Part shown: positions 1 to 64,000 of the stretch, one piece after another
How the letters are laid out: each line of letters starts with the position of its first letter
Numbering within the stretch: position 1 is the stretch's first letter
Assembly: GCA_963742235.1 (NCBI GenBank)
Contig: CAVULT010000030.1
Location: forward strand, 149,655-213,654
DNA length: 64,000 nt
Source: Candidatus Aminicenantes bacterium
GTDB lineage: Bacteria; Acidobacteriota; Aminicenantia; Aminicenantales; Saccharicenantaceae
Reading direction: 5' to 3'
Translations under genes and position numbers: made by a program
Notes under the pieces: generated by a model
Seen by the model: only the letters and a program-made list of their open reading frames with translations
What the model was told of the DNA's origin: nothing
Databases searched by the model: none

Positions 1-1
1 C

Positions 2-1339
2 ATCGCGACCATACCCGGCACCGATCCAGCCGCCAAGGAGTTCGTCATCACGGCCCACCTTTGCCATTTCGATCCCGGCGCCGACGACAACGCCAGCGGC
101 GCCGCCTCCATTCTGGAAATCGCACGGGCCCTCCAGGAGCTCATCGCGTCGGGAGAGATCGAACGGCCCCGGAGGACGATTCGTTTCATCTGGATCCCCG
201 AGATGAGCGGGAGCTATGCTTACGCAGCCACCCATCCGGATAAGACCGATCACATGCTCTGCGGCCTGAACCTCGACATGGTCGGTAGTTACCTCAACCG
301 CAACAATGCCGGGTTCGCTTTCCATTGCTCGCCCGACTCCCTGCCCCATTTCATCAACGACGTCGTCGCCAATTTCGCGGACTTTGTCGGAAAGACGAAC
401 ACCGAAGACGATTACTACTCGGCCTACAATTTCGCCAAGCCGATCATCTCGGCCCAGGGAAGCCGCGACAGCTTCCGTTACAAAGTCCTGCCCTTCATGG
501 GAGGAAGCGACCACAAGATCTACAACGACCGCCTGATCAACGTCCCCATGGTCTTCTTCAACGTTTGGCCGGATCCGTATTACGAATCCAACATGGATAC
601 GCCCGACCGTTGCGATCCGACGACCATGAGGCGCGAGGCTGTTGTGGCCGTCGCCTCTGCAGCTTTCGTCGCAGGAGCCGGCGCCCCGGAGGCCCTCGCG
701 CTTGCCTCAGAGGTCTACGCCCGCGGCCTCATACGCATCGGACGGGATATCAAGAAAGCTCTGGAGTACCTTAATACATGGGACAAGCAGAATCTCGCCC
801 TGGCCTATCGGGAGGCCGAGAACGTCGTCCGCTGGGCCTTCGTCAGGGAGAAGTCAGGTATCGAAAGTGTCCTGGCGCTGGCGCCTGGTGACGCGGCGTT
901 GGCGCGATATGTCTCGGACGTAAAGGCCCGGCTCGATTCCCAACGCGGCGGGGCGGTTCAGGACGTTTGGAATCACTATCGGGCGCTCTGTGAGAGGAAC
1001 GGGCTCAAGGCGGAGGGGCCGAAATTGAGCCCCGACGAGCTCGCGGCGCAGAAGCTCGTCCCCGAAAGGGACCCGAAGCTCCGGGGCCCGCTGGGAATCC
1101 GCTATGCTTCGGAGAAGGCGGGGACGAGTCCAATTTCCGGGACCTCCGCCGCCGTTCGTGACGAGCGAGTGATGTATGAGCTATTCAACTTCATCGACGG
1201 GAAGAACTCTGTCCTAGACATCCGGAACGCCGTGAGCGCGGAGTATTCCCCGGTCCCGCTCCAGGACGTCAAGAGGTTCATTGAGGTCCTGGAGAAGGCG
1301 GATATCGTGAGATTCCTGCCGGCGGCCAAGACAAAGTGA
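2..1339 (+). CDS. M28/DUF4910-type aminopeptidase-like protein; the 5' end lies outside the window
   Basis: Frame 2 is open from base 2 (...HLCHFDPGADDNASGAASILEIARAL...IRFIWIPEMSGSY...NLDMVG...GGSDHK). These are metal-ligand style motifs of M28-like aminopeptidases. The C-terminal segment NFIDGKNSVLDIRNAVSAEY recurs in the paralog at 55199-57298. Confidence 0.75.
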   Translation: MATIPGTDPAAKEFVITAHLCHFDPGADDNASGAASILEIARALQELIASGEIERPRRTIRFIWIPEMSGSYAYAATHPDKTDHMLCGLNLDMVGSYLNRNNAGFAFHCSPDSLPHFINDVVANFADFVGKTNTEDDYYSAYNFAKPIISAQGSRDSFRYKVLPFMGGSDHKIYNDRLINVPMVFFNVWPDPYYESNMDTPDRCDPTTMRREAVVAVASAAFVAGAGAPEALALASEVYARGLIRIGRDIKKALEYLNTWDKQNLALAYREAENVVRWAFVREKSGIESVLALAPGDAALARYVSDVKARLDSQRGGAVQDVWNHYRALCERNGLKAEGPKLSPDELAAQKLVPERDPKLRGPLGIRYASEKAGTSPISGTSAAVRDERVMYELFNFIDGKNSVLDIRNAVSAEYSPVPLQDVKRFIEVLEKADIVRFLPAAKTK

Positions 1340-1559
1340 ATACGGACTTCGGGAAAAGAGTCCATCTCTAGCAGCCGGGTGACGGGCCGGCAAGTTTGGC
1401 TTGTCCGGAATCTCTGCATCGCTGGAGATGAACCCCGCGAGAGGGACTTGAGGTAAGCTCCCCTAGTCGCTTAGGAGAGAGCGATCCCAATTGCTCGGGT
1501 TTGGCGGCGGGTGCGATTAGGATCGCTTTCGAAAGATTTCTACTTGAGAAAGGTTCCAG

Positions 1560-3108
1560 CTAGTCTCTGAGCTTGTTTTCGATTCTCGTGAACGGCGTCT
1601 TGATTCGTTCCGCCGCATAGGGACTCGGGGCAATCGTTAGTCCGAACTGGTCATAAGCCATCTCTCCAGTCACCTTCAGGTCGACGACCGCCTGGTAAGC
1701 CAATATCGCTTCGTCCCGCCTGCCCAGGAGGTCCAGTTGGAAGCCCTGCCAGATCAACGCGATGGCCTTGAGGCCTGCGTTCTCTTGTCCCTTCTGAGAG
1801 ACCTCTGCCAGTTTCCTGAAGACGGCCAGGGCGTCTTCATACTTCGCGACGTCGTACAGAGCGAATCCCGCCTTAAGGAGAGCGTCAGGCTGATCGAGCT
1901 CACGCAGTAGATTCGCGGTGTATAGGCCGGCGATCCGCTCGTTGGATTTCCGGCCATAGCCGACGGAGCGCAGAACGTAAGAAAAAGGAGGCTTCCTGCC
2001 GCGACTTCCATCCAGCCAGGTATTGCTTCCAGGCCGAAACCCGTTTGGCCGGTACCGGGGTCAGGCCGGCAAGGAATTCCCTCAAGGCGGGGAAGAATTG
2101 TTCGGGTTCATCCTCGAAGGGGCTATGGGAAGAGTGGGCGAACATCATCAGACGCGAGCCGGGGTGGTTCTTGTGAAGGATCTCTCGCTTGTCGGTATTC
2201 CAGGTCAAGTCCCATTCGCCTTCCATGATCAGCGTCGGGACCGGGAAACCATCGAATGCTCCCTGGAGATCGATCCTGTTCGCGTCCTGGCTCATGACGC
2301 CGTTGAAGTTCGTGTCCTGCTTCCACTCGTAAAGCGCGATCTCGGCGAACCGTTCTGCTGTCGGTTTGAAAAAGTTCTGCCGTTTCCAGTCGCCGTTGAG
2401 AAAGTTGTTATAAACGAGGAGCTCCACAAATTTCTCTTGAGGGATTTTTTTTTCTTTGATAAGAAGGCCGAGCTCGGAGCGGATTTGCCTCCTCTTTGCC
2501 TTCTCTTCGTCAGAGAAAAAATCGAACTGCCGCGTTGGCTTGAGCGGAACATGCATCCCCTCGCTCGCCCCGACCAGGATCAGTCCGGACAGGCTCTCGG
2601 GATATCTCAGGGAATAAGCCTGGGCCAGAAGTCCACCATAGGAGTGACCGACCACGACCCATTTCTCGATCTTCAGCGCTCTCCTCAGGTTCTCAAGATC
2701 CTCCACCGCCTGGCTGACGGTGTAACCGCTGCCTGGGCAGTACCCGGAGATACCGCAGCCGCGTTGGTCATAATAGATGATTCGGGCGAAATCCCTGGCC
2801 CGAGAAAAAAAGGGATGAAAGTAGTGATGCGTGGCGCCGGGCCCGCCGTGGAGAAGCACGATAGGGACACCTTGCCCTTCTTCTTCTACGTACAGCTCAC
2901 AATCTCCCACGTTGATTCTCTGTTTTTTAATGTCAAGCCCGTCGCAGAGGCGGGGGACCTGGGGGACAGTAAGATGGAGATCATTCTCGAGATGCGTGAC
3001 CCTGTCGAGAACGGTCTCCCTCTTCTCCTGCTGCGCGGCTTGCCCTCCGAATCCGTAGGTCAGGCACGAAAAGGCGAAAACAGAAAAGGCGATGATGACA
3101 CGTTTCAT
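1560..3108 (-). pseudogene. Alpha/beta hydrolase (proline-iminopeptidase-like) with a TPR-like tail; apparent +1 frameshift
   Basis: ORF 1900-3108 (GGPGATHHYF, YDQRGCG, GHSYGG nucleophile elbow) is a paralog of 13755-15320. Its homologous C-terminal third continues in another frame that I translated as open from about 2018 down to 1560 (...FSYVLRSVGYG...ALIWQGFQLDLL...FTRIENKLRD). The switch is at the A5 run 1982-1986; deleting one base restores one ORF. Confidence 0.8.
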
Positions 3109-3377
3109 TGTTATCTCCAGTTCAATATTCTATGCCTTTTTCTCAGAGAAAAAAGGGAGGCATCTGGGCTGGGCGCACGGTATCTTCCAAGAAGATCGGT
3201 GACTCCGGAGGAGTCTTCGCTTGGAGCCTCCACGCGATAACTATCCTCGCGTTTCTCGAAAAAAAGGTGTCTTATACATCGGAAGCGGATGATGACGCTA
3301 AGCCTGGCCTTTGTCAATAGCCAATCCTTGGCATTCCTATCCAAGCCAATTATTCGTATGTTTTCGCGGATTGCGTA

Positions 3378-3405
3378 TTGATTTCCTCCCTGGTTTCTTT
3401 AGAAT
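3378..3405 (+). promoter_or_regulatory. Candidate sigma70-type promoter (TTGATT-N16-TAGAAT)
   Basis: TTGATT at 3378-3383 and TAGAAT at 3400-3405. It lies about 30 nt upstream of the ATG at 3435, which has a GGAGG RBS at 3424-3428. The same hexamer pair and spacing occur upstream of dus at 42017-42044. Confidence 0.45.
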
Positions 3406-3434
3406 GACAAGTAACCTTGAAACGGAGGCCGCCC

Positions 3435-4388
3435 ATGAAACTCGAAGCGAGAATCCTCGAAACAATCCTCAAGAAAGTCCTGGCTCTAAAGCCTGAGGAA
3501 TCGTTCCTCGTCATCGCCGATCCACCGAAGTCGGAGCTTGCCGCCCAACTCGCCGACTTTGCCCGCACCATCACTGACCGGGTCCTGTTCGAGGTCATGC
3601 CCGAACTCGAACAGAACGGCCAGGAGCCCGGGCCGGGCGTGGCGGAGCTCATGCTCGAATACGACGTCCAGTTCTATTGGACCTCGAAATCGCTTTCACA
3701 CACGAAGGCCCGGCGGAACGCCATCGCGCGCGGACACCGAGTCATTTCATCGCCGATGCTGACTTTCGACATCGCCAACAGATGCATCGACATCGATTAT
3801 GACGTTCTCATCGAGTTGCACAGGAAGGTGCGTCCGATCGTCGCGAATTCCCATGAAATCCGGATCACAACCACTCTCGGGACTGACATCGTGACGTCCA
3901 TCCACGACACGCACGGCCAGAGCGAGCAGATCCTTAAGCACGCGCCCGGCAGCTTCGGGAACCTGCCCGTGGGCGAGATCGACAGCGGTATCGTTCGCGA
4001 TAAAACGAACGGGGTCATCCTCTTCGATGGTTCTTTTCCCCAAATCGGACTCCTCGAGAGCCCTATCAGAGTTGTTGTCGCGGGCGGGATCGGTCGGATC
4101 GAGCTCGATTCGGAACAGGCTGAAAGACTTCAGGCGATGCTGGCAAAAGTCGGTCCCGACGCCTTCAGGTTGGCGGAGCTGGGCATTGGCACGAATCCCA
4201 ACTGCAAGATCACGGGCGTGGTTCTCGAGGATGAAAAGGTCCTGGGCACCGTCCACTTCGCCTTCGGAAACGACCTGAGCTATTGCGGCACGAACGATGT
4301 GCCCCTTCACCTGGACGGCGTTTTGAAAAAGCCGACGATCGTGGTGGACGGCTTCATCCTCATGAAGGAAGGAAAGTTCTTGGTCTGA
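3435..4388 (+). CDS. M29 (AmpS/aminopeptidase T)-like protein
   Basis: ORF 3417-4388. I prefer the ATG at 3435 because GGAGG lies 6 nt upstream. The C-terminal segment LEDEKVLGTVHFAFGND and the overall layout resemble thermophilic-metalloprotease M29 family members. The assignment is from memory of family motifs only. Confidence 0.55.
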   Translation: MKLEARILETILKKVLALKPEESFLVIADPPKSELAAQLADFARTITDRVLFEVMPELEQNGQEPGPGVAELMLEYDVQFYWTSKSLSHTKARRNAIARGHRVISSPMLTFDIANRCIDIDYDVLIELHRKVRPIVANSHEIRITTTLGTDIVTSIHDTHGQSEQILKHAPGSFGNLPVGEIDSGIVRDKTNGVILFDGSFPQIGLLESPIRVVVAGGIGRIELDSEQAERLQAMLAKVGPDAFRLAELGIGTNPNCKITGVVLEDEKVLGTVHFAFGNDLSYCGTNDVPLHLDGVLKKPTIVVDGFILMKEGKFLV

Positions 4389-4399
4389 TTCTTTACGTT

Positions 4400-5884
4400 T
4401 CAGTGCTCGCCGGGAAAGCCCAGCCTTGTCCAGGTCCCTTCTTGTTTGAGAACCTTATCCAGCTTTCGCTCTTTAAAGTAGTTGATGACCTCCGCCTGGG
4501 AAAGTCGCCTGGAGAGTGGTTCTGGTCGGTTGGCCGCGAAGAAAATGATCGTGGCGACGGCGGCCGCATTCATGTTGAGCTTGTCCGTTTCGATCTTGTC
4601 GACTGTATCGGCATAGGTGTGCCCCCAACTCGAATCGCGCACCCCACGCCCCTGCACGCCCAGGGCAGGGACTCCCCTAGCCACGAAGTTGAAATCATCA
4701 CTATCGTAGGGATAGCGGGCTTCGACCTGGGTAACGCCAAGTCCGGCGAGGGCGGGTAGGACTTCGTGGAGCTCGTCACCGATCGGGCAGGGTCCGTAAG
4801 GATTTATCGCCCCAGGATACATGAGGCCGGTCATGTCCAGATTGACCATCAAGACGACCTTGTCGAGTTCGGATTCGTGCACCTTGGCGTATTGAAAGGA
4901 ACCCAGCAACCCTTCCTCTTCGCCGGTGAACAGGATGATCCTGACGGTCCTTTTCAAAGGGAAGCCCGGCGCGCACAAAACCCGCGCCGTTTCCAGGGCG
5001 ATCGAAACGCCGAGAGCGTTATCCGCGGCTCCTGTGCCGAGAGTCCAACTGTCCAAGTGGGCGCCAAGGATGACCAATTCTTCAGGTTTTTCCTTTCCGG
5101 GAATGTCCGCGATGACGTTCTCCGCCGCGGCGTGCCCCGTCATCTTGTTCTGCGTCAGGAGTCTCAGCTTCATCGTCTTGGCGCCTTCGAGTTGGCGCCT
5201 GATCCACGTTCCATCTTCATAGGCGACCGACATCGCGGGGATAGGACTATATCCCCCAAGGCCCGAAGCCCGCATTCGCGTCAGCCCGCCTCGACTTCCC
5301 GCGATGATGAGACAGGCCGCCGCTCCCTTTTTTGCGGCGAAATCGACTTTCTGCCATTCCTTCGTCGCCTGCGCCGGGTCGGAAGGATCCCGGAGCCCCG
5401 CCAGCACAATCTTCCCCTTGACGAGCGGGCCCGCCTTTTCATAGTCTTCCTCGGTCCCGTGACCCACGTCGATGACATCGGCGACAAGGCCTCCGGGCGG
5501 GGTGTTAATCGCGAAGCCCAGGGTATCGACCCTAAGAACTTTTTGATACGGATTCAGCACTTCGGCAACGGCCTTCCCGGGAAGCCATCCTTCGATCTCG
5601 AAGGACTCGGAATGCACGTTCGCCAATCCGTAGCTTCTCAAAAGGTCGAGACAATAGTCGGCAGCGCGGTGCGCCGCTTCGGAACCGGTCAGGCGCGGGC
5701 CGATCTCATCGGCGAGCACCGTGACGGTCCGAATTCCATTGTTTTTCTCGAAAACCTCCCCCACGATCCTCGCGGCGGCCTTTTCCAGATCGTCCTTCGC
5801 GGCGCCCGGATAAAATGCGGACAACGCGAAGCAAAGAGAGCCGACGGTTAGCACGATAGCGGTCCCCATCTGCTTCATCTTCAA
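4400..5884 (-). CDS. Secreted M28 family peptidase with a PA domain
   Basis: N-terminal signal peptide (MKMKQMGTAIVLTVGSLCFALSA). Motifs LGAHLDSW, GAADNALG, FTGEEEGLLGS and NLDM are typical of M28 Zn-aminopeptidases. Confidence 0.85.
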   Translation of the reverse strand: MKMKQMGTAIVLTVGSLCFALSAFYPGAAKDDLEKAAARIVGEVFEKNNGIRTVTVLADEIGPRLTGSEAAHRAADYCLDLLRSYGLANVHSESFEIEGWLPGKAVAEVLNPYQKVLRVDTLGFAINTPPGGLVADVIDVGHGTEEDYEKAGPLVKGKIVLAGLRDPSDPAQATKEWQKVDFAAKKGAAACLIIAGSRGGLTRMRASGLGGYSPIPAMSVAYEDGTWIRRQLEGAKTMKLRLLTQNKMTGHAAAENVIADIPGKEKPEELVILGAHLDSWTLGTGAADNALGVSIALETARVLCAPGFPLKRTVRIILFTGEEEGLLGSFQYAKVHESELDKVVLMVNLDMTGLMYPGAINPYGPCPIGDELHEVLPALAGLGVTQVEARYPYDSDDFNFVARGVPALGVQGRGVRDSSWGHTYADTVDKIETDKLNMNAAAVATIIFFAANRPEPLSRRLSQAEVINYFKERKLDKVLKQEGTWTRLGFPGEH

Positions 5885-5991
5885 GTTTATCCTCCTTCCG
5901 GAAGTTCTCCAGCGTCCTAGGCTGTCTCTCCGGTCCCGAACTAACCGGCAGACATTACCACGGCCCGCTCTTCCCGGTCAAAGCGGGTAAC

Positions 5992-7446
5992 TTAGAGGTC
6001 GGGGAGCTCAACGACTTTCTTGAGCGGAAGCCTGTCGCGCTCGACCATACGACCGTCCTTCATCACTCGCGAAATCTTCTCGAGATTACCGATGTCATCG
6101 AGGGGATTGGCGTCGAGGATAATAAGGTCCGCTGTCTTCCCTTTCTCGAGTGTCCCGAACCGATCGAGCATATGGTAGGCGCGGGCCACGTTCCGCGTGG
6201 CGCAGAGAAGGATATCCATCGGTCTCATCCCGCGTTCGGCCATGGCCCGACACCAGATGAAGTGGCCCTTTCCCAGTGTGTCGAGCCGGTCCACCTTGAC
6301 CTCGGGAGGCATGTCCGCGACGACCTCGGGCGACCAGATCCCGGCGTCGGTCGTCATCATAATCGGGATCCCGGCCTCCATGAAATGAGTGATGTTCAGT
6401 TTCCGGTTTTCCAGTGAGCTCCGGCCCGCCGGGTTCTGAGCGTACCTCTTCATGGCGGCTTCGTCTTTCCTCTTCGTGTTTGGAAGGATGCCGCAGGTGA
6501 TGTTTCTTTCTTTCAGCCTGGCGATCGTTGATGGTGGAATCGACTCATGTTCCGTGAGATCGGCATGAGTGATGAGATCGACGCCTGCCTCGGCGGCCAT
6601 TCTCAAGCTCTCGACACTGCCGGTATGACATTGAACCGTCAGGTTCGATCCGTGCCCCTCCTCGACGATGGCCCGCTGGGCCGCCTCGGAAAACAGGAGC
6701 ACGGCGTCGTCGCTATGCCCGCTCGAGCCGTACTTGAGAAAGTCGGGGCCGCGCGAGATGTATTTCCGGATTTCCAGGGCGAGTTCGTCCGGCCGGAGCA
6801 AGCCGAGTCCAGGGCCGACGTTCTCTTCCCAAAGATCGTTGATGCGCTTCCTGAATGTTTTGCTCGCCGCCGGGTCGGGATTGAAATCCCGGCCGAGCGG
6901 ACCGCTGAAGCCGATGATCGTGCCCGCGACGAACATCCGGCTGCCGACGGTCTCGCCCCGGTCGATTCTGTCCCTGACACTCATAAGCGGCTGGAGAGGC
7001 CCCCAGGTGTCGAAAGCGGTCGTGATCCCGGCCCTCAGTGCGACTTGAGCCGATTCCTCGACCAGATCCTCGAAGCGGCCTTCGTAACGGGCCAGGTACT
7101 CGACCGAGGTGCCGAACGTGAAATGAACGTTGCCGTCGATGAAGCCCGGAATGATATACTTGCCGGAGGCATCAATCCTGACCGCCTTCGCCGGAACCGA
7201 GAACTGCCCTCTCTTGGCAACGGCAGTAATCTTGCCATCTTCGATCAGTATGACGCCGTCGACGAGCGGAGTCCCGCCTGTCCCGTCGATTATCGTGCCG
7301 CCGACGATGGCCGAAATGCCCGGGCTGGATTTGGATTTCACCCCTGTCTGGCCCGCCGCGGCGCCCACGGCAAAAACGACCATTGCAGCGAACAGAACCC
7401 CCACGGCGATCGCCGTACGACAGCTAAATCTCAACGAGGGGATCAT
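5992..7446 (-). CDS. Secreted metal-dependent amidohydrolase family protein
   Basis: Signal peptide, then the IVGGTIIDGTG...ILIEDGKI...IPGFIDGNVHF beta-sandwich/TIM entry motif of the amidohydrolase superfamily, with a C-terminal GKTADLIILD motif. Confidence 0.8.
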   Translation of the reverse strand: MIPSLRFSCRTAIAVGVLFAAMVVFAVGAAAGQTGVKSKSSPGISAIVGGTIIDGTGGTPLVDGVILIEDGKITAVAKRGQFSVPAKAVRIDASGKYIIPGFIDGNVHFTFGTSVEYLARYEGRFEDLVEESAQVALRAGITTAFDTWGPLQPLMSVRDRIDRGETVGSRMFVAGTIIGFSGPLGRDFNPDPAASKTFRKRINDLWEENVGPGLGLLRPDELALEIRKYISRGPDFLKYGSSGHSDDAVLLFSEAAQRAIVEEGHGSNLTVQCHTGSVESLRMAAEAGVDLITHADLTEHESIPPSTIARLKERNITCGILPNTKRKDEAAMKRYAQNPAGRSSLENRKLNITHFMEAGIPIMMTTDAGIWSPEVVADMPPEVKVDRLDTLGKGHFIWCRAMAERGMRPMDILLCATRNVARAYHMLDRFGTLEKGKTADLIILDANPLDDIGNLEKISRVMKDGRMVERDRLPLKKVVELPDL

Positions 7447-7809
7447 CGGGTTCTCCTCTCAAATCTTCCGGGCCGGAAAAACAAGAACTAACTTCATTTT
7501 GACCATTACGAGACAATGGTTCTTTTTCTGGAGGCTGGAATTCATGAGCGTAAGACGAGGCCGCTTTTCCCGGCAGATCATCGCGCGCGATTTGAAAATA
7601 GCTCGAATTTAGGCAACCGTCAATAGCCAATAGCGGCTATTTCAGGCCGGTCCAATCTCCTGCGCGCACAGGATGCCCTTCTCTAACGGAAAAACTGCCC
7701 GCGGCCTCCCGAAAAGTTGGTCAGGTCGAAAAAATGCGAAATTGGATATTCCCATGGACTTCTTTTTGTGGCACATTGAGCTTGGCAAAGTGATCAGAGG
7801 AGGTTTCGA

Positions 7810-9126
7810 ATGATAAGTTCCCCGAATACGGTTAGTCTCAAAATGATGGGGCGGAGGGATTTCGGGAAGAAACTCGTAGGCGGCTTCGCGCTCGGCAAGA
7901 TCTTTTCGGACGGTCTCAATCGCTCCGTCTACGAGCAGCTGGCCGCCTGGGACAAAAAGAGCCTCGACCAGGAAGCCCCCGACGGAGCCTATTGGGACTT
8001 CGTCACCGACCAGTATATGCTCGAGCCCGGACTCACGATGATGAACAACGGGACGGCTGGAGCCATGCCCCGCGTCGTGTTCAACACGCTGGCCGAGTAC
8101 TTTCAGATCCAGGCCGCCAACCCGTTCAAGTGCTACTCGACTTTTGACGCCTACCGGGAAGAGGCGCGAGTCAGGGCCGCACAGTTCATCGGAGCCCTTC
8201 CTGAGGAAGTCACTCTCCTCAGAAACACCACCGAGGGCCTGAACATCGTCGCTTACGGACTGGACATGCAGCCCGGAGACGAGGTCCTCATGAGCAACTT
8301 GGAGCACCCGTCGGGCATCTTCCCCTGGAAGCTGAGGGAAAAACGGTACGGGATCAAGATCAAGGAGGTCACGATCAACACGCCTCCTCGCAGCAAGGAC
8401 GAAATCCTCACGGCCTTCAGGGACAGCATCACGACGCGGACCAAGGTCATTCTGATCAGCCATGCCGTTTACAAAACCGGGTTGATCGCCCCCCTGAAGG
8501 ACATCTGCAGCCTGGCGAAGGACAAGCACGTCCTGGTCTGCTCGGACGGCGCCCACTGCATCGGGATGCTCAACCTCGACATGCACGACCTGGGAGTCGA
8601 TTTCTACGCGAATAGTGGGTACAAGTGGCTCGGCGCGCCCACGGGCACAGGGATCTTCTACGTCAGGAAGGAGGCCCAGAAAGGCCTTTGGCCGAACATC
8701 GTCGAGGCCGAATGGGAGAATCCTGCCGTCGGCGCCCTCAAGTATAGTCACGTGGGGCGGATCGCCGATCCGCTGCCGATCGCCCTCGGAGAAGCCATCC
8801 ACTTCCAGACGAACATCGGCAAACCCAGGATCGAACGGCGGATCAAGACCCTCGCCGCTTATCTCAAGGAGGAGGCCTCCAAGATCCCCAACGTCCAGGT
8901 GTTGACTCCCATGGATCCCGAATTGAGCGGCGGCCTGACAGTCCTGGGACTCCAAGGCATGAGAAACGACCAGTTCGCCAACTATATGCTCGAAAAATAT
9001 AACCTCGTCATCGCCCGCACCTTCAACGAGCGAAACGCCATACGGGTCTGCACGCACATTTTTATTTCCTACAAACAGATCGATATACTTCTCGAGGGAC
9101 TACGAGCCGTCTATGGGAAAAAATAG
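7810..9126 (+). CDS. Class V aminotransferase / cysteine-desulfurase-like PLP enzyme with a Tat-like leader
   Basis: GGAGG lies 7 nt upstream of the ATG. The leader carries a RRDFGKKLVGG twin-arginine-like motif. NTTEGLN, the HPSG segment and SGYKWLGAPTGTG (PLP-lysine context) are typical of fold-type I class V enzymes. Confidence 0.75.
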   Translation: MISSPNTVSLKMMGRRDFGKKLVGGFALGKIFSDGLNRSVYEQLAAWDKKSLDQEAPDGAYWDFVTDQYMLEPGLTMMNNGTAGAMPRVVFNTLAEYFQIQAANPFKCYSTFDAYREEARVRAAQFIGALPEEVTLLRNTTEGLNIVAYGLDMQPGDEVLMSNLEHPSGIFPWKLREKRYGIKIKEVTINTPPRSKDEILTAFRDSITTRTKVILISHAVYKTGLIAPLKDICSLAKDKHVLVCSDGAHCIGMLNLDMHDLGVDFYANSGYKWLGAPTGTGIFYVRKEAQKGLWPNIVEAEWENPAVGALKYSHVGRIADPLPIALGEAIHFQTNIGKPRIERRIKTLAAYLKEEASKIPNVQVLTPMDPELSGGLTVLGLQGMRNDQFANYMLEKYNLVIARTFNERNAIRVCTHIFISYKQIDILLEGLRAVYGKK

Positions 9127-9165
9127 GATTCGGGGTTCTTGAAGCAGGGTAGAAAGGAGGTTGAT

Positions 9166-9666
9166 ATGCGCCGTTTTGCGAAGGGTGGTTTCATCGTTCT
9201 GGTCATCCTCGGAGCATCCCTGGTCCCTTTCGGTCACGGCAGACAGGTTCCCCAGGCGGCCGGGGACCTCGCTAGCAAAGAAATCATCTCATTGCCTGGG
9301 GCAAAGTCGACCGGGCTGCCGTTCAGTTCGGCCGTAAAAGTCGGGAACATGATGTTTGTCTCGGGAGTCGTGGGGACCGACGTGAAGACGAACACCCTCG
9401 TTTCCGATGACGTGGCCGACCAGACCCGGGTCTGCCTCGAAAAGCTGAAGTCCGTCGTCGCCAAGGGAGGCATGGATCTCTCCGACGCCGTAAATTGCAC
9501 GGTGTATTTGTCCGATATCAATGACTACGACGCTATGAATAAAGTCTACGGAACCTATTTCCCGGCAGATCCTCCGGCGCGTGCCTGCGTCCAGGTCGCC
9601 AAGCTCGTCCGTGGAGCAAAGGTGGAGATCTCTCTTATCGCGACGAAAGCCAACTCGAAAAGATGA
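9166..9666 (+). CDS. ridA: RidA/YjgF/L-PSP family protein with a signal peptide
   Basis: AAGGAGG RBS at 9154-9160, then the ATG at 9166. Family motifs FVSGVVG, YLSDINDYDAMNKVYGTYF and PARACVQVAKL are present. Confidence 0.8.
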   Translation: MRRFAKGGFIVLVILGASLVPFGHGRQVPQAAGDLASKEIISLPGAKSTGLPFSSAVKVGNMMFVSGVVGTDVKTNTLVSDDVADQTRVCLEKLKSVVAKGGMDLSDAVNCTVYLSDINDYDAMNKVYGTYFPADPPARACVQVAKLVRGAKVEISLIATKANSKR

Positions 9667-9750
9667 CCCTTGAGAAAGCTTGCGGCCAGCTCCGATGCCA
9701 CTGACCGGTCCGGCGGCCCGACGACCGCGTTTCTCAACGGAGTAAGAACG

Positions 9751-10194
9751 ATGACCAAAATCGGCATTATCATCTGTGGCCGCTACGAGAGCTGCGGCGG
9801 CGGGAAGTGCTTCCGGGCACTCCGCGAGCGCGCCGGCGCCTTCGCCGCTTATCCCAAGGAGGAGCCTATCGAGCTCGTCGGCTATTCGACCTGTGGCGGC
9901 TGTCCGGGCGGGAACGTCGAATACGTCCCAGAGGAAATGATCAAGAACGGCGCCCAGGTCATTCACTTGGCCACGTGCCTCGTCGTCGGCTACCCCCCAT
10001 GCCCCCGGATCCGGGAGTTTAGGGAATTCATCGAGGCCCGCTACGGTGTTCCGGTCATCGTGGGCACCCATCCGATTCCTCTGAAATACATGAAGGTCCA
10101 CGAGCAGCTGGACTTTTGGAAGAAGATGGGGATGGAGGGGATTGCCGGGGCCCTGATGAAGGAAGACGCGAAGACCAAGGAAGCCTACGACTGA
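9751..10194 (+). CDS. CGGC-domain protein
   Basis: ATG at 9751 with GGAG 8 nt upstream. The translation reads MTKIGIIICGRYESCGGGKCF...YSTCGGCPGG...ATCLVVGYPPCP. These cysteine clusters are characteristic of CGGC-domain proteins. Confidence 0.65.
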   Translation: MTKIGIIICGRYESCGGGKCFRALRERAGAFAAYPKEEPIELVGYSTCGGCPGGNVEYVPEEMIKNGAQVIHLATCLVVGYPPCPRIREFREFIEARYGVPVIVGTHPIPLKYMKVHEQLDFWKKMGMEGIAGALMKEDAKTKEAYD

Positions 10195-10282
10195 CGGCTC
10201 TGGATAACGGCAATAGAAGTACGGCGGCAGACGGCATAATGCGGTGTTCGTCGTCCCAAAAAGCCCGCCTCGGGAGGTTGAA

Positions 10283-13200
10283 ATGTCGAACCGAGTCTAT
10301 TTGAGTAGCATCTCTATTGGGGCCCTCGCCCTGATCCTTACGGCCGCAGTCATTTCCACCACTCCGCTCTCGGCGCAGTCGAAGGCCCGGCAGCCGGCCG
10401 CGAAGGAGCCCGACCCTTACGCCGGCCTGTCCCTCGGCGCCTTCAAGCTCAGGTCCATCGGGCCAGCGCTGACGTCGGGCCGCGTCTCCGACCTGGCCGT
10501 CCGGCCCGGAAAGCGGCATGAATTCTATGTCGCCGCGGCCTCGGGCGGCGTCTGGAAGACGGTCAATGCCGGGACGACGTTCACCCCGGTTTTCGACGCC
10601 GAAGGCTCGCATTCCATCGGCTGCGTGACCATCGACCCCCAGGATCCGAACAACGTCTGGGTCGGAACGGGCGAGAACGGCAACCAGCGCTGCGTAACCT
10701 ATGGCGACGGCGTCTACAAGTCCGTGGACGCCGGCGCTTCCTGGACGAATGTCGGCCTGAAGGACTCCGAGCATATCGGCATGATCGCCGTCGATCCCCA
10801 CGACTCGAACGTCGTCTACGCCGCGGCCTATGGCCCCCTGTGGAGACCCGGCGGGGAGCGCGGCCTCTACAAGACGACGGACGGCGGCAAGACCTGGACG
10901 GCCGTCCTGACCATCGACCAGGACACCGGCGTCTGCGAGGTCCACCTCGATCCGCGCAACCCCGACATCCTCTACGCGTCGGCCCATCAGCGCCGCCGCC
11001 ATGTCTTCTCCCAGATCGGCGGCGGCCCGGGATCGGCCGTCTACAAGTCGACGGACGCAGGCAGGACCTGGGAAAAGATCGTCAAGGGATTTCCCGCCGG
11101 GGACCTCGGACGGATCGGTCTAGCCCTTTCCCCCGTCGTTCCGAATCTCATCTATGCCATCGTCGAGGCCCAGGAGGACAAAGGCGGCTTCTACCGGAGC
11201 GTGAACGGCGGCGCCTCGTGGGAGAGGAGAAGCGGCTACTTCTCGAGCGGGAACTACTACCAGGAGATCTTCTGCGATCCCAAGGACCCGGGGCGAGTCT
11301 ACGCCATGGACATCGTCCTCGGCGTCACCGACGACGGCGGAGCGACCTGGAGACCCCTCGGCAGCGAGAACAAGCATCCCGATTCCCATGCCTTCTGGAT
11401 CGACCCCGACGACACGGACTATTACCTGGACGGCAACGACGGCGGCGTTTACGAGTCGTTCGACCGAGGCCGGACCTGGAAGTTCATGCCCAATTTGCCT
11501 CTGACCCAGTTCTACAAGGTCGCCGTCGATTACGACCTGCCCTTCTACAACATCTACGGCGGGACCCAGGACAACGGCAGCTTCGGCGGGCCGTCGCGCA
11601 CGACGAGCGCCGGCGGCATCGTCAACGCCGATTGGTACTCCACCCAGGGCAGCGACGGCTTCGAGTCGGCCGCCGATCCCGAGGATCCCAACATCGTCTA
11701 CGCCCAGTCCCAATACGGCGACCTGGGCCGGTACGACAGGAAAAGTGGCGAGTCCACGGGCATCCAGCCCAAGCCGCACCGGGGCGAAGCGGAATACCGG
11801 TGGAACTGGGACTCGCCCCTCTTCGTCAGCCCCCATTCGCACACCCGCCTCTATCTCGCCGCCAACAAGGTCTTCCGCAGCGACGACAGGGGCGACTCCT
11901 GGACGGTCATCAGCGACGACCTGACCCGGAGGATCGACCGCAACACGCTCGAGATCATGGGCCGCGTCTGGCCCCTGGGCGCCGTGGCCAAGAGTCTCAA
12001 CACCTCTCCCTACGGCAACATCGTCGCCCTGGATGAGTCGCCGGTGGCCGAGGGCCTTCTCTACGCCGGGACCGACGACGGCCTCATCCAGGTGACCGAG
12101 GACGGCGGAGCGAACTGGCGCCGCATCGACAAGTTCCCAGGCATCCCCGACTTCACCTACGTCAACGACATCATCGCCTCGCATCATGACCGGAACACGG
12201 TTTACGCCGCCTTCAACAACCACAAGCGGGGCGACTTCAAGCCCTACGTCCTTAAGAGCACCGACCTCGGCCGGACCTGGAGCTCGATCGCGTCAGATCT
12301 GCCCGAGCGAGGCTCGGTCTACTCTCTGGCCGAGGACCACGGCAGCAAGGAACTGCTCTTTGCCGGGACCGAGTTCGGGCTCTTCGTCACCATGGACGGA
12401 GGCCGGCATTGGAGGAAGCTCGGTTCGGGACTGCCCCCCGCCACGGTCCGCGACCTGACCATCCAGAAACGGGAGAACGACCTCGTCGTGGCCACGTTCG
12501 GCCGGGGGATCTATATCCTCGACGACTACTCGGCCCTTCGGAACCTCAAGCCCGAAGTCCTGGCCGGAGATGGTCACCTCTTCCCGGTCAAGGACGCCTG
12601 GATGTTCGCTCCGACGACATCCCAGCCAGGCGGCCAGGGAGGAAGCTTCTTCGCCACTCCCAACCCCCCCGTAGCCGCGATCTTCACCTATCATCTTAAG
12701 GAGGCGCCGAAATCGCTGCGCGCCCGGAGGCTCGAGGCGGAGGCCGAGCTGATCAAAGCGGGCAAGCCCGTGTCCTATCCCACCTACGAACGGCTCAAGG
12801 CCGAAGAGAGAGAGGAACCGGCGGTCCTCCTCTTCACGATCGCCGACGAGGACGGCCAGGTCGTCCGTGTCCTTCAAGAGCCGGCGCGCCAAGGCCTCAA
12901 CCGCGCTGCCTGGGACCTCAAGTACCCGTCCCTCGACGCGCCCCAGGTCCAGCCTGCGCGGGCCGCCTGGGGCCGGTCAAGCACGTTCGTCATCCCGGGT
13001 GTCTACACGGTTTCAATGGCCCTGTGCGTCGACAGCAAGGTCCATCAGCTCGCCGGGCCCGTGCCGTTCAAGGTCCAGGCCCTGACCTCGGTTTCGCTTC
13101 CGGCCGCCGACCGTGTTGAGCTCGCCGCCTTCCAGAAAAAGGTTCGCCAACTCGGCAACTCGGTCAACGGGGCTTCGAACGCCGTGGCCGATCTCCTGGC

Positions 13201-13585
13201 ACTCGCCGGGAACTACAGAAACGCTCTCAAGAGCGTCACCGTCCCCCACCAGGACCTCCTCGATTCCATCAAGGCCCTCGAAACAAGGCTTGAAGACCTC
13301 CAGGTGTTCTTGACGGGCGACCGGCGGCTTTTTCTTTGGCGTCTCTCCGAGGAAACGCGACCCGCGATCGCCGTCCGGATCGATGGGATCATAAGCGGGC
13401 AATCCCGTTCGACCTCGGCCCCGACCAAGACCCAGCGCGACGCCTTCGCCATCGCCGAAGAGGAGTTCAAGCCGGTTTACGAAGAACTCAAGAAAATCCT
13501 GGCCGAAGACGTCAAGGCCATCGAGAAGCGGCTCGACGCCGTCGGCGCGCCCTACACCCCAGGCCGGCTACCGGACTGGAAGTAG
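10283..13585 (+). CDS. Large secreted BNR/sortilin(VPS10)-type repeat protein (glycosyl-hydrolase-like beta-propellers)
   Basis: Signal peptide, then repeated S/T-x-D-x-G-x-T-W motifs (NAGTTF, DAGASWT, TDGGKTWT, TDAGRTWE, NGGASWE, DDGGATW, DRGRTWK, EDGGANW, DLGRTWS, DGGRHW). It forms one uninterrupted 1100-codon ORF. Confidence 0.8.
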   Translation: MSNRVYLSSISIGALALILTAAVISTTPLSAQSKARQPAAKEPDPYAGLSLGAFKLRSIGPALTSGRVSDLAVRPGKRHEFYVAAASGGVWKTVNAGTTFTPVFDAEGSHSIGCVTIDPQDPNNVWVGTGENGNQRCVTYGDGVYKSVDAGASWTNVGLKDSEHIGMIAVDPHDSNVVYAAAYGPLWRPGGERGLYKTTDGGKTWTAVLTIDQDTGVCEVHLDPRNPDILYASAHQRRRHVFSQIGGGPGSAVYKSTDAGRTWEKIVKGFPAGDLGRIGLALSPVVPNLIYAIVEAQEDKGGFYRSVNGGASWERRSGYFSSGNYYQEIFCDPKDPGRVYAMDIVLGVTDDGGATWRPLGSENKHPDSHAFWIDPDDTDYYLDGNDGGVYESFDRGRTWKFMPNLPLTQFYKVAVDYDLPFYNIYGGTQDNGSFGGPSRTTSAGGIVNADWYSTQGSDGFESAADPEDPNIVYAQSQYGDLGRYDRKSGESTGIQPKPHRGEAEYRWNWDSPLFVSPHSHTRLYLAANKVFRSDDRGDSWTVISDDLTRRIDRNTLEIMGRVWPLGAVAKSLNTSPYGNIVALDESPVAEGLLYAGTDDGLIQVTEDGGANWRRIDKFPGIPDFTYVNDIIASHHDRNTVYAAFNNHKRGDFKPYVLKSTDLGRTWSSIASDLPERGSVYSLAEDHGSKELLFAGTEFGLFVTMDGGRHWRKLGSGLPPATVRDLTIQKRENDLVVATFGRGIYILDDYSALRNLKPEVLAGDGHLFPVKDAWMFAPTTSQPGGQGGSFFATPNPPVAAIFTYHLKEAPKSLRARRLEAEAELIKAGKPVSYPTYERLKAEEREEPAVLLFTIADEDGQVVRVLQEPARQGLNRAAWDLKYPSLDAPQVQPARAAWGRSSTFVIPGVYTVSMALCVDSKVHQLAGPVPFKVQALTSVSLPAADRVELAAFQKKVRQLGNSVNGASNAVADLLALAGNYRNALKSVTVPHQDLLDSIKALETRLEDLQVFLTGDRRLFLWRLSEETRPAIAVRIDGIISGQSRSTSAPTKTQRDAFAIAEEEFKPVYEELKKILAEDVKAIEKRLDAVGAPYTPGRLPDWK

Positions 13586-13754
13586 GCGCGAATAGAAATA
13601 TTCACGGAAGGAGATGGGAAGTCCGATGGATCTCACTCAAATCCACATCCCCGAGGGCCCGTATGCGGACAAGTATCAGGCCAAGCTCTGAACAACCTGT
13701 GAACGGGGAATCGAGTCTCTAAGGAAGGGTGATAATCTCCAAAGGAGGATCTTC

Positions 13755-15320
13755 ATGAAGCGGACGCTGCGTCTGACAATCGTGGTCATCGCCTGCATTC
13801 TGGGTGGCTTCATGGACGGCCCCTCTCAAGAGAGGACCCAAGCGGAAGAGAGAGAATCCATTTTCGATCGAGTTGTTCATTTGGAAAAAGAGTTTCAGGC
13901 CGATATCCCGCAGGTCGCACGACTATGCGATGAGCTCAAGCTCGAAAAGCGCAGGATCAACGTCGGCGATTGCGAACTCTATGTCGAGCAAGAGGGGCAG
14001 GGCATCCCGCTCGTCCTTGTCAATGGCGGTCCGGGCGGCACCCATCACTGCTTCCATCCCTGGTTTTCACGAGTCAAGGACAGCGCCCGTGTTATTTACT
14101 ACGACCAGCGGGGCTGCGGCCTATCGGACTATGAGCCTGGAAAGGAAGGATATTCGGTGGACCAGGCGGCCCGGGATCTCGAATCGCTCCGAACGGCCCT
14201 GGCCATCGACAAGTGGGTGGTCTTGGGCTATTCCTATGGGGGTTTTCTGGCTCAATACTATGCGACAAGATATCCCGAGAGCCTGGCCGGATTGATCCTC
14301 CTCGGGGCCTCGCCAGGGATGTGGGCTCAAATGATGCCGACGCGGCAATACGATTTTCTATCCAAAGAGGAAAGGGATCGAATAAGGGATATCTACGAGC
14401 AAGCTCAAAAGGTCGGGAAAGAACAACAATGGGAGCCGAAAAAGACGCTGGCACTCCAGGTCTATAACGCCCACCTCAACGGCGATTGGAAGCGGCAGCA
14501 CTTTTACCGGCCGTCTCCGCAGAAGCTGGCCCAAGGCGCCCTCTACGAATGGCATTATGACCTTGTCCATAACTTCAGGAGTGGGATCAATAACTCCATG
14601 GACAAGATCGACCTGACGGGCGCCTTCGAAAAATGCCCCTTCCCAACCCTGATCCTTGAGGGAAAGTGGGACCTGACGTGGAATACGGACAAGCCCAGGA
14701 TCATCGCCAAGAACCATCCCGGCGCCAAGCTCGTCCTTTTCGAGAACGCCGGCCATGGGATCTATGACGAAGAAACGGACCAGTTCTTTTCCACTCTCAG
14801 AGATTTCCTGGCTCGGCTGCCGGAGATCAAGACGGATGCTGTCGCCGATTACAGAGCTTATCTCGCGGAGTGGGATCAAAAACGAAGAAATTCTCCTCTC
14901 TATTTCGTCAGGTTTTTAGGTAACGGCGCGGCGTCGGCTGCGAAGATCGCGCATGTCTATTCGAAAACCTGGTGTGAAGAGCTCCAGGACTGGCCGTTGT
15001 GGCTGTCCAAAGTCGGCCAGGCCCACTATGAGGTAAAGAATTATGCCGAAGCGCTTTATGTCTTTGGAAAAATGGCTGAATTCGCGGAGAAGAAACAGAA
15101 TGTCGAATTCAAGGCGCTGGCGCTTATCTGGCAAGGGCAGATGCTGGATCTTTTAGACAGGCGAACCGATGCGATCAAGTTCTACAAAGAGGCCGCTGAT
15201 CTCAATATCCATGAGATCTGGGAGCACAGCCAATATGGCCTTAAGATCGAACTCTCTGCCTATGCCAGGGAAAGAATGACGAAGCCGTTTGTGCGAATCG
15301 AGAACAGGTTAAGAGATTAG
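13755..15320 (+). CDS. Alpha/beta hydrolase (proline-iminopeptidase-like) with a C-terminal TPR-like domain
   Basis: AGGAGG RBS and a signal peptide. Motifs NGGPGGTHH, YDQRGCG and GYSYGG are present. This is the intact paralog of the frameshifted 1560-3108 gene. Confidence 0.85.
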   Translation: MKRTLRLTIVVIACILGGFMDGPSQERTQAEERESIFDRVVHLEKEFQADIPQVARLCDELKLEKRRINVGDCELYVEQEGQGIPLVLVNGGPGGTHHCFHPWFSRVKDSARVIYYDQRGCGLSDYEPGKEGYSVDQAARDLESLRTALAIDKWVVLGYSYGGFLAQYYATRYPESLAGLILLGASPGMWAQMMPTRQYDFLSKEERDRIRDIYEQAQKVGKEQQWEPKKTLALQVYNAHLNGDWKRQHFYRPSPQKLAQGALYEWHYDLVHNFRSGINNSMDKIDLTGAFEKCPFPTLILEGKWDLTWNTDKPRIIAKNHPGAKLVLFENAGHGIYDEETDQFFSTLRDFLARLPEIKTDAVADYRAYLAEWDQKRRNSPLYFVRFLGNGAASAAKIAHVYSKTWCEELQDWPLWLSKVGQAHYEVKNYAEALYVFGKMAEFAEKKQNVEFKALALIWQGQMLDLLDRRTDAIKFYKEAADLNIHEIWEHSQYGLKIELSAYARERMTKPFVRIENRLRD

Positions 15321-15332
15321 GTTTGCTCGCCT

Positions 15333-15659
15333 CTACTTGGCCTTCGTCGCGATAAGAGAGATCTCCACTCTTGCCCTCGGACGAGCTTGGCGACCTGGAC
15401 GCAGGCACGCGCCGGAGGGTCCGTCGGGAAATAAGTTCCGCAGACTTCATGAATCGCATGGTAGTCATTTGATATCGGTCAAATACACCGTGCAATTTAC
15501 GGCGTCGGCGAGATCCATGCCTCCCTTGGCGATGACGGACTTCAATTTTTCGAGGCAGACCCCGGTCTGGTCGGCCACGTCATCGGAAACAAGGGTGCTC
15601 GTCTTCACGTCCGTTGCGGACGATCCGGCTTTTTCGGCCAGCACCCAGGATGTCCCGAC
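15333..15659 (-). pseudogene. Decayed partial copy of ridA (C-terminal roughly 100 codons)
   Basis: The minus strand reads ...TDVKTSTLVSDDVADQTGVCLEKLKSVIAKGGMDLADAVNCTVYLTDIK-stop. Homology then continues in another frame and returns to VEISLIATKAK-stop. The DNA is near-identical to 9338-9666 apart from one inserted A (ATCAAATGAC versus ATCAATGAC) and one later deleted base. Confidence 0.85.
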
Positions 15660-15660
15660 C

Positions 15661-17388
15661 TCAATATATCCAGCTGGATGTATCAGCCCCGGGAGGGGCG
15701 GTTTTGAGCATGTGCGCTTTCATTTCCGGGGCGAACCGCTGAATGTAGGTGAAGGCGGCATGGAAGCAAGAGTGCATCTTGTCCCCGCTCCAGCAATGCC
15801 CGAACCTGTCGCCGTATTCGATGTATCCATCGTAGTAGGGGTCCTTAGTCGTCTTGAGAAAGTCCTCCATCAGATAGACAGCGTTATTCAGATAGAAGTA
15901 GTCCATGTCCCCGACATAGATCCGGATTTTCCCCTTGAGCTTCGGCCCGAGGGTCTTCCAGTCCCGTTCTAGAATATAGCGGAGGTCATAGTGTTCTTTC
16001 CAATACTCGGCGACGGAGTGATCGATGACCCCGGTCATCTTGTCCCAGATCGGCCTAGGATAACCGTCTTCGCCGATCGGGCTGAAGACGGCCTGCCAGA
16101 TGTCCCACTGCTCACCAGACCGGCCTTTGGTTCCTAGCACAAGCTCGAGATGATTACGCTGCCCTATGGTAGAGGATATTTCTCCGATCTCATTCCTCTT
16201 GGCTGGGCGGGGTGTGGGCTTCCATTCGCTATCGGAGTGATACGCGTTCTTGTGCTCATAGATGTTAACGAGTTGATAAGCCCGGAAGTCAATGGGATCA
16301 GGAGCGCACGACCAGCAGCCGTTGTACTCGTCGGGGTAGAAAATCTGGGCAGCGATGGCCTCCCAGCCTCCTGTCGACCCCCCGGTCAGAGCTCTTGCCC
16401 AACCCTGCCCGATGCACCGAAATCTCTTTTCGATAAAGGGGATAAGTTCGTACGTAATAGCATCTCCATAGGGACCCTGGTTGGCAGAGTTCACGGCATA
16501 GGAATCGTCGTAATACGGGGTCGGGTGCTGTATCTTAATGACGACCATCCTGGGAAAATCAGGGCTTCGCCAATCTTTGTAGAGTTGGTATCCGAGTTCC
16601 TGGACCTCTTTGGCTCGACCCTGAGCCTCAGGTTCCGGAGGGCTTTCCCTGAAGCCGCTGATGTCGTACGAAAAATGATCATGGAAAATAAAAAGAGGAT
16701 AGTGCGCCCTGGGATGCTCGTCATAGCCCTCGGGCAGGAGAACTGAGGCGCCGAGGTAAAAGGGCCGGCCCCAGAACTTGGTCAGGAGTTCGCTTTGGAG
16801 CTTGATGTATTTGATATATTTGGTGTCCACAGGGTCGGCAATAGGAGGGATGACCTTATCGAGGAGGATTGAGATTTTTCGGTCTTCTTTCGGATTGATG
16901 GCTATCTTCCTGGGCGTGCTGGCGAGATTGCCCGGGGCCAGGTTCCACTGCTGGCCTTCTCCCCTGTCCATGGGGAGCTTGAGGACGCGGCCATCAGAGA
17001 GGTGAAATGTCTCGTAGCGGTGAAGCAGCGCCTGAACCCAGTACTCGCGGGCAGGAAGATCGGCAATGCTCTTGAGCGGGTAGCCAAAGACTCCGGCATC
17101 GAAGAGTGCTTCGGCACCCGGCTTTAAAACATCAACGTCGATGCCGAAGGCCAGTTGGGTTTTTTCGGAAACGGAAATCTGAAATCGTGGTTCGGCACTG
17201 TCGTCCGTGGAGAACATCAAGATCATCCTGCCGTCGAGCGGCTCTTTGGACAGTGCTTCGGGAAAGGATACACCAAAGCGGAGCCCCGCTCGTTGGTGAA
17301 CCCCGCCTTGACACGCCGACAGAAAAACAGAAACGGCGGCCAATAAGAAAATGTGGAAAACATTCCTTCTGAGCTTCATTGAGTTCAT
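15661..17388 (-). CDS. Esterase-like (alpha/beta fold) lipoprotein
   Basis: Lipoprotein-type leader (LLAAVSVFLSAC). GGSTGGWEA is a nucleophile-elbow-like motif, and the length fits the putative-esterase family. The specific function is unknown. Confidence 0.55.
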   Translation of the reverse strand: MNSMKLRRNVFHIFLLAAVSVFLSACQGGVHQRAGLRFGVSFPEALSKEPLDGRMILMFSTDDSAEPRFQISVSEKTQLAFGIDVDVLKPGAEALFDAGVFGYPLKSIADLPAREYWVQALLHRYETFHLSDGRVLKLPMDRGEGQQWNLAPGNLASTPRKIAINPKEDRKISILLDKVIPPIADPVDTKYIKYIKLQSELLTKFWGRPFYLGASVLLPEGYDEHPRAHYPLFIFHDHFSYDISGFRESPPEPEAQGRAKEVQELGYQLYKDWRSPDFPRMVVIKIQHPTPYYDDSYAVNSANQGPYGDAITYELIPFIEKRFRCIGQGWARALTGGSTGGWEAIAAQIFYPDEYNGCWSCAPDPIDFRAYQLVNIYEHKNAYHSDSEWKPTPRPAKRNEIGEISSTIGQRNHLELVLGTKGRSGEQWDIWQAVFSPIGEDGYPRPIWDKMTGVIDHSVAEYWKEHYDLRYILERDWKTLGPKLKGKIRIYVGDMDYFYLNNAVYLMEDFLKTTKDPYYDGYIEYGDRFGHCWSGDKMHSCFHAAFTYIQRFAPEMKAHMLKTAPPGADTSSWIY

Positions 17389-18043
17389 TGCCGTTGCCTC
17401 CAGAAAAAGGATCCCTGGCGTTGCACCTGTCGGGAGCGAGCCCGCTCAAGCAAAACACCTTCTTTCAATTGGAAAAATATGCTTGCCGTCCGGCCTTGTC
17501 AACAGCCAATTCTGGTATTTTTGGACCGGACCGCTTCTCGGCCCAGGCATCGAGCCCTGCGGCCTTATCTATATAGAGCTCGATATAACCGAGATTAAAA
17601 GTAATTAGTATTCTGCCGCTCTTAGAACCGTTTTCTGGATTAAGTCTGTGTCCAATTTGTGCCCAAAATATCTCAGGAATGTCAAAACATATGGGGGTTA
17701 GTCCACTCTCAGTTGAGAATAACGACTGATTTCGCTATTTACCCAGACTTTGACCAAATTGTGACTGAACTGGGCATATTCCCATATATTTTGGCATACT
17801 CCCACATACCCAGAAATCATTTCTAAATTGTTGGAGGGACTAACTATTACTGTATTTTATGGAGGTTAAGAGAAACAGGTCTTTTGCTTCCAGAGTCCGA
17901 GGCTCTATCCAAGCGACTGATGAAGTGTCGAGATTTGCGCCAAAACGGTTGTGGAAGATGGATGAGAAAGAGCCACAATGATAGACTCGTTACGTGGACG
18001 GGAATTGACAATAAGTATGTGAGTCTTGTGATCTATATGGGGA

Positions 18044-18101
18044 TATTTCGGTAGTGGGCTGACCAGGATCGAACTGGCGACCTCTTGAATGCCATCCAAG
18101 C
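18044..18101 (-). repeat. Partial copy of the tRNA-Ala 3' half (att-like direct repeat)
   Basis: 58 nt match 19498-19556 with 2 substitutions and 1 indel. The match covers the anticodon stem to the 3' end of the tRNA plus 8 nt of downstream flank. Sequence 5' of the anticodon stem is unrelated. Confidence 0.85.
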
Positions 18102-18210
18102 TGGAGGGAGGCTCGTCAAATCGTTCCCTTTCCCGATTCCCGGATCGATCATCGAGCCCCTTCTCTGAGACATTACATCTCGATATCCTTACGGTTCCCA
18201 GCATTAAGAA

Positions 18211-19254
18211 TCAGTTTGCGATGTTATTACGGCTACCACTTAACACGTAGCTCATTCGCACAATTAGCTGGTTCCCCTGTTCGTCTTCAGAGAGAGAATA
18301 GTAGTTATTGTCATGGAATTCGACCGGATCAGGGTCAAAGAATATTTTGCTTGTATGGTTATCCTTCATGTTCACTCGATAGTAAGAGTGCCCTGAAGTT
18401 GCGCCTCTTTCAAAAGAGAGCAGGTAAACATTGTTGGCGTCGACAAAGAAATTCGAATAATAAGGGAAGAAATCGGGAAACACCAGTTCTTCTTTTGGAC
18501 GCTCGTCCCCAAAACGCCTCTTGATTGCACGCTCCTTGTCTTCTTCGGTCACCTTCATCCGTTTGTGATTCAGCATCAGCGTGCGCTCGACCTTTCCATC
18601 GATCGAGGACATGGTGAGGTGGTCGTCATACCAATCGCCCCATAGCACTTCTCGTTCCGAAATAACCGCATATCTAAACATATGTGGAAATATTTCAATT
18701 CGATCGTTCTCGACCTTATTTTCGAGTCTGGCTATGACGGCCTTCTTTTCCATATCTTCATCAAGAGCGAGAAGCTCGGAAATCCGGCTACCTTCCGAGT
18801 AATGCGAGATTTCTCCAACAAAGGCCCCTTCAGTGACATAGCGTATCGATCCCAGCCTGGGCAATCTCGCCGTGGATAGCTCCTTGACGAGGTCCCCGTT
18901 AGTCGAAAACACAATGATCTTGCGATTTCCAAGATCCTGGATAATCAGCTGATTCCTATTATTCAATTCCAGACTTCGTGGCACCATCATCTCGCCCGGA
19001 CCTTGGCCTTTTTCTCCGATCGTTCTTATGAATTCCCCTTTCTCATCAAAGACTTTGATATTCCGGTCCTTGTCATCCAGCACATAGAGGTGCTTCTCTG
19101 GATCGGATGCAAACGCCTGTATGGTAAAAACCATTTTGCCGTTTCCATATACGGCTTCGGTCTTGGCAATAGCGCGGTGCTCCCCTTCGTTAGCACAAGC
19201 CAGGAAACCCAAGAGGCAAGATAATAAGGCCCCTTTTGCCAGAAAAGGCTTCAT
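18211..19254 (-). CDS. 6-bladed beta-propeller (NHL-like) lipoprotein; low-GC, foreign-looking
   Basis: The internal start at MKPFLAKGALLSCLLGFLAC gives a lipobox. The repeated hydrophobic-strand pattern (YVLDDKDRNIKVFDEKGEF, LIIQDLGNRKIIVFSTNGDL) fits a beta-propeller. Codon usage is visibly A/T-rich relative to its neighbours. Confidence 0.6.
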   Translation of the reverse strand: MKPFLAKGALLSCLLGFLACANEGEHRAIAKTEAVYGNGKMVFTIQAFASDPEKHLYVLDDKDRNIKVFDEKGEFIRTIGEKGQGPGEMMVPRSLELNNRNQLIIQDLGNRKIIVFSTNGDLVKELSTARLPRLGSIRYVTEGAFVGEISHYSEGSRISELLALDEDMEKKAVIARLENKVENDRIEIFPHMFRYAVISEREVLWGDWYDDHLTMSSIDGKVERTLMLNHKRMKVTEEDKERAIKRRFGDERPKEELVFPDFFPYYSNFFVDANNVYLLSFERGATSGHSYYRVNMKDNHTSKIFFDPDPVEFHDNNYYSLSEDEQGNQLIVRMSYVLSGSRNNIAN

Positions 19255-19505
19255 TTCAAAACTCCTGCTGGCACTACTTTTTAGTTCTTTTCCGGATCCC
19301 GAGATTTGTTGTTTTCTATTAAAGAACATAAGTAGCGCGAAAGCAATGGATATTCTTCCGCCCTCTTTCTAGATCCCTCCCTGGAAACCACGTTTGGACA
19401 CGGTGGGGACAAAACCGCCAAGAATAACTCCGTATGGGTGACTCGGGCTGAAGAGCAACAACGAAAAAGGATTCTAGAAAATCAGGGGAAACGGGGTTAT
19501 TTCGG

Positions 19506-19581
<76 letters not shown>

Positions 19582-19631
19582 ACCGGGAAGCCGATTAATA
19601 TTACAGGAAGCCGGCTTTCCGGTCAAGGCGC

Positions 19632-19684
19632 GAAATCGGGGACACGATACGAATTCCAGAGAATTCGTTCATGTCCCCGATTTC
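19632..19684. repeat. Long variant of the GGGGACA...TGTCCCC palindromic element
   Basis: GAAATCGGGGACACGATACGAATTCCAGAGAATTCGTTCATGTCCCCGATTTC. It has 13-nt perfect inverted termini (GAAATCGGGGACA / TGTCCCCGATTTC) and an inner ACGAATTC/GAATTCGT stem. Confidence 0.8.
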
Positions 19685-19762
19685 TTTTCCATCAAGACCT
19701 TTGATTGACCCCTAGCCAACCCTGTGATAATTAGGAGGAACCGATTCCGCAGGAGGTTCCTC

Positions 19763-22444
19763 ATGACCCCGTCTCGTCGCTTTGACCAGAGGATCCGTCT
19801 TTGCCTTGGCCTCGCGGCCCTCGCCGTGATCTCGGTTTTGGCCGTGGCCCCGCCGGCCCAAGCGGCCGAGACCGCCGGGCCGGCCGCGCCGACGTCCTTG
19901 CGTTGCGAGTACCTCGTCAATCCCATGGGCATCGACATGGCCAAGCCGCGCTTCTTCTGGGTCGTTGGGCACCCGGAGCGGGGCCAGGCGCAATCGGCCT
20001 ACCAGGTCGTCGTCTCGACCGATCCCAAGGCCGCAGCGGGCGATGTCTGGGACAGCGGCAAGGTCGCCTCCTCCAAGTCCGCGCAGGTCGCTTTCGCCGG
20101 GAAGGCGCTCGAGAGCGGCAAGTCCTATTTCTGGAAAGTCCGCGCCTGGGACCGGGACGGCCGCGAGAGCGCCTGGAGCGCCGTGGCGCGTTTCGACGCC
20201 GGACTTCTCGGCAAAAGCGACTGGAAAGGCGTCTGGATCGGCAAGAAAAACCAGCTCCGCAAGGAGTTCAGCCTCGCGGGCCGGGTCAAGCGGGCCCGGG
20301 CCTACATCGCCGGCCTCGGATATTACGAGCTTCGGTTGAACGGCCGCAAGGCGGGAAATCACGTCCTCGACCCGGCCTGGACGACCTATGACAAGCGTGT
20401 CCTCTACGCGACTTACGACGTGACGTCCTTTCTCCGCGAAGGCCCCAATGCCGTCGCCGTGACCCTCGGCAACGGCTGGTACAAGTCGCGGGCCCTCCTC
20501 CTCCAGCTCGACATCGAGCTCGAGGATGGGACGGCCGCGAGTGTCGTCAGCGACATATCCTGGAAGACCGCCGACGGGCCGATCTTCGAGGACAGCATCT
20601 ACGACGGGGAATCCTACGACGCCCAGCGCGAAACGGCCGGCTGGGAACGCGCCGGATTCGACGACAAGGATTGGCCCGCCGCCGAGGCCGTCAAGGGCCC
20701 GGCCGGCGTCCTTTCGGCCCAGCTCATGCCGGCCATCCAGGTCGTCGACACCATCGTGCCGCTCAAGATGACCAGCCCCCTGCCCGGCGTCTACGTTTTC
20801 GACATGGGCCAGAACTTCAGCGGCTGGGCGCGCCTCCGCGTCGAGGGACCGCGCGGCACGGACGTCCGGCTCCGCTTCGCCGAGCTCCTCTACGAGAACG
20901 GCACGCTCAACCAGGAGAACCTGCGCGCGGCCCGGGCCGAGGACCACTACATCCTCAAGGGCGAGGGCGAGGAGATCTGGGAGCCGCGCTTCACCTATCA
21001 CGGCTTCCGCTACGTCGAGGTCTCGGGGTTTCCGGGAACGCCCAAGCTCGACAGCCTCCGCGGCCGGGTCGTCCATTCCGCGGTCGAGCCCATCGGCAGC
21101 TTCGCCGCTTCCAAGGACATCCTCAACGGCCTCCAGCGCATCATCACCTGGGGCCAGAAGACCAACCTCCACAGCATCCCGACCGACTGCGACCAGCGCG
21201 ACGAGCGCATGGGCTGGATGGGCGACGCCCAGGGCACGGCCGAGGAAGCCATCATGAACTTCGACATGGCCGCCTTCTACACGAACTTCGTCCGCGACAT
21301 CCGCGACGTCCAGGACGAGAAGGGCCGGATCACGGACACGGTGCCCTTCATCTGGGGCTCGCGGCCGGCCGACCCGGCCTGGGGCACGGCCTATCCCCTG
21401 ATCTGCTGGTACATGTATCAGTATTACGGCGACGCCCGCATCCTCGAGGAACACTACGACGGGCTCAAGAAATATGTCGACTTCCTGAAGAGCACGGCCG
21501 AGGGCGGCATCCTCAAGTGGAGCTCTTACGGGGACTGGGTGGCCGTCGAGAAGTGCCCGGGGTCGATCGTCTCGTCGTTCTATTATTATTACGACGTCAA
21601 AGTCCTGGCCGACACGGCCCGCGTCCTCGGCAAGACCGCGGACGCGGCGCTCTACGACAAGCTTGCCGCCGACATCCGCGCCGCCTTCAACCGGGAGTTC
21701 TACGATCCCAGGACGGGCGACTACGCCGACGGGACCCAGACGGCCAACACCCTGGCGCTCTTCCTCGATCTCCCCACCGAGAAGCAGGGCGGCGCCTGGG
21801 GCCGCCTCTTCGACGACATCGTTTACAAACACAACTCGCACCTGACGACGGGCATCGTCGGCACCAAGTACATCATGGAGCTCCTGACCCGGAGCGGCGC
21901 GTCCGACCTGGCCTATGATATCGCCGTCAAGACCGACTACCCGAGCTGGGGCTACATGATCGCCAACGGCGCGACAACCCTCTGGGAGCTGTGGCAGAAG
22001 CGCGACGGGCCGTCAATGAACTCGCACAACCACCCCATGTTCGGGAGCGTCGGCGCCTGGCTCTACAAGGCCCTGGCCGGGATCAACCTGGCGCCGGGGA
22101 CGACGGGCTTCGAGAAGGTCCTCATCGCGCCGCAAATGGTGCGGGACCTGACGCACGCCTCGGGTTCGACCATGACCGTGCGCGGCGAAGTCGCTTGCGC
22201 CTGGTCGCGGACGGAGCGGTCCGTCCGGGTCGAGGTCACGATCCCATTCGGCTCGGAAGCCGAGGTCGTCATCCCCAAGCTCAATATCCGCGACATCAAG
22301 ATCACTGAGGGAGGCCAGACGATCTGGGCGGGGGACACATACGTCGCCGGAGTCGCCGGGGTCACCGGAGCGGTCGACAAGGACGGCGCGATCCGCATCC
22401 AAACGGGCGGCGGCCGCTATATCTTCATACTGGAAGGCAATTGA
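19763..22444 (+). CDS. Alpha-L-rhamnosidase (GH78)
   Basis: Signal peptide, then LRCEYLVNPMGID...PRFFWVV...QSAYQVVVS...VWDSGKV...YFWKVRAWD and DQRDERMGWMGD. I recognise this as the classic GH78 N-terminal and catalytic-domain signature. An alternative start exists at 19724. Confidence 0.9.
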   Translation: MTPSRRFDQRIRLCLGLAALAVISVLAVAPPAQAAETAGPAAPTSLRCEYLVNPMGIDMAKPRFFWVVGHPERGQAQSAYQVVVSTDPKAAAGDVWDSGKVASSKSAQVAFAGKALESGKSYFWKVRAWDRDGRESAWSAVARFDAGLLGKSDWKGVWIGKKNQLRKEFSLAGRVKRARAYIAGLGYYELRLNGRKAGNHVLDPAWTTYDKRVLYATYDVTSFLREGPNAVAVTLGNGWYKSRALLLQLDIELEDGTAASVVSDISWKTADGPIFEDSIYDGESYDAQRETAGWERAGFDDKDWPAAEAVKGPAGVLSAQLMPAIQVVDTIVPLKMTSPLPGVYVFDMGQNFSGWARLRVEGPRGTDVRLRFAELLYENGTLNQENLRAARAEDHYILKGEGEEIWEPRFTYHGFRYVEVSGFPGTPKLDSLRGRVVHSAVEPIGSFAASKDILNGLQRIITWGQKTNLHSIPTDCDQRDERMGWMGDAQGTAEEAIMNFDMAAFYTNFVRDIRDVQDEKGRITDTVPFIWGSRPADPAWGTAYPLICWYMYQYYGDARILEEHYDGLKKYVDFLKSTAEGGILKWSSYGDWVAVEKCPGSIVSSFYYYYDVKVLADTARVLGKTADAALYDKLAADIRAAFNREFYDPRTGDYADGTQTANTLALFLDLPTEKQGGAWGRLFDDIVYKHNSHLTTGIVGTKYIMELLTRSGASDLAYDIAVKTDYPSWGYMIANGATTLWELWQKRDGPSMNSHNHPMFGSVGAWLYKALAGINLAPGTTGFEKVLIAPQMVRDLTHASGSTMTVRGEVACAWSRTERSVRVEVTIPFGSEAEVVIPKLNIRDIKITEGGQTIWAGDTYVAGVAGVTGAVDKDGAIRIQTGGGRYIFILEGN

Positions 22445-22464
22445 CGGCGATCAGGAGGTGACAG

Positions 22465-22977
22465 ATGAAGTTCCAGGAACTGATAAAGAAGCGCTACAGC
22501 GTCCGGGCCTACAAGCCGGACGCCGTCGAGGACGACAAGCTCGCCCGGGTGCTCGAGGCGGCCCGCATCGCCCCCACGGCCGCCAACCGGCAGGCTTTCC
22601 GGGTCATCGTGATCCGGACCGAAGACCGCAAATCGGACCTGCGGCGCATCTACGGCCGGGACTGGTTCGTCCAGACCCCGCTCGTCCTGTGCGTCTGCGC
22701 CGTCCCTTCCGAGGCCTGGGTCCGGAAGGCCGACGGCTGGAACGCCGCCGAGGTCGACGCGACGATCGTCATGAGTCACATCGTCCTCGCGGCGGCCGCG
22801 GAAGGGCTGGGCACGTGCTGGATCGCCGCCTTCGATCCCGCCGCGGCCCGCGAGGTCCTTGGAATCCCCCTGGAGGTCATTCCCTCGGCCTTCACGCCGC
22901 TCGGCTACGCGGCCGATTCCGCCTTGCCCAAGAAACGCCGGCCGATCGTCGAGATCGTCCGTCGCGACCGCTGGTAG
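22465..22977 (+). CDS. Nitroreductase family protein
   Basis: AGGAGG RBS. The translation reads MKFQELIKKRYSVRAYKPD...LEAARIAPTAANRQAFR...GLGTCWI. Confidence 0.85.
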   Translation: MKFQELIKKRYSVRAYKPDAVEDDKLARVLEAARIAPTAANRQAFRVIVIRTEDRKSDLRRIYGRDWFVQTPLVLCVCAVPSEAWVRKADGWNAAEVDATIVMSHIVLAAAAEGLGTCWIAAFDPAAAREVLGIPLEVIPSAFTPLGYAADSALPKKRRPIVEIVRRDRW

Positions 22978-23027
22978 CCGCCTCCCGCCTGTCGCTCGGG
23001 AAATTTCAAAATATTTTCGCCAAACAC

Positions 23028-23058
23028 TTGACTCTGACGTTACGTCATAGCGCACAAT
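23028..23058 (+). promoter_or_regulatory. MerR-type promoter with a palindromic operator in a 19-bp spacer
   Basis: TTGACT (23028-23033), a 19-nt spacer, then CACAAT (23053-23058). The spacer contains the perfect palindrome TGACGT-T-ACGTCA (23035-23047). It lies directly upstream of the MerR-family gene. Confidence 0.55.
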
Positions 23059-23076
23059 GGAGGCGTGGATAAGGTC

Positions 23077-23829
23077 ATGAAGAACGGCTATCTCGTCCGG
23101 GAGTTCGCCAAGCTGACGCGGGTGACGGTCCGCACGCTCCACTACTACGACCAGATCGGGCTGCTCGAGCCGAGCTTCGAGCGGCCGAACGGCTACCGGG
23201 TCTACACCGACGCCGACCTGCTCCGGCTCCAGCAGATCGTCACCCTGAAGTTCATGGGCTTCTCTCTCGACGAGATCCGCCGCCTCCTCGACAGCAAGGG
23301 CTACGAGGCCGTGAAATCCCTCAAGGTCCAGGCTGAAGCGGTCAAGGACGAGATCGCCCGGCTGCGCGAGGCCTCGCGGGCCATCGAACAGGTCCTCCTC
23401 CGTCTCGAGAAGGACGGCCGCATCCACAAGGAAAAACTCATCAAAATCATGGAGGTCATTCAAATGGGCGAAGACGTCAAGAAAGGCTGGCACGAGAAGT
23501 TCTTCTCCGAGGCGGACCTCAAGAAGTTCGCCGAGGTCGGCAAGAACTACTCGCCGGAAGCGATGACCGCCTACCAGAACCGCTGGGCGGCGCTCATCGA
23601 CGAGGTCAAGAAGAACGTCGGGCTCGACCCGGCGAGCGAGAAGGCCCAGGACCTGGGCCGGCGCTGGACGGCGCTTTTCAACGAGGCCTACGGCGGCCAC
23701 CCGGAGCTCAAAACCAAGATCGCCCAGGCCTACAGCGCCGGCGCGATCCCGAAGGAAAACAACATGATCGCTCCGGAGGTCTGGGACTTCATCAAGAAAG
23801 TCCACGCAGCGGCCGAACAGAAGCGCTGA
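23077..23829 (+). CDS. MerR family regulator with a TipAS-like C-terminal effector domain
   Basis: The N-terminus YLVREFAKLTRVTVRTLHYYDQIGLLEP...YRVYTDADLLRLQQI is a MerR HTH. A coiled-coil follows, then a roughly 110-aa helical C-terminal domain as in TipA/Mta-type regulators. An alternative GTG start exists at 23065. Confidence 0.8.
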   Translation: MKNGYLVREFAKLTRVTVRTLHYYDQIGLLEPSFERPNGYRVYTDADLLRLQQIVTLKFMGFSLDEIRRLLDSKGYEAVKSLKVQAEAVKDEIARLREASRAIEQVLLRLEKDGRIHKEKLIKIMEVIQMGEDVKKGWHEKFFSEADLKKFAEVGKNYSPEAMTAYQNRWAALIDEVKKNVGLDPASEKAQDLGRRWTALFNEAYGGHPELKTKIAQAYSAGAIPKENNMIAPEVWDFIKKVHAAAEQKR

Positions 23830-23854
23830 TCGACTGAAACCCAACTCGACTTCG

Positions 23855-23890
23855 AGCGGCGGGGGGACCTCCCCCCGCCGCTTTACTTTG
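23855..23890 (+). terminator. Rho-independent terminator
   Basis: The GC-rich hairpin GCGGCGGGGGG-ACCT-CCCCCCGCCGC is followed by TTTACTTTG, 26 nt after the MerR-family stop codon. Confidence 0.7.
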
Positions 23891-23978
23891 CCCGGCCATA
23901 GACTTATCATATTATCCTTCAGCCATCGGCAGGCGTTCTTCGACTTAAAGTCTATGTTTTGAATTGGGAGGATAAACC

Positions 23979-24917
23979 ATGAGAGTATCCCAGACGTCAT
24001 GTGCGCGGCTGGCGCGGCTCGCTCTGGTCGCGGGCGCCGCGGCCGTTCTGATCTTGACGGTCAGCGCGGCTCAAACGCAGGCCCGGCCCGCGCCCGAAGC
24101 TCCGGCCGCCGTCGCCGCCCGGGCGATCCCCGCGGCCGCTCCCGCCTCGGCCGTCCTCGAGTACAAGATGCCGACCGGACGCGCCCTGACCTATCAGGTC
24201 AAGTCCGAGCAGTCGCAGGTCATGGATATCCAGGGCCAGTCGATGGATACGCAAACGACGGGCACGAGCACCTTCACCTTCAAGGCGAAGGGCCTCAAGG
24301 ACAAGGACCTCCTCCTGGGTGTGACGATCGACGACATGGCCATGACGGTGACCAACACCGCCCAGGGCGACATGTCCCCTGATATGGCTGCGGTCAAGGG
24401 AAAGTCCTTCGATATGGTCCTCTCCCCTCTCGGATCTGAAGTGGACGTCTCCGGCGCCGAAGCCATCACCTTCGATATGGCCGGCGATACGCGCAATCTC
24501 TCCTCCAGCTTCAAGATGTTCTTCCCCGACCTGCCGGGGAAGCCGGTCAAGGTCGGGGACACCTGGCCATCGAGCGGCGGGACCGAAGAAAAGTCGAGCT
24601 CGATGGACGTCCGGATCGACCTCCAGAACGTCAACACTCTCGAGGGCTTCGAAACCGTCGACGGGATGGAATGCGCCCGGATCTCCTCGCAGGTCACCGG
24701 GACCATCACCGGCACCGGGAACCAGGGCGGCGCTGACCTGACCTTCTCGGGGACCAGCAAGGGCAAGGACGTCTGGTACTTCGCGGTCAAGGAAGGGATC
24801 TACGTCAAGATGACTTCCGAGTCCACGACCCAGATGTCCGTCGACGTGCCCGTCGCGGGACAGACCATCCCGGTGACCCAGACGGACAAAAGCGAGGTCA
24901 AGCTGACGAGCCATTGA
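23979..24917 (+). CDS. Secreted hypothetical protein
   Basis: GGGAGG RBS and a signal peptide ending AAQTQA. The coding-like composition is T/S/G/D-rich and looks beta-rich. I recognise no family. Confidence 0.6.
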   Translation: MRVSQTSCARLARLALVAGAAAVLILTVSAAQTQARPAPEAPAAVAARAIPAAAPASAVLEYKMPTGRALTYQVKSEQSQVMDIQGQSMDTQTTGTSTFTFKAKGLKDKDLLLGVTIDDMAMTVTNTAQGDMSPDMAAVKGKSFDMVLSPLGSEVDVSGAEAITFDMAGDTRNLSSSFKMFFPDLPGKPVKVGDTWPSSGGTEEKSSSMDVRIDLQNVNTLEGFETVDGMECARISSQVTGTITGTGNQGGADLTFSGTSKGKDVWYFAVKEGIYVKMTSESTTQMSVDVPVAGQTIPVTQTDKSEVKLTSH

Positions 24918-24984
24918 GCGGGACCCTCGAAGCACGCCCCGCGGAAGGCCGGGAGCAAGGCCGGCCTCTGAGTCCGGAGGGCCC

Positions 24985-25521
24985 ATGACATCCGAAGACG
25001 TCGCGCAGGCGCGGGCTGCCGCCGCGGCCCTGCTCAAAAAGGCCCGGGTCGCCGTCACCCGGAACGAGCTCGAGAGCATGGACATCGCCGACCTCGGCCT
25101 CGGCGATATCAAGCGCCTGGGGCTCGAGGTCATCGTCTACGAGAACAACGACCGCTATTGCGCCAAGGAGATCGTCCTCCTGCCCCGCCAGATCTGCCCG
25201 GAGCACCGCCACCCGCGCGTCAACGGCCGGAATCCGGGCAAGAAGGAGACTTTCCGGTGCCGCTACGGGGAGGTCTACCTCTATGTCGCCGGCGAGCCCA
25301 CGGCCAAGCCGATGGCCCGCGTGCCGCGGAAATACAGGTCGTTCCTGACCGTCCGGCGCGAGATCGTGCTCCGGCCCGGCGACCAGTACACGCTGCCGCC
25401 GGACTCCCTCCACTGGTTCCAGGCCGGCGACAAGGGGGCCGTCATTTCGGAGTTTTCGTCGACGAGCACGGACGAGAACGATGTCTTCTCCGACCCCCGC
25501 GTCCGCCGGGTCGGGAGCTAG
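24985..25521 (+). CDS. D-lyxose/D-mannose ketol-isomerase-like cupin
   Basis: RYCAKEIVLLPRQICPEHRHP...GKKETFRCRYGEVYLYV...HWFQAG matches the metal-binding cupin pattern I associate with the D-lyxose isomerase family. Confidence 0.7.
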   Translation: MTSEDVAQARAAAAALLKKARVAVTRNELESMDIADLGLGDIKRLGLEVIVYENNDRYCAKEIVLLPRQICPEHRHPRVNGRNPGKKETFRCRYGEVYLYVAGEPTAKPMARVPRKYRSFLTVRREIVLRPGDQYTLPPDSLHWFQAGDKGAVISEFSSTSTDENDVFSDPRVRRVGS

Positions 25522-26696
25522 GACCGCGCCTCCCGTGATCGAGATCGGCGTTCCGGTCGAGGAGCTGGCCGCGCGCCGCGAGCGCGTCGAAAAGACCCGG
25601 CGCTTCGAGCGTCCCGATCGCATCGCCGTCATCCCGGCCGTCGCCCATCGCTACCTCGTTCCCAGGATCGGGGTGCGCTTCCGCGATTATTACGGCGATC
25701 CGGAGACCATGCTCCGGACGCAGATCCTGGCCCAGAAGTGGCTCCTCGAGAATATCCGCACGGACGCGTATTCGATCACCGGGCCCTGGGTCGGCGCCTG
25801 GACCGACTTCCAGAACACGTTCGAATCGGGCAGCCTCGGCGTCGAGATCGTTTTCCCCGAGGACGACATCCCCTGGACCGGACGCGGCTGGGTGACCGGC
25901 GACGCCGACCTCCGGCGTCTCGAGGCGATGGACTTCATCCACGACGGGATCAACGCGAAACAGATCGCCTACCGCGAGGCGATGAGGAACGTGGCCGCGA
26001 AATATCCCGTCCGCTTCCTGGGCGGACCGGTCTTCTACCCGGGCGAGAACCCGGCCCTGACGCACACGTCCGACGGTCCGTTCGGCGTCGCCGGCGACCT
26101 CATGGGCAAGACGGAGATCTTCATCGCGGTCAAGGAGCGGCCGGATTTCGTCCGGGAGCTCCTCCGCATCGTCACGGACAAGCTCATCGAGTATCTCGAC
26201 TTTTGTTGGGCGGAGGAGGGGCTCCCCTCGCCCAAGGACTTCGCCTGGACGGACGACCTGGCCGTCTCGCTCTCGGCCGCGACCTTCCGCGAGGTCGTGC
26301 TGCCGTCCGAGAAGCGGCTGCGCTTCCACTTCGACGGCCGGACGAGCCTCCACATGTGCGGCAAGAGCGACCACCTGCTCGAGATCTTCCGCGACGACCT
26401 GGCCATCCACGAGCTCCAGGGCTTCGGCTACGAGGTCGACCTCGACCGGATCGGCCGAGGCCATGGGCGGACGGGTCGTTCTCATCGGCAATGTCAACCC
26501 GATGCTCATCCACGCCGGCACGCCGGACGAGGTGCGTGGCGCGACGCGGCGGGTCATCGAGAAGCTCGGGCCGCGCGGCGGGCTGATCATCCAGGACGGC
26601 AACAACATCCCGCCGGGATCGCCGCTGGCCAACATCAACGCCATGATGGAAGGCGGCCGAATGATGGAAACGGCCGAGGCGTGGGGAAGGGCGTGA
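25481..26696 (+). pseudogene. Uroporphyrinogen-decarboxylase (URO-D)-fold family protein; apparent +1 frameshift
   Basis: The N-terminal 320 codons (ORF 25481-26719) are coding-like up to ...GFGYEVDLDRIG. The homologous C-terminus (AEAMGGRVVLIGNVNP...GGLIIQDGNNIPPGSPLANI) is in ORF 26463-26696, one frame over. The switch is at ATCGGCCGAGG, near 26453. The start is uncertain because it overlaps the previous gene by 41 nt. Confidence 0.7.
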
Positions 26697-26724
26697 GGGG
26701 GGCGGGGCCCGGAGGCTGATGCCG

Positions 26725-27771
26725 TCACTCGGCCGCGGCCTCGGCCATGGCGGCCACGTTGCGCGGCGGGACGTCGGGCAGGATCGCTTCGTGGCTGGGG
26801 CTGACGATGAGATGCGGTCCCAGGACGGCCTTGACCCGCCGGACCTCGGCCTTGACCTCCTCGGGCGAGCCGAGGGGAAGGATGCGCTGGGTGTCGACCC
26901 CTCCGAGGAAGGCGATCTTTCCGCCGAAATCCCGGGCCAGCGTCTCGGCGTCCATGTGCGCGGCCTTGGCCTGGAGCGGGTGGAGGCAGTTGACGCCCGA
27001 GGCGATGAGCTTGGGGATGACCCGGTGGATCGAGCCGCAGGAGTGGAGCACGACCTGGTAGCCGCGCCGGTGGGCCTGCCCGGTGAGCTTCTGGAACCAG
27101 GGCAGGATGAAGCGGTCGAAGAGCGCCGGGCTGATCATCAGGTCGAGCTGGGTGCCGAAGTCGTTGCCGAAGAAAAGGGCGTCGATGCGGTCCCCGGCGG
27201 CGTCGAAGAAGCGCTCGTTGGCCTGGTAATAGAAGCCGCAGACCCGGTCCGTGGCCGCTTCGACGACCTCGGGGTTGGTCCGCATCTTGACGAAATAGGC
27301 CTCCATGCCGAAGAAGTCCATGAGGTCGTGGAAGAAGGGCGTCCAGAATCCGGAGGCGCGGTAGTGGGGGCCGGCCGCGTCGAGGGCGCGCAGCGTCTCC
27401 GAAAAATCGAGGATGGCCGGGTCGGGCCAATCGAAGCGCTCGAGCTCGGAGGGGTCTTCGACCTCGGCCAGGGGGCCCGCCTGGCCGTGACTCGCCTTGC
27501 CGGCGGCCCAGTTCCAGCTGAAGATCCCCTTCGAGGCCGGGGTCGGGAAGGTCGTCTCGGCGAAGCTCGGCGAGATCCAGCGATAGTCGTCGCCGAGCTT
27601 GCGGCGGAGCTCCTCCTCGGTCGTCGTCCCGAAATAACGGTGAAGGCCCGGCCAGCTGTCGGCGTGGGGATTGCCGAGCCAGAGCCCGCAGCGCGGGGCC
27701 GGCTTGAGCCCGATGATGGCCTTGAGGACCTCACGGCTGGTCATATCACTTCCGGCGTTCGTCGATGGCAT
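26725..27771 (-). CDS. Uroporphyrinogen-decarboxylase (URO-D)-fold family protein
   Basis: 348-aa ORF with FFGNDFGTQ, VVLHSCGSI, LHPLQ and LIVSPSHEAILPDVP segments, typical of URO-D/MtaA-like TIM-barrel proteins. Confidence 0.7.
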   Translation of the reverse strand: MPSTNAGSDMTSREVLKAIIGLKPAPRCGLWLGNPHADSWPGLHRYFGTTTEEELRRKLGDDYRWISPSFAETTFPTPASKGIFSWNWAAGKASHGQAGPLAEVEDPSELERFDWPDPAILDFSETLRALDAAGPHYRASGFWTPFFHDLMDFFGMEAYFVKMRTNPEVVEAATDRVCGFYYQANERFFDAAGDRIDALFFGNDFGTQLDLMISPALFDRFILPWFQKLTGQAHRRGYQVVLHSCGSIHRVIPKLIASGVNCLHPLQAKAAHMDAETLARDFGGKIAFLGGVDTQRILPLGSPEEVKAEVRRVKAVLGPHLIVSPSHEAILPDVPPRNVAAMAEAAAE

Positions 27772-27879
27772 GGCCCGCTGAACCTCTCCAATTATTAGAG
27801 GAATCCGGAATCCCGGTCAAGTGCCGCCCCTTTTAAAATCCTAGAATTTCAGTAAGATGGGCCGAGGAAAGGAGACCGT

Positions 27880-28665
27880 ATGCGAAACCATCCCAAAAGA
27901 TCGGTGCTGCTCCTTGCCGGTTTGGCACTGGGCGCCTTCACGGCCGGCCATGCGTCCAGGGCTGAAAGCCCGTCGATGACCAAGCCGACCTACCTTTATA
28001 GAACGACTTTCGTGCGGGCCGCGCCGGGCAAGCTGCCGGACCTCATTGAGCTCTATAAAGGGCGGATGGCGGTCATCGAAGCGGCGGGCGATGCACGTCC
28101 CTTGTGGTGGCGGCACACCCAGGGCGACCAATGGGACCTCATGCTCCTCACGCCGATGGGAAGCTACGCCGAGTATTATGCGAAAGCGCGGCTGGCGCGA
28201 CGAGACAAGGCCGCGGCGGCGGCGGGAATCTCCGCTGGAGATTTCGCCCGCGGGCTCGAGGCGTGCTCGTCCTGGAAAGAAGATCTCTTTGTCTTTGGAC
28301 CGCCGCTCGAGACCGTGAAAAAGACCTTCGAAGGCACGGGTTACTACCACATCGAGATCTTCATCTCGCTTCCGGGAAAAGAGGAGGAGCTCTACAAGGA
28401 GCGCGAGATGGAGAACGTCTACGCGGTCGCGTCAGGGCGGCCTTCTAACATGATCTTCGTCCGCGACCAGGGCGCCTCGTGGGACCTGTTCACGCTCGGG
28501 TGTTACCGCGACCTCCAACATTGGGCGGGGTCGAGCGGCTTGACCAAGGAGCAACGGGACGCGGCGGCCCGGAAGGCCGGGTTCAAGAGCGCCGACGACA
28601 TCGGACCCTACATGAGGACGCTCATCGACATGCACCGCGACACGATGGGCGTAGCGGTCAAATAG
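27880..28665 (+). CDS. Secreted hypothetical protein
   Basis: AAAGGAG RBS and a signal peptide (LLLAGLALGAFTAGHASRA). The composition is coding-like. No family recognised. Confidence 0.6.
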   Translation: MRNHPKRSVLLLAGLALGAFTAGHASRAESPSMTKPTYLYRTTFVRAAPGKLPDLIELYKGRMAVIEAAGDARPLWWRHTQGDQWDLMLLTPMGSYAEYYAKARLARRDKAAAAAGISAGDFARGLEACSSWKEDLFVFGPPLETVKKTFEGTGYYHIEIFISLPGKEEELYKEREMENVYAVASGRPSNMIFVRDQGASWDLFTLGCYRDLQHWAGSSGLTKEQRDAAARKAGFKSADDIGPYMRTLIDMHRDTMGVAVK

Positions 28666-31246
28666 CGGGCGTCTCTTCGTCGATCATCCGGACGGCCCGC
28701 CAACGGCCGTCTCCGTCGAAACGCAGGGTCTTGATCTCGAAAGGTGCGAAGGACAGTCCCCTTTCCTGAGCCGGGGACGCGTGCCGCGGATCCTCAGCTT
28801 CAGGATTATCCGAAGCGGGCTCGTTTCCTCGTGTTCGGGGCGCGGCCGGCTCGACTTTCAGCTCACACTTTGTTTTCTTCCCGACGGCCTCCTGCAGCCT
28901 AAGGATCAGCGCTCCACCATCCCAGGACCGCTTGCAGGCGAGCATTCGCACGCTGGACGGCTTGAGTGAGAGCAAGAGCTCCCGTGGCTGTGCCTGCCGC
29001 GCATCATAAGGCAGGTGAGCGTAGGCCGCCGGCGGAGCGGCAAGATGATCCGCCAGGCCCGGCATCAGCGCCTTGACCGAAGCTGGCGCGCCGGCCGCGA
29101 CGAGGAGCCGGAACTCATGAACGCCGATGTCGGCGAATTTCCATACGGGGGGACATGTACCTTTGGTACGTGTCCCCACTTTTGATGCCGCCGTATCGAG
29201 GTCGAATCCCCGCTCGTGGCAATAGGCGGAGCTCCGGAGAACGGACAGGCGGATCTCGCCGTCCTTGAAATCCAGGCCGTTCTGGCCGCTCGAGGCGACG
29301 CCGATCGCGGCGGGCTTGCCGGCCGATCGTCCCTCGACGACCAGCCACCGGCCGTGGACGTGCTCCTCCCCGTCCGCGGGCCGATGGATCGCTCCGCCCG
29401 GGACCTCGGCGAGGAGCGTGGGCGATGATAGGGACGTCGGCACGCTGAGCTTCAGCCGGCGCCGCTCCTCGTTCCAGGTGACGCGGAAACGGAACTCGAG
29501 GACGGGCCAGGATGGATAGGCCACGACGTCCGTGACGACGCGGCTTTTGCGGTACGAAAAGATCGACCGCGTCACCGTCCGGATGGGGCCGCTCTCGATG
29601 ACGAAGGGAGGGCACGACGGCTTGAAGCGGCCGACGATCTTGCGGTAGCCGCCGCGGCCCGTTCCCCACGAATCCGCCGTATCCTCGATGACAAGAGGTT
29701 CGAAGAGAGGCCCGGCGAGGCATTCCTTTTCCGTTCTGCCCGGCCCGGATTTCAGCAACCGGACGAGTCCGGTCGCGCGGTCAATTCGGTAGGGAACGGG
29801 GACATGTACCTTAGGTACGTGTCCCCGGCTTTCGGCTTCCCGGCTCTCGGCTTCGTTGGTTTTGCCGGAGGGGATTTCGAACGCTCTCAGGTAATATCTC
29901 GAAACGCCCACCCCCGGCAGGTCGTCGACGAACGAGATCCGCCGCCGCCAGCTATTGAACGGCAGGAGGGACTCGGGCTGTTCTTCCTGGCAGGCGACCT
30001 CGCGGCCGTCGGCCCGGAAGAGCCGCATGCGCCACGTCCCCGTCCAGAAGGGCCGATGGTCGGCCATGCATTCGAATTCGACGGGGACACGGCGGAGGGA
30101 GGCGTTGGCGCTGAAGACGGTGACGGGGAGCGAGGGGCTGTTGCGGCTGCCGCGGTTGAGGGAAGCGAGGGACCGCAGGGCGGCCGCGCGGCCGATGTCC
30201 TCGGCCCGGCCGTACTGACCGAGGGCATCGCGCTCGGCGGGCTCGATGCAGGTGCCGGTCAGAATGTCGTGGAAATCGTTGAACAGGTGCAGCTTCCAGG
30301 CCTCGGCCAGTTCGGGCTCCGGGCCCGTCTCCGGGGCGAGCCACCAGGACGCCGCCGACGCCGCCTCCGCTTGGACGAGGCTGCCGAGGCTTGTGACCGC
30401 GCGCCGTTTGAGACGGGAGAGCGAGGTATAGCAGCCGGTGAACGAGCGTTGGAGGTCGCCGTCATGGATGGGGGCGACGGCCGCCGCATCCTTGACCGCG
30501 TCATAGAACCGGTCGGGCGTGCTGTGGAGGATGCGGACGCGCGATTCGCGGGCGATGGAGGCGTCGATCGTCTCAAGGTCGCGGCGCGTCGCCCCGCCGC
30601 CATGGTTGCCGAGGCCCCAGAAGACGGGCACGTCGCGGCCGAGCTTCAGAGCGAGATCGACTCCGGCGCGAAGGCGGTCCTCGATGTTGTCGTGCTCGGT
30701 ATGGTAGAGACCGACGGCGATGCGGTAGGCCGGGATGGTCGTGCCGTCGATGCCGCGCCAGCGGTAGAGATCGGCCGGAAGCGCGAGCTCCCCGGCCTGG
30801 GGGCGCATGTGGACGTACATCTCGTAGCCGGCGAGGCGCAGGATCTGGGGCAGCCCGCCGCTGTGGCCGAAGGAATCGAAATTGTAGGCGACGCGGGGCG
30901 CGGCGTCGAAGCGGTCCCGGAAGTAGCGGCGGCCCTCGGCGATCGTCCGGATGAGCGATTCCGTTCCCGGCAGATTAGCGTCGGGCTGGATGAACCAGCC
31001 GCCCGAAATAGCCCAGCGCCCGGCCTTGACGAGGCGGCGGATGTCATCGAAGAGCGCCGGATCGAGCCGCTCGGCCCACTGGTAGAGGACGGCCTCGTTG
31101 TGGCAGAAGATGAGCGAGGGATGCTCATCGAGGATATCGACGGCGTTCCGGAAAGTCGCCAGGGCCTCCGACGCGCCCTCGTCCCAGCGCCACTGCCAGA
31201 CGGGATCGAGATGCGCGCCGCAGATCAGGTGCACCGAAATCGGCAT
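28658..31246 (-). CDS. Alpha-mannosidase (GH38)
   Basis: The N-terminus HLICGAHLDPVWQWRWDEG...CHNEAVLYQW...GGWFIQPDANLPGTESLIR...NFDSFGH is the GH38 catalytic-domain signature. The start abuts the SSF transporter stop with no gap. The ORF contains two copies of the 29-bp palindromic element. Confidence 0.9.
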   Translation of the reverse strand: MPISVHLICGAHLDPVWQWRWDEGASEALATFRNAVDILDEHPSLIFCHNEAVLYQWAERLDPALFDDIRRLVKAGRWAISGGWFIQPDANLPGTESLIRTIAEGRRYFRDRFDAAPRVAYNFDSFGHSGGLPQILRLAGYEMYVHMRPQAGELALPADLYRWRGIDGTTIPAYRIAVGLYHTEHDNIEDRLRAGVDLALKLGRDVPVFWGLGNHGGGATRRDLETIDASIARESRVRILHSTPDRFYDAVKDAAAVAPIHDGDLQRSFTGCYTSLSRLKRRAVTSLGSLVQAEAASAASWWLAPETGPEPELAEAWKLHLFNDFHDILTGTCIEPAERDALGQYGRAEDIGRAAALRSLASLNRGSRNSPSLPVTVFSANASLRRVPVEFECMADHRPFWTGTWRMRLFRADGREVACQEEQPESLLPFNSWRRRISFVDDLPGVGVSRYYLRAFEIPSGKTNEAESREAESRGHVPKVHVPVPYRIDRATGLVRLLKSGPGRTEKECLAGPLFEPLVIEDTADSWGTGRGGYRKIVGRFKPSCPPFVIESGPIRTVTRSIFSYRKSRVVTDVVAYPSWPVLEFRFRVTWNEERRRLKLSVPTSLSSPTLLAEVPGGAIHRPADGEEHVHGRWLVVEGRSAGKPAAIGVASSGQNGLDFKDGEIRLSVLRSSAYCHERGFDLDTAASKVGTRTKGTCPPVWKFADIGVHEFRLLVAAGAPASVKALMPGLADHLAAPPAAYAHLPYDARQAQPRELLLSLKPSSVRMLACKRSWDGGALILRLQEAVGKKTKCELKVEPAAPRTRGNEPASDNPEAEDPRHASPAQERGLSFAPFEIKTLRFDGDGRWRAVRMIDEETPAI
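29149..29177. repeat. 29-bp GGGGACA...TGTCCCC palindromic element inside the GH38 ORF
   Basis: GGGGACATGTACCTTTGGTACGTGTCCCC: 13-nt arms and a 3-nt loop. In the gene it is translated as GTRTKGTCP. Confidence 0.9.
29798..29826. repeat. 29-bp GGGGACA...TGTCCCC palindromic element inside the GH38 ORF
   Basis: GGGGACATGTACCTTAGGTACGTGTCCCC, differing from the 29149 copy at one base. It is translated in a different frame as GHVPKVHVP. Confidence 0.9.
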
Positions 31247-33004
31247 CTAGAGCTCATCTTTGCTGGGCAGGTTCTTGTACCAGGTGAAGTACAGGACGAC
31301 CGCGATCGCGGCCGCGCCGGCGGCCCAGATCCCCAGTTGCTTCCAGTTCCGCATGAACAGGTAGAAGGGCAGGATGGCCAGGGAGAACTGGAATCCCGCG
31401 GTGACGAAGCCGTTGAGCAGGTCGATCTTCGGCATCTTGTCCTTGGCCGGCACGAGCCCACGCCTGACGCACTCCCGCCGGACCGGTCCCCAGAACCCGA
31501 ACGGGCGGACCTTGGCATAGAACTTGACCAGGACCTCCATGTCCGCGGGTTTCGTCAGCGCCGCCACGACGAGGGTCGTCGCGAGGCTGAGCCCCACGTC
31601 GATGGCCAGCGAGGCCGACGCGTGCAGGCCCTTGACGAAGACGAGCCGGAGCGAGATCAGGACGGCCGAGACGCCCATGCTCCAGACGAAGGCCCTGGCC
31701 CCGAACCGCCAATAATGCCAGCGCAGGGTCGCCGGCACGAGGATGACCGTGACGACGACGAAGACCATCATCTCCCAGGCCGTGACGATGTTCGTGAACG
31801 AGAGCGAGAAGACGAACCCGATGAGGACGGCCGCGACCGAGGCGATCTGCCCCAGCCGGACGAGCTTCTTCTGGCTCAGGTCCTTGGCGATATAGCGTTT
31901 GACGAAATCGTTGATGACGACGGAGCTGGTGACGTTGATCATGGCGCTGATCGTCGACATCAGCGCCGCGAGCAGAACGGCCATGAACAGGCCGCGCAGC
32001 CCGACCGGCATCTTCAGCAGGACGAGGGGCATGATCTTCTCGGCGTCGAACCCGGCCTGGTTCCCCAGATAAAAGATCCCCAGGACCATGAAGGAGACGC
32101 CGAGGACCCAGCGCAGGTTGTAGCCGACCGTCCACATCCCGGCGGCCAGCTGGGCGTCGCGCGGCGACTTCGTCGTCAGGAAGAACTGGAAGTCCCAGAC
32201 GTTCGGCCCGGCCAGGAGGCGGAAGATCATCCAGAAGAACCCCGCCGCCATGAGCGGGCCGAACATCCCGAAATGCTGGTAGGCCGGCGGCGTCTCCGCC
32301 GCGAACCCCGACCAGAGATGCCACGTCGGCGCGAGCGAGAACCAGCCCGGGTCCTTGTGGATGAAGGTCATCGCGGCGGGCTTGGCGAAGACCATGACGC
32401 CCAGGATGACCGCCCCGACGCCGATGAGGAGCGTCTGGAAAATGTCCGTGAGGATGACGCCGAAGAACCCGCCCAGGGTCACGTAAATCCCCACGACGGC
32501 CAGGACGATGAGCGTCGCCTCCCAGCGGGGCAGGGGCAGGAACTCCTCGACGAACTTGCCCGTGCCGACGCTGATGAACATCAGGTTGCAGATCATCAGC
32601 ACGAGCAGGAAGATGGCCGCCGCGAGCCGGGCGGCCTCGGCGTCCTTCCCCGTGCCGAAGCGCGTCTCGTTCCACTCGGCGAAGGTCATGACCCCCGACC
32701 GGCGGATGTACTTGGCCTGAAAGGCCATGTAGAAGCAGATCATGAACCAGCCCCAGAAGATGTGCGTCGCCCACATCGACTTGAGCCCGACGTAGAAAAT
32801 GAGCCCGATCATGGACATCGTGCCGCCGATATCGATGTAGCTCGAGCAGCCCGAGAGACCGAGCATCCACCAGGGCACGTTGCGGTCGGCCAGGTAGAAG
32901 GAGTCGAGCTTTTTGGTCGCCCGCTTCCGGAGGACCACCCCGACCATGGCCACGGCGACGAGGTAGACGGCGATGATAACCAGATCGACGGGGTGGAGGT
33001 TCAT
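31247..33004 (-). CDS. Sodium:solute symporter (SSF) family transporter
   Basis: Multi-pass membrane protein. The N-terminus is MNLHPVDLVIIAVYLVAVAMVG...DSFYLADRNVPWW, typical of SSF. I prefer the start at 33004 over the ORF-track start at 33088, whose extra residues are basic and non-membrane. Confidence 0.8.
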   Translation of the reverse strand: MNLHPVDLVIIAVYLVAVAMVGVVLRKRATKKLDSFYLADRNVPWWMLGLSGCSSYIDIGGTMSMIGLIFYVGLKSMWATHIFWGWFMICFYMAFQAKYIRRSGVMTFAEWNETRFGTGKDAEAARLAAAIFLLVLMICNLMFISVGTGKFVEEFLPLPRWEATLIVLAVVGIYVTLGGFFGVILTDIFQTLLIGVGAVILGVMVFAKPAAMTFIHKDPGWFSLAPTWHLWSGFAAETPPAYQHFGMFGPLMAAGFFWMIFRLLAGPNVWDFQFFLTTKSPRDAQLAAGMWTVGYNLRWVLGVSFMVLGIFYLGNQAGFDAEKIMPLVLLKMPVGLRGLFMAVLLAALMSTISAMINVTSSVVINDFVKRYIAKDLSQKKLVRLGQIASVAAVLIGFVFSLSFTNIVTAWEMMVFVVVTVILVPATLRWHYWRFGARAFVWSMGVSAVLISLRLVFVKGLHASASLAIDVGLSLATTLVVAALTKPADMEVLVKFYAKVRPFGFWGPVRRECVRRGLVPAKDKMPKIDLLNGFVTAGFQFSLAILPFYLFMRNWKQLGIWAAGAAAIAVVLYFTWYKNLPSKDEL

Positions 33005-33069
33005 GCCCCTTCTATACCACCGCCCGCGAACGACCGTCAATTCCCCCTCTGTTTTTCTGCCGCGAATCG

Positions 33070-33078
33070 TGCTAAAAT
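33070..33078 (+). promoter_or_regulatory. Candidate extended -10 element (TGCTAAAAT) for ftsH
   Basis: GTGCTAAAAT ends 25 nt upstream of the ftsH ATG. A near-identical GTGCTACAAT sits upstream of the 57445 operon. The -35 is weak. Confidence 0.35.
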
Positions 33079-33102
33079 ATCTCTTCAAAAGGACGGAGAA
33101 TT

Positions 33103-34971
<1,869 letters not shown>

Positions 34972-34991
34972 GACAGGACCGGGCGAGGACC

Positions 34992-35897
34992 ATGAGAAGA
35001 GAGACGCGCACCCTGGAGATCAGGGGGCGGCGTTTCGCCCTCGGCCCGCGCACCTGGCTCATGGGCGTCGTCAACGTCACCCCCGATTCTTTTTCGGACG
35101 GCGGAGCGTACTTCGACGCCGCGAAGGCCGTCGACCGCGGCCTCGAGCTCGTCTCCGAAGGCGCGGACATCGTCGACGTCGGCGGGGAAAGCACGCGGCC
35201 CGGCTCCCGTCCCGTCCCCGAAGCCGAGGAGATCGGCCGGGTCGTCCCGGTCATCGGGCCTTTGCGCCGGAAGACGCAGGCGCTCATCTCCGTCGACACG
35301 ACCAAGGCCGCCGTGGCCCGGGCCGCCCTCGACGCGGGAGCCGACATCGTCAACGACACGAGCGCCTTCCGCTTCGACCCGGCCATGCCGGGGACGGTGG
35401 CCCGCTCGGGAGCCGGCGTCGTCCTGATGCACATGCAGGGAACGCCCCTGACGATGCAGCAATCCCCCCGCTACGAGGACCTCATCGGCGAGATCAGCGG
35501 CTTCCTGGCCGAACGGATCCGCGTCGCCGAGGCCGCCGGCATCCCCGGTGAGCGCATCGTCGTCGATCCCGGCATCGGCTTCGGCAAGTCGTTCGACCAC
35601 AATCTCGAGATCCTGCGCCGCCAGGGGTCCTTCCACGGGCTCGGCCGGCCTCTGCTTCTCGGCTTCTCGCGGAAGGCGTTCCTGGGGAGGATCCTCGGGC
35701 GGCCGCCTGACGAGAGGCTCGAGGGAACGATCGCCGCCGCGGTCCTGTCGGTCGAGCGCGGCGCCCACATCCTGAGGGTCCACGACGTCGGGCCGGTCGC
35801 CCGGGCCGTCCGCTCGGCCGAGGCGATCCTGGGATGCGGCGACGACGACGCGCGCGCCGCCGCGGGCGAGGAGGGGAAGGCCGGCCATGTTCGCTGA
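34992..35897 (+). CDS. folP: Dihydropteroate synthase
   Basis: The translation reads LMGVVNVTPDSFSDGG...DIVDVGGESTRPG...ISVDT...NDTS...DPGIGFGK...LRVHDV. Confidence 0.93.
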   Translation: MRRETRTLEIRGRRFALGPRTWLMGVVNVTPDSFSDGGAYFDAAKAVDRGLELVSEGADIVDVGGESTRPGSRPVPEAEEIGRVVPVIGPLRRKTQALISVDTTKAAVARAALDAGADIVNDTSAFRFDPAMPGTVARSGAGVVLMHMQGTPLTMQQSPRYEDLIGEISGFLAERIRVAEAAGIPGERIVVDPGIGFGKSFDHNLEILRRQGSFHGLGRPLLLGFSRKAFLGRILGRPPDERLEGTIAAAVLSVERGAHILRVHDVGPVARAVRSAEAILGCGDDDARAAAGEEGKAGHVR

Positions 35898-36660
35898 CGT
35901 CTGGACGATCGTCCGGGGGATCACCGTCCTCGACGTCCTCGACATCCTGCTCATCGCCTTCATGATCTATTACGTCCTCCTGCTCATCCGGGACACTAAA
36001 GCCTATCAGGCCGCGGTCGGGCTGGCGCTCATCGGCGCCCTCTACCTGCTGACGGTCTGGGGCCGGCTCAGCGTCTCCAACCGCATCATCCGCTCCTTCG
36101 TCAATTACCTGATCATCGCCGTCATCGTCTTGTTCCAGGCGGAGATCCGGAGGTTCCTGACCGAGATCGGCTCGCGGACCTTCCGCAAGCCCTTCGCCCT
36201 CCGCTCCTTCCAGGAGAAGATCGAGGACCTGTTCCAGGCCATCGACTTCCTGTCGCAGAAGAAAATCGGGGCCCTGATCGCCATCGAGAAGGAGATCTCC
36301 CTTTCGGGCTACGCCGATCGGGGGGCCGAGGTCGACGCGGTCCTGTCCAAGAATCTTCTCGTCTCGATCTTCTTCCCCCACTCGCCCCTCCACGACGGGG
36401 CGGTGATCATCAAGGGCGACAAGATCCTCGCGGCGGCCTGCCTGCTGCCGCTGCCGGCTTCCCATCGGCTGAAGAGCCCGTTCCAGACGCGGACCCGTCA
36501 CCTGGCCGCCATCGGCCTTTCGGAGGAGACCGACGCCGCGGTCATCGTCGTCTCCGAGGAGACCGGGACCGTATCGCTGGCCATCAAGGGCCAGCTCGAG
36601 CGCTTCGGCGACAAGGACGCCATGGAAAGACGGCTGCTCGGCTATCTGAGAGACACATGA
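35887..36660 (+). CDS. cdaA: Diadenylate cyclase CdaA
   Basis: Three N-terminal TM helices, then a DAC domain with motifs GALIAIE, HDGAVII, TRH and SEETG. It overlaps the folP stop. Confidence 0.92.
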   Translation: MFADVWTIVRGITVLDVLDILLIAFMIYYVLLLIRDTKAYQAAVGLALIGALYLLTVWGRLSVSNRIIRSFVNYLIIAVIVLFQAEIRRFLTEIGSRTFRKPFALRSFQEKIEDLFQAIDFLSQKKIGALIAIEKEISLSGYADRGAEVDAVLSKNLLVSIFFPHSPLHDGAVIIKGDKILAAACLLPLPASHRLKSPFQTRTRHLAAIGLSEETDAAVIVVSEETGTVSLAIKGQLERFGDKDAMERRLLGYLRDT

Positions 36661-37361
36661 GACGCACGCTGGCCCACTGGATCACCCGGGATTGGCAGCT
36701 GAAGCTCGTCTCGCTCGGCCTGGCCCTCGGGCTGTGGCTCCTGCTCGTCCCCTCCGAGAAGATGTCGTCCGAAAAATCCCTGAGCATCCCGCTCGAGACC
36801 CGCAACGTCCCCGCCGGATTGGAGATCGTCGAACGGCCGGTCCCGACGATCGACGTCACGGTCCGGGCGCCCAAGCGCCTGCTCGGCGAGATCGGACCGT
36901 CGAGCCTCGTGGCCAGCCTCGACCTCGACCGGGCCACCGTCCTCCAGCAGGAGTACGCTCTCAACGCGTCGATGATCGCCCTGCCGCCGGGCGCGGAAGT
37001 GGTCAAGATCTCGCCCTCCAAGGTGACGATCAAGCTGGAGAGGACGGCCGAGGCCCTGCTCGAGGTCCATGCGACGGTTCGCGGCAAGCCCGCGGCGGGC
37101 TTCCGCGTCGCCCGGACCGAGATCGAGCCGGCCCATGTCGCCATCCAGGGGCCGGAAAGCCGGATCAAGGCCAGCGACGCCGCGGTGACGGCCCCGGTCG
37201 ACGTCGCGGGCCTGGCCCAATCGACCATCTTCGACGCCGACATCATTCTCCCCCGGCCGGAGCTCCGCTTCGTCTCGCCTCAGACGAGCGCCCGGGTCAT
37301 GGTCATCATCGAGGCGGAAAAGACGGCGGCCGCGGCGCCGGCCAAAAGAAAGAAGTCCTGA
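36657..37361 (+). CDS. cdaR: YbbR-domain protein (CdaR-like regulator of CdaA)
   Basis: An N-terminal TM segment, then repeated beta-rich YbbR-like modules (ATVRGKPAAGFRVA...VAIQGPES). It occupies the canonical position between cdaA and glmM. Confidence 0.75.
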   Translation: MRRTLAHWITRDWQLKLVSLGLALGLWLLLVPSEKMSSEKSLSIPLETRNVPAGLEIVERPVPTIDVTVRAPKRLLGEIGPSSLVASLDLDRATVLQQEYALNASMIALPPGAEVVKISPSKVTIKLERTAEALLEVHATVRGKPAAGFRVARTEIEPAHVAIQGPESRIKASDAAVTAPVDVAGLAQSTIFDADIILPRPELRFVSPQTSARVMVIIEAEKTAAAAPAKRKKS

Positions 37362-37365
37362 CGCC

Positions 37366-38712
37366 ATGAAGAAGAAGCTCTTCGGGACCGACGGAGTCCG
37401 GGCGGTCGCCGGGCATTTTCCGCTCGACCCGCCGACGATCTCGCGGCTCGGCCAGGCCCTGGTCCGGCTGCTCGAATCGAAGGGGCAGGGGACGCGGCTG
37501 CTCATCGGCCGGGACACGAGGGAATCGGGTTCGTGGATGGAACGCGCGCTCGCCCGCGGCGTGCGCACGGCCGGCGGCGAGGCGGTGTCGGCCGGAGTCA
37601 TTCCGACCTCGGCCGTCTCGTACCTGACGAAGACCCACGGCTTCTCGGCCGGCGCGGTCATCTCGGCCTCCCATAATCCGTTCGAGGATAACGGCATCAA
37701 GGTCTTCTCCCCTCTCGGCGTGAAGATCCCGGACGAGTGGGAGCTCGAGATCGAGGCGGACGTCCTCGAAGGGCGGGGCCGGCTGCCCGGCCACGAGATG
37801 GAGGTCGAGGTCGACGGCGCCCTGGCCGGCGATTACTACGATTACCTGACCGGCCGCGTCCGGCCGGCCGCAGGCGCGGCGCGCCTCAAGGTCATCGTCG
37901 ACTGCGCCAATGGCGCGAGCTCCGTGCTGGCGCCGCGAGTCCTCGCTTCCCTCGGATTCGACGTCGAGGCGATCAATGCCTCGCCCGACGGGCGGAACAT
38001 CAACGCCGGCTGCGGCTCGCTCCATCCCGAGGGCCTGGCCGCTCGGGTCCGGGCGGCGGGCGCGGCCATCGGCATCGCCTACGACGGGGACGCCGATCGC
38101 GCCCTCTGGGTGGACGCGGACGGACGCCTCCTCAGCGGCGACCACACGCTCTTCGTCCAGGCCCTGCACATGAAGGAGACGCGCCGGCTGCGGACGAACG
38201 AGGTCGTGGCGACGAGCATGAGCAACATGGGCCTCGAACGGGCCTTCGAGGAGCGCGGCATCGGCCTCGTCCGGGCCAAGGTCGGCGACAAGTATGTCCA
38301 CGAGGAGATGGTCGCCCGGGGGGCCAACCTCGGCGGCGAGCAGTCCGGCCACACGATCTTCCTCGACGACCTGCCGACGGGCGACGGCCTCCTGACGTCG
38401 CTGCGGATGCTCGAGGTCATGGTCGAGCGGGGCGCGACGCTGGCCTCCCTCGTCCAGGGGATGACCGAGTTCCCCCAGACGCTCGTCAACGTCCGGGTCC
38501 GGAGGAAGCCCGACTTCTCGGAGCTCGGGGAGGTCATGGCCGCGGTCGATGTCGTCCGCAGCCACGTCGGCCGGGACGGCCGCATCGACCTGCGCTATTC
38601 GGGGACGGAGCCGCTGGCCCGGATCATGGTCGAGGCCCGCGACCGGGCCACCGTCGATTCCTGCGCGACACTGGTCGCCGAAGCCGTCCGCCGGCGCATC
38701 GGGGAGAAATGA
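37366..38712 (+). CDS. glmM: Phosphoglucosamine mutase
   Basis: The translation reads FGTDGVRA...ISASHNPFEDNGIK...YDGDADR...GGEQSGH. Confidence 0.95.
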   Translation: MKKKLFGTDGVRAVAGHFPLDPPTISRLGQALVRLLESKGQGTRLLIGRDTRESGSWMERALARGVRTAGGEAVSAGVIPTSAVSYLTKTHGFSAGAVISASHNPFEDNGIKVFSPLGVKIPDEWELEIEADVLEGRGRLPGHEMEVEVDGALAGDYYDYLTGRVRPAAGAARLKVIVDCANGASSVLAPRVLASLGFDVEAINASPDGRNINAGCGSLHPEGLAARVRAAGAAIGIAYDGDADRALWVDADGRLLSGDHTLFVQALHMKETRRLRTNEVVATSMSNMGLERAFEERGIGLVRAKVGDKYVHEEMVARGANLGGEQSGHTIFLDDLPTGDGLLTSLRMLEVMVERGATLASLVQGMTEFPQTLVNVRVRRKPDFSELGEVMAAVDVVRSHVGRDGRIDLRYSGTEPLARIMVEARDRATVDSCATLVAEAVRRRIGEK

Positions 38713-38713
38713 C

Positions 38714-39430
38714 ATGAGACTGGCCGTCAACATCGACCATTTCGCGACGCTGCGGGAGGCCCGCAAGTCCACCGAGCCCGAGCCCGTGCTCGCGGCCCTG
38801 CTCGCGGAGCAGGCCGGCGCCCACGGCATCGTCTGCCATATCCGCGGCGACCGGCGGCACATCAAGGAGCGGGACCTGCGGCTGCTGAGGGACGCCCTCA
38901 AGACCAAGCTCAACGTGGAGATGGCCGCGACGGACGAGATGAAGAGAATCGCGCTCGAGATCCGGCCCGACGTCGTCTCGCTCGTGCCCGAGCGGCCCGA
39001 GGAGCTGACGACGGAAGGGGGACTGAAGGTCGCGGCGAACCGGAAGGCCCTGGCTCCCCACGTCAGGGCGCTGGGGAAGGCGGGCATCCGGACGAGCATC
39101 TTCATCGACACGAATCTCGAGGAGATCAAGGCGGCGCGGGAGATCGGCGTCGACCTCATCGAGATCAATACCGGTCCCTACGCCGACCTCAAGGAAGGCG
39201 CGGCGCGGGAGAAGGCTCTCGAGGCCGTCCGGAAGGCGGCCGCATTCGGTCACAAGATCGGACTCGAGGTCCACGGCGGCCATGGCCTCGACTACAGGAA
39301 CGTCGGTCCGATCGTGGCCATTCCCGAGATCGCCGAGCTCAGCATCGGCTTTGCCATCGTCGCCCGGGCGGCCGTCGTCGGCATCGAGCGGGCGGTCCTG
39401 GACATGCTCGCGCTCCTTCATGGGAATCAT
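38714..39430 (+). CDS. pdxJ: Pyridoxine 5'-phosphate synthase; the 3' end is approximate because no in-frame stop exists
   Basis: The translation reads MRLAVNIDHFATLREAR...VCHIRGDRRHI...VEMA...SLVPE...EINTGPYA...VHGGHGL...SIGFAIVARA. Homology ends near 39418, but the frame stays open to 40915 (ORF 38549-40915). See findings. Confidence 0.8.
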
Positions 39431-40658
39431 GGACATCCGCATCGACATCGAACGCCTGAAACGCGACCTCGAGGAGCTCGGCCGCATCGGCCGGGACGAG
39501 CGCGGCGGCGGGGTCAACAGGCCCTCGTTCAGCGCGGCCGACCTGGAGGCCCGGGCCTGGCTCAAGAAGAAGATCGAGGAGGCGGGCCTCTGCTATCGCC
39601 AGGACGGCGCGGGCAACCAGTTCGGACGCCTCGAGTGCGCCGGGAAGACGGTCCTGGCCGGCTCGCACATCGACACGGTGCCGAACGGCGGCATGTTCGA
39701 CGGGGCGGTCGGCGTGCTGGCGGCGCTCGAATGCGCCCGCCGGATCAGCGAGGAGAAGGTCCCGCTGACGAAGGCCCTCGAGGTCGCGTCCTTCACGGAC
39801 GAAGAGGGCAACCTCGTCGGGGATTTCCTGGGCAGCCGGGCGTTCATGGGGCTCGTCGACGAGGACGAGGTCCGGAACGGCCGGACGTCGTTCGGCGTCC
39901 CGTTCAGCGACGTTCTGAAGAGGACCGGCTTCACGGCCGACGGGATCCTCGGCGCCCGCAAGGACCGGCCCGAGCTCGAAGCCTATGTCGAGCTCCACAT
40001 CGAACAGGGACCGGTCCTCGAGGACGAGGGCATCCCGATCGGCATCGTCGAGAGGATCGCCGGCAAGCACTACCGGCAATGCGCCTATATCGGCGAATCG
40101 GGCCACGCCGGGACGACGCCGCTCGAGCTGCGCCACGACGCCTTCCTCGGGCTGGCCGATCTGGCCCTCCGGGCGACCCAGCTCGTGGCGACCCGATACT
40201 ATGGCAGCGTGCTGACCGTCGGCCGGGCGGCTCTGCACCCCGGCTCCTTCAGCGTCATCCCCGGCCGGGCCGATTTCACCCTGGAGTTCCGAAGCTCTTC
40301 GGCCGAGGCGATGGCCGCGATCGAAAAAGAGGTCTTCGCCCTGGCCGAGGATATCGCCGCGACCCGCGGCCTGACCTTCATCTCGAAGGTCATCGACAAG
40401 ACGGCGCCGATCACGGTCGCGCCGCGCCTCGTTGGCCTCATCGAGGAGGAATGCCGGTCCCTCGGCTATCCCTCGATGAAGATGACGAGTGGAGCCGGCC
40501 ACGACGCCCAGATCATCGCCGCGGCCTGCGATTCGGGAATGATCTTCATCCCGTCGCCCGACGGCATCAGTCATTCGCCGGGCGAGCGAGTCGATTGGGC
40601 CGACCTGGAGAAGGGCGCCAACGTTCTCCTGCGGACCCTCCTCCGCCTCGTCAAATAA
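39420..40658 (+). CDS. M20-family amidohydrolase (N-carbamoyl-L-amino-acid / allantoate amidohydrolase type)
   Basis: The translation reads MGIMDIRIDIERLKRDLEELGRIG...GSHIDTVPNGGMFDGAVGV...FTDEEG...HAGTTP...SGAGHDA. Confidence 0.85.
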   Translation: MGIMDIRIDIERLKRDLEELGRIGRDERGGGVNRPSFSAADLEARAWLKKKIEEAGLCYRQDGAGNQFGRLECAGKTVLAGSHIDTVPNGGMFDGAVGVLAALECARRISEEKVPLTKALEVASFTDEEGNLVGDFLGSRAFMGLVDEDEVRNGRTSFGVPFSDVLKRTGFTADGILGARKDRPELEAYVELHIEQGPVLEDEGIPIGIVERIAGKHYRQCAYIGESGHAGTTPLELRHDAFLGLADLALRATQLVATRYYGSVLTVGRAALHPGSFSVIPGRADFTLEFRSSSAEAMAAIEKEVFALAEDIAATRGLTFISKVIDKTAPITVAPRLVGLIEEECRSLGYPSMKMTSGAGHDAQIIAAACDSGMIFIPSPDGISHSPGERVDWADLEKGANVLLRTLLRLVK

Positions 40659-40720
40659 GAAGGGGTCAAACCTACGCGATGCCAGTTAAAAACTGGCATC
40701 GCGTAGGTTTGACCCCTTCT
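40658..40720. terminator. Bidirectional terminator: a 30-bp perfect-stem hairpin
   Basis: AGAAGGGGTCAAACCTACGCGATGCCAGTT-AAA-AACTGGCATCGCGTAGGTTTGACCCCTTCT is followed by TTTTTC on the + strand and TTATTTGA on the - strand. It lies between the convergent genes ending at 40658 and 40727. Confidence 0.75.
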
Positions 40721-40726
40721 TTTTTC

Positions 40727-41929
40727 TTATCTTACGCCGTAGCCGTAGATCACAACCCGTTTGTCGCCGATGAGCGGCCAGCCGTTCTTCCAGTCGTATT
40801 CTTCGCAGCCCTCGGGCATCGGGTTGATCCGGATGACGCAGGCTCCGCGGATGCAGGCCCCCGCGTTGTGATCCATGCCGGGGACATAGTCCCAGCCATC
40901 GCCGAACGTCTTTGATTTTTGGGACCTGTCGGGACGGCCCGGCCTCTTCGGATCGCCGGAGAGGTCGCGCTGGGGCTTGACCAGCCGATAAGGACCCTCG
41001 CCGGCGAGACGTCCGGTGCCCTTTTCATACGACGACGGATCGAGCGCTTCCCCGTTCCGTTCATACGCCAGGAGGAGCCAGGGCTCGGCGGGGATGGTCC
41101 AGCGGTCCTTGACCCCGGCGGGCAGGGCCGCGGGGTACTTGACGAACCCCATTTCCGTGCCCTCGAAGGCGCGGGGCTGGGCATAAAAAATGCCGCGGGG
41201 GAAGGGCGCCCGGATGTCCTCGAGGGAATAGTCGACGCTGTAGCCGTCGGGCGCGAACACGGTGATGCCCGTGACGCCGGTCAGATAGATCTTGGCCGCC
41301 GAGAGAATATCGATGACCCGGACGCCCTTGTAGAGGACATAATCGTCGGTGGGTTCCTTGGTCGTGTTCATCAGCATGAACTGGCTGTGCACGGGGAGCC
41401 CGCGGATCTCCTCCCACCCAAAGCTGATCGTGGCCGCCTGGGGCAGGCCGGGCCGGCTGGCCGGATCGCCGGGATTGCGGAGGCCGGCGATCTCGACGCC
41501 GTTGAGGTGACCGTCACCGTCGGAGTCCGTTCCGTCGATGGCCGCGAAGGCCTCGAACGTCCGCCCGGCCTTCCTGTAGGCGAGCCCATAGGCATTGAGC
41601 GTGTCGGCCGCGGTCAAGGGGACGCCGCTCGCATATCTCGCATTCGGATAGACCAGCAGATGGCAATAGCCGCAGGGGCTGTACTCCCGCTCCGTGTCCG
41701 TGCCTTTGACCCCGCCCCGATGGCAGGTCTGGCAGTCGTCGAGGCGGGTCCCGGCCGCGGCCGGGTACTGCCGGATGAAGCCCTTCATGTCGGCATCGCT
41801 CTGGTGACCGACATAAGCCCGGGAGGCCGCCGCTTGGGGAGCGGAGCCGGCCCTGAGGAGCCAAACCGTCGACACGAGGACCAGGACCGCAGTAACGAGG
41901 AAGCCGATCGATCGACGAGCAAGCGTCAT
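40727..41929 (-). CDS. Diheme c-type cytochrome fused to a molybdopterin-oxidoreductase-like domain (GEGP motif)
   Basis: N-terminal TM/signal segment; two CXXCH motifs (CQTCH, CGYCH); an acidic DSDGDGHLNG loop. The C-terminal roughly 230 aa carry LAGEGPYRLV, resembling sulfite-oxidase/YedY-fold Moco-binding domains. Confidence 0.65.
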   Translation of the reverse strand: MTLARRSIGFLVTAVLVLVSTVWLLRAGSAPQAAASRAYVGHQSDADMKGFIRQYPAAAGTRLDDCQTCHRGGVKGTDTEREYSPCGYCHLLVYPNARYASGVPLTAADTLNAYGLAYRKAGRTFEAFAAIDGTDSDGDGHLNGVEIAGLRNPGDPASRPGLPQAATISFGWEEIRGLPVHSQFMLMNTTKEPTDDYVLYKGVRVIDILSAAKIYLTGVTGITVFAPDGYSVDYSLEDIRAPFPRGIFYAQPRAFEGTEMGFVKYPAALPAGVKDRWTIPAEPWLLLAYERNGEALDPSSYEKGTGRLAGEGPYRLVKPQRDLSGDPKRPGRPDRSQKSKTFGDGWDYVPGMDHNAGACIRGACVIRINPMPEGCEEYDWKNGWPLIGDKRVVIYGYGVR

Positions 41930-42016
41930 GAGTTCCCTCCGGAGATGGGCATCTTAACGGAACTCGCCCCGTCAAGCAAGAATTCCGGGCTCGAGTCCCG
42001 GCGGCGCGGAGTCAGT

Positions 42017-42044
42017 TTGATTGCCGGAGGGGGTGTGGTAGAAT
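42017..42044 (+). promoter_or_regulatory. Candidate sigma70-type promoter (TTGATT-N16-TAGAAT) giving a near-leaderless dus mRNA
   Basis: TTGATT at 42017-42022 and TAGAAT at 42039-42044. The dus ATG at 42054 is only 9 nt after the -10 hexamer and has no SD sequence. Confidence 0.45.
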
Positions 42045-42053
42045 CTTCCGGAC

Positions 42054-43031
42054 ATGCCCCTCCGGATCGGTACGGTCGCCATCGATTTTCCGATCGGTCT
42101 CGGGGCCCTGGCCGGCTACAGCGATCTCCCCTACCGCCTGATCTGCCGCTCCCTCGGCGCGCCCTACTGCATCACCGAGGCCATGCTCGACCGCCAGGTC
42201 CTGCTCGAAGGGAGGCTGCGCAAGCGCCTCGTCCGGCTCGACCCGGCCGACCATCCCGTCGCCGGCCAGATCATGGGCGTCGAGCCGGAGACGATGGCCG
42301 ACGCCGCGCGCTCGCTCGACCGCATGGGCTTCGACATCGTCGACCTCAACTTCGCCTGCCCCGTCCGCAAGGTCGTCTCGCACAAGCGCGGCGGGGCGCT
42401 CATGAACGACCCCGAGCGCGCTCTGGCGACCGTGCGCGCGGTCGTCGCGGCCGTGCCCGGCCGGCCGGTGACGCTCAAGATGCGGCGCGCCTTCCGGAAC
42501 GCCGACCGGACCCACGAGAGCTTCTGGACGATCGCCCGCGGCGCGTTCGAGGCCGGCGCCTCGGCCATCGCCGTCCACGCCCGGAGCGTCGAGCAGAAGT
42601 ACACCGGACGGGCCGACTGGGGATTCCTGGCCGAGGTCAAGCGGGCCTTCCCCGGACGAACGATCCTCGGATCGGGCGACGTCTCGAACCCCGCCGAGGC
42701 CCTGCGCATGATGGCCGAAACGGGCGTCGACGGCGTGCTCGCCGCCCGAGGCGCCATCGGCAACCCCTGGTTCTTCGCCCAGGCCCGCGACCTGGCCGCG
42801 GGGCGGCCGCCCCGCCAGCCCGCCCTCGCCGAGCAGCGCGAGGTCATCACCCGCCACTATCGCCTCGCCTGCGAGGCCTACGACCCGCGGCGCGGGCTCA
42901 AGATCCTGCGCCACTTCAGCCTGCAATACGCCAAGATGCACCCCCGCCGGACCGATCTCCGCAACGCCCTGGTCAAGGTCCGGACCGAGGACGAATGGCG
43001 GGCCGTCATCGATGCGTTCTACGGCCTCTAG
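42054..43031 (+). CDS. tRNA-dihydrouridine synthase
   Basis: The translation reads LAGYSDLPYRLICRSLGA...QIMG...DLNFACPVRKV...GGALM...VTLKMR...AVHARS, a Dus-family FMN TIM barrel with the catalytic Cys. Confidence 0.85.
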   Translation: MPLRIGTVAIDFPIGLGALAGYSDLPYRLICRSLGAPYCITEAMLDRQVLLEGRLRKRLVRLDPADHPVAGQIMGVEPETMADAARSLDRMGFDIVDLNFACPVRKVVSHKRGGALMNDPERALATVRAVVAAVPGRPVTLKMRRAFRNADRTHESFWTIARGAFEAGASAIAVHARSVEQKYTGRADWGFLAEVKRAFPGRTILGSGDVSNPAEALRMMAETGVDGVLAARGAIGNPWFFAQARDLAAGRPPRQPALAEQREVITRHYRLACEAYDPRRGLKILRHFSLQYAKMHPRRTDLRNALVKVRTEDEWRAVIDAFYGL

Positions 43032-43036
43032 AGATC

Positions 43037-43065
43037 GGGGACACGTACCTCAGGGACATGTCCCC
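43037..43065. repeat. 29-bp GGGGACA...TGTCCCC palindromic element (intergenic, 6 nt after the dus stop)
   Basis: GGGGACACGTACCTCAGGGACATGTCCCC is identical to 43317-43345. Its reverse complement is 27/29 identical to the GH38 copy at 29798. Confidence 0.9.
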
Positions 43066-43100
43066 GGACGGCTTTACACACCTTATCCCGTTGTGCTAAT

Positions 43101-43209
43101 AAAGACGGTGCTCCGAGTCGGAGGCGCTACAGCCGGCCCAGGCCGTTCCGCCCGGCCAGGCCCTCCGACCGACAGGGTGGAGCGGGAAACGGCTCCTCCT
43201 TCCGTGTTT
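43101..43209 (+). promoter_or_regulatory. Candidate molybdenum/tungsten-cofactor (Moco-type) riboswitch
   Basis: Nested helices: AAAGACGG (43101-08) pairs with CCGTGTTT (43202-09) with one mismatch, GTCGGAGG (43117-24) pairs with CCTCCGAC (43162-69), and there is a GGAGC-GGGAAACG-GCTCC hairpin (43179-96). A CUCCGAG junction motif is present. CTCCTT (43196-201) can sequester the AAGGAG RBS (43213-18). It lies directly upstream of tupA-like and Moco-biosynthesis genes. The consensus is recalled from memory, not scored. Confidence 0.5.
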
Positions 43210-43223
43210 GAAAAGGAGACATC

Positions 43224-44186
43224 GTGCGGCGCCAAGCCCGTCGGATTCGTCGTCGGATATCCGTCCGAGCGGCCCTTGCCACTCTGATATTGTGTGCCGC
43301 ACTCCCGGCCAAGAATGGGGACACGTACCTCAGGGACATGTCCCCGATCGCGTCCCCGACCGCGTCATGGGCCGGCGCGGGCGATCTATGCGGCGGGGGG
43401 CCAGTGGCCGCCCCGGCGGTCGCCGACCGGACGCTCATGCTGGCCACGACCACGAGCGTCGACGCCACGGGCCTTCTCGACGTCCTGGCCGACGCTTTCA
43501 AAGCGGATAGCGGCATCACCCTCAAGTGGATTGCCGTCGGGACGGGCGCGGCCCTCAGGCAGGCCCGCGACGGCAACGCCGACGTCGTCATCGTCCACGC
43601 CCGCAAGCTCGAGGAGGAGTTTCTCCGCGACGGCTTCGGCGTCAACCGCCGGGTCATCGCCCGGAACTACTTCATGATCGTCGGCCCGCCCGAAGACCCG
43701 GCCCGGGTCGCGAGCTCCCGGTCGGCGGCCGAGGCCCTCGGACGGATCCGCTCGGGCGGCGCCTCCTTCGTCAGCCGGGGCGACAACTCCGGGACCCACA
43801 CCCGCGAGCTCGAGCTCTGGGCCCTGGCCGGGGGCAAGCCCGAGGCCGCCTACCTCGAGACGGGCCAAGGCATGGCCGAGACCCTTCGCGTCGCGGCCGA
43901 GCGGCGCGCCTACACGCTGACCGACACGGCCACCTTTTACGGATTGCGCGGGCTCGCCGGCCTCAAGCCGGTCTACGAGAACGCGCCCGAGCTCGAGAAC
44001 ATCTACGCCGTGATCGCCGTCGACCCGGCCCGCATCGTCACGGCCCGCTACGGCGAGGCCATGGTCTTCATCGCCTTTCTGACCTCGCCTCGCGGGCAAA
44101 AGCTCATCGGGACGTTCCGCGGCCAGGCCGGCCGCCCCCTGTTCGAGCCGCTCGCGGCCGTCGCCGGAGTGGACCTCGTCAAATGA
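43224..44186 (+). CDS. tupA: Tungstate/molybdate ABC transporter substrate-binding protein (TupA-like)
   Basis: GTG start 7 nt after AAGGAG and a lipoprotein-like leader (AALATLILCAALPA). The mature part has LMLATTTSVDATGLLD, GTGAALRQARDGNADVVIVHA and SRGDNSGTH motifs of the TupA family. The 29-bp palindrome lies in codons 32-41. Confidence 0.75.
   Translation: MRRQARRIRRRISVRAALATLILCAALPAKNGDTYLRDMSPIASPTASWAGAGDLCGGGPVAAPAVADRTLMLATTTSVDATGLLDVLADAFKADSGITLKWIAVGTGAALRQARDGNADVVIVHARKLEEEFLRDGFGVNRRVIARNYFMIVGPPEDPARVASSRSAAEALGRIRSGGASFVSRGDNSGTHTRELELWALAGGKPEAAYLETGQGMAETLRVAAERRAYTLTDTATFYGLRGLAGLKPVYENAPELENIYAVIAVDPARIVTARYGEAMVFIAFLTSPRGQKLIGTFRGQAGRPLFEPLAAVAGVDLVK
43317..43345. 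repeat. 29-bp GGGGACA...TGTCCCC palindromic element inside the tupA-like ORF
   Basis: GGGGACACGTACCTCAGGGACATGTCCCC is translated as GDTYLRDMSP, just after the predicted signal peptide. This is the third reading frame used by the family. Confidence 0.9.
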
Positions 44187-44836
44187 TCGCCCGCGAGCTG
44201 GCCTTGGCCGTCTGGGTCTCGCTCAAGACGAGCGGCCTGGCCGCCCTCATCGCCAGCGCCGTCGCCGTGCCGGTCGCGCTCTTTCTCTCCGGCCGTGATT
44301 TCCGCGGCAAGAAGATCGTCCTCCTGGTCAACCAGACCTGGATGGCCGCGCCGACGGTCGTCATCGGCCTTCTGTTCTATTCGCTCCTCAGCCGGAACGG
44401 CCCCCTGGGCGGGCTCGGCCTGCTCTACACCCAGACGGCCATGACCGTCGGCCAGATCTTCCTCATCCTGCCTCTCGTCGTCGGCTTCTCCTACACGGCC
44501 CTGCGCCAGGTCGACCGGCGGGCCCGGCAGACCGCCCTGACTCTGGGCGCGAGCCGCCGCCAGGCCGGATGGATCGTCCTCCGCGAAGCCCGCTTTGCCC
44601 TCCTCGTCGCCGTCCTGGCCGGATTCGCCCGGGCCATCTCCGAGGTCGGCGTGGCCATGATGCTCGGCGGCAACATCCGCAACGCCACCCGGAACATCAC
44701 CACCTCGATCGCCCTCGAAACAGCCAAAGGGGAATTCCGGAACGGGGTCGTCCTCGGCATCCTCCTCCTCGTGATCACCTTCGGCATCAACATCCTCGTC
44801 CAGACGGGCCTCCGCGGCCGCGACGGAGAGTCGTAG
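44183..44836 (+). CDS. tupB: ABC transporter permease (TupB-like)
   Basis: The ATG overlaps the tupA-like stop (ATGA). It has five or six TM segments and an EAA-like loop (LTLGASRRQAGWIVLREA). Confidence 0.75.
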   Translation: MIARELALAVWVSLKTSGLAALIASAVAVPVALFLSGRDFRGKKIVLLVNQTWMAAPTVVIGLLFYSLLSRNGPLGGLGLLYTQTAMTVGQIFLILPLVVGFSYTALRQVDRRARQTALTLGASRRQAGWIVLREARFALLVAVLAGFARAISEVGVAMMLGGNIRNATRNITTSIALETAKGEFRNGVVLGILLLVITFGINILVQTGLRGRDGES

Positions 44837-44837
44837 G

Positions 44838-45905
44838 ATGGGCGGCCTTATCTATCGGATGGAGGGCGTCGGCTATGCTTATCCCCAAGGGCCGGCGCGG
44901 TTCTCCCTCGATCTCGACTCGCTCGAGATCCCCGAGGGCGGGATCCTCGCCCTGGTGGGCCCCAACGGCGCGGGCAAGACGACGCTCCTGATGCTCCTCG
45001 CCTTTCTCCTCCGGCCGGGCCGCGGGCGGCTGGAATTCCAGGGCCGTGACCCGTGGGCGACGGACGGCGCCGCCGTCCTGGCCCGCCGCGACGCGGTCCT
45101 GCTGACCCATCATCCGTACCTTTTCAGGGGGACGATCGGCGCCAACGTCGCCTTCGGACTCAGGATCAGGAAGCTCCCGGACCCCGAGATCGGCGCCCGC
45201 GTCGACGACGCCCTGGCCCTCGTCGAGCTCGACGGCTGGGGAGGCCGGTCCGTGGCCGGGCTGAGCGCCGGCCAGGCCCAGCGCACGGCCATCGCCCGGG
45301 CCCTGGCCCTCCGGCCCCGGGTGCTTCTCCTCGACGAGCCGACGGCCAACCTCGACGCGGCGCTCGGCCTGCGCATGGAGGCGGTGCTGCGCGAGGCCGG
45401 ACGCGAGTGGGGAACGACCGTCGTTTTCTCGACCCACAACTTCTCCCAGGCATCACGCCTCGCCGATTCCATCCTTTATCTATCGGAGGGACGGCGGGTC
45501 GAGTTCAGCCACGAGAATTGTTTCAGCGGCACGGCGTCGACCGACGGGCGGACGAGCTGGATCGAGCCCAAGCCGGGCGTCAGGATCGTTTTCCCGGGAG
45601 AGGCCCGGGGGCACGTCACCTGCGTCATCGACCCGTCGGAGATCCGGCTCATTGCGGCGGAAGAGGGCGGCGCCCTTCCGCCCGGGCCCAACGTGTTCCG
45701 GGGCCTGGTGAGCCGGATGGAGACGACGGACCCGGACACGGCCCTCGTCCGGACGAGCGGCGACCTTGTTTTCCGGGCGACTCTGCCCATTCAGGCGCTC
45801 GAGACCGGGCGGATTTCCCTTTCCCGGAACGTTCTGTTAACATTTGAGCCGGGCTCGGTCCGGGTCGTCGGCGAACGCCCGGCGGAGGCCCGAAAGCCCT
45901 CATGA
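44838..45905 (+). CDS. tupC: ABC transporter ATP-binding protein with a C-terminal TOBE/Mop-like domain (TupC-like)
   Basis: Walker A GPNGAGKTT, signature LSAGQAQR, Walker B LLLDEPT, and a C-terminal beta-rich roughly 120 aa. Confidence 0.8.
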   Translation: MGGLIYRMEGVGYAYPQGPARFSLDLDSLEIPEGGILALVGPNGAGKTTLLMLLAFLLRPGRGRLEFQGRDPWATDGAAVLARRDAVLLTHHPYLFRGTIGANVAFGLRIRKLPDPEIGARVDDALALVELDGWGGRSVAGLSAGQAQRTAIARALALRPRVLLLDEPTANLDAALGLRMEAVLREAGREWGTTVVFSTHNFSQASRLADSILYLSEGRRVEFSHENCFSGTASTDGRTSWIEPKPGVRIVFPGEARGHVTCVIDPSEIRLIAAEEGGALPPGPNVFRGLVSRMETTDPDTALVRTSGDLVFRATLPIQALETGRISLSRNVLLTFEPGSVRVVGERPAEARKPS

Positions 45906-47119
45906 TCGAATACGCTGACGCCCGCGCCCTGGTCCTTGGGGCCGCGAAGGCCCTTCCCTCGGAATCCGTCCCTCTCGCCCGGGCGCTCGGCCGGACCCTG
46001 GCCCGCGATGTCCGGGCCCGCGAGGACATTCCGCCTTTCACCAAGGCGACCATGGACGGCTACGCGGTCAGGGCGGCCGATACCCGCCCGTCGGGAGCCG
46101 GGACTCCGTGTGAGGTCGAGCTCGAAGTCCTGGCGGACCTGCCCGCCGGCCGGCTCTCCAAAACGGCCGTGGGCCGGGGACAGGCCGTCCGCATCATGAC
46201 CGGGGCGCCGCTTCCCGCCGGGGCTGACGCCGTCGTCATGGTCGAGGATACGGAGTCGCACGAGCGCGCGGTCAAGGTGCGGCGCCGGGCCAAGCCGGGC
46301 GACAACATCGGCCTGGCCGGCGAGGATCTCAAGAAAGGCGAGATCGCTCTCGAGCGGGGGACGCTCATCGGCCCGGCCGAGTCGGGCATGCTGGCCGCGG
46401 CCGGCCTTGTCCGCGTGCCGGTGACGCGCCGTCCCAAGCTCGCGGTCATCGCCACGGGCGACGAGATCGTCGAGCCGGGCGAACCGAAGCGGCCCGGCCA
46501 GATCCGGAACTCCAACGGGACGGCCCTCACGGCCATGGCCGTCGAGGCCGGCGCCGAGGCCAGCTACCTCGGGATCGCCCGGGACCGGAAGGCCTCGCTC
46601 GCCTCGAAGCTCGCCCGGGCCGGGGGCGCCGATGTCCTCGTCCTGTCCGGGGGGGTCTCCGTCGGCGACTATGACCTGGTCAAGGCCGGGCTCGAGGCGT
46701 CCGGGGTCAGGCCGGTCTTCTGGAAGGTCCGCATCAAGCCGGGCAAGCCCGTGTTCTTCGGCCTCCGCGGCCGGCAGCTGGTTTTCGGTCTGCCCGGGAA
46801 TCCGACCAGCTCCATGGTGACATTCCTGCTCTTTGTCCGTCCGGCCCTCGACCGGCTCCTCGGCCGCGCGGTGACCGGGCCGGAGTCGGCGACCGCCGTC
46901 CTCGACGAGACGATCATCCTCAAGCCGGGCCGGACCCAGTTCCTGCGCGGAGGCTTCACGAGCCGCGGCCCCGTGCTCAAGGTGGCGCCCTATCAAGATC
47001 AGAGAAGCGGCGTCCTCCGCTCCATGATCCGGAGCCGGGTCCTGATCGTGGTCCCGGCCGACGCCTCGCGGCTCGAGGCGGGCCGGGAGGTCGAGATCCT
47101 GCTCATGGACGGACTCTAG
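45902..47119 (+). CDS. moeA: Molybdopterin molybdotransferase MoeA
   Basis: The translation reads DIPPFTKATMDGYAVRA...RIMTGAPLP...IRNSNG...DVLVLSGGVSVGDYD...KPGKP...GLPGNPTSS. Confidence 0.92.
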   Translation: MIEYADARALVLGAAKALPSESVPLARALGRTLARDVRAREDIPPFTKATMDGYAVRAADTRPSGAGTPCEVELEVLADLPAGRLSKTAVGRGQAVRIMTGAPLPAGADAVVMVEDTESHERAVKVRRRAKPGDNIGLAGEDLKKGEIALERGTLIGPAESGMLAAAGLVRVPVTRRPKLAVIATGDEIVEPGEPKRPGQIRNSNGTALTAMAVEAGAEASYLGIARDRKASLASKLARAGGADVLVLSGGVSVGDYDLVKAGLEASGVRPVFWKVRIKPGKPVFFGLRGRQLVFGLPGNPTSSMVTFLLFVRPALDRLLGRAVTGPESATAVLDETIILKPGRTQFLRGGFTSRGPVLKVAPYQDQRSGVLRSMIRSRVLIVVPADASRLEAGREVEILLMDGL

Positions 47120-47121
47120 CC

Positions 47122-47596
47122 ATGGCCAAGCTCAGCCACGTCGATCGCCGGGGCAAGGCCCGTATGGTGGACGTCGGGCCCAAGGCCGTGACCCGGCGCG
47201 AAGCGGCGGCCTCGGCGTTCGTCAGGCTCGGTCCGGAAACGATCGGCCTCATCCGGAAGAACCGCATCGCCAAGGGCGAGGTCCTCGGCACGGCCCGGCT
47301 GGCGGGCATCCAGGCGGCCAAACGGGCCCATGAGCTCATCCCCCTGGCCCACCCCATTCCGCTCGAGAGCGATCGCCGTCGACCTGGACGTCGAGGAGTC
47401 GGGCGTCCGGGTCCTCTGCCGCGTCTCGGCCGAGGCCAAGACGGGCGCCGAGATGGAGGCCCTGACGGGCGCGGCCATCGCCGCCCTGACGATCTACGAC
47501 ATGGTCAAAGCCGTGGAGCGCGGGGCCGAGGTCGTCCGCCTCCGCCTCGACTACAAGAGCGGCGGCAAGAGCGGGGTCTTCCGGAGACGGGCATGA
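47122..47596 (+). pseudogene. moaC: Cyclic pyranopterin monophosphate synthase MoaC; apparent +1 frameshift
   Basis: The N-terminus MAKLSHVDRRGKARMVDVGPK...[18 protein letters not shown] is in the frame of ORF 47122. The C-terminus [48 protein letters not shown]...KSGGKSG is in ORF 47330-47596. The switch is at AGC-G-ATC, near 47371. Confidence 0.85.
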
Positions 47597-48060
47597 CCCG
47601 GAAGGCCGGCGGGCCGGGCACCGTCGTCTCGGTCAACACCAGCGTCAAGAAGGGGCAGATCAAGCGCCCGGTCGCGTCCGTCGAGATCCGCGCCGGCCGG
47701 GGCATCGAGGGCGACGCCCACCAGGATTTCGGCCGTCGGCAGGTCTCGCTCCTGGCCGTCGAGGACATCGACGCGCAGAAGGAGAGGCTCGGCGGCGGCC
47801 AGGCCGTCGCGCTCGGCCCGGGCGCCTTCGCCGAGAACCTGACCACGCGCGGCATCGACCTCGGCGCGCTCGTCATCGGCGACGAGCTTGTCGTCGCGGG
47901 CGTCGTGCGGCTGCGGGTCAGCCAGATCGGCAAGGAATGCCATACCAAGTGCGCGGTCTATCACCTCACCGGCGACTGCATCATGCCGGCCCGCGGCATC
48001 TTCTGCGAGGTCCTGAGCGGCGGCACGGTCCGCCCCGGAGACAGCCTTGAAAAGCGGTAA
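47593..48060 (+). CDS. MOSC domain protein
   Basis: The ATG overlaps the moaC stop (ATGA). The translation reads [17 protein letters not shown]...GIEGDAH...QVSLLA...GENLTT. Confidence 0.75.
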
Positions 48061-49019
48061 GGTCCTGCGCATCTCGGTCACGGACCGCTGCGATCTGCGC
48101 TGCATCTACTGCATGCCCGAGGCCGGCGTCGCTCTCGTCCCGATGGCGGACCTGCTGAGCTACGAGGAGATCGCCGCGATCGCCCGCGCGGCCATGGCCG
48201 CGGGGGTCCGGCGCTTCCGGCTGACGGGCGGCGAGCCGCTGGCCCGGCGGGGCGTCGCGTCCCTCGTCCGGCTGTTGGCCGCGCTCGGGCCCGACGACCT
48301 GGCCCTGACGACCAACGGCCTGCTCCTGGCCGATTTCGCGGCCGACCTCAAAGCGGCGGGGCTCATGCGGGTGACCGTCAGCCTGGACACGCTTCGCCCC
48401 GGCCGCTTCGCGGCCATCACCCGGCGGACGGGACTCGACCGCATCCTGGCCGGGATCGAGGCCGCCCGGGCGGCCGGCCTCGCGCCGGTCAAGGTCAACA
48501 TGGTCGTCATCCGCGGCGTCAACGACGACGAGATCGCCGATTTCGTCCGCTTCGCCGTGAAGGAAGGCGTCGAGCTGCGCTTCATCGAGCTCATGCCGAC
48601 GAGCGGGCTCACGCCCGAATGCAAAGAGCTCGGAGCCTGGCGGCCGGCGCTCTTCGTCAAAGGCGAAGAGGTGCGGGCCCGGATCGCCCGAGGCGTTCGG
48701 CCCCTTGGAGCGGCTCCCGGAAGATGGCGGCGTCGCGGACATGTATCTCCTCGACCGCCGGACGCGCCTCGGTTTCATCGCGCCCGTCTCCGAGCCCTTC
48801 TGTCAGGGCTGCGGACGGCTGCGGCTGGGCCCGGACGGCCGGCTGAGGATCTGCCTCTTCGACCGGGCCGGGATCGATCTGCGGGAGTTCCTGCGCGAAG
48901 TCAAGGCCGGTCCGGCCGAGATCGAGGCCGTCATCAAGGCGGCCTTCGCGGCCAAGACGACGTGGGAGCGGGGCGCGATCGAGAGCCTGTCGAACGACAT
49001 GTTCAGGATCGGAGGGTGA
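48047..49019 (+). pseudogene. moaA: GTP 3',8-cyclase MoaA (radical SAM); apparent +1 frameshift
   Basis: The N-terminus LRISVTDRCDLRCIYCMP...RLTGGEPL...LTTNG...VKVNMVVIRGVNDDE is in the ORF 48047 frame. The C-terminus EAFGPLERLPEDGG...FCQGCGRLRLGPDGRLRICLF is in ORF 48705-49019. The switch is at ATCGCCCGAGG, near 48687-48689. Confidence 0.85.
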
Positions 49020-49021
49020 CG

Positions 49022-49633
49022 ATGAAGGTCGGGATCCTCACGGTGAGCGACAAAGGGGCCAGGGGCGAGCGAGAGGACCGGAGCGGGCCGGCCATCCGCG
49101 AGATGATCGAGGCCGCGGGCGGCGAGGTCGTGCGGGCGAAGATCGTGCCGGACGAGCCGGAAGACATCCGGGCCGTGCTCATCGACTGGTCGAGCGAGGG
49201 CTTGGACCTCGTCCTGACAACCGGGGGAACGGGGTTCAGCCCGCGCGACTGGACGCCCGAAGCGACGAAAAGCGTCATCGATCGTGAGGCCCCGGGCCTG
49301 ACGGAGGCCATGCGGCGGGCCGGGGCCGAGAAGACGCCGACGGCCATGCTCAGCCGGGCCGCCGCCGGCATCCGGAGATCGACGCTGATCGTCAATCTTC
49401 CCGGGAGCGAGAAAGCCGTGCGGGAGGGCCTGGAGGTCCTCCTGCCCGCCCTGCCGCACGCCGTCGACATCCTCAGGGGCACGGCGTCGGAGTGCGCCGG
49501 GCGCCGTCACGATGAGCCGGATCACTCATCGAGCGGGCCGGGCTTGAAGGAACGGCCCTTCTTCTTCTCGCCGAGGCGATGCTTGTCGGCGAGCATCTTA
49601 TCCTTGGCCCGCTTGGAGCGCTTCCGCTTCTGA
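49022..49633 (+). CDS. moaB: MoaB/MogA-family molybdenum cofactor biosynthesis protein
   Basis: The translation reads MKVGILTVSDKGARGEREDRSG...LVLTTGGTGFSPRD...MLSRAAAGIR...LIVNLPGS. The roughly 35 residues after HAVDILRG look non-homologous and overlap the convergent arfB-like gene, so the true stop may be earlier. Confidence 0.8.
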   Translation: MKVGILTVSDKGARGEREDRSGPAIREMIEAAGGEVVRAKIVPDEPEDIRAVLIDWSSEGLDLVLTTGGTGFSPRDWTPEATKSVIDREAPGLTEAMRRAGAEKTPTAMLSRAAAGIRRSTLIVNLPGSEKAVREGLEVLLPALPHAVDILRGTASECAGRRHDEPDHSSSGPGLKERPFFFSPRRCLSASILSLARLERFRF

Positions 49634-49950
49634 CGGCGGATCTTGGCGATCCTCTGTTCCTCCTGGCTCTCTTTCCCGAGGACGGCCGATTCGATCTTGT
49701 CGGTCAGGATGCGGCGGGCCAGGTACCTGTTGAGGGACTGGAAGCGCTCCTGCTGGCACTTGACCTCAGTGCCCGTGGGCAGGTGCTTGAGGTAGACGCA
49801 GGTCGCGACCTTGTTGACGTTCTGGCCGCCGTGGCCTCCCGAGCGGATGAACTTCTCGACGATGTCCTCTTCGCGGATGCCGAGCCGCTCCATCCTGTCC
49901 GCCAGGGCCTGCTCTTTCTCGGGGCTGACGCCGAATGTGGGCATATTCAC
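49522..49950 (-). CDS. arfB: ArfB-like peptidyl-tRNA hydrolase (RF-1 domain with GGQ and a basic tail)
   Basis: SGGHGGQNVNKV GGQ motif, about 140 aa, with a Lys/Arg-rich C-terminal tail (RRQKRKRSKRAKDK). GTG start at 49950 or ATG at 49944. Confidence 0.75.
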   Translation of the reverse strand: MNMPTFGVSPEKEQALADRMERLGIREEDIVEKFIRSGGHGGQNVNKVATCVYLKHLPTGTEVKCQQERFQSLNRYLARRILTDKIESAVLGKESQEEQRIAKIRRQKRKRSKRAKDKMLADKHRLGEKKKGRSFKPGPLDE

Positions 49951-49958
49951 ATGTTACC

Positions 49959-50070
49959 AAATCGGGGACACAATACCATTTTCCGATTTCACCAGCTGGG
50001 CGAGTGACCGGGACCCAAAAATGACGTTTCCTGTTCTGCCCCGGAAATCGGAAATGGTATTGTGCCGCGG
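49959..50070. repeat. Composite inverted-repeat (MITE-like) element starting with AAATCGGGGACAC
   Basis: CACAATACCATTTTCCGATTTC (49969-49990) and GAAATCGGAAATGGTATTGTG (50044-50064) are inverted repeats with one indel, separated by 53 nt. The left end shares AATCGGGGACAC with the other elements. Confidence 0.7.
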
Positions 50071-50121
50071 AATCAAGTGGAATAAACTCGATCTTCAGGC
50101 GTCAAAAATACGGAGGTCCTC

Positions 50122-51892
50122 ATGAAGCCGACACCCAAAACTCTCGTCGCTATAGCCGCATTGATCCTCATCGCGCTCTCAACGGCCGGCCAGACGCCGC
50201 CGGCCGCCCCCCAAAACACCGCCTTCGGGGCAGGCCCCGCGTCCCCAGGGTGTCCCCTTCCAGCCGCCGCCCGTCGCCCCGGTCCCGCCTCCGCCCCCGG
50301 CTCCCGCCTCGGGCCCCAAGACGACGGCCGAAGCGACCGATTACGCCGCGACGTCGACCTATGCCGACGTTCTCGCTTTCGTCCGCGACCTCCAGAGGCT
50401 TTCGCCCCTGGTCCGCGTCGAGACGATGGCCACCTCGACCGAGGGACGCGCCATCCCGCTCGTCGTCATCGGCCGGCCCGCCCCCGAGGATCCGCTCGCC
50501 GTGCGTTACGACAAGCGCATCGTCCTCTACTTCCAGGCCAACATCCACGCCGGCGAGGTCGAGGGCAAGGAAGCGACGCTGATGCTCGCCCGCGACATCG
50601 TCCTCGATCCCAAGCTGCCCTATCTCGACAAGATCGTCCTGCTCATCGCGCCCATCTTCAACGCCGACGGCAACGACAAGATGGACCCGGCGAACCGCAG
50701 GGGCCAGGTCGGCCCGGAAAAGGGCTCCGGCCTGCGCCAGAACGGCCAGAACCTCGACCTCAACCGGGACGCGATGAAGCTCGAGAGTCCGGAGATGCGG
50801 GGCCTGGTCCGCAACGTCCTCGAACGCTGGGACCCTCTTCTCCTCGTGGATTGCCACACGACCGACGGCTCCTTCCACCAGGAGCCGGTGACCTACTCCT
50901 GGCCGCTCTGCCCGAACGGCGATCCGGCTATCCTGAAATATGCCCGCGATAAGATGCTCCCGGCGGTCGACGCCGCCCTCGAGAAGAAATACGGCACCCT
51001 GTCCGTCCCCTACGGCGACCCCATGGATTTCAAGGACATGGAAAAGGGCTGGCAGACCTTCGGACACCAGCCTCGCTACATGACCAATTACGTCGGCCTG
51101 CGCGACCGGCTCTCCGTCCTCATCGAGAACTACAACTATGCCGACTTCAGGACCCGCGTCGCCGGCAACTACCATATGCTCCAGGCTCTCCTCGACTATT
51201 GCTGGGCCAACGCCGCGGAGCTCCAGCGCCTCGTCGCCGACGCAGACGCCCGGACAGTCCAGAGCGGCCTCGCGCCCGGTGAAGCCGACACTTTCGGTCT
51301 GGACATCGACGTCCAGCCCCTCCCGGGCAAGGTCACGATCCTCGGCTACGAGATGGAGGCGCCGACCGCGCCCGCCGAGGGCGGAGGCGGTCCCTTCCCG
51401 AGGATGAGACCGACCGACCGCAAGAAAGCCTACGTCATGCCCTATTACGCCGACTTCGTGGCCAAGCGCACGGTCCGTCTCCCCTACGCCTATCTCATCC
51501 CGCTCGCGGCGACGGACGTCCCCGACAAGCTCCGCCAGCACGGCATCTCCGTCGAGCGCTTGACCGCGCCCGCGACTCTCGAAACGGAGGCCTTCCGCCT
51601 CAAGGAGGTCAAGGGCGCCGAGCGCCTCTACCAGGGGCACCGGACGAACTCGGTCAAGGGCGAGTATGCCCTCGAGAAGCGGGAATTCCCCCAGGGGACG
51701 TGGCTCGTCCGGACGGCCCAGCCCCTGGGCCGGCTGGCCGCCTACCTCCTCGAGCCGGAGAGCGACGACGGCCTCCTCGTCTGGAATTATTTCGACCGGG
51801 ACATCGTCAGCCAGTGGGGCCGCGGGGCGCAAACCTACCCCGTCTTCAAGCTCTATACCCCTCAGAACCTGGCCTCCGAGGTCGTTGACTAG
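50122..51892 (+). pseudogene. Secreted M14 zinc carboxypeptidase; apparent +1 frameshift after the signal peptide
   Basis: The signal peptide MKPTPKTLVAIAALILIALSTAGQ is in the frame of ORF 50122. The mature enzyme (KTTAEATDYAAT...YFQANIHAGEVEGKEA...NADGND...NLDLNRD...VDCHTTDG) is one frame over and open from 50165. The only plausible junction is the C6A4 run at 50207-50216. Confidence 0.8.
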
Positions 51893-51903
51893 CCGCGGAG
51901 AAG

Positions 51904-52725
51904 CTACTTCTTTTTCTTTTTGGCCGAGACCAGGTACTTGCCGCAGTTCTCGCAGACGTAGATGTCGTTGGAGTCTTCCATGGCCGAATACATCTGCGTC
52001 GAGATGTTGATGTTGCAGCTCTGGCAGACGCCGTCGATGGCGTCGGCCACGGCGAAACCGTAGCGCTCCATCAGCCGGTCGAAGCGGGACAAGACATCGC
52101 GATCGAACTCTTCCCGGATCATGGCCGCGTGCTTCTGGAGCTCCTTCTGCTGCTCCTTGGTGGCTTTCTTCTTCCGCAGCTCGATCTCCTGGAGCTTCTT
52201 GAGCATCCGGGCCCGGCTGACGATCTTCTCCTCGTGGACGAACTTGAATTCGATCCCGGCGAGGATGTCGTAGAGCTCCGCCTTGTCCTTGGCCGCCTGG
52301 ATCCGGCCGCGGTTCTCGGGCCGGATGAGGAAGCGGGCCAGGCCGGCGAAGAGGTGATTGAAGAGGCCGGGCAGGGTCGGGTTCCAGACGACGAGGATGA
52401 TCAGGTGGACTTTCTGGCCGTCGTGGGCGTCGAAGTCGATGCCCTTCTCCGACCGGCCGACGGCGACGGCGATCTCGCCTTCGGCGTCGACGCGGGCGTG
52501 GGGCAGGGCGACGCCGCAGCCGATGGCCGTGGAGACGAGGTTCTCGCGGTCGATGATGCGGGTCAGGGTCAGCTTCTTGTTGTCGATGAGCTTCTGTTTG
52601 GCCAGCAGGTCCAGGAGCTCTTCGATGGCCTCGACCTTATCCTTGCTCTTGAGGTCAAAAATGACCTGGTGGGGTTTGAGGTAATCGGAAAAGCGGGTGA
52701 TATGGGGGGCGGGTTTGTTCTCCAT
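51904..52725 (-). CDS. PTS EIIA(Ntr/Fru)-type domain fused to a coiled-coil plus C4 zinc-ribbon (DUF164/CT398-HP0958-like) domain
   Basis: The N-terminal 150 aa read FDLKSKDKVEAIEELL...STAIGCGVALPHARV...LIILVV, an EIIA_2 pattern with the phospho-His context. A Lys/Glu-rich coiled coil follows, then CQSCNINIS...YVCENCGKYLV. Confidence 0.7.
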   Translation of the reverse strand: MENKPAPHITRFSDYLKPHQVIFDLKSKDKVEAIEELLDLLAKQKLIDNKKLTLTRIIDRENLVSTAIGCGVALPHARVDAEGEIAVAVGRSEKGIDFDAHDGQKVHLIILVVWNPTLPGLFNHLFAGLARFLIRPENRGRIQAAKDKAELYDILAGIEFKFVHEEKIVSRARMLKKLQEIELRKKKATKEQQKELQKHAAMIREEFDRDVLSRFDRLMERYGFAVADAIDGVCQSCNINISTQMYSAMEDSNDIYVCENCGKYLVSAKKKKK

Positions 52726-52803
52726 TACTCAAAAGTTTAGCACACCCGGCGTGAAAAGCCAATGCCCGGTTTCGGGGCGCGCTTTGGCCCGGCCCCGAGC
52801 GTC

Positions 52804-54432
52804 TTATTTGACCGACGAACGCGCGAACGAGCTCGTCGGCAGGAACTGCGGCAGCGCCTCGCGCTCCTGGAGGAGCGAGATGATGCCCCGGGCCCAATCG
52901 ATGATCTGCAGCGCGCCGCGGAGGTCCCAGTCGGGCTGGATCTCGTCGGTCACCTTGTGGTACTTCGTCGCCCGGTAGTCCGCGAACTTCCGCTGGATCA
53001 GGCCCTTGTCCGGCCCCCGGGACACGACGCCCTGGCTGAGCCAGACGCCGGGGATGCCGGCCCGGGCGAAGCTGATCTGGTCGGAACGGTAGAAGAAGCC
53101 GAGCTCCCCGTTCCGCTCGGGGGTGTAGCGCAGGCCCAGCTTTTCGGCGGCTTCCCGGCAGACGGCGTCGAGGTCCGATTGCCGGGCCCCGACGGCGAAG
53201 ACGTCCTCGGTCTCGCCCCAGACGTTGGTCATCTCGAAGTTGATGTCGGCGACCGCGGTCTCCTTGGCGAAGGGCAGGTGGCGGGCGAAATAGTCGGACC
53301 CGAGGACGAGCTGCTCCTCGGCGGTCACGGCGACGAAGCAGAGATCGACCTTGAGCTGTTTGGGGCGTTGGGCGTAATAGCCGGCGGTGGCCAGAAGGGC
53401 GGCCGAGGCGGCGCAGTTGTCCAGGGCCCCGTTGTAGATCTGGTCCCCTTGAAGCGTCTCGTCTTTTCCGAAGTGATCGTAATGGGCCGAGAGAACGATC
53501 GTCCGCATCTTCGCGGCCGGGTGCTTGGCCTTGACGATGCCGGCCACGTTGACGCCGTCGACGGTCCGGTAGACGCGGTGCTGGCGGACCGTCGCCTTCA
53601 GGCCGAGCGGCACGGGCGCGAAGTCGGGCGTCTCGGCCTTTTCCCGCAGGGCCTTGCGGTCGAGCTTGGCCGCGGCCAGGATGCGGTCGGCCGTTTCGCC
53701 GGCAAGCCAGCCCTCGAACAGGAGCCGGGGGTTGCGGTCCGGGAGGAAGAAGCTCTCGTTGGCCCACGAGGCCCTCAGGACGTCCCAGCCGTAGGCCGCG
53801 CCTTTCGTATCGTGGATGATGAGGACGCCCGCCGCGCCGAGCTCCTCGGCCTTCTCGTACTTGTAGGGCCAGCGACCGTAATAGGTCATGTCCTCGCCGT
53901 CAAAGACGCCTCCGGGGAAATTCCCCGGCTCGTTCACTTCGACGAGCAGGATCTTGCCCGTGAGGTCGAGGCCCTTGACGTCGTCCCAATTCCGCTCGGG
54001 CGCCTGCACGAGGTAGCCGCAGTAGACGATCTCTCCTGCCGCTTCGGGCGGCGCATCCTCGCGCTCGGACCTGACGACGAACTCGTCCCAGAGAACCGGG
54101 GCGAGCGCGACGCCCGGCCCGGCGACCTCGAGCGACGCGGCCGGGTCCGGCCGCGAGCCTCTGAGCGGGAAGGTCTGCCTGTAGCTCGTTCCGAAAGCCG
54201 GCTCGAGACCCATCGTCCGGAAATAGTCCTCGTGATAGCGGGCGGCGAGCTCGATGCCCTTCGTCCCCACCGCCCGGCCCTCGAGCTGGTCGCTCGAGAG
54301 ATAACGGATGTGGGCCGCGATCTCGTCGACCGTGACGGGTTCCATCCGGCTCGACGAGCCTTGGCAGGACCACAGGGACGCGATCAGGGCGATCATGCCG
54401 AAAAGCCCGGTCGCGCGTTTTCGTCGGAACAT
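52804..54432 (-). CDS. M28 family peptidase lipoprotein with a PA domain
   Basis: Starts at MFRRKRATGLFGMIALIASLWSC (lipobox). SAHYDHFG, NGALDNCAASAALL, AVTAEEQLVLGS and NFEM are M28 motifs. The ORF-track extension to 54972 is Arg/Gly-rich and non-coding-like. Confidence 0.85.
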   Translation of the reverse strand: MFRRKRATGLFGMIALIASLWSCQGSSSRMEPVTVDEIAAHIRYLSSDQLEGRAVGTKGIELAARYHEDYFRTMGLEPAFGTSYRQTFPLRGSRPDPAASLEVAGPGVALAPVLWDEFVVRSEREDAPPEAAGEIVYCGYLVQAPERNWDDVKGLDLTGKILLVEVNEPGNFPGGVFDGEDMTYYGRWPYKYEKAEELGAAGVLIIHDTKGAAYGWDVLRASWANESFFLPDRNPRLLFEGWLAGETADRILAAAKLDRKALREKAETPDFAPVPLGLKATVRQHRVYRTVDGVNVAGIVKAKHPAAKMRTIVLSAHYDHFGKDETLQGDQIYNGALDNCAASAALLATAGYYAQRPKQLKVDLCFVAVTAEEQLVLGSDYFARHLPFAKETAVADINFEMTNVWGETEDVFAVGARQSDLDAVCREAAEKLGLRYTPERNGELGFFYRSDQISFARAGIPGVWLSQGVVSRGPDKGLIQRKFADYRATKYHKVTDEIQPDWDLRGALQIIDWARGIISLLQEREALPQFLPTSSFARSSVK

Positions 54433-54514
54433 GGCGTCCTCCGTGATGCGCTCCAAGCGCGGGGACGATGATAGCACAGAACGCGGCGAAAGGCCCGGCG
54501 GCGGGTCCTTCCAT

Positions 54515-54543
54515 TTGACCGCGCCGGGCCTTTGTCCTAACAT
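54515..54543 (+). promoter_or_regulatory. Candidate promoter (TTGACC-N17-TAACAT)
   Basis: Hexamers at 54515-20 and 54538-43, 40 nt upstream of the ATG at 54583, which has an AAAGGAG RBS. Confidence 0.35.
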
Positions 54544-54582
54544 GGGCTCTCGCGCCGCACGCGCCGGCGAAAGGAGTCCACC

Positions 54583-55197
54583 ATGTCGAGATGCCATAAG
54601 CCCGTCGCGGTCCTCGCCGCGGCCGCCGTCATTGCCGTCCTCGTCCCCGTCTCTCTCGCGGGCCAGACCGCGGAGCCCAGGGCGGAGCTCCCGGCGCTGA
54701 TCACGTCCTGCGGCCAGAGCAACGCCCCGACGACGATCAAGATCGTCATGCAGCGGCTGAAGATGGCCTACGACATCGATCCCCTGGCGACCCCGGAGAT
54801 GCTCCAGGCCAAGGCCAAGGCCGGGACCCCCTACAAGACTCTGATCATCACTATGGGCGCCAGCCTCAAGGGCATGGGCGCGGCCGGGATCCAGATCGAG
54901 GACGAGATCGGTCGAGCCGAGGCCCTCATCGCCGAGGCCCGCAAGGAAGGCATCAAGATCATCGGCGCCCACATCGAGGGACTGAAGCGCCGCTCGCAGG
55001 GCGCGGCGGCCGGCGACACGACCGACGAGCAGACGATCGACGCCGTGGGCCCGAACTCGGACATCCTTCTCGTCTACAAGGAAGGGAACTCCGACGGCCG
55101 CTTCACGGTCATCTCCAGATCCAAGAAGATCCCGCTCATCGAGTTCGAGAAGACCAAGGACCTGATCCCGACCTTGGAGAAGCTGTTCTCGAAATAG
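54583..55197 (+). CDS. Secreted hypothetical protein (Rossmann-like alternation)
   Basis: AAGGAG RBS and a signal peptide. It shows an alternating beta-alpha pattern (TTIKIVM, TLIITMGASLKG, IKIIGAHIEG). No family recognised. Confidence 0.6.
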   Translation: MSRCHKPVAVLAAAAVIAVLVPVSLAGQTAEPRAELPALITSCGQSNAPTTIKIVMQRLKMAYDIDPLATPEMLQAKAKAGTPYKTLIITMGASLKGMGAAGIQIEDEIGRAEALIAEARKEGIKIIGAHIEGLKRRSQGAAAGDTTDEQTIDAVGPNSDILLVYKEGNSDGRFTVISRSKKIPLIEFEKTKDLIPTLEKLFSK

Positions 55198-55198
55198 C

Positions 55199-57298
55199 CT
55201 ACTTTTTCTTGATCGTGACGAGTCCCAGCTTCTCCTGGATGCCGACCCACTTTTCGACTTCGAGGAGGTCGAGGGGCTCGTATTCGGCCGAGGCCGCGTC
55301 CCGGATGTCGAGGACCGACCGCTCCCCGTCGATGAAGTTCCGGAGCTCCCACTCGGCCATCATGATCGACGGCGGCGCCTGGTAGTTCAGCTTCCGGACC
55401 TCGTCGCGGAGCGACCACATGCTCATCAGGCCGCCCATCTTTTCGGTCCGGACGGGAACGAGGCCGGCCAGCCGGATTTCGTCCTTCGTCGGCGCGGCCT
55501 TTTCGACTTTGAGGCCGAGCGCCCGGCAGCGCGAAGCATAGAGGTCGTCGAGACCCTTGAGCTGAGCCGCGCGGACGGCGTCGAGGCCGGCCAGGCACCC
55601 CGCCAGAGCGGCCTCCGCCCCGGCGTCCCGGCCGATAAAATACCGGACCGAAGCCAGGGCCTTCTTCTCCCGGACGAAGCCCTGGGCGACGATCACCCGG
55701 GCCTCCCGGACCGCGGCCTGGACCGATTTCGCGTCGGCGGCCAGAAGAAGCCGCTCCGCCCGGCCCTTGTCCTCCCCCAGCCGCGCGCCGGCTCGCGCCG
55801 AGATCTCGGCCGTCATCCGCCCGGCCTCGGCCGGGCCCGCGTTGGCCAGGAATTCGGCGGCCGCCGCGGAGATCGTCACCACCCGCTTGAACTGGGTCGC
55901 GTCGGACTTGTCCGGCGTGTCGCCGCTCGAGTGGTACCACTGGTCGGGCCAGACGATCATCAGAACGGCCGGGATGCGGATGCTCCCGTCGACGAAGACG
56001 TCGTGGTCGCTGCCGCCGGAGTAGCGCTCGATCAGGAAATAGAACGGATCGCGCGAGCCCGTCGGGGCCAGGACGCCGCCCGTCCGCCAGCTCGCCTCCT
56101 GGGCGTCCCGCTGGGAATCGCCCATCCACTCGGTGTAGGACGCCATGACGTCGTTGAGATAGGTCGGCAGGGACCAGGGCGTCTGGTTGAGGCGGAAGTA
56201 GCTCTGGTTCTTGATCAGTCCCTCGCCGACCATGTCCAGATTGATGTCGGCGAAGATCCTCTTCCTGATGTCGGGATTCAGCCGGAGATAGGCTTCGGTT
56301 CCGGAGATCTCGGGCACGAAGAGAAAGCGCACGGACCTCTTGAGAGGCGGGATCTTGCCCTCGGAGAGGAGCTTCTTCAGGACCCGGGCCGTCTCCAGGA
56401 TGGCCGTGCACCCCGAGGCGTTGTCGTTGGCGCCCTGCTTGGCCCAGCCCTCATAGAGGTGGGCGGTCAAGACCAGCTCCTCGTCCGGGAGCTCGGTCCC
56501 CCTGATCAGGCCGACGGTCAGCTGGTCCTTGGGGTCCTGGACGAGCCCGGTCTTGGCCACCGCCCTGACGACGATCTTGCGGCCCCGTTCGAGGAGGTTC
56601 CGGAGATCCTGGCCCTGCCGCTCGGAGACCATGAAGCCGAAGGTCGCCCGGTCCTTCGGGGCGGGCCGCAGGCCGCTCCAGCCGACCTCGTCACGGTCGA
56701 ACTCGGGATGGCTCGACGACCAGCCGATGAGCCCCGCGGCGCCGTACTTCAGGACCCCGATGCGCCGGGCCATCTCGGGCGGGCCGTTGACCAGCAGGAT
56801 CTTGCCTTCGATGTCCTTGTCCTTATAGAACTCCTCCTGGTTTCCCGGCCCGACGTAGACGAGCTCGGCCGTCGTGTCCGTCGTCTCGCTCCCCGCGCAG
56901 AGGCAGGCCGGGACCTCGTCGAGGTCGGTGATCTTGCGCAGCTCCGGCTCGACCATCCAGAGCTCGGCCGATTCGGCGTCCCAGGCCGTCGGGTTATCCA
57001 CGGGCAGGTCGACGGTCAGGGCCTCGTCGAGGCCGTACTCACGGAGCTTCTCGAGGATGAACGCGGATTCGAAGTAGCCGGTCCGGTACTCCTCGGGCTT
57101 GCGGTTCCTGTTGACGCCCGCGAGGTGGATCTCGTTCTGCAGGGCCAGCTCTCCGGAGGCCTCGGCGATGATGGCCCGGAGGATCTCGGGGGCGCTCGGC
57201 GCGGGCCGGGGCGGCGTTTCCTGAGCGGTGACGGCGCCGGCCAGCGTCAGACCGGCCGCGAGCAGGATCAGGGCCGTGGAGCGGGGGATGCGGATCAT
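55199..57298 (-). CDS. Secreted M28-type aminopeptidase with a PA domain and DUF4910-like C-terminus
   Basis: Signal peptide, then LTAHLYEGWAKQGANDNASGCTAILE, FLFVPEISG, NLDMVG and GGSDH. The C-terminal NFIDGERSVLDIRDAASAEY tail matches the gene at 2-1339. Confidence 0.85.
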   Translation of the reverse strand: MIRIPRSTALILLAAGLTLAGAVTAQETPPRPAPSAPEILRAIIAEASGELALQNEIHLAGVNRNRKPEEYRTGYFESAFILEKLREYGLDEALTVDLPVDNPTAWDAESAELWMVEPELRKITDLDEVPACLCAGSETTDTTAELVYVGPGNQEEFYKDKDIEGKILLVNGPPEMARRIGVLKYGAAGLIGWSSSHPEFDRDEVGWSGLRPAPKDRATFGFMVSERQGQDLRNLLERGRKIVVRAVAKTGLVQDPKDQLTVGLIRGTELPDEELVLTAHLYEGWAKQGANDNASGCTAILETARVLKKLLSEGKIPPLKRSVRFLFVPEISGTEAYLRLNPDIRKRIFADINLDMVGEGLIKNQSYFRLNQTPWSLPTYLNDVMASYTEWMGDSQRDAQEASWRTGGVLAPTGSRDPFYFLIERYSGGSDHDVFVDGSIRIPAVLMIVWPDQWYHSSGDTPDKSDATQFKRVVTISAAAAEFLANAGPAEAGRMTAEISARAGARLGEDKGRAERLLLAADAKSVQAAVREARVIVAQGFVREKKALASVRYFIGRDAGAEAALAGCLAGLDAVRAAQLKGLDDLYASRCRALGLKVEKAAPTKDEIRLAGLVPVRTEKMGGLMSMWSLRDEVRKLNYQAPPSIMMAEWELRNFIDGERSVLDIRDAASAEYEPLDLLEVEKWVGIQEKLGLVTIKKK

Positions 57299-57389
57299 GC
57301 GGGCCTCCTGGTTCGGATCAAAGGGACATTCTATCGGAGGCGGGGGGAAAAGCCAATATTTCAGCCCGTTCCCTCGCCGCCTTGGTCTG

Positions 57390-57398
57390 TGCTACAAT
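57390..57398 (+). promoter_or_regulatory. Candidate extended -10 element (TGCTACAAT)
   Basis: GTGCTACAAT lies 47 nt upstream of the ATG at 57445. The same GTGCTA-AAT shape occurs upstream of ftsH. Confidence 0.35.
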
Positions 57399-57444
57399 GC
57401 CGCCGGGACCGAGGTGGAGCCGGGGGTCTGAAGGAGGTCCGGCC

Positions 57445-58017
57445 ATGATCGCGACGGAAACGGCCAAGACGGTCATCCTCATCCTGTTCGGCCTGTCCAT
57501 CCTGTGGATCATCGTCATCCTCGTCCGGAACGACATGCAGACGATCATCCGGGCGCTGGTCGTCGCGGCCTTGCTGGGGATCGGGCTCTATTACATCAAT
57601 CAGACCAAGCTCGAGACCCTGTCCTTCAGGTCCGTCAAGGAGGAGCTGTTCCCCGTCAAGGGGAGGGCCTACACCTACACCCGGCGGGACTCGACCGACG
57701 CCGGGAGGCCGACCACGGCCTTCATCTTCGACGATCCCGGGCCGCCGCTCTCGCTGGTCATGATGAGCGGCGGGAAATACATGGCCATCAAGGACGTCCG
57801 TCCGGTGAACGTCGTCCTCCAATACGTCGGCCTGCCGCCCGTCGACGCCGGGGTCTCCGAGCTCGCTTCGATCACCGGCCGGTCGCTGGACACCGACAAG
57901 TTCCGCTGGGACGATTACGCGGGCGGCGTCCTCCTGCTCGAACGGGGCATCTGCCGGGACATGTCTTCGGCGCGATCCTTCACCTGCATCGCCCGGCTCA
58001 CGGTGACCGCCCGCTAG
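57445..58017 (+). CDS. Membrane-anchored hypothetical protein
   Basis: AAGGAGG RBS at 57431-37. Two N-terminal TM helices precede a roughly 120-aa soluble domain. It is the first gene of a tightly packed four-gene operon. Confidence 0.6.
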   Translation: MIATETAKTVILILFGLSILWIIVILVRNDMQTIIRALVVAALLGIGLYYINQTKLETLSFRSVKEELFPVKGRAYTYTRRDSTDAGRPTTAFIFDDPGPPLSLVMMSGGKYMAIKDVRPVNVVLQYVGLPPVDAGVSELASITGRSLDTDKFRWDDYAGGVLLLERGICRDMSSARSFTCIARLTVTAR

Positions 58018-58021
58018 ACCG

Positions 58022-59314
58022 ATGAGCGCGACGGCCTCCGCCTCCATCGTTCTGGCCGTCATGGTCGCGGCTTTCGTCGCCGCCAAGCTGTTCAAGATCT
58101 CGACCGAGCTGGCCCTCTTCGCCGCCGCCCTGGCCGGCGCTCTGGCCGCCGGGGACGGCTTTCCGGCCCGGGCGGTCGTCGAAGGCGCCTTCACCTACTT
58201 CGACATCGTCCTCATCTTCGTCACGGCCACGCTGTTCATGAACCTGCTCAAGGAATCGGGAGCGGCCCCCTTCGTCGTCCGGGCCATCCTGCGCCGCTTC
58301 CACCGGCACAAGGCGCCGCTCTTCATCCTGCTGGCCCTGCTCCTGCTCGTCCCCGGAGCGCTGACCGGGGCGGGCAGCGTCACCGTTCTCATCATGGGCG
58401 GCATGGCGGCCACGATCCTGGCCACGATGGACATCCCCGGACCCAAGATCGCGGCCATCATCTTCATCATCGCCGGGCTGAGCGCGGCCGCTCCGCCCGT
58501 CAACCTCTGGGCCATGCTGACGGCGGCCGGGGTCAACATGCCCTACGTCGGCTTCTTCCTGCCGCTCCTCGTCCCCTGTGTCGTGCTGGCCCTGGCCACG
58601 ATCTTCATCCTCGGGGCGAAGGCCAAGCCCGTCGACCTGGCCAAGGCGCTGGCTGGGCTGCCCGAGGCTCCGGCCCGGATGAACTGGTTCCGCGTCGCGA
58701 CGCCGTTCGCCGTTTTCTTCCTTCTCATCGTCGCCGGCCGGGTCTTCCCCTTCGACGTGCCCGTTCTGGGCCTGCCGCTGATGTTCGCCGCGGCGGCCGC
58801 CGCGGCCCTCCTCCTTTCGCCCGTCAAGATCGCCGTTTTCAGGACGTCGGCGGACACGGTCCACCAGCTCCTGCCGCTCATCGGGACGCTGACCTGCGCC
58901 GGGATCCTGGTCGAGGTCATGGCCCTCACGGGCGTCCGCGGCCTCATCGCCGTCACCGTGGTCACGCTGCCCGTGACCATCGTCTTCCTGACGCTGGCCG
59001 TCACTCTGCCCGTGTCCGAGGCCGTGCTGATGTGGGGCGCCGCGCCCGTGCTGGGCGTGCCGCTCGTCCTCTTGTTCAACACGATCGGCCTCAATCCGGT
59101 CGTCGCCCTGGCCGGGATGAGCGTCATCTGGCCGCTCGGCGACGCCATCCCGCCGACGGCCATCATCGGGCGATTGACGACCTCGACCGTGGGCATGAAG
59201 GAACCTTACGGCCGGTTCCTGCGGTACTGTCTCGTGCCCGGGATCATCATCGCGATCGTCGGGACGCTCATGGTCGTCTTCAGCAAGAAGCTCGCTTTCC
59301 TGACGGTGTTCTAA
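58022..59314 (+). CDS. Ion-transporter-superfamily permease (DctM/TRAP-large-subunit-like)
   Basis: 430 aa with about 12 TM segments. The N-terminal FDIVLIFVTATLFMNLLKESGAA segment resembles DctM-type permeases. The family assignment is tentative. Confidence 0.55.
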   Translation: MSATASASIVLAVMVAAFVAAKLFKISTELALFAAALAGALAAGDGFPARAVVEGAFTYFDIVLIFVTATLFMNLLKESGAAPFVVRAILRRFHRHKAPLFILLALLLLVPGALTGAGSVTVLIMGGMAATILATMDIPGPKIAAIIFIIAGLSAAAPPVNLWAMLTAAGVNMPYVGFFLPLLVPCVVLALATIFILGAKAKPVDLAKALAGLPEAPARMNWFRVATPFAVFFLLIVAGRVFPFDVPVLGLPLMFAAAAAAALLLSPVKIAVFRTSADTVHQLLPLIGTLTCAGILVEVMALTGVRGLIAVTVVTLPVTIVFLTLAVTLPVSEAVLMWGAAPVLGVPLVLLFNTIGLNPVVALAGMSVIWPLGDAIPPTAIIGRLTTSTVGMKEPYGRFLRYCLVPGIIIAIVGTLMVVFSKKLAFLTVF

Positions 59315-59315
59315 G

Positions 59316-59471
59316 ATGGCTACGATCGTGACCCTGCTCTATTATCTTCTCACGGCGGCCATCGCCGTTCTGCTCGTCTGGAACTTCCTGAAACAAAAGA
59401 ACTGGCAGGAGGAGGTTCTCATCATCATCGTCCTCATCCCCTTTGTCCTGCGGCTCCTGAGGCTCAAATGA
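59316..59471 (+). CDS. Small (51 aa) two-TM membrane protein
   Basis: It is absent from the ORF track, presumably for its short length. The ATG lies 1 nt after the upstream stop, and its stop overlaps the next ATG (ATGA). The translation is MATIVTLLYYLLTAAIAVLLVWNFLKQKNWQEEVLIIIVLIPFVLRLLRLK. The translational-coupling geometry supports it. Confidence 0.5.
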   Translation: MATIVTLLYYLLTAAIAVLLVWNFLKQKNWQEEVLIIIVLIPFVLRLLRLK

Positions 59472-60619
59472 TGAGAAAGGCGGCGATCGCGATCCTCGGA
59501 GCGGTCCTGGCTGTCTTCGCCGGGGCCAGCTTCTACCGGAGCCGGCATCTCCGCGAACCTGTCGTCCCCGGACCGGGCCTCAGCCGGGTCGTCAAGCTGG
59601 GCGATTATTTCAAGCCGATCAGGGGCACGATCAACGACGCCAACGTCTACGTCCTCGAGGGGAAAGAGCCAGGGGGCACGATCCTGCTCCTCGGGGGCAC
59701 CCATCCGGAGGAGCCTGCGGGGCGCCTGGCGGCCTGGATCTTCGCCGAGAACGCCCTGCCCGCCCGGGGCCGGATCCTGGTCATCCTCTCGGCCAACCGC
59801 AGCGCCACGACGGTCACCCGGCTCGGGGGCGCCTATCCGCCGGACTTCACGATCCCCACGGCCTGGGGCGGCCAGACGTTCCGCATGGGCGACCGCTGGT
59901 CGAACCCGCTCGATCAGTGGCCCGATCCCGAGGTCTATCTGCACTACCCGTCGCGCCAGGAGCTGGCCTACGTCGATATCCGCAATCTCAACCGGTCCTT
60001 CCCCGGCCGGCCGAACGGCACGCTGACCGAGCGGACCGCGTTCGCCATCACCGAGCTCGTCCGCCGCGAGAAGGTCGACATCGCCATCGACTTCCACGAG
60101 GCCGAGCTCCAGTATCCCGTCATCAGCACGATCGTCGCCCACGAGAGGGGCGCGGACCTGGCCGCCGCCGCATCGATGTTCATCAGCAGCGACGAGGGAT
60201 TCTCCATCGGCGTCGAGAACTCGCCCAAGGCCCTGCGCGGCCTGTCGCACCGCGAGATCGGCGACGCGACCGACGCCATCTCGCTCCTTCTCGAAGCGCC
60301 GGAGCCGTTCCTCGACGCGACGCGAGGCCGGACGAACCGCAAGCTCCTGCTCACGGGCAAGGACGAATTCATCGTCCGGGCTGGCAAGCGCGGCCTGCTC
60401 TTCGAGAAGATCGACGAGAACGGCTGGCCCATCGACGTCCGGGTCGGCCGCCACACGTCGACCGTCCTGCAGCTCCTGGAGATCTGGTCGGCCGACCACG
60501 CGGACAGGGCCGTCGAGGTTTCCGGCGTGCCTCGCTACGGCGACGTCGTGGAGAAGGGAACGGGCGCATTCCTCAAGGACCCGAAGTCGGTCCCTCCCGT
60601 CAAGCTCTTCTACGAGTGA
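59468..60619 (+). CDS. Membrane-anchored succinylglutamate-desuccinylase/aspartoacylase (AstE/AspA, M14-like) family protein
   Basis: An N-terminal TM anchor, then LLLGGTHPEEPAG, NLNRSFPG and DFHEAE, a Zn-ligand pattern of the AstE/AspA branch of M14-like hydrolases. Confidence 0.7.
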   Translation: MMRKAAIAILGAVLAVFAGASFYRSRHLREPVVPGPGLSRVVKLGDYFKPIRGTINDANVYVLEGKEPGGTILLLGGTHPEEPAGRLAAWIFAENALPARGRILVILSANRSATTVTRLGGAYPPDFTIPTAWGGQTFRMGDRWSNPLDQWPDPEVYLHYPSRQELAYVDIRNLNRSFPGRPNGTLTERTAFAITELVRREKVDIAIDFHEAELQYPVISTIVAHERGADLAAAASMFISSDEGFSIGVENSPKALRGLSHREIGDATDAISLLLEAPEPFLDATRGRTNRKLLLTGKDEFIVRAGKRGLLFEKIDENGWPIDVRVGRHTSTVLQLLEIWSADHADRAVEVSGVPRYGDVVEKGTGAFLKDPKSVPPVKLFYE

Positions 60620-61682
60620 TCGCCGCCGACACGACGATCATCGCCAGCACGTACCCGACGGTGAGCCACGTCCCGGCGCGTGATCCGGCCGGGGCGCGGC
60701 GGTAGAACGGCCCCTCCCCCGGCGCGGGCAGGGGGCGAGGGTCCCAGGGAAGGCCATAGCGCTCGCACAGTCCCTTGACGTTGAGAAGATGGATGACGGG
60801 GATGCCGGCCGCGGCCATGGCCTGGATGACGCCGCGACGGGCGCGCGGAGGGACGAGGATGCCGCGGGCGAGCCCCGGCTCGACCTTCAGCACGTCCGCG
60901 TCCGTTCCCAGGTTGGCCCAGCTGCCGCCGATGTTGACAAAGGCCTTGATCGGACGCTCGCCGGCGCGCTCCCTGTAGAGGGCCATCCGGCGGGCGACGT
61001 TCCGTTCGAGGTCGGGCTCTTCGAGGAAAGGCACGGCCCCGGCCCGGATGCGAGCGGCGAGGACGGCGCGGCCCTCGGGGCTCATGTCCCGCCCGATGTC
61101 TTCGTCACCGCCGACGGCCCGGGCGATCGGCCGGACATCGATCAGACCCTGCTCGTTCAGGCAATCCTCCATGTCGAGCCAGCTGAACCCGGGAATGTTC
61201 CCGCCCCACTCCGATGCGCCGAGAGAGGAGATGACCAGCGGCTCGACGCCCATCGCCTCGGCCGCGGCGAGCGTCGCGACGACGAGCGCCGGGAATGAGC
61301 TCGAAGCGCCGACGGCGACGACGTCCCCGCGCCGGACCCCGGCCTGGTGAAGTAGGGACACAACGAGTCCGGCGAAAGCCGGGTTGGTCGTCGTCCGCTT
61401 CGCTTCGAGCCGGCCGGCCGAGGTCGTGATGGCCGATCGCTCCTCGCCGATGAAGCCCGTCATGTTCGGATCGACGGACGGGTCGATCGGAACGGCCCGG
61501 CTGGCGCGGCAAACCTTCAACGCCGCCGTGGCCCGGGTCATGAGATCCGCGGCCTCGACCATTTCGGCCCTGACTCCGGGGGCCCCGGACGGAAAGAACC
61601 GGGCCAGGAGAAGATAGACCACGCTCAGGACCGCGGCCGCGTAGATCGCGGGCAGGATCCGACCGCCGGCCGGCTTGATCAC
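60600..61682 (-). CDS. Poly-gamma-glutamate system protein (third gene of a pgsBC cluster, occupying the PgsA position)
   Basis: The GTG start overlaps the pgsC stop (GTGA). It has an N-terminal TM segment, a periplasmic-binding-like body and a C-terminal TM segment. Position and size fit the family I recall as co-occurring with pgsB/pgsC when pgsA is absent. Confidence 0.55.
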   Translation of the reverse strand: MIKPAGGRILPAIYAAAVLSVVYLLLARFFPSGAPGVRAEMVEAADLMTRATAALKVCRASRAVPIDPSVDPNMTGFIGEERSAITTSAGRLEAKRTTTNPAFAGLVVSLLHQAGVRRGDVVAVGASSSFPALVVATLAAAEAMGVEPLVISSLGASEWGGNIPGFSWLDMEDCLNEQGLIDVRPIARAVGGDEDIGRDMSPEGRAVLAARIRAGAVPFLEEPDLERNVARRMALYRERAGERPIKAFVNIGGSWANLGTDADVLKVEPGLARGILVPPRARRGVIQAMAAAGIPVIHLLNVKGLCERYGLPWDPRPLPAPGEGPFYRRAPAGSRAGTWLTVGYVLAMIVVSAAITRRRA

Positions 61683-62113
61683 AGGAGCGCCACCAGCCTG
61701 GCGACGGCCAAGGTCAGGGTCGAGACGGCCGCCAGCGAGGCGAGAGTCGGCACGGGCTTCTGTCGGGCCAGGCTCGAGGCCAGAATTCCGGGGATGATCA
61801 GTCCGATGACGCGGAGCCCGGCGGCGGCCGGGAAAAGGCCGGGAGAGACGAGCAGCCAGGCCTGGGCCAGGACCGCCCCGACGAGGACCGTCAGCGCGAA
61901 CCGGCGCCGCCCGAAGAGAATGAGGCGGCGGGCGAGAACCTTGTAGGCCGCCCAGGTCAGCAAGGCCACGGCCAGCGTCGCCGCCACTCGTAACGGCTGG
62001 TCGAGGCTGAGGGCGAAATATCCCGGAACGATGATCCCGCCGGGCGAGACGTCCGTGATCTCGGCCCAAAGGAGGGCCAGGACGAGGCCGATGAGAAGCG
62101 TTTCAACGGCCAT
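61679..62113 (-). CDS. pgsC: Poly-gamma-glutamate biosynthesis protein PgsC/CapC
   Basis: 144-aa membrane protein. GIIVPGYFAL...FGRRRFA...VIGLIIPGILAS aligns by eye along its length with B. subtilis PgsC (GLVVPGYL...YGRRKFA...GIGIIVPGLIAN). Confidence 0.88.
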   Translation of the reverse strand: MAVETLLIGLVLALLWAEITDVSPGGIIVPGYFALSLDQPLRVAATLAVALLTWAAYKVLARRLILFGRRRFALTVLVGAVLAQAWLLVSPGLFPAAAGLRVIGLIIPGILASSLARQKPVPTLASLAAVSTLTLAVARLVALL

Positions 62114-63312
62114 GCGCGGCTCCTCTCTCCTCCCAGTAGCGGACGAGCTCGTCTCCGGGGCCGACGAAATTGCCGAGTCCGACGACGACCGGCCCGCCGG
62201 GCGCCGACGCCAGCACGCGGCTCATCACGTCCTCGGGCGACCCCTCTTCGACGAGGGAAAAGACCGGGCCGCCCGATCCGGAAGACCGCCGGCGGATCTT
62301 CCTCAGCGCCGCCCCGGCCGGAGGGCCGAGAAGAAAAACGTTCGAGAATCCGCGGAAGAAGCCGTCGCCGGCCGCACGGATCCATTGGAGCGTCCGGTCG
62401 CCGCGGTCCTCACGCAGGCTGAGAAGGCCCACGACCGGCCTCCCGCCGGACGGCCGGAGCCGCTCGACCTCGCGAAGCGCCGCGGCCGACGATTCAGGCT
62501 CGTTGGCGGCAAAGAGGCTGACGCAGACGGCCGGGCGGGGCGGCGCCCCGAACGTCCCATGAAAGATCTTGAGGCTCCCCGCGTCGGGCACGGCGGCGGC
62601 CAGGCCCCTTTCGATCGTCCGGTCGTCGAGACCGAGGAACTCCAGAACGGCCCGGGCCAGGCGCCGGTTCGGTTCGAATTCGCCGGGAGCGAAGGGGAAG
62701 GTCCGGGCCGGGTCCTTCGACGGCCCGCCGGACGACGGCATGGATCCTCGTCCCGGTCCGGGCGGCCGCCTCTTCGAACGCCGGGTGAATCTCCTCGGAG
62801 GGAACGAAGACATCGGCCCGCCCGGGAAAGGCCGCGGCCAGGCTCCTGGCGACGGCCTCCTTCTCCCGCCCCATCCCGTCCAGATGGTCGAGCCGGGCGT
62901 TGGTCACGGCCAGCGTCCCCGGCCGCAGGATGCGCCCGGACTCCGCGGCCAGGCACTCGGCGCCGATGCTCATCATCTCGGCGACGAGGACCCCGGCCCC
63001 GGCGGACGCGGCCCGCTCGACCAGCCGGACCTGCTCGCGCACCGAGGCCGGACCGGACCGGAAGATCTCCTGCTCCGTGCCGTCAGGGAAGATCAGGACC
63101 GGCTTCGAGCCCGTCGTTTTGGCCAGGACCGTGGCCCCGGAAGCCCGCAGTCCGGCCGCGATGAGACGGGTGACGCTGGACTTGCCGCGCGTGCCGGTGA
63201 CCGCGATGCGCCGGGGGACGCGCCGGAGCGCCCGGTCGAGCCGGGCCCGCTCGAGGGCGAGGTAGAGAAGGAAGACGGCCAGACAGGCGGCCAGGACGAG
63301 AAGCTCGCGCAG
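62103..63312 (-). pseudogene. pgsB: Poly-gamma-glutamate synthase PgsB/CapB (Mur-ligase-like); apparent +1 frameshift and no canonical start
   Basis: The N-terminal part (...RIAVTGTRGKSSVTRL...AKTTGS...VAEMMSIGAE...VTNARLDHLD...) is in the ORF 62494-63042 frame. The C-terminal part (...KDPARTFPFAPGEFEPN...PDAGSLKIF...FAANEPES...) is in ORF 62103-62813. The switch lies within 62715-62742. Upstream of the TM segment, no ATG/GTG/TTG occurs before the stop at 63370. A CTG at 63312, 9 nt after GGAG, is the best candidate start. Confidence 0.8.
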
Positions 63313-63369
63313 GACTTGTCTCTCCGTTCCCGGACCCTTGTCGAACGTCCCGGGGTGTCCGTCCGGCTT

Positions 63370-64000
63370 TTACTTTTTGATCGCGCTCAGGATGTTCTTG
63401 ACCAGGGCCGCCCGTTCGCCTTCCGGCTCGAGCGTCAGGAACTTCTCGAACATCTTGATGGCGCCGGCGTTGTCGGCTTTGTTGAGATAGACATAGCCGA
63501 GCTTGAGGTACGGATCGGGCCAATCCGGCTTGATCTTGGAGGCCAGCTCAAAATATCTCTGGGCCTCGTCGAGATTCTGGTTCGAAAAATAGATCTCGCC
63601 GACGTTGTAGGCCAGGACTTCGTCCTCAGGCGAGTTGTCGATCGATTTCTTGAAATATTCCTGGGCTTCGGCGAGCTTGTTCTGCTTGAGATAGATGTCC
63701 CCGATTCCCGCCTGGGCTTTGCCCGTCATCTGCTTGCCCAGGGTTTTGTCCGCGGCGGCCAGCTCGAGGACCTTATTGTAGAGCTCCTCGGCCTTGGCGA
63801 AATCCCCCTTCTGCCGATAGGAGTCGGCGATGCTCAGCTGGACCTGGTAGGCCTGGGGGTTCTTCTCGAGGAACAGCTGGTATTGGGCGATGGCCTCATC
63901 GTACTTGCCGTCTTTGTAGTATTGGTTTCCCAATTCGAGGAAGCTGAACGTGGATTCGTCCTGGACGACTCCTCCGCCCACGGTGGCCTTATTCAGCTTC
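63370..64000 (-). CDS. TPR-repeat protein; the 5' end lies outside the window
   Basis: Repeated A-x3-Y/F-x2-A-L patterns (GKYDEAIAQYQLFLEK, GDFAKAEELYNKVLEL, NKLAEAQEYFKKSIDN, NLDEAQRYFELASKI, DNAGAIKMFEKFLTL). The frame stays open to the window edge. Confidence 0.8.
   Translation of the reverse strand, partial: KLNKATVGGGVVQDESTFSFLELGNQYYKDGKYDEAIAQYQLFLEKNPQAYQVQLSIADSYRQKGDFAKAEELYNKVLELAAADKTLGKQMTGKAQAGIGDIYLKQNKLAEAQEYFKKSIDNSPEDEVLAYNVGEIYFSNQNLDEAQRYFELASKIKPDWPDPYLKLGYVYLNKADNAGAIKMFEKFLTLEPEGERAALVKNILSAIKK

What the first reader, a model, noticed from the sequence alone, without database searches (positions are those of the whole stretch)
43037..43345. Two identical 29-mers bracket the candidate Moco riboswitch and the first 31 codons of the tupA-like gene
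Seen: GGGGACACGTACCTCAGGGACATGTCCCC occurs at 43037-43065, 6 nt after the dus stop. It occurs again, base-for-base identical, at 43317-43345. The second copy is inside the tupA-like ORF, encoding GDTYLRDMSP immediately after the predicted lipoprotein signal peptide (LILCAALPAKN-GDTYLRDMSP-IASP).

The GTG start at 43224 has a good AAGGAG RBS, so the in-ORF reading is not an artefact of start choice. The 251-bp segment between the copies contains the whole leader and riboswitch candidate, the RBS and the signal peptide.

Two perfect near-palindromic repeats in direct orientation could mediate deletion or inversion of the regulatory region. Alternatively, the second copy could simply be a tolerated insertion in a flexible linker.
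Basis: partly seen in the sequence, partly recalled or inferred. Interest (0 to 1): 0.62.

Follow-up and report, generated by a model that had tools for sequence, protein, structure and literature searches.

The report
REP hairpin copies flanking tupA leader
The two identical 29-base palindromes are ordinary copies of a selfish hairpin repeat (REP) that litters the genomes of this Aminicenantes genus. One landed behind the dus gene, and one landed in frame in the dispensable linker after the TupA signal peptide, where it is simply translated.

Summary
GGGGACACGTACCTCAGGGACATGTCCCC occurs at 43037-43065 and 43317-43345, where chance predicts 0 matches. The two copies bracket a bona fide Moco/Tuco riboswitch (RF01055, 56.7 bits), the RBS, the GTG start and 31 codons of tupA.

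The 29-mer is not specific to this locus. It belongs to a dispersed hairpin family, GGGGACAYGTACC-loop-GGTACRTGTCCCC. This genome has about 30-44 copies. The family is present in 38 of 41 genomes of the genus and in none of 12 genomes from other genera of the order.

In sister genomes a Y1/RAYT-type transposase gene is tightly flanked by the same hairpin. That makes this a REP/RAYT system.

Both tupA-locus copies are old. They sit at the same positions in four species-level genomes and a metagenome contig, and empty-site alleles exist for each.

The in-ORF copy lies two codons after the conserved ALPA signal-peptidase motif and 25 residues before the folded TupA domain, which starts at residue 67. 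It is therefore a tolerated linker insertion. A second binding-protein gene shows the same arrangement.

None of 14 orthologous loci shows a deletion or inversion between the copies. All stem substitutions are uncompensated.

Verdict: a new member of a known kind, of modest interest.

The parts
42054..43031 (+). dus (DusB-like tRNA dihydrouridine synthase) gene, with stop TAG at 43029-43031
   Evidence: ORF. TIGR00737 DusB, 253.9 bits (below the equivalog cut-off of 293).
43037..43065 (+). REP hairpin copy 1 (extragenic). It lies between the dus stop and the tupA promoter-like block and carries the T19G variant of the family consensus.
   Evidence: The orthologous copy is present in G005, G002, L040 and L044/L027. 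G013 has a 40-nt variant and G003/G007 have remnants. The site is empty in G001, G004, G009 and G017. RNA fold -15.8 kcal/mol.
43073..43102 (+). Promoter-like block TTTACA-N18-(TGc)TAATAA. It is conserved upstream of the riboswitch in all 14 orthologues. This is inferred; the consensus scanner did not call it.
   Evidence: Alignment. One search found no consensus promoter.
43099..43235 (+). Moco/Tuco riboswitch aptamer of the P3-less type. The 3' arm of P1 sequesters the AAGGAG RBS (43213-43218).
   Evidence: RF01055, 56.7 bits, E 5.7e-13. The P3 positions are deleted in the alignment.
43224..44186 (+). tupA (tungstate ABC transporter substrate-binding protein), 320 aa. Residues 1-29 form the signal peptide, ending in ALPA. 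Residues 30-66 form the linker. The folded domain starts at about residue 67.
   Evidence: NF041772 TupA, residues 66-311. PDB 3LR1, residues 67-297. PBP_like_2, residues 69-289; orthologue N-termini.
43317..43345 (+). REP hairpin copy 2, in frame in tupA codons 32-41 (GDTYLRDMSP), two codons after the ALPA motif
   Evidence: The orthologous copy sits at the same +93 nt offset in G005, G002, L040 and G013. G012 has a separate insertion. The copy is absent in 8 other loci.
29149..29177 (-). Another copy of the same REP family, in frame inside a large minus-strand ORF
29798..29826 (-). Another copy of the same REP family, in the same ORF in a different frame
33021..33043 (.). Empty site. In G012, G009, G040 and G047 a RAYT gene flanked by 3-5 copies of this hairpin (a REPtron) is inserted here. 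In this genome it is absent.

Best explanation
The two 29-mers are two members of a genus-specific REP (repetitive extragenic palindrome) family of Candidatus Aminicenantes. The element has a 13-bp stem and a 3-nt loop, and always carries one C.A / G.U asymmetric position. Copies are presumably made and spread by a RAYT-type Y1 (HUH) transposase acting on the single-stranded hairpin.

One copy settled in the few bases between the dus stop and the tupA promoter. The other settled in frame, 93 nt into tupA. That position lies in the stretch coding for the unstructured N-terminal tail between the signal-peptidase site (ALPA|) and the first strand of the binding-protein fold. There it is simply translated as GDTYLRDMSP and tolerated.

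Both insertions are ancient and are now decaying fossils. The cognate transposase locus, about 10 kb upstream in relatives, is empty in this genome. That the two copies bracket the riboswitch is a by-product of two family traits: copies cluster locally and tend to land at gene ends.

Their perfect identity reflects a shared origin. The same TCA loop is seen in both copies in G002. Gene conversion between the copies may also have contributed.

Shown: family membership, distribution, RAYT flanking in relatives, orthology of both copies, empty sites, and linker position.
Inferred: the transposition mechanism, the lack of function, and gene conversion.
For: Family and distribution:
- This genome holds 44 loose or 30 strict copies.
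- 38 of 41 genus genomes carry the family, with up to 73 copies, and the reversed-pattern control gives 0.
- None of 12 genomes from other genera of the order carry it.
- The records are Candidatus Aminicenantes MAGs.

RAYT association:
- PF01797 genes in G012, G047, G009 and G040 have 3-5 copies of this exact hairpin within 200 nt upstream and one copy at or near the 3' end.
- In G012 the stop codon of the transposase gene lies in the hairpin loop.
- The best NCBIfam hit is REP_Tyr_transpos.
- This genome has an empty site at window 33021-33043.
- This genome has no close homologue; the best match is 41% identical and is not flanked by hairpins.

Age and orthology:
- Copies sit at identical offsets in G005, G002, L040 and G013.
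- Empty alleles exist for both sites.

Linker position:
- Orthologues without the copy read ...ALPA-ERTLMLATTTS.
- The TupA profile and the PDB 3LR1 alignment start at residue 66-67.

Parallels:
- A Peripla_BP_2 binding protein on C6 has a hairpin at residues 23-32, right after its signal peptide, in another frame.
- Its orthologues in G012, G011 and G009 carry further copies, while five other orthologues have none.

Decay:
- All 9 stem substitutions in the 11 orthologous copies weaken a pair, and none is compensated.

Clustering:
- There are 7 doublets closer than 1 kb, against 0.29 expected, and 5 of the 7 are in the same orientation.

Literature:
- REPs inside ORFs are documented.
- So are RAYT-flanking repeats with a GGGGWSAS head (PMC3733652).
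Against: - No RAYT flanked by this hairpin is present in this genome. The assembly is only 55% complete, so present-day mobility here is unknown.
- The family lacks the GTAG tag of classical REPs.
- Presence or absence of the in-ORF copy does not follow the tree of the flanking genes. G013 has it while its sister G009 does not, and G012 has one with different junctions. The history therefore involves recombination, repeated loss, or more than one insertion.
- An RNA-level role cannot be excluded without transcript data. Possible roles are dus 3'-end stabilisation or translational pausing during export.
- Population-level rearrangement was not testable.
Confidence: 0.85

Rival explanations
1. 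Recombination switch. The two identical near-palindromes act as direct repeats, and because they are palindromic also as inverted repeats. They would mediate deletion or inversion of the promoter-riboswitch-start-signal-peptide segment and so turn tungstate uptake off or on.
For: - The two copies share 29/29 identity at 251-bp spacing.
- They are the only adjacent pair in the genome that is also identical.
Against: - All 14 orthologous loci are collinear and none is deleted or inverted.
- Both copies have been kept in place across four species-level genomes plus contig L040.
- Deletion would give an irreversible null allele.
- 29 bp is short for RecA-dependent exchange.
- I noticed no recombinase-like gene among the genes from 40.7 to 47.1 kb when reading the ORF list; this was not searched systematically.
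- In relatives the copies differ from each other (G005, L040, G002) yet the arrangement is the same.
Confidence: 0.04
2. Domesticated RNA or DNA structural elements. Copy 1 would serve as a 3' hairpin that ends or stabilises the dus transcript and insulates the tupA promoter. Copy 2 would act as an mRNA hairpin that slows early elongation to aid co-translational targeting of TupA.
For: - Both copies fold stably as RNA, at -15.8 kcal/mol and z -2.7.
- Copy 1 lies 5 nt after a stop codon, the usual REP position.
- The literature attributes mRNA-stabilising roles to REPs (PMC3733652).
- A hairpin sits just after the signal peptide in a second binding-protein gene.
Against: - Copy 1 has no T-tract, and the scanner found no terminator.
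- Genomes with the empty site have the dus stop abutting the promoter block and evidently manage without the hairpin.
- All stem changes in orthologous copies are disruptive, with no covariation.
- On the mRNA strand the element is in its weaker (C.A mismatch) orientation.
Confidence: 0.1
3. The identity of the two copies is maintained by gene conversion (concerted evolution) between them, rather than by recent independent insertion of identical elements.
For: - Within each of four genomes the two copies share the state at position 19. G000 and L040 have G/G; G005 and G002 have T/T. That state is homoplastic on the flanking-gene tree.
- The G000 in-ORF loop is TCA, like its upstream partner. 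Its nearest relatives L040 and G005 have CAC.
Against: - The node joining G000 with G005 has only 91% SH-aLRT support.
- T19G is the commonest variant family-wide, at 5 of 25 copies, so parallel mutation is plausible.
- Chance concordance in 4 of 4 genomes is about 0.06.
- 5 of 300 random pairs of copies are also identical.
Confidence: 0.35

Closest known systems
REP / REPIN elements with RAYT (TnpA-REP, IS200/IS605-like Y1 transposase) of Escherichia, Pseudomonas and Stenotrophomonas, together with the 'TIRtron' variants of Di Nocera et al. 2013 (PMC3733652)
   Same: - A short imperfect palindrome present in tens of dispersed copies, mostly at gene ends and often in doublets.
- A Y1/HUH transposase gene flanked by the repeat in related genomes.
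- A lineage-specific family.
- The head GGGGACAC fits the GGGGWSAS motif reported for RAYT-flanking repeats.
- Occasional copies inside ORFs, in linkers or loops.
   Different: - No GTAG or CGTC terminal tag.
- Copy number is tens, not hundreds.
- Most doublets are in direct rather than inverted orientation.
- The host phylum (Aminicenantes) has no described REP family in the papers searched.
- The RAYT scores below the NCBIfam equivalog cut-off.
Rickettsia palindromic elements (RPE; Ogata et al. 2000, as cited in PMC3733652)
   Same: Palindromic repeats inserted in frame into functional protein-coding genes and translated as extra peptide segments at permissive surface or linker positions.
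   Different: - RPEs are about 100-150 nt and CGTC-tagged, and no dedicated transposase is known for them.
- Here the insert is only 29 nt (10 codons) and has a RAYT partner.
Moco/Tuco riboswitch (RF01055) upstream of tungstate/molybdate transporters
   Same: The segment bracketed by the repeats is a standard member of this family. It is an RBS-sequestering, P3-less form in front of tupA. From my own knowledge (Regulski et al. 2008), this is the type associated with tungsten-related genes.
   Different: Nothing unusual in the riboswitch itself. It is conserved in orthologues that have no REP copies, so the repeats are not part of it.

Membership tests
REP/RAYT system | Short (20-40 nt) imperfect palindrome able to form a stem-loop | tested here: met
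   The element is 29 nt with a 13-bp stem and a conserved C8.A22 mismatch. The consensus folds at -19 and -23 kcal/mol on the two strands.
REP/RAYT system | Many dispersed copies, restricted to a lineage | tested here: met
   30-44 copies in this genome. 38 of 41 genus genomes carry it (0-73 copies). 0 of 12 genomes from other genera carry it. The reversed-pattern control gives 0.
REP/RAYT system | Predominantly extragenic, near gene ends | tested here: inconclusive
   By frame and GC3 inspection, 5 of 44 copies lie inside ORFs (the large window ORF twice, TupA, a Peripla_BP_2 protein and an HrpA-like protein). The rest lie before starts or after stops. No formal gene calls were made.
REP/RAYT system | A Y1 (HUH) transposase gene flanked by copies of the same repeat (REPtron) | tested here: met
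   Met in relatives G012, G047, G009 and G040, with PF01797 at 36.9 bits and an HVH motif in the translation. Not present in this genome, which has an empty site at 33021-33043. Three of the four flanked genes carry in-frame stops.
REP/RAYT system | RAYT protein reaches the curated REP_Tyr_transpos model cut-off | tested here: not met
   NF047646 is the best and only hit, but it scores 56.6 bits against a cut-off of 80.
REP/RAYT system | Conserved 5' GTAG tetranucleotide (classical group) | tested here: not met
   No GTAG at either end, and the flanks are variable. The head GGGGACAC instead fits the GGGGWSAS motif of RAYT-flanking TIRs (PMC3733652).
REP/RAYT system | RAYT binds and cleaves the single-stranded hairpin | not testable with these tools
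   Needs biochemistry.
Moco riboswitch RF01055 | Covariance-model score above the gathering threshold | tested here: met
   56.7 bits against 36, covering the full length 1-135.
TupA tungstate-binding protein | Match to the TupA equivalog and to the solved structure | tested here: inconclusive
   NF041772 scores 205.7 bits, below the equivalog cut-off of 400. PDB 3LR1 tungstate-binding protein gives E 8.6e-61 over residues 67-297.
Site-specific inversion/deletion switch | Alternative arrangements of the bracketed segment among relatives or reads | tested here: not met
   14 of 14 loci are collinear. Reads were not available.

The most novel reading that the evidence does not exclude
REP copies may act as recombination anchors that let Aminicenantes species exchange or remodel 'leader cassettes' (promoter, riboswitch, signal peptide) of exported binding proteins.

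Supporting observations:
- The REP-bearing long tupA leader is shared by lineages that are not sisters on the flanking-gene tree: G013 and the G000 clade.
- The two copies look homogenised within genomes.
- A second binding-protein gene has hairpins on both sides of its signal-peptide segment in G012 and G011. There the hairpin's own ATG may even supply the start codon.
Probability: 0.08. Interest if true: 0.55.

Novelty: new member of a known kind. Interest (0 to 1): 0.3.

Why it matters
The result explains away a striking-looking arrangement. The repeats are selfish-element fossils, not part of the riboswitch and not a switch.

It adds a clean, phylogenetically dated example of a REP hairpin translated inside a functional gene, with filled and empty alleles available. 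It shows that the junction between signal peptide and mature domain of periplasmic binding proteins is a permissive landing zone.

It also independently confirms that an uncultured phylum, Aminicenantes, has its own REP/RAYT system. That is useful for annotation, because such hairpins should not be mistaken for terminators, operators or frameshifts. It may also serve as a strain-typing marker in metagenomes.

Tried and rejected
- Exact-protein look-ups for near-identical strains found nothing, with either a V or an M start.
- The first RAYT test was negative. None of the 31 PF01797 loci first retrieved (2 from this genome, 29 of the 30 requested from the genus search) had the hairpin within 1.5 kb. 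A second search seeded with a G031 RAYT then uncovered the hairpin-flanked subgroup. It also found a second subgroup flanked by 23-nt inverted repeats, GGGGGACATGATACTCATTTCCC.
- The consensus promoter and terminator scan found nothing in 42900-43450.
- A cassette-import idea was rejected. The 251-bp segment is homologous to the same region in genomes lacking both hairpins, so it was not brought in between the repeats.
- CRISPR, operator-site and assembly-artefact readings were rejected. The family is dispersed genome-wide, and the arrangement recurs in independent assemblies.
- The lipoprotein reading was rejected on the lipobox rule and on the orthologues.
- No structure prediction was run, because the profile and PDB boundaries sufficed.

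Full report
**Observation.**
- Window 43037-43065 and 43317-43345 carry the same 29-mer, GGGGACACGTACCTCAGGGACATGTCCCC, on the + strand. None is expected in 100 dinucleotide shuffles.
- Identity ends exactly at the 29 nt.
- Copy 1 starts 5 nt after the dus stop (TAG 43029-31).
- Copy 2 occupies codons 32-41 of the 320-aa ORF that starts at GTG 43224.
- Between the copies lies a real Moco/Tuco riboswitch: RF01055, 43099-43235, 56.7 bits against a gathering score of 36. Its P3 stem is absent, and the 3' arm of P1 contains the AAGGAG RBS.
- This riboswitch layout, a start codon conserved in all orthologues, and the lack of any downstream in-frame start preceded by a signal peptide together fix the start at 43224. 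Copy 2 is therefore translated.

**What the 29-mer is.**
- Two more copies lie in the window at 29149 and 29798.
- In the whole 3.02-Mb assembly (64% GC, 55% complete) I find 44 copies with a loose pattern and 30 with a strict one.
- The consensus is GGGGACAYGTACC-NNN-GGTACRTGTCCCC: a 13-bp stem, a variable 3-5-nt loop, and a fixed asymmetric position. That position is C.A on one strand and G.U on the other.
- The consensus folds at -19 and -23 kcal/mol on the two strands.
- Shorter (23-27 nt) and longer (40-41 nt) variants exist.
- The family occurs in 38 of 41 sampled genomes of the same genus (0-73 exact copies), with a reversed-pattern control of 0. It occurs in none of 12 genomes from other genera of the order.
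- Record titles identify the hosts as Candidatus Aminicenantes MAGs.

**Transposase link.**
- A first look at PF01797 (Y1 transposase) loci was negative.
- A search seeded with a RAYT-like ORF from G031 found a subgroup in which the gene is tightly flanked by this very hairpin. The subgroup is G012:C23, G047:C131, G009:C17 and G040:C4.
- Each has 3-5 copies within 200 nt upstream and one copy at or near the 3' end. In G012 the stop codon lies in the hairpin loop.
- The protein has an HVH motif. Its best family is NCBIfam REP_Tyr_transpos, at 56.6 bits and below the cut-off of 80. PF01797 scores 36.9 bits.
- Three of the four flanked genes carry in-frame stops.
- In relatives this REPtron sits between homologues of window 31747-33021 and 33043-34473. 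In this genome the site is empty.
- No close homologue exists elsewhere in the assembly.
- This independently confirms the earlier scan note e1-2804133.
- Di Nocera et al. 2013 (PMC3733652) already describe three relevant things: REPs inside ORFs, RAYT genes flanked by repeats whose head fits GGGGWSAS (GGGGACAC fits), and the view that such inserts survive in flexible linkers or loops.

**History of the two tupA copies.**
- I aligned the dus-tupA junction of 14 loci: 12 genus genomes plus metagenome contigs L040 and L044.
- The riboswitch and a promoter-like block are conserved and collinear in all 14. That block is TTTACA-N17/18-TAWNWA, at 43073-43102 in this window.
- Copy 1 is present in G000, L040, G005, G002 and L044/L027. 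G013 has a 40-nt variant and G003/G007 have remnants. In G001, G004, G009 and G017 the dus stop abuts the promoter block, which is the empty site.
- Copy 2 is present at the same +93 nt offset, with the same junctions (AAGAAT|...|GATC), in G000, L040, G005, G002 and G013.
- G012 has a copy with different junctions in a different signal-peptide background. Its sister G003 is empty there, so this is probably a second, independent insertion.
- Eight loci lack copy 2. Those with the short leader (G004, G009, G017, G007) read signal peptide ...(A/V/F)LPA then ERTLMLATTTS.
- In G000 the ALPA motif is residues 26-29, then KN, then the 10 REP-encoded residues, then 25 more linker residues.
- The TupA profile starts at residue 66, and PDB 3LR1 aligns from residue 67.
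- The insert is therefore in the N-terminal tail of the mature protein, outside the fold.
- On a tree of the flanking genes, the copy-2 pattern is incongruent: G013 groups with G009, which lacks it. Recombination of leader alleles or repeated loss must have occurred.

**No sign of function or of rearrangement.**
- No locus shows deletion or inversion of the bracketed segment.
- Across the 11 orthologous copies there are 9 stem substitutions. All weaken a pair and none is compensated.
- There is no T-tract terminator.
- On the mRNA strand the element is in its weaker orientation, at -15.8 kcal/mol in G000.

**Why the copies are identical and adjacent.**
- Clustering is a family trait. There are 7 doublets closer than 1 kb, against 0.29 expected, and 5 are in the same orientation.
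- 5 of 300 random pairs of 29-nt copies are identical.
- Both tupA copies share the TCA loop in G002 as well, so they were alike from early on.
- In all four genomes that have both copies, the state at position 19 is concordant between the copies, although it is homoplastic on the tree.
- G000's in-ORF loop equals that of its upstream partner, while L040 and G005 have CAC.
- This suggests gene conversion, but it is not statistically secure.

**Parallel case.**
- A Peripla_BP_2 binding-protein gene on contig C6 has a hairpin at residues 23-32, directly after its signal peptide, read in another frame as GHVPQVHVP.
- Its orthologues in G012 and G011 have hairpins on both sides of the signal-peptide segment. 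G009 has one upstream. Five other orthologues have none.
- A degenerate copy lies in frame near the C-terminus of an HrpA-like helicase (DUF3418).

**Limits.**
- Exact-protein look-ups found no near-identical strains.
- Population heterogeneity and transcription therefore remain untested.

**Verdict.** This is a real repeat pair, explained as two old copies of an Aminicenantes REP/RAYT family. The 'tolerated linker insertion' reading is supported and the recombination-switch reading is not. It is a new member of a known kind and of modest interest.

Noticed in passing
window 33021-33043 (compare L111, L113, L114): In G012, G009, G040 and G047 a RAYT gene flanked by 3-5 REP hairpins is inserted in this divergent intergenic region. 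This genome has the empty site. In G040 and G012 about 20-25 nt of target sequence (ACCACCGCCCGCCCCGGAAGG / CATGCCCCTTTCTATACCACC) is repeated on both sides of the insert, which is not expected for Y1 transposition.
   Followed up: partly
G000 C6:34028-34975 (L125 1529-2479); orthologues L129 (G012), L132 (G011), L134 (G009): A second periplasmic binding-protein gene (Peripla_BP_2) has a REP hairpin in frame right after its signal peptide. In G012 and G011 hairpins lie on both sides of the signal-peptide segment. The upstream hairpin's internal ATG (GGGGACATGTCC) could itself be the start codon, giving MSLRYVSP-VLAALSLLLMSAPA.
   Followed up: partly
L095-L099, L102 (G031, G039, G010, G014, G036, G034): A second RAYT subgroup (67-100% identical to the G031 protein) is flanked by 23-nt inverted repeats, GGGGGACATGATACTCATTTCCC, rather than by 29-nt hairpins. 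These repeats share the GGGGACAYG head and resemble the 40-41-nt hairpin variants (GGGGACACGATAC...) found in this genome.
   Followed up: no
window 43130-43160 versus the orthologues: In the G000/G005/G002/L040/L044 clade the riboswitch P2 stem-loop is about 15 nt longer than in the other nine loci (including G012 and G013). The P3 stem is absent in this window's copy, the Tuco-type architecture; the orthologues were not scanned for it.
   Followed up: no
tupA leader, window 43224-43424, versus L044/L027: Metagenome contigs about 91% identical on both flanks carry a completely different signal-peptide segment (LKRFHLTTRRSAAVFALAMALTLAG...). This suggests allelic replacement of the leader between the conserved riboswitch and the mature domain.
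   Followed up: partly
G000 C29:98219-98247 (L126): A degenerate hairpin copy (GGGGACTCGCACTTCCGGTGCGTGTCCCC) lies in frame, read as GDSHFRCVSP, near the C-terminus of a 1345-aa HrpA-like helicase ORF (DUF3418).
   Followed up: partly
G000 C30:258325, C31:3638, C19:5070: Three hairpin copies are embedded in a longer repeated sequence (ggagggccgaagcgggcacggatgaagatt-[hairpin]-aatcttcagagcgaggcccggatccgag). This may be a larger composite repeat.
   Followed up: no

What the first reader, a model, noticed from the sequence alone, without database searches (positions are those of the whole stretch)
51904..52725. A PTS EIIA(Ntr)-type domain is fused to a CT398/HP0958-like coiled-coil zinc-ribbon
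Seen: the N-terminal roughly 150 aa have the EIIA_2 pattern, including the ...GCGVALPHARV... phosphorylatable-His context. A Lys/Glu-rich coiled coil follows (RMLKKLQEIELRKKKATKEQQKELQKH). The protein ends with a CxxC...CxxC ribbon (CQSCNINIS...VCENCGKYLV).

Established knowledge: EIIA-Ntr (PtsN) is genetically and functionally linked to sigma-54 regulons. The zinc-ribbon coiled-coil proteins CT398 (Chlamydia) and HP0958 (Helicobacter) bind RpoN.

Inference: a single polypeptide combining both modules could couple PTS-Ntr phosphorylation state directly to sigma-54 or to an RNA target. I am not aware of a described example.
Basis: partly seen in the sequence, partly recalled or inferred. Interest (0 to 1): 0.6.

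Follow-up and report, generated by a model that had tools for sequence, protein, structure and literature searches.

The report
PtsN-like regulator fused to mini zinc-ribbon
This gene encodes a nitrogen-PTS-type phosphorylation sensor (EIIA-Ntr) joined to a shortened version of the zinc-ribbon proteins that associate with RNA polymerase and sigma-54. The same two parts occur as neighbouring genes in other phyla, so they almost certainly work together, but nobody has studied the pair.

Summary
Window 51904-52725 (-) encodes a 273-aa protein with a PTS_EIIA_2 domain (99.8 bits; closest to PtsN by sequence and fold) and a Zn_ribbon_9/DUF164 ribbon (33.5 bits, cut-off 29.1). His76 and all four Cys are invariant in homologues down to 27% identity.

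The long CT398-type coiled-coil hairpin, the part reported to bind RpoN, is missing. Only the hairpin base, the connecting helix and the ribbon remain (a "mini-DUF164").

The gene is an extra paralogue. The genome also holds a canonical lptB-rpoN-ptsN-hprK-rapZ-HPr-EI cluster and a canonical full-length DUF164 gene next to dnaG-rpoD. It has no EIIC permease.

- The fusion is a near-universal gene of one order of Aminicenantia (63 of 65 genomes) and also occurs in Hydrogenedentota and Spirochaetota.
- In Gemmatimonadota, Eisenbacteria and Calditrichota the two modules are separate, abutting genes. This is a Rosetta-stone relationship.
- I found no paper on it; databases call it "PTS sugar transporter subunit IIA".

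Most likely it is a regulator controlled by PTS-Ntr phosphorylation. Its ribbon would dock where DUF164 proteins dock (RNA polymerase, or RNA). This mechanism is inferred, not shown.

I rate it a new variant of known kinds, of moderate to high interest.

The parts
51904..52725 (-). Whole gene: 273-aa EIIA-Ntr-type domain fused to a mini-DUF164 zinc ribbon (P0001)
   Evidence: ORF list and translation. Pfam finds two domains. The 120 best of 667 homologues listed are all 267-318 aa, and all but two carry both precomputed Pfam domains.
52258..52683 (-). PTS_EIIA_2 domain (aa 15-156), PtsN-like
   Evidence: Pfam 99.8 bits. The best PDB sequence matches are PtsN 4gqx, 1a6j and 3urr, E about 1e-9. 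Foldseek on the AF2 model gives PtsN 3urr/1a6j with TM (target) 0.89 and rmsd 1.6-1.7 A, ahead of IIA-Mtl.
52498..52500 (-). Codon of His76, the predicted phosphorylation site
   Evidence: Aligned with the PH motif of PtsN structures. Invariant in alignments A1, A2 and A3. The plus strand reads gtg, which is CAC on the minus strand.
52051..52257 (-). Linker (aa 157-170, low confidence) and three short helices (171-185, 190-204, 209-222): the base of a DUF164 hairpin plus the connecting helix
   Evidence: AF2 secondary structure; pLDDT is 53 for the block 161-170 and about 90 for the helices. Aligns to CT398 residues 148-233 and HP0958 residues 141-233. L175 and L178 are conserved across both subfamilies.
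51925..52050 (-). C4 zinc ribbon (aa 226-267; CxxC at 52015-52026 and 51943-51954)
   Evidence: Zn_ribbon_9 at 33.5 bits, above the 29.1 cut-off. All four Cys are invariant. Foldseek matches HP0958 3na7 at E 7.8e-4, 79 columns, rmsd 2.4 A.
51907..51924 (-). Lys-rich C-terminal tail (SAKKKKK)
   Evidence: Sequence. Saccharicenans-type relatives extend it to about 30 Lys-rich residues. The C-terminal module has net charge +2 to +13 in most fused forms.
52734..52762 (-). Putative own sigma-70-type promoter: TTGGCT, 17 nt, (TGc)TAAACT, ending 8 nt before the ATG (possibly a leaderless mRNA)
   Evidence: Read from the sequence. The same boxes and spacing are conserved in relative L009. It falls below the consensus scanner's threshold. 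This is an inference only.

Best explanation
**What it is.** The gene encodes a dedicated regulatory paralogue of PtsN (EIIA-Ntr). Its output module is a 'mini-DUF164': the base of the CT398/HP0958-type helical hairpin, the connecting helix and the C4 zinc ribbon, without the long distal coiled coil.

**Shown**
- Both domains are present and under strong purifying selection.
- The genome has EI, HPr, a short HprK, canonical ptsN and rpoN, but no EIIC, so its PTS is purely regulatory.
- The same two modules occur either fused (Aminicenantales, Hydrogenedentota, Spirochaetota) or as two abutting genes (Gemmatimonadota, Eisenbacteria, Calditrichota).
- They coexist with a canonical full-length DUF164 protein.

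**Inferred mechanism**
- His76 is reversibly phosphorylated by HPr/NPr~P, according to the PEP/pyruvate and nitrogen/carbon state sensed by EI.
- The zinc-ribbon module docks the protein at the site used by canonical DUF164 proteins. A 2026 AlphaFold3 study predicts this site to be the beta' jaw/shelf of RNA polymerase. For HP0958 the ribbon's reported partner is an RNA.
- The phosphorylation state of the attached (or, in split systems, bound) EIIA domain switches that docking or what it does there. One possibility is competition with the canonical DUF164 protein, whose long hairpin reaches the sigma-binding region.
- The result would be that metabolic state is reported directly to the transcription machinery.
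For: - **Domains and fold.**
- **Conservation.** The phospho-His, the active-site Arg-Glu pair 16 residues upstream and all four Cys are invariant across roughly 20 clusters at 50% identity.
- **Phosphorelay partners.** rpoN, ptsN, hprK, rapZ, HPr and EI lie together on contig C6. HPr and rpoN are present in 14 of 14 fusion- or split-bearing genomes of other phyla.
- **No sugar PTS.** PTS_EIIC is found in 0 of 21 genomes of the lineage.
- **Core-gene status.** There is a strong match in 63 of 65 genomes of the order. Other orders give only weak hits; the 14 best of these, checked directly, are canonical DUF164 without EIIA.
- **Rosetta stone.** Nine loci in three phyla carry a roughly 150-aa EIIA gene followed within 1-15 nt by a 110-119-aa gene. 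The three of these scanned against Pfam score Zn_ribbon_9 at 35-36 bits.
- **Stand-alone mini protein.** It folds confidently (pLDDT 86.8, pTM 0.79). Its only significant PDB matches are HP0958, CT398 and MSMEG_4306.
- **Single origin for two lineages.** Fused EIIAs of Aminicenantes and Hydrogenedentota form one clade (support 95/94), separate from the other EIIA-only homologues sampled; the genome's own rpoN-linked ptsN falls outside that whole set.
- **Coexistence.** A canonical DUF164 is also present in the own genome and in 12 of 14 other carriers.
- **RNA polymerase link of DUF164.** AF3 models in bioRxiv 10.64898/2026.07.15.738315. Conserved dnaG-rpoD-DUF164 synteny is reported in PMC3372290 and is seen here on contig C2.
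- **Same logic elsewhere in this genome.** A KdpD-sensor::EIIA fusion shows that this lineage tethers EIIA paralogues to partner proteins.
Against: - The target of the ribbon is unknown, and the molecular function of COG1579/DUF164 is itself unsettled (PMC8469502).
- RNA polymerase docking of DUF164 rests on AlphaFold3 predictions in a preprint.
- Gene neighbourhoods give no transcription-related partner. They show peptidases in Aminicenantes, and shikimate genes plus a cNMP-binding protein in Hydrogenedentota.
- The C-terminal module is basic in fused forms but acidic in the Gemmatimonadota split forms. A common nucleic-acid-binding role is therefore doubtful.
- The AF2 inter-domain geometry is uncertain (pTM 0.58).
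Confidence: 0.45

Rival explanations
1. Sigma-54-specific chaperone or modulator. The protein binds RpoN as HP0958/CT398 do, and couples PTS-Ntr state directly to sigma-54 stability or activity.
For: - HP0958 stabilises RpoN, and its ribbon cysteines are required for that (PMC3372290).
- CT398 binds RpoN holoenzyme (PMC5947703).
- rpoN is present in the own genome and in 14 of 14 other carriers.
- ptsN is classically linked to rpoN.
Against: - The coiled-coil hairpin reported as the RpoN-binding part of CT398 is absent: no CT398_CC hit, and only CT398 residues 148-233 are matched.
- The gene is never adjacent to rpoN.
- No sigma-54 promoter lies upstream.
- DUF164 proteins exist in sigma-54-free Actinobacteria.
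- rpoN may simply be universal in these phyla, so 14 of 14 is weak evidence.
Confidence: 0.15
2. Post-transcriptional regulator. The ribbon, with the Lys-rich tail, binds specific mRNA or sRNA, as reported for HP0958 and flaA mRNA. EIIA phosphorylation switches RNA binding.
For: - The HP0958 ribbon binds flaA mRNA (cited in PMC5947703).
- COG1579 is annotated as a 'predicted nucleic acid-binding protein'.
- The C-terminal module has net charge +2 to +13 in most fused forms, and Aminicenantes members carry poly-Lys tails.
Against: - The split mini proteins of Gemmatimonadota are acidic, at -4 to -6.
- No conserved RNA element or RNA-related neighbour was seen.
- The RNA-binding evidence concerns a single homologue.
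Confidence: 0.2
3. The EIIA domain is the effector, acting on some other target as free PtsN does (K+ transport, kinases). The helical and zinc-ribbon part serves only for oligomerisation, localisation or zinc/redox sensing.
For: - PtsN has many protein targets (own knowledge).
- The same genome tethers another EIIA to a KdpD sensor domain.
- In several Gemmatimonadota genomes the split EIIA is the only stand-alone PtsN, and its close orthologues in Gemmatimonadaceae lack the ribbon gene.
Against: - The ribbon is specifically a DUF164-type ribbon with the conserved flanking helix, retained from 27% identity upward and in the split form.
- A generic oligomerisation tag would not need that degree of conservation.
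Confidence: 0.12
4. Ordinary sugar-PTS enzyme IIA (the database annotation 'PTS sugar transporter subunit IIA', 'mannitol/fructose-specific IIA').
For: Names given by NCBI and JGI. The best NCBIfam hit is the fruA IIA domain, at 70.7 bits, below its 103.5 cut-off.
Against: - No PTS_EIIC in 21 of 21 genomes of the lineage, while the controls give hits.
- The closest sequences and folds are PtsN.
- The protein is fused to a zinc ribbon, not to IIB or IIC.
Confidence: 0.01

Closest known systems
PtsN / EIIA-Ntr (E. coli PtsN 1a6j; Burkholderia 3urr, 4gqx; Neisseria 2a0j)
   Same: - Same fold (TM 0.85-0.90, rmsd 1.6-1.8 A).
- Same phospho-His motif and the upstream Arg-Glu pair.
- It sits in a genome whose PTS is purely regulatory (EI, HPr, HprK, no EIIC).
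- It presumably reports PEP/nitrogen state by phosphorylation-dependent protein contacts.
   Different: - It carries a 115-aa C-terminal helical and zinc-ribbon module.
- It scores far below the PtsN equivalog cut-offs (59 vs 138.7 bits; 51 vs 221).
- It is not in the rpoN operon, where a separate canonical 157-aa ptsN sits.
- Together with the Hydrogenedentota fused proteins it forms its own clade.
DUF164 / COG1579 zinc-ribbon proteins: HP0958 (FlgZ, 3na7), CT398 (CdsZ, 4ilo), MSMEG_4306 (5y06)
   Same: - C-terminal C4 ribbon with the family signature F-X18-CxxC-X20-CxxC.
- The preceding connecting helix and the base of the hairpin.
- These are the only significant PDB neighbours of the C-terminal module, and especially of the stand-alone mini protein.
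   Different: - It lacks about 140 residues of the coiled-coil hairpin (CT398_CC), the region implicated in RpoN binding and predicted to reach the sigma site.
- An EIIA domain (or a separate EIIA gene) takes its place.
- It coexists with a canonical full-length DUF164 in the same genomes.
NIF3::DUF164 fusion of Wolinella succinogenes WS2117 (PMC3372290)
   Same: It is another case in which a DUF164 ribbon protein is fused to the product of a gene that is a neighbour in other species. It has been used as a Rosetta-stone argument for a functional link.
   Different: The partner is NIF3/DUF34, not EIIA, and the long coiled coil is retained.
KdpD-sensor::EIIA fusion in the same genome (contig C5), and the known PtsN-KdpD interaction in E. 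coli
   Same: An EIIA-Ntr-type paralogue is covalently tethered to the protein module it presumably regulates.
   Different: The partner is different. The E. coli interaction is recalled from my own knowledge and was not tested here.

Membership tests
PTS EIIA type 2 (Pfam PF00359) | Domain profile match above the gathering score | tested here: met
   99.8 bits against a cut-off of 27, residues 15-156, profile positions 2-142 of 144.
PtsN / EIIA-Ntr | Phosphorylatable His in the G-x-G-[IV]-A-[IFL]-P-H motif, with the Arg 16 residues upstream | tested here: met
   H76 aligns with the PH of 1a6j and 4gqx. R60, E61 and H76 are invariant. The residue numbering of E. coli His73/Arg57 is from my own knowledge.
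PtsN / EIIA-Ntr | Fold closest to solved EIIA-Ntr structures | tested here: met
   Foldseek ranks 1-6 are all PtsN, with TM (target) 0.85-0.90.
PtsN / EIIA-Ntr | Passes the NCBIfam equivalog models (TIGR01419, NF008145) | tested here: not met
   59.3 bits against 138.7, and 50.8 against 221. It is a divergent paralogue, not the orthologue.
PtsN / EIIA-Ntr | Encoded in the rpoN operon (typical, not universal) | tested here: not met
   The gene is on contig C30 between peptidase genes. The canonical ptsN lies next to rpoN on contig C6.
PtsN / EIIA-Ntr | Phosphorylated by NPr/HPr~P without a sugar permease partner | not testable with these tools
   HPr and EI are present and EIIC is absent in 21 of 21 genomes. 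Phosphotransfer itself needs biochemistry.
DUF164 / COG1579 (HP0958, CT398/CdsZ) | Zn_ribbon_9 (PF02591) above the gathering score, at the C-terminus | tested here: met
   33.5 bits against 29.1, covering the full 33-position profile at residues 233-265.
DUF164 / COG1579 (HP0958, CT398/CdsZ) | Signature Y/F-X18-23-CXXC-X18-26-CXXC (PMC3372290) | tested here: met
   F215-X18-C234xxC237-X20-C258xxC261. The Cys are invariant.
DUF164 / COG1579 (HP0958, CT398/CdsZ) | Long N-terminal antiparallel coiled-coil hairpin (CT398_CC, PF24481; about 170 aa) | tested here: not met
   No PF24481 hit at E<=10, whereas the genome's canonical paralogue scores 35.9 bits. Only CT398 residues 148-233 and HP0958 residues 141-233 align.
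DUF164 / COG1579 (HP0958, CT398/CdsZ) | Passes the CdsZ equivalog model NF047363 | tested here: not met
   21.5 bits against a cut-off of 275.
DUF164 / COG1579 (HP0958, CT398/CdsZ) | Structural similarity of the ribbon plus connecting helix | tested here: met
   - Fusion model against 3na7: E 7.8e-4, 79 columns, rmsd 2.4 A.
- Split mini protein against 3na7, 4ilo and 5y06: E 1.2e-4 to 1.2e-2, the only significant hits.
DUF164 / COG1579 (HP0958, CT398/CdsZ) | Binds RpoN, RNA polymerase or RNA | not testable with these tools
   No multimer prediction or binding assay was available.

The most novel reading that the evidence does not exclude
The EIIA-Ntr / mini-DUF164 pair, fused or as a two-gene operon, is an unrecognised output branch of the nitrogen PTS that plugs directly into RNA polymerase.

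- It would dock at the site used by DUF164 proteins.
- There it would compete with, or modulate, the canonical long-hairpin DUF164 that reaches the sigma/sigma-54 binding region.
- This would supply the long-sought physical link between PTS-Ntr and transcription, and a rationale for the ancient ptsN-rpoN association.
- It would also predict that free PtsN and free DUF164 proteins interact in ordinary bacteria.
Probability: 0.2. Interest if true: 0.8.

Novelty: new variant of a known kind. Interest (0 to 1): 0.58.

Why it matters
**Two open problems meet here.**
- PtsN has been encoded next to rpoN in many bacteria for decades, yet no direct mechanistic link to transcription has been agreed.
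- DUF164/COG1579 is a very widespread family, essential in some species, whose molecular role is still called 'mysterious'.

**What the finding adds.** A conserved fusion, together with a split-operon counterpart in other phyla, is among the strongest genomic predictors of a physical and functional partnership between the two modules.

**What it makes testable.**
- Whether the EIIA domain is phosphorylated on His76.
- Whether the EIIA and ribbon modules bind each other.
- Whether the ribbon module binds RNA polymerase or RNA.

**Annotation.** Hundreds of database entries are now called 'PTS sugar transporter subunit IIA' in organisms that have no PTS permease; this finding corrects that label.

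**Ecology.** The carriers (Aminicenantes, Hydrogenedentota, Gemmatimonadota) are abundant and mostly uncultured. A near-universal regulator of this kind is relevant to how they sense nutrient state.

Tried and rejected
- **Sugar-PTS reading: rejected.** No PTS_EIIC in 21 genomes of the lineage.
- **Sigma-54 promoter upstream: none.** The nine matches with two mismatches in the whole window are fewer than chance expects, and none lies near the gene.
- **Consensus promoter/terminator scan: nothing.** The scanner found no promoter. A weaker TTGGCT-17-TAAACT pair was read by eye and is conserved in one relative only. The third, more distant upstream region did not align.
- **Gene-neighbourhood inference: uninformative for mechanism.** Synteny with M28 and M14 peptidases and an RF-1-domain gene is conserved in Aminicenantes. 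Hydrogenedentota show a small ORF and a cNMP-binding gene as neighbours. rpoN or PTS genes are never adjacent.
- **The search for related loci with the broad alignment A1 failed**, because it had no conserved stretch. I repeated it with the closer alignment A4.
- **The mini module as a canonical DUF164 with the hairpin tip deleted: only a weak hint.** The first helix matches the N-terminus of canonical proteins at i-E 0.014-0.03 in 4 of 15 cases and is not significant for the own paralogue.
- **Weak hits in other Aminicenantia orders as possible divergent fusions: rejected.** The 14 checked, and the weak hit in G065 of the own order, are canonical DUF164 with no EIIA.
- **Earlier notes of this scan:** four first-reader notes describe the same fusion in other genomes, all unchecked. 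I did not use them as evidence.
- **Complex prediction** with RpoN, RNA polymerase or HPr was not possible with the single-chain predictor.
Full report
**1. The observation**

Window 51904-52725 on the minus strand is an intact 273-aa ORF.

- Pfam finds PTS_EIIA_2 at residues 15-156 (E 1.7e-28, 99.8 bits, cut-off 27).
- Pfam finds Zn_ribbon_9 (PF02591, the former zf-RING_7/DUF164 ribbon) at residues 233-265 over its whole 33-position profile (33.5 bits, cut-off 29.1).
- NCBIfam gives only sub-threshold hits. The EIIA matches are the fruA IIA domain (70.7 bits vs 103.5) and PtsN (59.3 vs 138.7). The ribbon match is weak: CdsZ/CT398, residues 141-264, E 1.3e-4.
- Against PDB sequences, the best matches are four PtsN structures (E 1e-9 to 6e-7), followed by CT398 4ilo (E 4e-4, residues 141-265 against 107-233).
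- His76 in GCGVALPHARV aligns with the phospho-His motif of E. coli PtsN.
- CQSC (234-237) and CENC (258-261) fit the published DUF164 signature as F215-X18-CxxC-X20-CxxC (motif from PMC3372290).

**2. Structure**

An AlphaFold2 model built on 36 homologues has mean pLDDT 85.8 and pTM 0.58.

- It shows an EIIA fold at residues 8-162 and a low-confidence linker at 164-168.
- Three short helices follow (171-185, 190-204, 209-222), then a ribbon at 226-267.
- Foldseek against the PDB ranks six PtsN chains first (TM on target 0.85-0.90, rmsd 1.6-1.8 A), ahead of IIA-Mtl. It recovers HP0958 (3na7) for 79 C-terminal columns (E 7.8e-4, rmsd 2.4 A).

The C-terminal 115 residues alone align to CT398 residues 148-233 and HP0958 residues 141-233. 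That corresponds to the last turns of the descending hairpin helix, the connecting helix and the ribbon.

The protein gives no hit to the CT398_CC hairpin domain (PF24481). The genome's canonical DUF164 protein (contig C2 38837-39580, 247 aa) scores for both CT398_CC and Zn_ribbon_9. The two proteins share 26% identity over residues 209-265 only.

The 'coiled coil' of the finding is thus a stub. About 140 residues of the hairpin are replaced by the EIIA domain. I call what remains a mini-DUF164.

**3. Genomic setting**

The window is contig C30 of a 3.0-Mb assembly. Names of close homologues place it in Candidatus Aminicenantes.

- Contig C6 carries a textbook regulatory PTS cluster on one strand: lptB, rpoN, ptsN (157 aa), a short hprK, rapZ, an EIIA-Man-like gene, HPr and EI.
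- No PTS_EIIC permease is detectable in this genome or in 20 relatives, while the control genomes give hits. The PTS is therefore purely regulatory, and the database name 'PTS sugar transporter subunit IIA' is misleading.
- The gene under study is an additional EIIA paralogue.
- A third EIIA_2 domain is fused to the C-terminus of a KdpD N-terminal sensor domain next to kdpB/kdpC.
- Locally, the gene follows an M28 peptidase gene on the same strand (78-nt gap) and converges on an M14 peptidase gene. This synteny is kept in relatives at 69-87% identity but suggests no function.
- No sigma-54 promoter lies upstream.
- A weak sigma-70-like pair, TTGGCT-17-(TGc)TAAACT, ends 8 nt before the ATG. It is conserved in one relative, which hints at a separate, possibly leaderless, transcript.

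**4. Distribution**

- A search of 5.8 billion proteins gave 667 hits. The best 120 are 267-318 aa, and all but two carry both precomputed Pfam domains.
- An exhaustive search of representatives at 50% identity found about 20 full-length clusters down to 27% identity.
- In their alignment, R60, E61, G71, A73, P75, H76, D102, L178 and the four Cys are invariant.
- Among 151 genomes of the class, the C-terminal module finds a strong match (E<=1e-36) in 63 of 65 genomes of the window's order and in none of 86 genomes of other orders.
- I checked the 14 best weak hits in other orders, and the weak hit in G065 of the own order, directly. All are canonical full-length DUF164 proteins without EIIA.
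- Most genomes of the order keep both the fusion and the canonical protein.
- A second subfamily, with a linker about 20 residues longer, is common in Hydrogenedentota, and a third occurs in Spirochaetota.

**5. The split form**

The species-genome scan returned full-length tblastn matches in nine loci: seven Gemmatimonadota or Gemmatimonadota-like loci, one Candidatus Eisenbacteria and one Calditrichaceae. Frame-by-frame reading shows two genes in each.

- The first gene is a roughly 150-aa EIIA ending in a stop codon.
- After 1-15 nt, often in another frame, comes a 110-119-aa gene. It begins MHPQLExLLExQDL and ends in CYGC...CENCGRF.
- Three of these small proteins were scanned against Pfam and score Zn_ribbon_9 at 35-36 bits, above the cut-off.
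- Their first residue aligns with about residue 170 of the fusion, exactly at its low-confidence linker.
- An HMM of the C-terminal module finds such a gene only in these loci and in the fused ones. It finds none next to the 54 other EIIA-only loci.
- An AF2 model of the Longimicrobiaceae mini protein is confident (pLDDT 86.8, pTM 0.79). It shows a short helical hairpin (3-23 and 37-53), a connecting helix and a ribbon. Its only significant PDB neighbours are HP0958, CT398 and MSMEG_4306.

The EIIA tree adds the following.

- Fused EIIAs of Aminicenantes and Hydrogenedentota form one clade (support 95/94). That fusion probably arose once and spread.
- The Spirochaetota fusions sit elsewhere and may be independent.
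- The split EIIAs of Gemmatimonadota nest among ribbon-less EIIAs of Gemmatimonadaceae. In several of those genomes the split EIIA is the only stand-alone PtsN.

Fused in some lineages and adjacent in others is the classical Rosetta-stone pattern. It is the strongest evidence here that the EIIA and the mini-DUF164 act on each other.

**6. Co-occurrence**

All 14 fusion- or split-bearing genomes examined from other phyla encode rpoN and HPr. Twelve of the 14 also encode a canonical CT398_CC protein elsewhere. This is compatible with a phosphorelay input and with interplay between the mini and canonical DUF164. It is weak evidence, because these genes may be universal in those phyla.

**7. What is known**

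- HP0958 (FlgZ) stabilises RpoN and needs its ribbon cysteines. Its ribbon is reported to bind flaA mRNA.
- CT398 binds RpoN holoenzyme. According to Barta et al. 2015, as cited in PMC5947703, only its coiled coil contacts RpoN.
- DUF164 proteins also exist in sigma-54-free Actinobacteria.
- DUF164 genes are frequently encoded beside dnaG and rpoD (PMC3372290). That is also where the canonical paralogue sits here.
- A 2026 preprint predicts with AlphaFold3 that the ribbon of ML1638 and CT398 anchors at the beta' jaw/shelf of RNA polymerase, while the hairpin tip reaches the sigma site and the sigma-54 core-binding domain (bioRxiv 10.64898/2026.07.15.738315).
- A 2011 survey of 349 DUF164 proteins found only three with another architecture and named a NIF3 fusion. 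It mentions no EIIA fusion.
- Full-text searches combining DUF164/COG1579/zinc ribbon/FlgZ/CdsZ with EIIA/PtsN found no description of this architecture.

**8. Mechanism**

*Shown.* The protein is a conserved two-module protein with an intact phospho-acceptor site and an intact zinc site. It sits in a genome with a regulatory PTS, alongside a canonical PtsN and a canonical DUF164, and it has a split-gene counterpart elsewhere.

*Inferred.*
- HPr~P phosphorylates His76.
- The mini-DUF164 docks at the target of DUF164 ribbons: RNA polymerase on present predictions, or alternatively RNA.
- The phosphorylation state of EIIA governs that docking or its consequence. It may do so by competing with the long-hairpin paralogue, which can reach sigma, whereas the mini form cannot.

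I give this 0.45. Narrower or alternative readings are:
- a sigma-54-specific chaperone (0.15), weakened by the missing hairpin and the lack of any rpoN linkage;
- an RNA-binding post-transcriptional switch (0.20), supported by the basic tails in Aminicenantes but not by the acidic split proteins;
- EIIA as the effector with the ribbon as an accessory (0.12);
- a sugar-PTS enzyme (about 0.01), rejected.

**9. Verdict**

The finding is real. It is more interesting than a one-off fusion, because it is a core gene of an order, spans several phyla and has a split form. It combines two known domains rather than forming a new kind of system, its sigma-54 connection is unproven, and no function has been demonstrated. 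I rate it a new variant of a known kind, interest 0.58.

Noticed in passing
own genome G000 contig C5:45859-47538 (+), outside the window: A 559-aa protein joins the KdpD N-terminal sensor domain (PF02702, 296 bits) to a C-terminal PTS_EIIA_2 domain (77 bits). It lies directly after kdpB/kdpC. It is a second EIIA fusion in this genome, and it mirrors the PtsN-KdpD interaction known from E. coli (own knowledge).
   Followed up: partly
own genome G000 contig C6:10865-18054 (-): A complete regulatory PTS-Ntr cluster: lptB, rpoN, ptsN, a short hprK, rapZ, an EIIA-Man-like gene, HPr and EI. No EIIC permease was found in 21 genomes of the lineage.
   Followed up: yes
own genome G000 contig C2:36057-39580 (+): The canonical DUF164 protein (CT398_CC + Zn_ribbon_9, 247 aa) lies directly downstream of dnaG and rpoD. 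Pereira et al. 2011 reported the same arrangement for several phyla.
   Followed up: partly
window 48047-49480 (+): moaA appears split between two reading frames. Radical_SAM lies in the frame of 48047, and Mob_synth_C positions 44-123 lie in the frame of 48705. A MoCF_biosynth (moaB/mog) domain follows. This is a frameshift, an assembly error or a pseudogene.
   Followed up: partly
L011:5629-7350, L013:4653-6392, L015:4646-6305 (Hydrogenedentota-type loci): A conserved trio: a 61-67-aa ORF with no Pfam family (MRVQTFIGKxSIEGLxQMD...), then the EIIA::zinc-ribbon fusion, then a stand-alone cNMP-binding protein of 142-158 aa. Shikimate-pathway genes precede the trio.
   Followed up: partly
P0089, P0102, P0116 (Saccharicenans-type homologues, 301-304 aa): These carry a C-terminal Lys-rich tail of about 30 residues after the ribbon (net charge of the module +10 to +13). 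The window protein ends in KKKKK. The split mini proteins of Gemmatimonadota are acidic.
   Followed up: partly
genomes G151-G156 and G164 (Hydrogenedentota; G164 is labelled Nitrospirales): Three to seven PTS_EIIA_2 copies per genome. Several lie inside open frames of 200-700 aa, which suggests further EIIA fusions to unknown partners.
   Followed up: no
window 50426-57298: A cluster rich in peptidase genes surrounds the gene: an M14 carboxypeptidase, two M28 peptidases and a DUF6305 protein. An RF-1-domain (ArfB-like) gene lies at 49522-49950. The arrangement is syntenic in relatives.
   Followed up: partly
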